Virus record (IMG/VR): IMGVR_UViG_2778261464_000002
Coordinates: 1 to 5,554 of that record
Source: a virus
Lineage: Duplodnaviria > Heunggongvirae > Uroviricota > Caudoviricetes
Length of the DNA stretch: 5,554 nt
Direction: 5' to 3' (one strand)
Shown here: one piece after another, positions 1 to 5,554 of the stretch
Numbering within the stretch: the first letter of the stretch is position 1
Layout of the letters: the number at the start of each line of letters is the position of its first letter
Notes under the pieces: generated by a model
Databases searched by the model: none
The model's input: the letters and a program-made list of their open reading frames with translations, nothing else
What the model was told of the DNA's origin: nothing
Program-made: the position numbers and the translations under genes

Positions 1-445
1 CAGCGAGCTTTGCTGGCGCTCCAGCAGCTTTTGCCGCTGTGCCAATTGGCAGGAGATACCCACCAATTGTTTCACCGGCTTGCGCGTAAGGGTCTGTCGG
101 TCGATCGACAGGGCGATAAACATCATCCAAAACCTTGGGGCCACCAAGCCCTTGGCTGATTGCATTAATCAGACTTGCGCCACCCTGCAATACGTCAAAT
201 GGTATGTTTACCAGACCACGACCAGCCTGCTCTGCAATTTGCCCTGCACTTTGACCACCTGTGAGCCAATCGCCAGCTTGTTGCATCAATGATGGTTCTT
301 CACGTGCTGGTTCATTATTGGCCTGATTAACTGTTTGTTGCTGAACAGCCTGACCAGCAAAATACTCATCAATGGCGGTGCCAATATCTTCCGTGCTCGT
401 GCCATCAGGGAAGGTAAATGTCTTACCGTTTGCAGTTACTTTCAT
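1..445 (-). CDS. gp16: Ejection (DNA-transfer) protein, P22 gp16-like; N-terminal 148 codons only, 3' end beyond window
   Basis: Minus-strand frame is open from ATG 445..443 to the window edge; hand translation gives [37 protein letters not shown]... A GGTGG Shine-Dalgarno at 455..451 sits 5 nt upstream of this ATG; an in-frame ATG at 448..446 is too close to the SD. The start overlaps the gp20-like TGA stop (447..445) by 1 nt. It is the last gene in the conserved P22 order 10-26-14-7-20-16. Missing from the ORF track only because it has no stop inside the window. Confidence 0.8.
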
Positions 446-1860
446 CATTCCACCGTAAATTGAATGCCTGATTTTGAGGTATATGACCCAACCTGATTCC
501 GTGGTTCTCCTGAAGGAGTCGAATCTTGTGCTGGCTCTGCGTCAGTATTCATTGACATATACCGCTTAACGGCACTCCCCAATGATTCACCTTTTTTAAC
601 ATCCAACCCCAATATCTGACCGCCATTACGCGATTGTCCAGGGTTGCCATTCGCGCTCATCCACTCGGCTTTAAACTCATTAAACTGCGCGTTTCGTCGC
701 TCAAGGTTTGCCATTGCATCAAGCCATCTTGCGACCGTCTCAGGGTTATCCATGTCAGTTGGCGCACCCTGTCGAACGATCTCAACGTCTTTATCCGTTG
801 CGGGGCCGGGAGGTAGGAATTTAAGAACCTGACTGTTAACAAGGGCATTTTGGCGAATGCGCAAATCACGCAATGTCGTATCGCTTCCGGTAAGTTTTGC
901 GAACATGTTCTGTGCGTTACCGAACAAACCTGTCGTTGGTTTTTCTGCTCTGAACTGTTGAGCAAGCGCACTCATGGAATTGGCTGAGTTTGATGATGCT
1001 GTGGCATTGTTTACAGCCGTCTCGATGCCTTTTTCCATGTTTACTGACAGCTTAGGTGCTTCGCTAATCAACTGCTGAGCCTTTTCCTGCGCTTGCTGCA
1101 TCTTAAACCCGAACTCTTGCTGATCCAGAGCCAAGCGTTGTGCTGCGATATTGTGCCCAGTCATTGCTGACTGATAGGAAAGGTTTTGCCCTCTCGCCTG
1201 AAGTGCTTCACCAGCCTGATTGCTGCGGATTGTCTCTGCCAGCCTGCTTCGGTCAATCTCACGACCAGCCATCTTGTCCTGCAAATCCCAATACTTTTCA
1301 TGGCCTAATGCAAACTGACCATATTGTCCGATAAGTTGTGATGTTGCTTGTGGGTCTTTTTGATACATGCTGAGGAGTTGTTGTGGGTCTACCCCCTGAT
1401 TAGACAATCTGGTTGCATTGTTTCCAATCCACTTGCTAAATGCATCACCACCCATCATGGAGGCAATTTGACCGCCTGCCGCTAGATTGCCAATTTCATC
1501 ACGCTGGTCTTCGTCTGCCCACTTCATACCAGACTGAATCTTCTCTAATTGACCAGGATATTTGGTCATCAGATCTCGCACCTGCTGTCGATCACCTGAC
1601 TGGATGGCTGCCGCATATTCTTTTTGGAATGCAGCATCCACTTCCTGTTGCTTTGCGGCTTGATATGTTTGAGCGACACTACCAAGCCCCTGCAACGCCT
1701 GAAGGCCGATGTTATTGCGACCTGAGCGCTCCATTTCGTTGTTCTGGCGAATATAGGCCAACGCCTCACTTACATCACTTGCCTTTGGCGCATTTGAGTT
1801 TTGCCCACCGATACCAGCAAGAAAACCGCCTGAGTTGATTCCTTGTTGCCAAGTAGCCAT
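445..1860 (-). CDS. gp20: Ejection (DNA-transfer) protein, P22 gp20-like, 471 aa
   Basis: Complete 471-aa ORF, the same length I recall for P22 gp20. Gln/Ala/Asn-rich and largely helical-looking, consistent with ejection proteins. AGGTGG-type SD at about 1870..1865 precedes ATG 1860..1858. Position immediately after the gp7-like gene and before the gp16-like gene matches P22/Sf6 synteny. Confidence 0.88.
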
Positions 1861-1869
1861 ATTCCCACC

Positions 1870-2544
1870 TTAAAACAATGATCCAAGACCACCGATAACA
1901 CCGCCAGCAAGAGCACCAATACCAGTCCCAATAACAGGAACTGCACTACCAATCATTGCACCTGATGCGGCCCCACCAATGGCACCTGTAGCAAAACTCT
2001 GTAGGCCTGAAGGCTTATTCGCATTTGCTGCCGCTGCTGCCGCCTGCTGTTGGTACAACTGGCTGACGTTGTTAGCGTAGTTCTGCCCGGCGTTTGCCTG
2101 ACCTGTAAGAGCACCAAGGCCAATGTTTGCCAGATTGTTGTAGTTGTTCATCTGACCTGACAGCCAGTTTTGACCGAGTGTAGGTGCGATTGCTGCTAAC
2201 TGGTTTCCTGTCGCTGTAGAGCCTAATCCACCCGTTGCCTCTGCTGCTGCCAGACTCTGATAGCGCGCCTGCCCTGCAAGGTCTTTGTACTGCTGGGAGT
2301 TGTAATACTGGTTAAGCGCCTGACCTTGCCCCTGAAGAGAAGAAAGATTCTGCAACTGTGATACGTACTGCTGAGCGAGTGGCGTGAACGGTGCAAGGTT
2401 CTGCATGTTCGTCTGCCACATTTCACGCTGCAATTCGATACCCTTTTCAGTTGCGCGGGCCTGCTCTTTTGCTCCGCTATCACTGCCACCTTTGCAGTAC
2501 ACAGCTTTGCTGAGGTGCTTATTGGCAATCTGGAAAATTAACAT
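1870..2544 (-). CDS. gp7: Ejection protein, P22 gp7-like, 224 aa
   Basis: 224-aa ORF (P22 gp7 is about 229 aa by recollection). Has a Gln/Asn/Ala-rich low-complexity tract and a Gly-rich hydrophobic C-terminus (GAIGGAASGAMIGSAVPVIGTGIGALAGGVIGGLGSLF). GAGGAG SD at 2557..2552, 7 nt upstream of ATG 2544..2542. Start lies 26 nt inside the 3' end of the gp14-like gene. Confidence 0.85.
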   Translation of the reverse strand: MLIFQIANKHLSKAVYCKGGSDSGAKEQARATEKGIELQREMWQTNMQNLAPFTPLAQQYVSQLQNLSSLQGQGQALNQYYNSQQYKDLAGQARYQSLAAAEATGGLGSTATGNQLAAIAPTLGQNWLSGQMNNYNNLANIGLGALTGQANAGQNYANNVSQLYQQQAAAAAANANKPSGLQSFATGAIGGAASGAMIGSAVPVIGTGIGALAGGVIGGLGSLF

Positions 2545-2998
2545 TCTTTAGCTCCTCGTATTTTGAGCGCGGTAACTGATAAATCGTGATTCCTACAGGC
2601 TTTCCATTGCTGGTATAAGCATCATCAAGGTGACCAACACGGGTAGCGCCAAGCAAACGGATAATTGACCGTCCGTATTTCGTTGTGTCAGGAACCATGG
2701 TGATGCTGTTAAGGAATGGTGAGTTTTCGAGAAGCCATTTGCAGAATAATCGATGCCCTTGCAGTGCATATTCACCACGGAATCCGGGGTCGTACACCGC
2801 ATGGCATTCAACAACGCTATGCCAGAAGTTACGCACTTCATGAACGCCAGCCAGCACTAATCCTTCGTAGATGCCGAGGTATACCGCATCAGGCTTGATG
2901 TAGTATTTATCTCCACTGTCTACGATATTTCCCGTGTTTGCCGGGTTGTTGAGGAATTCTGCAAGCTTCACCGGATTATCGATGAGCTTTATTTCCAT
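2519..2998 (-). CDS. gp14: gp14-like virion/ejection-associated protein, about 159 aa
   Basis: ORF track gives 2519..3001 with a GTG-derived first Met. I prefer ATG at 2998..2996 because GGAG at 3007..3004 is 5 nt upstream of it and only 2 nt from the GTG. This ATG overlaps the needle gene's TGA stop (3000..2998) by 1 nt. Size and position between the gp26-like and gp7-like genes match P22 gene 14; assignment is by synteny and size, not by remembered sequence. Confidence 0.7.
   Translation of the reverse strand: MEIKLIDNPVKLAEFLNNPANTGNIVDSGDKYYIKPDAVYLGIYEGLVLAGVHEVRNFWHSVVECHAVYDPGFRGEYALQGHRLFCKWLLENSPFLNSITMVPDTTKYGRSIIRLLGATRVGHLDDAYTSNGKPVGITIYQLPRSKYEELKNVNFPDCQ
2552..2557 (-). promoter_or_regulatory. 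Shine-Dalgarno (GAGGAG) for the gp7-like gene, embedded in the gp14-like coding sequence
   Basis: Minus-strand GAGGAG at 2557..2552, 7 nt upstream of ATG 2544..2542; it lies inside the gp14-like ORF, which ends at 2519. Confidence 0.55.
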
Positions 2999-3846
2999 CA
3001 CTGCTCCGCAATGATTTTGATGGTTGTGGCAGTAAACGCCGCACCATTAGACTGAATGGTTAACGTGCTGCCATTTGTGGCAAGAAAGCCGTCTTTATCA
3101 ACGCTAAAGAACGTAGCTAACAGGATGTTGTCGGTTGTTGTCGCCGAGTTGCGACTGCTTACCAGTGTGTCAGGAACAGAGCCGGAAAAAGTTAGCTGCA
3201 TTGACCTGTTGGCGGTTCCGCTGGGCCACGTCCCGACAATCGACAGCTTGAAGAACAGGGTTTTGTTCTCGTTAAACACAACCATCTTGTTGTTAACGGT
3301 GTCGAAGAATGGTGCCAACGTGCCGGATGACGGCGTGAGCGTTTTCAGCAGGCTAACAAGGTTGGTCGGCGCTGTCGGGATAGTTACAGATACGCCAGAG
3401 TAAACAACCTCTGATTTCTTGCGAGTAGTGGCATACTCAAGAGCATCGATGCGCGTCTCATGGTCTGAAAGCGTGTTTTGAATGGCGACAACTTCATCCG
3501 TCAGATAATCAATATCGTTTTCTGCTGTCGTTAATCGCGAATCAAGGCCGACTATCGCCGCTTCTGCGTTAGTGATCCTTGTTTCGTGGTCCTGTATCTT
3601 CGCTTCAGCCGATGCCAGTCGAATTTCGTGATCAACCAGAATCACATCCTGCTCATCGTTCCTGACCTGTGCATCATAAGCGCCTTGTCCGGCCTCGTTG
3701 GCCTTGTTCGCCACGTTACCAACATCAGTACCCTGTGCGATAACGTACAGCAGATATGACTGCGAGAAGATATTGCGTGGAAGGATTGATGTATCGAGCC
3801 GTGTAGCCTGAATGATTACCGGCTCATTGAGATTCGAATCAGCCAT
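2998..3846 (-). CDS. gp26: Tail needle (cell-envelope-penetrating) protein, P22 gp26-like N-terminus and coiled coil with Sf6-type C-terminal knob, 282 aa
   Basis: N-terminus [43 protein letters not shown]...NDEQDV closely matches what I recall of the P22 gp26 N-terminal hub-binding domain. Residues about 61-138 carry heptad-like repeats ([44 protein letters not shown]...). Residues about 140-282 are Ser/Thr/Gly-rich and beta-like, and the 282-aa total matches the Sf6 knob-bearing needle rather than the 233-aa P22 needle. GGAGG at 3858..3854 is 7 nt upstream of ATG 3846..3844; the ATG at 3852 used by the ORF track is only 1 nt from the SD. Confidence 0.88.
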
Positions 3847-4384
3847 TAACATGCCTCCACGATTTACCAGACTGGATATTGTGAATCACCGTCTGACTGA
3901 CACAGTATTTTTTAGCAAGCTCTCTTTGATTAACTCCCTTTGATTTCTTTATTTCTATTACTTGCTCATATGAGAGCTTTGAAATTGGATTATTTTCTCC
4001 TTTTAAAGCCGGAAACTTCACCCTGCCTTGAGATGAGCAATGCTTCATATTCTCCTTTTGAGTGCACCACTCTAAATTAGAAGCATTATTATTTTTTGGG
4101 TTGTTATCTATGTGATTTATGAACGGCTTGCCTTCTGGGTTGGGGACGAAAGCAAGAGCGACAAGCCTATGCACAAGCCATTTTACTTTAACTCCATCAA
4201 CACTAAGTGGCAAATATAGATAACCTTTATTATTCTCGTGTTGTTTTAGCCACCGCCCCTTTCTGAGTTGCGTGCTGCCATGCGCAGCCTTAACAACACG
4301 TGAGTGAGAATATACTCGCCCATCCTCTGTTACGGCATATAAACCTTCATATCCAGGAATATCTTTTGCGTTTTCACTCAACAT
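3839..4384 (-). CDS. Free-standing HNH homing endonuclease (NUMOD4-like N-terminus, HNH_3-type core, C-terminal helix-turn-helix), 181 aa
   Basis: Residues 9-26 [18 protein letters not shown] resemble the NUMOD4 motif. Residues 72-115 [44 protein letters not shown] carry the His/Asn spacing of HNH_3-type nucleases. Residues about 136-178 ([43 protein letters not shown]) look like the HTH tail seen in I-HmuI-like enzymes. Strong AAGGAG SD at 4395..4390, 5 nt upstream of the ATG. Clearly lower GC than the flanks. Confidence 0.88.
3854..3858 (-). promoter_or_regulatory. Shine-Dalgarno (GGAGG) for the tail needle gene, embedded in the last codons of the HNH ORF
   Basis: Minus-strand GGAGG at 3858..3854, 7 nt upstream of ATG 3846..3844; it lies inside the HNH coding sequence, which ends at 3839. 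Confidence 0.6.
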
Positions 4385-4389
4385 ATCTA

Positions 4390-4395
4390 CTCCTT
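4390..4395 (-). promoter_or_regulatory. Shine-Dalgarno (AAGGAG) for the HNH endonuclease gene
   Basis: Plus-strand CTCCTT at 4390..4395 reads AAGGAG on the minus strand, 5 nt upstream of ATG 4384..4382. Confidence 0.6.
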
Positions 4396-4405
4396 TAGTT
4401 TCGAT

Positions 4406-5554
4406 TTATGTTACACGAATAGAAAGGCCTGATAATGTAACAGGACCTTTTGCAATAACTCTGAATTTAAATCCAATGAGGCGTCTAACTCGACCAACTT
4501 TTCGCCATAAAACGCGATTGTCATATACAAATGGTTTTTGTAATACGACCATTTGCTCACGACCGTAATTAATTCCATCTGTAGTTGCTGATATAAATAT
4601 TCTATCTATTCTATCACACACGCCGCCAGATGTTTCTAATTCAAGGTCATTTATTAAAACGTTATCTGCCTTTATTAAAGGAGAATATAAAATATGTTCC
4701 TGTTGCTTGTCGTACTGGCTGCTGATGTCGAATTGCAGTTTCCCGGTAACAGATTCCAGCTTATCGCCACACGTTATCTGATTTCCTTCGTAAATGAAGT
4801 CAATAGCGCGGTACACATGGTCATACAGGCCTGTTTTCAGCACACACCATTGCGGACCATTGGCGCTTGAAGATGCGTCGTACACGAGGACATGGCGCGG
4901 AAGGTGGATAATCAGCAACTCATGAGCATCAAATCGCAGCGATTCCATCACACCATCAGCCAGTTCATCAGCAGTGTAGGAGCGGAGTATTTTCTCAATG
5001 CTCGCGCTGGCGATTGGTGATACCTGACCTGATCCGATGATGTATACAGACGGCGCACCCGTTGCCGGATTGCTGATAAACGCATACGAATCAGCGAATG
5101 GCGTTTTGCAGTAGGTTCCGGCGATTCCTTTTTGCACCATCAACGATGGCTGGGCGACATACAAAGCGGCACCAACAGTGGTTGCGCCCGTCAGGGAGAA
5201 ATATTCAATCGTCGATGAGCCAAAGCAGACGATGAAGTCTCGCCATGTTCCGATGCCGATGATGCCGTCAGGCTGCGACTCGGCACGATATTGTGCGCTG
5301 TAGCGGTCAGGATGTGATTCGTCTTCAAGGTCAGTGATGAACCATGAATCAGTTCCGTCTTTTGACCACGCATAACGCCCACGTAAGCGCGTAATGTCGC
5401 GGACTGAGCCTAACTCATACTGAGTAAAACCGCTGTCTGTAGGCCAGTTTGAGACGGTTTTAACCGTGCCATCATAACGATACTCGACCAGTTGACCATT
5501 AACGCCTACCGCCTGTGATGTCCGACCATGCGCCATTGATACACGACCACTTCC
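4406..5554 (-). CDS. gp10: Tail hub protein, P22 gp10-like; 5' end probably beyond window (383 codons in window)
   Basis: Minus-strand frame is open from the TAA stop at 4406..4408 to the window edge. The track's ATG at 5536 has no convincing SD and six sense codons lie upstream of it, so it is probably an internal Met (P22 gp10 is about 472 aa by recollection). Assigned by position immediately upstream of the needle gene, whose N-terminal domain docks on gp10 in P22. The 3' roughly 300 nt are AT-rich. Confidence 0.62.
   Translation of the reverse strand, partial: GSGRVSMAHGRTSQAVGVNGQLVEYRYDGTVKTVSNWPTDSGFTQYELGSVRDITRLRGRYAWSKDGTDSWFITDLEDESHPDRYSAQYRAESQPDGIIGIGTWRDFIVCFGSSTIEYFSLTGATTVGAALYVAQPSLMVQKGIAGTYCKTPFADSYAFISNPATGAPSVYIIGSGQVSPIASASIEKILRSYTADELADGVMESLRFDAHELLIIHLPRHVLVYDASSSANGPQWCVLKTGLYDHVYRAIDFIYEGNQITCGDKLESVTGKLQFDISSQYDKQQEHILYSPLIKADNVLINDLELETSGGVCDRIDRIFISATTDGINYGREQMVVLQKPFVYDNRVLWRKVGRVRRLIGFKFRVIAKGPVTLSGLSIRVT

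What the first reader, a model, noticed from the sequence alone, without database searches (positions are those of the whole stretch)
2998..3426. Tail needle carries an Sf6-type C-terminal knob on a P22-like N-terminus and coiled coil
Residues 1-60 are near-identical in character to the P22 gp26 hub-binding domain, and the central heptad region is gp26-like. Residues about 140-282 are a Ser/Thr/Gly-rich beta-type domain absent from the 233-aa P22 needle, with a total length equal to the Sf6 knob-bearing needle. The distal needle tip is the first virion part to contact the envelope and has been implicated in triggering ejection, so a knob swap may mark host or receptor specialisation. GC is also somewhat lower in the knob-encoding part (about 45% at 3241..3300).
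Basis: partly seen in the sequence, partly recalled or inferred. Interest (0 to 1): 0.45.

Follow-up and report, generated by a model that had tools for sequence, protein, structure and literature searches.

The report
Ordinary Sf6-type phage tail needle

Summary
Window 2998..3846 (- strand) encodes a 282-aa tail needle. Nucleotides 2998..3426 encode residues 141-282, the C-terminal knob. The knob matches Pfam PF16532 (Sf6-type tail needle knob, E=1.7e-109). It is 151/152 identical to each of the two solved knob structures, Sf6 gp9 (3RWN) and prophage HS1 (4K6B). All published L-glutamate and phosphate ligand residues are kept.

The whole protein is an Sf6 gp9 orthologue, not a fresh P22/Sf6 hybrid. 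The N-terminus is 68/70 identical to Sf6 and the length is the same. Only the coiled-coil segment 71-124 is a different allele (19/54 identical to Sf6). That allele, attached to a knob, occurs in 60 of 5426 complete E. coli genomes.

The exact protein is already in NCBI as WP_097346115.1, "tail needle knob protein [Escherichia coli]".

The GC argument fails: the knob part is 50.1% GC, the gene 49.6% and the window 48.0%.

The suggestion that the knob marks host specialisation is contradicted by published experiments. P22 carrying Sf6 or HS1 knobs infects Salmonella normally, and only ejection kinetics change.

Verdict: already known, low interest. The one less ordinary feature nearby is an HNH/NUMOD4 endonuclease cassette inserted between gene 10 and the needle gene.

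The parts
2998..3846 (-). Tail needle gene (orthologue of Sf6 gene 9 and P22 gene 26), 282 aa plus stop. The true start is the ATG at 3846, not the ORF-finder start at 3852.
   Evidence: ORF list. RBS spacing. 242/282 identical to Sf6 gp9 without gaps. PHROG 1030 'tail needle knob' E=4.7e-134. The exact sequence is NCBI WP_097346115.1, 'tail needle knob protein'.
3637..3846 (-). Residues 1-70: the N-terminal domain that plugs the tail hub (helical hairpin).
   Evidence: 68/70 identical to Sf6 and HK620, 58/70 to P22. Matches PDB 8EAP_B, the P22 gp26 N-terminal 62 aa, at E=5e-28. Its plug role is described in PMC9728967.
3430..3636 (-). Residues 71-139: trimeric coiled-coil shaft. Residues 71-124 (3475..3636) are a distinct allele of the same length as in Sf6.
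   Evidence: 19/54 aa and 48% nt identity to Sf6, MB53 and DLL7555, but 54/54 to the E. coli EN-1077 prophage. The allele is present in 60 of 5426 complete E. coli genomes, and every listed match lies in a gene annotated 'tail needle knob protein'. The heptad register is unbroken. AF2 predicts a helix at 73-139, with pLDDT 84-92 for residues 81-130.
2998..3429 (-). Residues 140-282 plus stop: Sf6-type C-terminal knob (TNF-like jelly-roll trimer).
   Evidence: PF16532 E=1.7e-109. 151/152 identical to 3RWN and to 4K6B. L-glutamate ligands E146, K200, S248, D250, L255, K277 and the phosphate triad S231-R232-N233 are all present (residue list from PMC3741392). 18 nt differences but only 1 aa difference from Sf6 across the knob.
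4406..5554 (-). Context: gene 10 (tail hub, 'packaged DNA stabilization protein'), truncated at its 5' end by the window edge. The needle plugs this protein.
   Evidence: PF11134 E=2.1e-224, profile positions 94-468 of 469. Sf6, HK620 and P22 have the same gene order.
2519..3001 (-). Context: gene 14 homologue (DUF2824), immediately downstream of the needle gene as in P22 and Sf6.
   Evidence: PF11039 E=2.4e-64. Gene order.

Best explanation
Window 2998..3846 (- strand) is the tail needle gene of a P22-like (Lederbergvirus) prophage of Escherichia coli. It is an orthologue of Shigella phage Sf6 gene 9.

By homology to the solved and characterised Sf6, HS1 and P22 needles, the product should be a homotrimer with three parts. 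Residues 1 to about 70 form the helical hairpin that plugs the hexameric gp10 tail-hub channel and keeps the DNA in the head. Residues about 62-139 form an 11-heptad trimeric coiled-coil shaft. Residues 140-282 form a distal TNF-like jelly-roll knob that binds three L-glutamates at the subunit interfaces.

On infection the needle is the most distal part of the virion. It is released to open the channel, and the tip modulates how fast DNA is delivered.

Shown here: the sequence identity, domain boundaries, ligand residues, heptad register and genomic context. Inferred from the literature: trimer formation, plug function and the kinetic role.

The only departure from Sf6 gp9 is a same-length alternative allele of the shaft (residues 71-124). 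This is ordinary mosaicism within this phage group.
For: - PF16532 E=1.7e-109, and PHROG 1030 'tail needle knob' over residues 1-282 at E=4.7e-134.
- 151/152 identity to each of crystal structures 3RWN and 4K6B, and E about 1e-45 to 1e-49 against the P22 and HK620 needle structures over residues 1-144/153.
- 86% gapless identity to Sf6 gp9, concentrated in residues 1-70 and 125-282.
- All L-glutamate and phosphate ligand residues are conserved.
- The knob shows 18 nucleotide changes but 1 amino-acid change against Sf6, which indicates purifying selection.
- The heptad register is unbroken and identical in offset to Sf6 and P22.
- The gene order gp10 - needle - gp14 - gp7 - gp20 matches Sf6, P22 and HK620.
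- 1117 of 5426 complete E. coli genomes match the gene, and 315 hold at least 80% of it. All listed matches are annotated 'tail needle knob protein'.
- The exact protein is WP_097346115.1.
- The published description of this class is in PMC3741392 and PMC9728967.
Against: Nothing in the data contradicts it. Limits are:
- Trimerisation, L-glutamate binding and function were not tested and cannot be with these tools.
- The single-sequence AlphaFold model was of low confidence (mean pLDDT 55). It gives only weak independent support for a beta-rich C-terminus.
- The window is a 5.5-kb contig, so whether the prophage is intact and the gene is expressed is unknown.
Confidence: 0.96

Rival explanations
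1. The needle is a recent hybrid specific to this phage: a P22-type N-terminus and shaft newly joined to an Sf6 knob by domain shuffling, marking adaptation to a new host or receptor.
For: The gene is mosaic. Segment 71-124 is only 48% nt identical to Sf6, while the flanks are 94-96% identical. In 2013 all knob-type needles of P22-like phages came from Escherichia or Shigella phages (PMC3741392).
Against: The N-terminus is closer to Sf6 (68/70) than to P22 (58/70). The shaft allele is no closer to the P22, HK620 or UPF_BP1 shafts (26-29 identities) than to the Sf6 shaft (32 of 68). The same N-terminus, shaft and knob combination is in the EN-1077 prophage at 280/282 aa, and the shaft allele is in 60 complete E. 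coli genomes. P22 chimeras with Sf6 or HS1 knobs infect Salmonella normally. Salmonella phage S9-5 carries a knob needle.
Confidence: 0.03
2. The knob is a receptor-binding domain, for example for OmpA or OmpC, the secondary receptors of Sf6. On this reading its presence determines which outer-membrane protein triggers ejection.
For: The knob has the TNF-like fold of the adenovirus and PRD1 fibre knobs, which do bind receptors, and it sits at the most distal point of the virion (PMC3741392). Sf6 needs OmpA or OmpC as well as LPS (PMC9728967). The knob is under strong purifying selection.
Against: No direct knob-Omp interaction appears in the papers read. Knob chimeras do not change host specificity in the laboratory, and L-glutamate-site mutants appear functional. 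Later work maps Sf6 host-range expansion to the tailspike (title of PMC9400499; the paper was not read).
Confidence: 0.15
3. The region holds a different or additional gene on the opposite strand, the 115-aa ORF at 3056..3403 (+).
For: The ORF exists.
Against: It has no PHROG hit. It lies wholly antisense to a coding region under strong purifying selection, with 1 aa change in 18 nt changes. There is no Rfam family in the window. Promoter-like and terminator-like sites occur at chance frequency.
Confidence: 0.01

Closest known systems
Shigella phage Sf6 gp9 tail needle (knob structure PDB 3RWN; Bhardwaj et al. 2011, cited in PMC9728967)
   Same: Same length (282 aa) and a gapless alignment at 86% identity. 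The N-terminus is 68/70 identical and residues 131-282 are 151/152 identical. All L-glutamate and phosphate ligand residues are the same, and the gene sits in the same position after the tail-hub gene.
   Different: Shaft residues 71-124 are a different allele (19/54 identical). Residue 270 is Ala, as in HS1, not Ser. An HNH endonuclease gene separates the needle gene from gene 10, whereas in Sf6 the two genes overlap.
E. coli prophage HS1 tail needle (knob structure PDB 4K6B; Leavitt et al. 2013, PMC3741392)
   Same: The crystallised fragment is 151/152 identical, including Ala at the Sf6-270 position. The one difference, Asp for HS1 Ser at Sf6 position 134, lies in the shaft stub, so the knob proper is identical.
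   Different: The HS1 needle is 317 aa with 16 heptads in its shaft. This one has 11, as in Sf6. Phage Gally is a 317-aa example in the alignment.
E. coli prophage needles annotated 'tail needle knob protein', e.g. strain EN-1077 WP_266165394.1
   Same: 280/282 aa identical, including the shaft allele (54/54). Nucleotide identity is 96.5% over the whole gene in one piece.
   Different: EN-1077 has no HNH gene between gene 10 and the needle gene, and it has the ordinary gene 10 3' end.
P22 gp26 and HK620 gp26 tail needles (PDB 2POH, 3C9I, 5BU5)
   Same: A homologous hub-plugging N-terminus (58/70 and 68/70 identical), a trimeric heptad shaft in the same register, and the same gene position.
   Different: They are 233 aa. 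Their C-terminal tip is the unrelated P22-type domain, with no PF16532 knob.

Membership tests
Sf6-type tail needle (gp9 / 'tail needle knob protein', Pfam PF16532 Phage_tail_NK) | C-terminal knob domain homologous to Sf6 gp9 residues 140-282 | tested here: met
   PF16532 at 363.6 bits against a cut-off of 27, E=1.7e-109. 151/152 identical to 3RWN and to 4K6B.
Sf6-type tail needle (gp9 / 'tail needle knob protein', Pfam PF16532 Phage_tail_NK) | Conserved L-glutamate-contacting residues (Sf6 E146, K200, S248, D250, L255, K277) and the S-R-N phosphate triad (231-233) | tested here: met
   All nine residues are present at the same positions. The residue list comes from PMC3741392. Actual ligand binding was not tested.
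Sf6-type tail needle (gp9 / 'tail needle knob protein', Pfam PF16532 Phage_tail_NK) | TNF-like jelly-roll fold assembled as a homotrimer | not testable with these tools
   Inferred from 99% identity to two crystal structures. The single-sequence AF2 monomer was of low confidence (pLDDT 55) but shows strands across 145-281. No multimer prediction is available.
P22-like phage tail needle (gp26 family) | N-terminal hub-binding (plug) domain homologous to gp26 residues 1-60 | tested here: met
   58/70 identical to P22 and 68/70 to Sf6 and HK620. PDB 8EAP_B E=5e-28. PHROG 1219 'tail needle protein' over residues 1-146 at E=2.6e-55.
P22-like phage tail needle (gp26 family) | Continuous heptad-repeat shaft forming a trimeric coiled coil | tested here: met
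   A single register over residues 62-139 with 77% hydrophobic a/d positions (next best register 45%), at the same offset as Sf6 and P22. AF2 helix at 73-139. The oligomeric state was not tested.
P22-like phage tail needle (gp26 family) | Gene located in the late operon between the tail-hub gene 10 and gene 14, followed by the ejection-protein genes 7, 20 and 16 | tested here: met
   Pfam assignments of the neighbouring ORFs and the same order in Sf6, HK620 and P22. The one difference is an inserted HNH gene between gene 10 and the needle gene.
P22-type needle tip (gp26 residues 141-233) | C-terminal P22-type tip domain | tested here: not met
   PDB matches to the P22 and HK620 needles stop at residues 144-153. 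The C-termini do not align.

The most novel reading that the evidence does not exclude
The least ordinary reading not excluded concerns the neighbourhood, not the knob. A free-standing NUMOD4/HNH homing endonuclease sits directly upstream of the needle gene, and its stop codon overlaps the needle start. It has brought with it a low-GC replacement of the last ~340 nt of gene 10.

If this endonuclease cuts cassette-free gene 10/needle junctions, repair from a cassette-bearing phage could drive allele exchange across the tail hub/needle module. That might contribute to needle mosaicism such as the shaft allele seen here.

The knob itself is not novel on any reading.
Probability: 0.1. Interest if true: 0.35.

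Novelty: already known. Interest (0 to 1): 0.07.

Why it matters
It matters little. The needle type was crystallised in 2011 (Sf6) and 2013 (HS1). In 2013 it was found in 69 of 164 P22-like genomes, and NCBI's annotation pipeline now names it automatically. The exact protein already has a RefSeq accession.

The result is useful only as a correct annotation. This E. coli contig carries the late-operon segment of a P22-like prophage with an Sf6-type needle.

Whether the knob has a receptor-sensing or ejection-timing role is still partly unresolved in the field. This sequence adds no new handle on that question, because its knob is essentially identical to the ones already studied.

Tried and rejected
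1. Single-sequence AlphaFold2 of the 282-aa protein gave mean pLDDT 55 and pTM 0.40. That is too poor for a fold search, so none was run. Only the shaft helix was confident. An alignment-based run was not attempted, because loci-derived sequences are not accepted by that tool and 99% identity to crystal structures makes it unnecessary.

2. NCBIfam returned no model for the needle or the HNH protein.

3. An Rfam gathering-threshold scan of the whole window gave no matches.

4. A promoter and terminator scan of 2400..4500 gave counts at shuffle expectation, so nothing was usable.

5. I tested whether the divergent shaft allele derives from a P22, HK620 or UPF_BP1-type shaft. It does not: there are 26-29 identities with those shafts and 32 of 68 with Sf6. 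Short motifs such as D(I/V)DYL.DEV..IQ are shared with HK620 only locally.

6. I rejected the GC-anomaly argument for foreign origin of the knob.

7. I rejected the antisense ORF 3056..3403 as a gene.

8. A literature search for HNH endonucleases at this position in P22-like phages found only an unrelated HNH fusion in the early-left operon of epsilon34.

Full report
WHAT IS IN THE WINDOW

All substantial ORFs are on the - strand and form the late-operon segment of a P22-like phage (Pfam):
- Gene 10, the tail hub: 4406..>5554, PF11134, E=2e-224, N-terminus cut by the window edge.
- A 181-aa NUMOD4 + HNH_3 endonuclease: 3839..4384.
- The needle gene: 2998..3846.
- Gene 14 (DUF2824): 2519..3001.
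- Gene 7: 1870..2544, PF25688.
- Gene 20: 445..1860, PF16928.

The nearest DNA relatives are Escherichia Lederbergvirus phages (Louie, N7, Kapi1, HZ41), Sf6, and many E. coli prophages. An exact-sequence look-up shows the needle protein is NCBI WP_097346115.1, 'tail needle knob protein [Escherichia coli]'. It was seen on a single contig of 5554 nt, which is the window itself.

CHECKING THE OBSERVATION

The ORF finder starts the needle at 3852 (MLMADS...). GGAGG lies 7 nt upstream of the ATG at 3846 and only 1 nt from the first ATG, and all homologues start MADSNLN. The protein is therefore 282 aa, the same as Sf6 gp9. Nucleotide 3426 is residue 141, so the coordinates given (2998..3426) do delimit the C-terminal domain.

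That domain is 34% Ser+Thr+Gly, against 16% upstream. It matches Pfam PF16532 'Sf6-type phage tail needle knob' at E=1.7e-109 and PHROG 1030 'tail needle knob' at E=4.7e-134. It is 151/152 identical to each of the two crystallised knobs, Sf6 (3RWN) and HS1 (4K6B).

The six residues that contact the bound L-glutamate (E146, K200, S248, D250, L255, K277) and the S231-R232-N233 phosphate triad, as listed by Leavitt et al. 2013 (PMC3741392), are all present. Across residues 140-282 there are 18 nucleotide differences from Sf6 but one amino-acid difference, which indicates strong purifying selection.

It is clearly not met.

A single-sequence AlphaFold model was poor (pLDDT 55). It nevertheless places a confident helix at 73-139 and strands across 145-281. 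I did not run a fold search on it.

The GC remark does not hold. The knob-coding part is 50.1% GC, the gene 49.6% and the window 48.0%. The 60-nt stretch 3241..3300 is 41.7%, but a third of all 60-nt windows are at or below 45%.

WHAT KIND OF NEEDLE IT IS

The protein aligns without gaps to Sf6 gp9 at 242/282 identity. The differences are concentrated in one segment:

| Segment | Identity to Sf6 |
|---|---|
| Residues 1-70 | 68/70 aa |
| Residues 71-124 | 19/54 aa, 48% nt |
| Residues 125-139 | 13/15 aa |
| Residues 140-282 | 142/143 aa |

The N-terminus is 58/70 identical to P22 gp26 and 68/70 to HK620 gp26. It is therefore 'P22-like' only in the sense that this domain is conserved in every needle of the group (PMC9728967).

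The divergent shaft segment has the same length as in Sf6. It keeps a single heptad register over residues 62-139, with 77% hydrophobic a/d positions at the same offset as Sf6 and P22. The needle should therefore have the same 11-heptad shaft.

The shaft segment is not derived from a P22, HK620 or UPF_BP1 shaft (26-29 identities). It is 54/54 identical in the E. coli EN-1077 prophage, whose needle is 280/282 identical overall. The allele occurs in 60 of 5426 complete E. coli genomes, and every listed match lies in a gene annotated 'tail needle knob protein'. Overall, 1117 of 5426 complete E. coli genomes match the gene and 315 hold at least 80% of it.

A conserved N-terminus, a variable shaft and a near-invariant knob is exactly what Leavitt et al. 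describe for HS1: N-terminus 98%, shaft 67% and knob 99% identical to Sf6.

HOW IT MOST LIKELY WORKS

This section is inferred from homology and was not tested here. The product should trimerise. Its N-terminal helical hairpins form a quasi-six-fold plug in the hexameric gp10 hub channel and retain the DNA (PMC9728967). The coiled coil projects beyond the tailspikes, and the knob, a TNF-like jelly-roll trimer, sits at the distal tip (PMC3741392).

P22 with Sf6 residues 69-282, or with the HS1 knob, grows normally on Salmonella. Glutamate-site mutants appear functional. The HS1-knob chimera released K+ at 40-70% of the wild-type rate.

The 2013 survey found the knob only in Escherichia and Shigella phages: 69 of 164 P22-like genomes, with knobs differing by 4.9% or less. 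The current phage collection contains a Salmonella Lederbergvirus, S9-5, with a knob needle that is 63% identical overall and visibly much closer in the knob. Full-length matches at 46-85% identity also occur in phages of Klebsiella, Aeromonas and Shewanella. The host restriction has therefore loosened.

COMPARISON AND NOVELTY

Every defining feature of the Sf6-type needle that can be tested by sequence is met. Trimer formation and ligand binding can only be inferred. HK620 is a P22-type 233-aa needle. CUS-3 matches only residues 1-148. Neither is therefore a knob comparator. The feature is already known and is named automatically by annotation pipelines.

NOTICED IN PASSING

In Sf6, HK620, Gally and EN-1077, gene 10 and the needle gene overlap by one base. 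In P22 they lie three bases apart. Here a 181-aa NUMOD4/HNH endonuclease gene (40% GC) lies between them. Its stop codon overlaps the needle start.

The last ~340 nt of gene 10 (4406 to about 4745) are 34% GC. They are only 54-69% nt and 60-73% aa identical to Sf6, EN-1077, HK620 and Gally. They are 97-100% identical in the three other cassette carriers examined: phage HZ41 and the prophages of E. coli MB53 and DLL7555.

HZ41 combines the cassette with a P22-type 233-aa needle. The cassette therefore moves independently of needle type, and its downstream border is at the needle start codon.

The HNH gene is full-length in 16 of 5426 complete E. coli genomes. UPF_BP1 has a related HNH gene at a different site, between genes 4 and 10. 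This looks like a free-standing homing endonuclease with a co-transferred flank. Cleavage specificity was not tested.

VERDICT

Already known; interest is low.

Noticed in passing
window 3839..4384 (- strand): A 181-aa NUMOD4 + HNH_3 endonuclease gene (40% GC) lies between tail-hub gene 10 and the needle gene. In Sf6, HK620, Gally and EN-1077 those two genes overlap, and in P22 they lie 3 nt apart. Its stop codon overlaps the needle start by 8 nt. It is full-length in only 16 of 5426 complete E. coli genomes and is 99.4% identical in phage HZ41, which has a P22-type needle. It therefore moves independently of needle type.
   Followed up: partly
window 4406..~4745 (- strand, 3' end of gene 10): The last ~113 codons of gene 10 are 32-41% GC, against about 51% for the rest of the gene. 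They are only 54-69% nt and 60-73% aa identical to Sf6, EN-1077, HK620 and Gally. They are 97-100% identical in the other HNH-cassette carriers (HZ41, MB53, DLL7555). This looks like a flank co-transferred with the endonuclease, possibly a cleavage-resistant allele.
   Followed up: partly
L006 1051..1635 (Salmonella phage UPF_BP1): A related HNH endonuclease gene sits at a different site in the same operon, between genes 4 and 10. It is 87% nt identical to window 4245..4407, the 5' end of the HNH gene plus its upstream leader.
   Followed up: no
L010 1801..2667 (Salmonella phage S9-5): A Salmonella Typhimurium Lederbergvirus carries a 288-aa knob-bearing needle, 63% identical overall and much closer in the knob. 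The 2013 survey found no Sf6-type knob in 48 Salmonella P22-like phages (PMC3741392). In that record the needle is annotated only as 'hypothetical protein'.
   Followed up: partly
window 3475..3636 (- strand): The needle shaft allele (residues 71-124) is unrelated at the DNA level to the Sf6 shaft (48% identity) but has exactly the same length and heptad register. It is found in 60 of 5426 complete E. coli genomes. No complete E. coli genome or phage record in the collections combines this allele with the HNH cassette, and the best whole-window matches lack one or the other.
   Followed up: partly
window 1..5554: The window appears to be an entire 5554-nt contig of an E. coli draft assembly. 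The needle protein is on record from a single contig of exactly that length.
   Followed up: no

Follow-up and report, generated by a model that had tools for sequence, protein, structure and literature searches.

The window, that is, the whole stretch of 5,554 nt of DNA that was analyzed, carries an open reading frame (ORF) for an HNH protein between the tail hub gene gp10 and the tail needle gene. All genes in the region lie on the minus strand, which corrects the sequence-only reading that preceded this analysis. The features are, in the direction of transcription:

4695..5554, minus strand: gp10 (tail hub), ordinary part, truncated at the window end (Phage_stabilise, E 2e-224)
4406..4694, minus strand: AT-rich divergent gp10 "tail", last 96 codons plus stop, 289 nt (from GC content and identity bins)
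4385..4405, minus strand: 21-nt spacer from gp10 stop to HNH start (read from the sequence; counted as part of the mobile gene)
4390-4395, minus strand: Shine-Dalgarno sequence (SD) AAGGAG of the HNH gene, 5 nt ahead of the ATG
3839..4384, minus strand: HNH ORF, allele A, 181 aa (ORF list); probable free-standing I-HmuI-like homing endonuclease gene
4205..4366, minus strand: NUMOD4 / N-terminal beta-sheet DNA-binding region, aa 7-60 (Pfam PF07463)
4046..4177, minus strand: HNH_3 catalytic domain, aa 70-113 (Pfam PF13392)
4114..4112 and 4051..4049, minus strand: codons of H91 and N112, inside the HNH_3 domain
3872..3970, minus strand: predicted C-terminal three-helix HTH DNA-binding domain, aa 139-171 (AlphaFold2 model)
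3854..3858, minus strand: GGAGG within the 3' end of the HNH gene, 7 nt ahead of the needle ATG
2998..3846, minus strand: tail needle gene, gp26 homologue of the Sf6 knob type (Phage_tail_NK, E 1.8e-109)

What kind of protein does the ORF between the hub and needle genes encode? As predicted in the sequence-only reading, profile searches clearly identify NUMOD4 (E 2.5e-11, 44.1 bits versus a cutoff of 23.4) and HNH_3 (E 3.8e-10, 39.7 bits versus a cutoff of 24.8), both passing the Pfam gathering thresholds. PHROG 59 "HNH endonuclease" matches the protein with 1.4e-58, PADLOC recognizes it only by its generic "homing endonuclease" model (E 6.6e-26), and no NCBIfam model matches it. The AlphaFold2 model (pLDDT 91.9) shows beta strands within residues 6-70 and C-terminal helices at residues 139-147, 153-160 and 164-171. 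Of the C-terminal HTH motif proposed earlier the structure model thus shows the three helices, but the sequence score of HTH_3 at aa 144-174 stays below threshold (17.3 bits versus 23), and the HTH domain is assigned from the model. Moreover, I-HmuI of Bacillus phage SPO1 (PDB 1U3E) is the sole PDB sequence match with E < 0.01 (5.5e-12 with the single sequence, 5.8e-22 with a profile), and it is also the top match in Foldseek, where it aligns over the whole length of the HNH protein (182 columns, E 1.7e-8, probability 1.00) and is the sole match of the model with E < 0.001. In the alignment H91 corresponds to H75 of I-HmuI, N112 to N96, N103 to N87 and N90 to D74. H75 and N96 are the general-base histidine and the metal-binding asparagine of the beta-beta-alpha-metal motif, whereas the metal ligand D74 is replaced by N90 in the HNH protein. 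N90, which is invariant within the family, H91, N103, N112 and H115 do not vary among 72 homologues. The combination of NUMOD4, HNH_3 and C-terminal HTH identifies the ORF as the gene of an I-HmuI-type protein.

The gene order given in the sequence-only reading for P22 and Sf6, with the needle gene directly behind gp10, holds true: Sf6, Louie and HK620 have the stop of gp10 and the start of the needle gene overlapping in TAATG, and in P22 the two are separated by 3 nt. The junction in the window is about 559 bases longer than in HNH-less phages, and alignment of the junctions shows that the gene is an insertion relative to P22, Sf6 and HK620. CUS-3 matches the window in three pieces only, and the junction comparison was made with Sf6, Louie, HK620 and P22. 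Upstream of the tail, gp10 (4695..5554) is 93% identical to Sf6, and on the needle side homology to Sf6 and Louie starts again at 3848. The needle gene begins at the conserved start 3846 (MADSNLN), the equivalent of which is annotated by RefSeq in locus L011, and not at 3852 as first assumed. Since the HNH stop codon TGA occupies 3841..3839, the HNH and needle genes overlap by 8 nt, and the GGAGG near the needle start, which is kept in alleles A, B and C (see below), likely serves as replacement SD for the needle gene.

The HNH gene is a separate ORF between two complete ORFs, and the SD attributed to it earlier is present. It is not part of an intron or intein. A search of Rfam for a group I intron or another RNA gave no hit at the locus, so that this explanation was rejected, and there are no tRNAs. 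A promoter of its own was likewise rejected, as promoter-like sites at the gene are at chance level (3 found, 3.0 expected). No terminator was found at the gene, the fold around the ribosome binding site is not significant as a hairpin (z = -1.49), and a search for border repeats or a target-site duplication returned short chance matches only.

The AT-rich DNA that had been ascribed to the ORF does include it (GC 0.40 versus about 0.50 in the flanks) but extends beyond it into the gp10 tail, where GC falls to 0.34 versus 0.51 upstream. The foreign block thus spans 3849-4694 and comprises the HNH gene and the last 96 gp10 codons. In comparison to HNH-less phages, identity is about 90-97% at the nucleotide level in gp10 upstream of the tail and 54-69% (60-73% for amino acids) in the last three 90-nt bins, with a sharp break at 4694/4695. 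The same upstream border, 4694/4695, is found in allele A and in the P22-like loci L102 and L104, and in allele B it lies at about 4727. In all backgrounds it falls within about 35 nt, after the stretch encoding QYDKQQEH. As the tail is too diverged for an internal crossover, it would be carried along each time, making 3849-4694 the mobile unit. The 5' end of the needle gene is conserved, so that crossovers could take place next to the HNH gene and needle alleles would not be dragged along.

The population data agree with such linkage. Of 838 complete E. coli genomes with a match to the region, 56 have the module and about 93% are without the HNH gene. The gene is not universal, nor is it similar in composition to its flanks. 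Its domains and the polymorphism of the junction support the reading as a free-standing homing endonuclease gene. The tail and the HNH gene were never seen apart, be it in the E. coli genomes (56/56) or in the IMG/VR loci (27/27), and none of the 53 loci with an ordinary gp10 tail contains a NUMOD4-HNH gene. A pattern scan of IMG/VR yielded no AT-rich tail without HNH gene, and neither did metagenomes, a weak result given that the positive control recovered only 6 HNH-plus junctions. The needle allele is not co-inherited, as knob-type and P22-type needles are both found beside one HNH allele. This asymmetry, with the hub tail but not the needle allele following the HNH gene, is absent from the sequence-only reading; the co-inheritance of the tail is a population pattern and not an observed conversion event. 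Among 127 phage records matching the window, which were searched with the allele A protein, phage HZ41 has the only close copy (99.4%), not counting alleles B and C, which are about 51-56% identical.

At the same junction three NUMOD4-HNH alleles (A, B and C) are found with about 44-57% amino acid identity, and H91 and N112 are unchanged across them. A differently built gene of the HNH_3/AP2 type occupies the identical gp10/needle junction in locus L085; this site attracts such nuclease genes. Furthermore, an HNH paralogue that shares the 21-nt spacer is located at the other end of gp10, at the gene 4/10 site, and in prophage K56-43-un gp10 lies between two HNH genes. Alleles A and B and the gene 4/10 paralogue have a common 5' module and diverge beyond it, and positions 4245-4407 of the window are 87% identical to the 5' region of the UPF_BP1 HNH gene. 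The gene 4/10 paralogue is accompanied by its own variant gp10 N-terminus.

The function of the HNH protein is maintained by strong purifying selection, the ORF being intact in 30/30 sampled cases with dN/dS of 0.03-0.09. Within one allele, tail and HNH gene are 96-98% identical versus 90-93% for upstream gp10, and between E. coli backgrounds the block is 96-100% identical where the adjoining upstream DNA differs by 7-10%. L102 and L104, with a gp10 body 72-73% identical to the window, have the same module beginning at the same codon, and their tail is 77-81% identical to the window at the nucleotide level, modestly above the body. From where could the block have come? A Providencia rettgeri prophage contains a 69% identical HNH at the same junction in evenly low-GC DNA, which would be consistent with a low-GC origin of the block. 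The search for a direct donor of the tail was negative: a scan of GTDB species gave at most 70% amino acid identity outside the module, and a search of a 5.8-billion-protein collection returned mostly partial proteins. A 75% tail match on a metagenome contig was rejected as donor since it is allele A with frameshift errors.

Probably, then, an I-HmuI-type homing endonuclease gene of the free-standing sort has settled at the gp10/gp26 junction of a P22-like phage. The promoter-less HNH gene would be read from the late operon and translated by means of its own SD. If a genome with the HNH gene and a P22-like genome lacking it share one cell, the enzyme would nick or cut the allele of the latter, either at the gp10/needle junction or close to it, or else within the ordinary gp10 tail. 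As I-HmuI is a nicking enzyme, a double-strand break is not to be assumed. Recombinational repair off the HNH-plus genome would then copy the HNH gene in, whereby the diverged 289-nt gp10 tail would ride along every time, and downstream crossovers directly beside the HNH gene would leave the needle alleles behind. The carrier would be immune because its junction is split and its upstream flank recoded. In this way the gene could drive flanking alleles and exclude relatives, as was already proposed from the sequence. A bolder version is a "gene-end replacement cassette", a tentative proposal that is doubtful as it stands. More precisely, the enzyme would cut ordinary gp10 tails about 290 bp upstream, near the border at 4694, and each homing event would overwrite the C-terminus of the hub with a foreign, cleavage-immune version. 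Together with the gene 4/10 paralogue, the HNH gene would then drive the exchange of the two halves of the apical domain with which the hub binds the adaptor, and the three alleles would reflect an arms race of nuclease specificity against target variants in P22-like phages and prophages that compete with one another.

Homing might also be secondary or extinct, with the nuclease kept mainly for the benefit of the phage, be it as a weapon that cuts rival P22-like genomes without the module, whether of phages in the same infection or of resident prophages, or in another function. The low dN/dS and the intact ORFs agree with this, as does the persistence of three alleles at one site with invariant catalytic residues, which speaks for long-term upkeep and not for decay; such selection and allelic diversity could exceed what a purely selfish element undergoing gain, decay and loss would need. 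Phage endonuclease genes that serve the phage have been described (PMC13096335). However, the module is confined to the small minority of matching E. coli genomes given above, and IS elements disrupt it in at least 3 genomes in which the prophage is still retained. Benefit to the phage as the main reason is unlikely, but the data do not separate this reading from homing, and the two are compatible with each other. It is also conceivable that the enzyme is idle and the block a passive passenger that entered by one old recombination with a distant low-GC P22-like phage and spread later by ordinary recombination or descent. A border that falls within about 35 nt everywhere would also fit one ancient recombination event with vertical inheritance thereafter, and the tails of L102 and L104, only modestly more similar to the window than the gp10 bodies, fit it as well. 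Yet the near-identity of the block across E. coli backgrounds that diverge just upstream, the strong purifying selection on an ORF whose active site is intact, the differently built HNH gene at the identical junction and the paralogues at the other gp10 end all point to nuclease-driven targeting, which makes an idle passenger very unlikely.

The HNH protein is encoded in the structural/late region of a phage, and could in principle be a packaging factor like gp74 of HK97, which would assist terminase. The gp74-type proteins are short single-domain HNH proteins encoded beside the terminase genes of cos phage. The protein in the window belongs to another family by sequence and fold, with its three-domain NUMOD4/HNH_3/HTH architecture, and its gene is located between hub and needle and not beside terminase genes; on architecture and position this reading was rejected. 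The absence of the gene from most matching E. coli genomes also stands against it, and P22 and Sf6 package by headful (PMC9728967), leaving a packaging role extremely improbable.

The homing endonuclease gene, as we read it, is an element of an ordinary and well-known kind; what is undescribed in the literature searched is its site in P22-like phages. No description of a nuclease gene at the gp10/needle junction was found in that literature, the coverage of which is without the likeliest place for one, Casjens and Thuman-Commike 2011 (Virology 411:393). Free-standing homing endonuclease genes have been much studied in T4 and hardly in temperate P22-like phages. As the latter are genetically tractable, the site offers a natural experiment: one junction holds three diverged alleles and also an HNH gene of different build, the foreign end of gp10 is perfectly linked, and hundreds of sequenced E. 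coli prophages have the site empty. If the enzyme is active, a selfish nuclease would reshuffle an essential tail-hub gene and bias the survival of hub alleles in mixed infections. Little follows for practice, except that annotators should reckon with an HNH gene here and with a needle start overlapping the HNH stop codon.

How does the gene compare with known systems? Like the HNH protein, I-HmuI consists of an N-terminal beta-sheet region, the HNH domain and a C-terminal HTH, and it shares the catalytic histidine and asparagine, whereas sequence identity is 27% and D74 is found in place of N90. The gene for I-HmuI lies within a group I intron in a DNA polymerase gene, and the enzyme nicks one strand. 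The HNH gene in the window, in contrast, is free-standing between two structural genes and without intron RNA in Rfam. The same gene at the same position, 99% identical, is known from RefSeq entry WP_021514124.1 ("NUMOD4 domain-containing protein") and from HZ41 (OM022251), both entries being automatic annotations only, without a described function or mobility.

Barth, Dunham and Seed 2023 report endonuclease genes near or in essential genes, some of which they bracket, and domain shuffling among them, and also describe such genes at boundaries of genetic exchange and in "HEG islands" (PMC10448857). The bracketed gp10 of K56-43-un and the 5' module shared by alleles A and B and the paralogue agree with these features. 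The focus of that study is on lytic phages such as ICP1 and T4, whereas the site here is P22-like. A close parallel is found in T4, where SegF (soc/56), SegG (32/59) and MobE (nrdB/nrdA) are examples of "intronless homing", promoter-less cassettes that are located between essential genes or next to them and are read from the host operon (PMC2988022). The free-standing endonucleases of T4 cut hundreds of bp off, inside the neighbouring gene, which leads to co-conversion of the flank and to the exclusion of markers close by (PMC2988022). That the HNH gene and the divergent 3' end of gp10 are obligately linked fits this pattern. SegF and SegG are GIY-YIG enzymes of a virulent myovirus, whereas the protein here is of the HNH_3/NUMOD4 type and comes from a temperate P22-like podovirus, and in place of the few flank polymorphisms of T4 the co-inherited flank is a compositionally foreign block of 289 nt.

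The late gene order of the window is of the P22 type with all large open reading frames (ORFs) on the minus strand. PHROGs and Pfam give the same gene assignments, and neither an RNA family (Rfam) nor a tRNA (ARAGORN) was found in the window.

Genes of the window with their Pfam matches
5554..4406, minus strand: gp10 tail hub, truncated at the window end (Phage_stabilise, E 2e-224)
4384..3839, minus strand: 181-aa ORF, the HNH gene (NUMOD4, HNH_3)
3846..2998, minus strand: needle, Sf6 knob type (Phage_tail_NK, E 2e-109)
3001..2519, minus strand: gp14 (DUF2824)
2544..1870, minus strand: gp7 (P22_gp7)
1860..445, minus strand: gp20 (Inj_translocase)

The mechanically called ORFs of gp14 and gp7 overlap by 26 nt (2519-2544), as in the annotation of Louie (locus 3999-4024), whereas Sf6 has a 2-nt gap. 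Within 302-1472, an interval comprising the C-terminal half of gp20 and the stretch preceding the start of gp16, the window shows no DNA alignment to Louie or Sf6, unlike the sequence on either side; mosaicism of this kind is usual for the ejection protein genes of P22-like phages.

Judged from sequence comparison, the HNH gene is an insertion between gp10 and the needle gene, as the sequence-only reading had proposed. The stop codon of gp10 and the start of the needle gene overlap in Sf6, Louie and HK620 and are separated by 3 nt in P22. On the needle side, the window becomes homologous to Louie and Sf6 again at 3848, and homology of the HNH gene to a paralogue at another site, gp41 of UPF_BP1, stops at 4407, within the stop codon of gp10; the endonuclease gene proper therefore measures about 559 bp (3849-4407). 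The ORF is also not universal at this site, in agreement with the earlier claim, since the region is matched in 838 of 5426 complete E. coli genomes and the module of AT-rich gp10 tail and HNH gene is found in only 56 of the 838. A search confined to the window's HNH protein (allele A, as distinct from the diverged alleles B and C) in the 127 phage records matching the window found a close copy only in HZ41. The gene is already annotated in RefSeq as 'NUMOD4 domain-containing protein'; among the papers searched, none describes an HNH gene at the gp10-needle site.

How are the inserted gene and the needle gene behind it expressed? The HNH gene indeed has its own Shine-Dalgarno sequence (AAGGAG, 4390-4395, 5 nt from the ATG), but no promoter, terminator or RBS hairpin above chance was found for it, and it is most likely transcribed via the late operon, as a free-standing homing endonuclease gene would be. 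For the needle, the mechanical ORF call starts at 3852 (MLMADS...), versus the conserved start at 3846 (MADSNLN) that Sf6 and P22 share and that RefSeq assigns in an equivalent prophage. With the start at 3846, the end of the HNH gene reaches 8 nt into the needle gene, and the final nuclease codons GTT AAT GGC TGA span the TAATG stop/start overlap of gene-less phages. A GGAGG at 3854-3858 inside the HNH 3' end, 7 nt from the needle ATG and conserved in alleles A, B and C, probably replaces the lost translational coupling of the needle.

The 181-aa protein belongs, by sequence and predicted fold, to the I-HmuI-like HNH_3/NUMOD4 family; its activity is predicted. Of the motifs suspected from the sequence, NUMOD4 (E 2.5e-11) and HNH_3 (E 3.8e-10) were recovered above the Pfam gathering scores, and PHROG 59 'HNH endonuclease' matches at 1.4e-58. 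I-HmuI (1U3E) is the sole solved relative by sequence, with E 5.5e-12 for the single sequence and 5.8e-22 for a profile of the alleles found. An AlphaFold2 model from 72 homologues (pLDDT 91.9) comprises an N-terminal beta region, an HNH core and three C-terminal helices, and in the PDB Foldseek matched it below E 0.001 to I-HmuI alone, in an alignment that runs from end to end and takes in the HTH. The proposed C-terminal HTH is thus upheld by the model and this alignment but not by sequence, where HTH_3 stays below threshold. H91 and N112 align with H75 and N96 of I-HmuI, its general base and metal ligand, respectively, whereas D74 of I-HmuI is replaced by N90. N90, H91, N103, N112 and H115 are invariant among the 72 homologues.

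The low GC content noted earlier at the ORF is real; however, the foreign DNA extends beyond the ORF and takes in the end of gp10. GC is 0.33-0.39 over 4400-4800 and 0.34 in the last 300 nt of gp10, as compared to 0.51 upstream and to 0.47-0.51 for the same segment in Sf6, P22, HK620, Louie and UPF_BP1. Compared codon by codon with Sf6, HK620 and Louie, upstream gp10 is about 90-97% identical in nucleotides and 97-100% in amino acids, while nucleotide identity is 69-78% in the 90-nt bin spanning the boundary (4744-4655) and 54-66% in the last three bins (below 4654), with 60-80% amino acid identity in these four. The switch is sharp, at 4694/4695 directly after the QYDKQQEH codons, and since gp10 length and reading frame are kept, the gene end was replaced and not damaged. 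The hub in the tail structure of Sf6 has an apical domain, built jointly from its N- and C-terminal extensions, with which it binds the head-to-tail adaptor (PMC9728967); the 96 replaced residues take in the C-terminal extension.

This tail and the HNH gene are perfectly linked. Each of the 56 E. coli genomes whose gp10 ends in the AT-rich tail (at least 83% identity) has a NUMOD4/HNH gene, or what an IS element has left of it, immediately behind the tail; in ordinary-tail genomes the match is confined to gp10. An independent IMG/VR scan with the tail peptide yielded 80 loci, with an HNH gene in all 27 whose tail is AT-rich (at least 89% aa identity) and a NUMOD4-HNH gene in none of the 53 with the ordinary tail (69%). 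Pattern scans of IMG/VR and of metagenomes (the latter with a small control of 6 positives) found no AT-rich tail fused directly to the needle. The linkage is explained by the 54-69% identity, which allows no homologous crossover inside the tail, so that all transfers have to resolve on the upstream side of 4694; on the other side, the conserved needle 5' end would allow resolution immediately beside the HNH gene.

Alleles A (16 E. coli genomes; examples of the allele are the window and WP_021514124), B (36; WP_000947776) and C (4; WP_042048397) occupy exactly the same junction and all end in WRHVNG overlapping the needle start, with mutual amino acid identity of only 44-56%. The gp10 tails of A and B are nearly alike (mean identity 96%, maximum 99.7%) and their HNH genes cease to resemble each other within 105-160 nt of the ORF start, a sequence pattern suggesting that recombination inside the conserved 5' part exchanged the gene body. 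A fourth relative (55-56% aa) lies at the gene 4-gene 10 junction in UPF_BP1 (gp41, locus L002 6518-7102) and some E. coli prophages, sharing the SD region and first 140 nt at 87-88% identity; in the E. coli K56-43-un prophage (L009, 3051-5697) two HNH genes bracket gp10. Flanking the gene 4-gene 10 HNH gene, 93 nt of the gp10 5' end are duplicated; the resident copy is a pseudo-fragment and a variant copy (MAIQQ...SAVNADYIDQ...) starts the full-length gp10, so that this paralogue, too, brings a gp10 segment of its own. Furthermore, IMG/VR locus L085 (IMGVR_UViG_2778261535_000012, 2818-3312, plus strand) carries at the gp10-needle junction a 164-aa ORF with HNH_3 (E 4e-16), sub-threshold AP2 and no NUMOD4, adjoining an ordinary gp10 tail of normal GC, which looks like an independent colonisation. 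With several nuclease genes at one junction, this is a place where genes of this kind land repeatedly.

Between loci with one allele, identity is 96-98% for the tail and the HNH gene and only 90-93% for the gp10 body just upstream, and the same HNH allele adjoins knob-type needles in some loci and P22-type needles in others. Moreover, the distant P22-like contigs L102 and L104 (flank GC 0.53-0.56, gp10 body only 72-73% identical to that of the window) share this AT-rich tail and HNH gene, the tail being 86-88% identical in amino acids with GC 0.38-0.41 over the last 290 nt of gp10. Their block starts at the same codon as allele A (4694/4695), that of allele B about 35 nt further upstream (~4727). 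Composition of the L102 and L104 tails has not drifted to the host, and the boundary is nearly fixed. A Providencia rettgeri prophage carries a 69% identical HNH gene at the gp10-needle junction. Its DNA there is uniformly poor in GC (0.39-0.44), which is consistent with a low-GC host lineage as the source; as direct donor this prophage was rejected, its tail being only 63% identical in nucleotides.

A single acquisition followed by a passive history is unlikely, as is a packaging role, given the domain architecture and the position of the gene. We consider it probable that the gene is a free-standing homing endonuclease gene. By analogy with SegF, SegG and MobE of phage T4, its product would cut the allele without the gene, either nicking one strand as I-HmuI does or breaking both, repair templated by the carrier genome then copying the HNH gene into it; the block boundary near 4694 (about 4727 in allele B) may also mark the cleavage site. 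The main rival, compatible with homing, is that the nuclease is retained chiefly as a competitive weapon or for another benefit to the phage; strong purifying selection suggests it, with dN/dS of 0.03-0.09 (Nei-Gojobori, six pairs, all three alleles) and intact ORFs in 30 of 30 sampled. Three E. coli genomes and a single locus of IMG/VR have the HNH gene disrupted by IS1 or IS3; the element lies inside the gene or between it and gp10 in L008 (ETEC6333, 1746-2974), NZ_CP022164 (M160133) and L020.

The junction offers a clean, testable system with four different nuclease genes and hundreds of empty sites, to which it adds a foreign end of an essential hub gene obligately co-inherited with the nuclease. 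The genetic arrangement matches T4 'intronless homing', in which SegF, SegG and MobE are promoter-less cassettes with cleavage sites hundreds of bp off in the neighbouring gene (PMC2988022). It likewise matches the broader pattern described in PMC10448857, where such endonuclease genes adjoin essential genes and mark recombination boundaries.

Follow-up and report, generated by a model that had tools for sequence, protein, structure and literature searches.

The 3′ end of the tail-hub gene gp10 and the HNH endonuclease gene that follows it are best explained as one mobile cassette of ∼0.85 kb (positions 3839 to 4693), made up of the gp10 tail, a 21-nt spacer, and the HNH gene. Positions refer to the window, the whole 5,554-nt stretch of a Caudoviricetes record (IMGVR_UViG_2778261464_000002) from a P22-like phage that we analyzed. 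Our best reading of the cassette is that it is the co-conversion tract of a homing endonuclease, a kind of event that is already known.

RESULTS

Layout of the gp10-HNH-gp26 region

The features of the region are as follows.

4406 to 5554, minus strand: tail-hub gene gp10, the part inside the window; its 5′ end is cut by the window edge, with the first ∼90 codons outside
4695 to 5554, minus strand: native part of gp10, of normal GC, with 93% nucleotide and 99% amino acid identity to HK620 gp10
4694 to 4760, minus strand: left joint zone, a conserved block coding for ...LQFDISSQYDKQQEH, where alignments show the cassette meeting local gp10 sequence
4409 to 4693, minus strand: AT-rich terminal piece of gp10, foreign, made up of the 95 codons that follow a conserved Glu-His (4699 to 4694), in frame and set off by GC3
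4406 to 4408, minus strand: gp10 stop codon TAA, read directly from the sequence
4385 to 4405, minus strand: 21-nt spacer with the ribosome-binding site AAGGAG (4395 to 4390), 5 nt before the HNH ATG
3839 to 4384, minus strand: free-standing NUMOD4, HNH_3, and helix-turn-helix endonuclease gene, 181 amino acids, type A (Pfam, PDB, PHROG 59)
3816 to 3846, minus strand: right joint zone, ATGGCTGA, where the gp26 ATG (3846) overlaps the HNH stop TGA (3841 to 3839)
2998 to 3846, minus strand: gp26 tail needle, Sf6-type with knob, native and outside the low-GC block; 87% identical to Sf6 gp26

The gp26 start at 3846 was set by homology to MAD... starts. The HNH gene is its own open reading frame with its own AAGGAG site, and it is flanked by an intact gp10 and an intact gp26. 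The same spacer context, AAATCGAAACT..AAGGAGTAGATATG, also precedes the related HNH genes of UPF_BP1 and LD39-1. Within the cassette, promoter-like sites were no commoner than in shuffled sequence, and we found no terminators and no Rfam matches. The window holds other mosaic joints as well: positions 1641 to 2351 are only ∼71% identical to HK620, Sf6, and HZ41, and positions 1122 to 1281 are 98% identical to HZ41.

A sharp compositional step inside gp10

Sliding GC is 0.53 at positions 4801 to 4920 and 0.33 at 4501 to 4680, both inside gp10; it runs at 0.32 to 0.46 across the HNH gene and at ∼0.45 to 0.55 in the needle gene. The low-GC block ends where the needle gene starts because the HNH stop codon overlaps the gp26 start. 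These values and the codon counts confirm the original prediction of a GC drop within gp10 that persists through the HNH gene and recovers in gp26. The breakpoint does fall inside an intact reading frame, as had been proposed, but not at 4700 to 4740: the maximum-likelihood change-point is the Glu codon at 4699 to 4697, and 4693 is the first base that differs in the alignment to HK620, placing the break at ∼4694 to 4699, more sharply than estimated. The low-GC end, put at ∼100 codons, comprises 97 (4409 to 4699), with a GC3 of 18% (17/97) and a GC of 34%, against 53% (151/285) and 51% in the 285 codons upstream of the step (Fisher's test, P = 4e-10 for GC3 and 4e-7 for all positions).

The gp10 tail is foreign and still under constraint

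Pairwise alignment shows protein identity collapsing exactly in the last 97 residues, the outcome for which this comparison had been suggested. These codons share 58% nucleotide and 63% amino acid identity with HK620, against 93% and 99% for the part upstream, and dN is 0.32 in the tail (where dS is saturated) and 0.003 in the body. The chimeric protein is nevertheless collinear and ungapped relative to HK620, Sf6, and P22; it matches PF11134 (Phage_stabilise; E = 1e-227) over profile positions 88 to 468 of 469, the C-terminal part included, and has solved homologues in 7SG7, 8TVR, and 8EAP. A dN/dS of 0.07 to 0.09 among cassette tails indicates purifying selection. Normal tails of Enterobacterales P22-like phages are 67 to 98% identical to one another, even where the bodies are only 50% identical, whereas cassette tails share only 53 to 68% identity with any of them and form a lineage outside them all. 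In the isolated phage HZ41, the gp10 tail is identical (100%) to that of the window.

The AT-rich end could in principle be common to gp10 of all P22-like phages and have nothing to do with HNH genes, a bias intrinsic to the domain. Tail GC3 is 0.47 to 0.60 in HK620, Sf6, P22, 683R2, and UPF_BP1, and 0.43 to 0.73, the same as in the gene bodies, at ∼160 further cassette-free loci; these normal values rule out an intrinsic bias. In cassette carriers, tail GC3 is 0.18 to 0.37, although their gp10 bodies are at 0.48 to 0.65. The sole low-GC cassette-free tails, those of Arsenophonus prophages (GC3 0.28), sit in gp10 genes that are low throughout (GC3 0.22 to 0.24). We found nothing in favor of this explanation and give it virtually no credence. 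Protein identity is uniform along gp10 in cassette-free phages and collapses only in cassette carriers. Thus, the AT-rich 3′ end with uniform identity that the original prediction had set against itself did not turn up in HNH-free phages.

No donor lineage in four large collections

We looked for a donor with a uniformly low-GC gp10 carrying the AT-rich tail in 185,579 species genomes, IMG/VR, JGI metagenomes, and 1.84 billion cluster representatives (∼15 billion proteins), and found none in these four collections. In a tblastn search of 50,697 phage records, HZ41 alone exceeded 67% identity to the tail. The maximum among GTDB species genomes was 69%; in IMG/VR and the metagenomes, matches of at least 87% were all chimeric with the HNH gene, after which identity fell to 69%. 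HMMER against the 1.84 billion representatives returned no full-length protein above 64%, and a word-indexed protein search for the donor tail returned fragments only. One apparent intermediate tail (P0003; 76%) was rejected; it is the same cassette tail, and the contig that bears it has many frameshifts.

The tail and the HNH gene occur together

The tail was never found apart from a NUMOD4-HNH gene. Both were present in all 52 complete Escherichia coli genomes that were found with a type B cassette query (34 with type B, 2 with type B split by IS3, and 16 with type A), and an HNH gene lay 18 to 24 nt downstream of the gp10 stop at 23 of 23 tail-bearing loci in IMG/VR and at 8 of 8 in metagenomes. 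The HNH start is 24 nt past the gp10 stop, or 18 nt if an upstream GTG is taken as the start. Conversely, none of the ∼160 normal-tail loci adjoins a NUMOD4-HNH gene. The cassette-free HK620, Sf6, and P22 have the gp26 start immediately next to, or overlapping, the gp10 stop, a presence/absence polymorphism at a fixed site. A P22-like gp10 match was found in 912 E. coli genomes, ∼6% of which (52/912) have the cassette; it also occurs in Salmonella and in more distant relatives.

The original prediction had offered two readings of the low-GC end, co-transfer of the C-terminal part of the hub with the endonuclease or a mosaic segment from a lower-GC lineage. The linkage at 52/52, 23/23, and 8/8 loci bears out the former, and the divergence from HK620 and from normal Enterobacterales tails bears out the latter. 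Our results support the view that the two describe one event and that both hold.

The HNH gene resembles known homing endonucleases

The window HNH protein matches NUMOD4 (PF07463; 44.1 bits against a cut-off of 23.4) and HNH_3 (PF13392; 39.7 bits against 24.8); a C-terminal HTH_3 match is weak and under its cut-off. Its closest solved homologue is I-HmuI (PDB 1U3E; E = 5.5e-12), at low sequence identity, and the His and Asn residues of the HNH motif are kept in the alignment. In I-HmuI, Asp precedes the catalytic His; in the window protein this residue is Asn (NHID), as it is in all subtypes. Among type A copies the gene is intact and under strong purifying selection (dN/dS 0.03 to 0.07). The nuclease thus looks functional.

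An intron- or intein-encoded enzyme was rejected as an identity for this protein: gp10 reaches its own stop before the HNH gene, and neither a group I or group II intron match nor any Rfam family was found in the window. So was an HNH protein that assists packaging, of the kind found beside terminase in cos phages; the gene sits between tail hub and needle, and P22-like phages package by a headful mechanism (PMC9728967). One HNH gene at this junction carries the wrong label "endolysin."

Two related arrangements were observed. The type C HNH of UPF_BP1 and E. coli LD39-1 shares with the window gene the spacer, the ribosome-binding site, and the first ∼47 residues (87% nucleotide identity over 4245 to 4407). 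Unlike the window gene, it lies inside the 5′ end of gp10, beside 94 nt left over from the old start, and is paired with a new 5′ rather than 3′ end. The type D HNH (HNH_3 and AP2; vB_EcoP-683R2 and locus L153) occupies the same gp10/gp26 junction as that of the window but is built differently and goes with a normal gp10 tail. Occupying the junction thus does not depend on a diverged tail.

The cassette is younger than its surroundings

Among the closest type A carriers, the cassette (tail, spacer, and HNH gene) differs by 0.2 to 1.6%, against 6 to 7% in the flanks. The 10 type A carriers near the window have 2 to 14 mismatches over the 853-bp cassette, 51 to 64 in the left 850 bp, and 14 to 51 in the first 200 nt of gp26; L054 (30/853) and the divergent copies L062, L064, and L065 were set aside from this count. 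Relative to HZ41, the window is 100% identical in the tail and 93.8% identical in the gp10 body (body dS 0.30); relative to BS15R-A, dS is 0.015 in the tail and 0.29 in the body. Overall, divergence is 2.5% among cassette tails and 6.0% among the bodies attached to them; for normal tails and their bodies the figures are 6.8% and 5.8%. The carriers have polyphyletic backgrounds: in 30 of 34, the gp10 body is closest to that of a cassette-free locus, and carrier bodies are HK620-like, Sf6-like, or P22-like (Salmonella), with some only 60 to 78% identical. Since the cassette has diverged much less than the DNA around it and is found in many backgrounds, the block has spread recently across diverged backgrounds.

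Its joints vary within narrow limits. Class A, to which the window belongs, has its left joint at 4694/4693, whereas in class B the AT-rich sequence extends as far as the position corresponding to ∼4724. When type A carriers are compared, the mismatches closest to the tail start are 1 to 39 nt upstream of it, and joints cluster at the window equivalent of 4660 to 4727. On the right, the joint is 11 to >75 nt into gp26, depending on the carrier; the first 10 to 30 nt of gp26 are common to cassette carriers, and beyond them each carrier follows its own background. At locus L093, which has a 66-bp patch at the window equivalent of 4660 to 4726, the crossover is at tail positions +30 to +39. This crossover and the clustering of joints hint at where a nick or cut would fall. 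A search of E. coli genomes for this recombinant allele gave no full-length high-identity match (megablast aligned through the patch). E. coli strain 1190 (H225) was rejected as a further example of a variable break point; its tail is normal, and its longer match is a BLAST extension.

DISCUSSION

A co-inherited tail, a young cassette, and varying joints make up a co-conversion pattern, seen here in natural genomes rather than in a cross. We infer nuclease activity, a cut position, and nuclease-driven spread from sequence, and on that basis we think it probable that intronless homing with co-conversion carries the cassette between P22-like phages. A cassette-bearing P22-like phage or prophage would meet a cassette-free relative in one cell, and the endonuclease would nick or cut the cassette-free allele in or beside the 3′ end of gp10. 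Repair templated by the cassette-bearing genome would then copy in the endonuclease gene together with the intervening gp10 tail. The cassette tail probably does not contain the nuclease's own site and, at ∼42% divergence in DNA, would not recombine with normal tails, so tail and nuclease would stay welded. All joints would be confined to two conserved flanks, the gp10 block coding for DISSQYDKQQEH and the first 10 to 30 nt of gp26.

The block might instead move passively, by general or short-homology recombination at its conserved flanks, with the HNH gene as a passenger or in another role, such as competition or phage exclusion. Mosaicism is pronounced in the virion modules of P22-like phages, and further joints occur in the window; in addition, the lack of homology inside the block would by itself predict the linkage of tail and HNH gene, since so diverged a tail could not be separated from the gene by recombination. 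The modest frequency of the cassette in E. coli, short of the near-fixation that strong drive might give, counts against homing, as do the Asn before the catalytic His, the normal tail beside the type D HNH, and the absence of a donor from the four collections. In several carriers IS elements have disrupted the HNH gene with the tail retained. However, the cassette is 4 to 30 times less diverged than adjacent DNA in many backgrounds, and the repeated recent spread that this requires leaves a neutral passenger without a driver. The joints lie no more than tens of bases from the ends of the cassette rather than being scattered over ∼1 kb of 93%-identical gp10, the HNH gene has remained intact under strong purifying selection, and its domain make-up matches that of known homing enzymes. 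We therefore regard passive exchange as unlikely.

We consider it quite improbable that the foreign C terminus of gp10 was selected for virion function, through adaptor or needle fit or escape from a host sensor, with the HNH gene hitchhiking. In the structure of the Sf6 tail, the hub's N- and C-terminal extensions make up an apical domain, which docks between a pair of head-to-tail adaptor subunits (PMC9728967), so a tail swap could alter this interface, and purifying selection on the tail would fit such a role. Yet carriers vary both in the needle, which may be a 233-amino-acid P22-like protein or the Sf6 type with knob, and in the gp10 body, and no partner covaries with the tail among the genes we examined (gp4 not in detail). 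That the related type C HNH is paired instead with recoded sequence at the 5′ end of gp10 suggests that the nuclease, rather than the domain, is what the cases share.

Intronless homing of this general kind is known from T-even phages. Free-standing T4 endonucleases cut at sites hundreds of base pairs away from the genes that encode them, with co-conversion of the stretch between (PMC2988022); the HNH enzyme MobE nicks the 5′ end of T2 nrdB, with co-conversion of the flanks (PMC2790892), and SegG is reported to cut far from its own gene, likewise with co-conversion (cited in PMC2988022). As with MobE (nrdA/nrdB), SegF, and SegG of T4, the window endonuclease is free-standing between conserved genes and absent from some relatives, and as in T-even intronless homing, the end of a neighboring gene is co-inherited, with recombination points near the gene edge. 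Unlike those systems, the cassette resides in temperate P22-like phages and prophages rather than virulent phages; the putatively co-converted piece is 42% diverged in nucleotides and compositionally foreign, rather than marked by a few polymorphisms.

In its succession of N-terminal NUMOD-type, HNH, and C-terminal DNA-binding modules, the window protein is like I-HmuI and I-HmuII of the Bacillus phages SPO1 and SP82; unlike I-HmuI, which is encoded inside a group I intron, it is free-standing. The HMU-phage enzymes exclude flanking markers (PMC2988022). A genomic survey of lactococcal Skunavirus phages describes free-standing HNH genes at recurrent spots, with reduced identity of adjacent core genes ascribed to homing (PMC12724721). 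The host, the phage type, and the module (there mostly early genes) differ from ours, and the passages of the survey that we consulted describe no single cassette of a gene end welded to an HNH gene. We found no earlier description in the searchable literature of the cassette in P22-like phages, although Casjens and Thuman-Commike (2011), on P22 virion-gene mosaicism, may mention it.

We also propose, tentatively and as unlikely, that the AT-rich tail is not a recent import from a low-GC phage but a long-standing "portable gene end" of the endonuclease element, that is, a recoded, nuclease-resistant copy of the target terminus, which the element would have taken along from one phage to the next over a long period. 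The composition and divergence of the tail would then reflect how the element itself lives. Among cassette tails, synonymous divergence is as high as 1.4, and three HNH subtypes only ∼56% identical are found on one tail lineage, both of which are compatible with a portable gene end. So are the absence of a donor, the position of the tail outside normal lineages, the low GC3 that carrier tails have kept, and the recoded 5′ end of type C.

P22-like phages are textbook mosaic genomes, but it is seldom possible to identify the forces that place their joints. In this case, a specific selfish element can be linked to a joint within an essential virion gene: the C-terminal quarter of the tail hub appears to have been rewritten by a homing-type nuclease in ∼6% of the E. 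coli genomes with a P22-like gp10 match. HZ41 paired with HK620 or Sf6 offers a simple system for intronless homing in temperate phages, with a target site predicted at the window equivalent of 4650 to 4730 or where the gp10 stop meets the gp26 start. Annotators and phylogeneticists are cautioned that phages with the cassette have not inherited the gp10 3′ end vertically.

Gene content and the compositional break in gp10

The window covers part of a P22-like (Lederbergvirus) virion module, from either a phage or a prophage; every gene is encoded on the minus strand.

Genes of the window
4406..5554, minus strand, gp10 tail hub (Pfam Phage_stabilise, E 1e-227), 5' end truncated at the window edge
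3839..4384, minus strand, 181-aa ORF (HNH gene; NUMOD4 + HNH_3)
ATG 3846 to 2998, minus strand, gp26 needle
2519..3001, minus strand, gp14
1870..2544, minus strand, gp7
445..1860, minus strand, gp20

The closest relative over the entire window is an E. coli MB53 prophage (coverage 93%, identity 95.7%), and Escherichia phage HZ41 is the closest phage for the region of interest. Automatic ORF calling places the gp26 start at ATG 3852 (MLMADS...). Homologues begin with MAD..., at ATG 3846, and only from that start does gp26 overlap the HNH stop in ATGGCTGA. The ejection-protein genes hold extra mosaic joints: window 1641-2351 (the 3' part of gp7 and the 5' end of gp20) is merely ~71% identical to HK620, Sf6, and HZ41, and 1122-1281, within gp20, is 98% identical to HZ41. 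Base composition is strongly skewed at 1801-1980, where AT skew peaks at +0.41 and GC skew falls to -0.46. This stretch coincides with the gp20 start (to 1860) and with the gp7 C-terminus, rich in Ala and Gly (from 1870; ...AAAAAANANKPSGLQSFATGAIGGAASGAMIGSAVPVIGTGIGALAGGVIGGLGSLF); the skew is probably an effect of amino-acid composition.

Sliding GC bore out the hand-counted values of the original prediction, with 0.53 at 4801-4920, 0.33 at 4501-4680, 0.32-0.46 across the 181-aa ORF, and ~0.45-0.55 in the needle gene. Within gp10, GC3 is 17/97 (18%) in the last 97 codons (the tail) versus 151/285 (53%) upstream (the body; Fisher p 4e-10). The predicted break is real, highly significant, and within an intact reading frame, but it is sharper and slightly further 3' than the proposed 4700-4740: the maximum-likelihood GC3 change-point is the Glu codon 4699..4697, and 4693 is the first base where gp10 departs from HK620. 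The anticipated collapse of identity over the last ~100 residues was also seen against HK620, from 93% nt and 99% aa upstream of the break to 58% nt and 63% aa past it; dN rises from 0.003 to 0.32, with dS saturated past the break.

The AT-rich tail is not intrinsic to gp10

A bias intrinsic to the 3' end of gp10 was to be recognized by HNH-free homologues with the same AT-rich end and uniform identity along the protein; none were found. Tail GC3 is 0.47-0.60 in gp10 of HK620, Sf6, P22, vB_EcoP-683R2, and UPF_BP1, equal to that of the remainder of the gene, and 0.43-0.73 in ~160 more loci that lack the cassette (drawn from species genomes, IMG/VR, and metagenomes), where it follows the gene bodies. 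The only low-GC tails among cassette-free loci belong to Arsenophonus prophages, in which the entire gene is low-GC. Since cassette-free tails have normal GC3, intrinsic bias is ruled out. The AT-rich tail is a working part of gp10: it is collinear and ungapped relative to normal tails, is borne in identical form by an isolated phage, HZ41, and is under purifying selection (dN/dS 0.07-0.09 among diverged cassette tails).

The tail is linked to an HNH endonuclease gene

Among 5,426 complete E. coli genomes searched, 912 had a gp10 match, and a query of tail, spacer, and HNH gene found 52; AT-rich tail and HNH gene occur together in 52/52, and neither occurs alone in any. The HNH gene is of the window's type, A, in 16 of these (1 broken by IS1) and of type B (177 aa) in 36 (2 split by IS3). 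In IMG/VR, an HNH ORF lies 24 nt past the gp10 stop (18 nt if an upstream GTG is read) in 23/23 tail loci, including 1 IS-disrupted and 1 cut at a contig end, and metagenomes have one in 8/8 tail loci; the gene is present at none of the normal-tail loci. One tail lineage precedes three diverged HNH subtypes, the third being A', with 181 aa and ~56% identity to type A: tail nt identity to the window is 76-87% in A' carriers and 98% in type B carriers, while the HNH proteins are merely ~56% identical. The A' genes (loci L064, L065, L066, and L133) directly follow the gp10 stop, and the tails are 87-93% aa identical; L065 and L066 are P22-like phages with gp10 bodies merely 60-71% nt identical to the window's. 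IS1- and IS3-family insertions were observed in the HNH gene of several prophages (L049, ~3330 onward; NZ_CP022164; L009, 3401-4629, ETEC6333/6334), which have kept the AT-rich tail.

The 181-aa protein has intact domains, matching Pfam NUMOD4 and HNH_3 over both curated cut-offs and a C-terminal helix-turn-helix weakly, and is included in PHROG 59, "HNH endonuclease." Its sole solved relative is I-HmuI (1U3E, E 5.5e-12), an HNH homing endonuclease of Bacillus phage SPO1. Purifying selection is evident among type A (dN/dS 0.03-0.07) and A' (0.04-0.06) copies. The gene has its own ribosome-binding site (AAGGAG, 5 nt ahead of ATG), and its TGA (3841..3839) overlaps the gp26 ATG (3846). An Rfam scan detected no family and hence no group I intron; the cassette has no more promoter-like sites than shuffled sequence does, and no terminators were found. 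The gene is thus free-standing and expressed within the late operon. The insertion is precise at the gp10/gp26 junction; phages without the cassette have the gp10 stop directly against the gp26 start or overlapping it. Mosaicism extends into the window's HNH gene: 4245-4407 (spacer and first ~140 nt; GC 0.45, richer than the remainder) is 87% identical to a related HNH gene, type C, of UPF_BP1, to which the remainder is unrelated in DNA.

The cassette is younger than its flanks

The window and HZ41 share a 100% identical tail on bodies that are 93.8% identical (dS 0.30). Against prophage BS15R-A, dS is 0.015 in the tail and 0.29 in the body, and against a type B carrier, 0.09 and 0.39. The 853-bp block of tail, spacer, and HNH gene has 2-14 differences from the window in the 10 closest type A carriers, whose flanks have 51-64 in the left 850 bp and 14-51 over the initial 200 nt of gp26. 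L054 (30/853) lies outside these ranges, as do the more diverged L062, L064, and L065 (90-293/853). Mean differences are 2.5% in tails and 6.0% in bodies among 26 closely related cassettes; the corresponding values for 71 normal E. coli-type genes are 6.8% and 5.8%. For 30/34 carriers, the nearest gp10 body is that of a cassette-free locus. The backgrounds are polyphyletic: HK620-like, Sf6-like, and P22-like bodies are all represented, some bodies are merely 60-78% identical to the window's, and the P22-like carriers include a Salmonella protein fragment with P22-type sequence immediately upstream of the tail. The block has thus spread horizontally, and has done so more than once and in recent time.

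Two classes of left joint were observed. In class A (the window and others), foreign sequence begins at 4693; in class B it is 30 nt longer, to the equivalent of 4724 (e.g., AGC AGC CAG to TCT TCA CAA). Correspondence with HNH subtype is not strict: in L050 and L068, a class B joint accompanies a type A HNH gene. On the right, the first 11-31 nt of gp26 are common to carriers near the window (types A and B), which then return to their own backgrounds at varying points; certain P22-like backgrounds switch after 11-17 nt, and divergent copies, e.g., L062 and L065, differ already at position 9. On the left, the nearest differences between the window and type A carriers are 1-39 nt from the tail start, so exchange points crowd at the cassette edges despite ~1 kb of 93%-identical gp10 for crossing over. 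Cassette-free locus L093 (IMGVR_UViG_2703718772_000030, ~2974-3040) shares an identical gp10 body with type B carrier L055; its cassette sequence is confined to -27 to +39 relative to the tail start (window-equivalent 4726-4660), and a normal tail and a different needle follow. This is a crossover within the diverged tail, at a ~10-nt identity island, and this single case may mark the nuclease break site; complete E. coli genomes yielded no equivalent allele.

Origin of the tail

Normal tails are the best-conserved part of gp10, 67-98% identical across Enterobacterales even with 50% bodies. Cassette tails are 53-68% identical to every normal tail and thus fall outside the whole sampled set. 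No genome in which a wholly low-GC gp10 bears the AT-rich tail was found among phage records, species genomes, IMG/VR, metagenomes, or protein representatives. HZ41 alone among phage records exceeds 67% identity to the tail, the best value in species genomes is 69%, and IMG/VR and metagenome values are at least 87% (all chimeric), with a gap down to 69%; none of the full-length proteins among 1.84 billion representatives is over 64%. An apparent intermediate, L011 (ENA ERZ1759873 contig_137, 4026-5444; "76% identical"), was rejected as the same cassette tail with its middle frameshifted; gp10 and most neighbours on this contig are broken into short ORFs, which looks like assembly frameshift errors. 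Either the donor is unsampled or, as we consider unlikely, the tail has long evolved within the mobile element.

Proposed homing and alternative explanations

In T-even phages, free-standing endonucleases cut an endonuclease-free genome away from their own gene, and repair then uses the endonuclease-bearing genome as template, so that both the gene and the intervening sequence are copied, giving co-conversion tracts and localised marker exclusion (PMC2988022). MobE, an HNH enzyme whose gene separates nrdA from nrdB, nicks T2 nrdB at its 5' end, with recombination points adjoining the nick (PMC2790892). The pattern seen for the cassette fits such intronless homing. By analogy, an active enzyme would make a nick or cut toward the 3' end of cassette-free gp10 and drive the spread of the cassette; co-conversion of the 290-bp tail would be obligatory, and the tail's 42% divergence would both shield the carrier from its own enzyme and stop recombination from parting tail and HNH gene.

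Passive mosaic exchange would account for the tail-HNH linkage, but it leaves the recent spread over multiple backgrounds and the tight joints unexplained. An adaptive swap of the hub C-terminus is conceivable, given that the N- and C-terminal extensions of the Sf6 hub form an apical domain docking on the head-to-tail adaptor (PMC9728967); however, no gene examined co-varies with the tail, and the sister type C HNH gene, known from UPF_BP1 and E. coli LD39-1, instead accompanies a recoded 5' end of gp10, which argues that the nuclease is the common factor.

Other endonucleases around gp10

The type C NUMOD4-HNH gene (194 aa) lies within the gp10 5' end (L010 3383-4170, E. coli LD39-1; L002 3579-4163, UPF_BP1), in the order 94-nt frameshifted old gp10 start, the window's spacer and ribosome-binding site, HNH gene, and full-length gp10. 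Over its first ~115 nt, this gp10 differs from HK620 by 39% and has a lower GC. The arrangement mirrors the window's cassette. In vB_EcoP-683R2 (L005 2628-3122), the gene labelled "endolysin" (URC09345) really encodes an HNH_3 + AP2 endonuclease (Pfam E 4e-16). There and in normal-tail locus L153, this gene, unrelated to the window's HNH gene, occupies the same gp10/gp26 junction beside a normal tail; the junction is therefore a repeated landing site of different endonuclease genes.

Co-conversion by homing endonucleases is a familiar process, and P22-like genomes already have annotated HNH/NUMOD4 genes. The searchable literature, which did not include a key 2011 review on mosaicism among P22 virion genes, yielded no account of the cassette or of a chimeric tail hub. 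The cassette would offer an unusually clean natural example of co-conversion and a ready experimental system.
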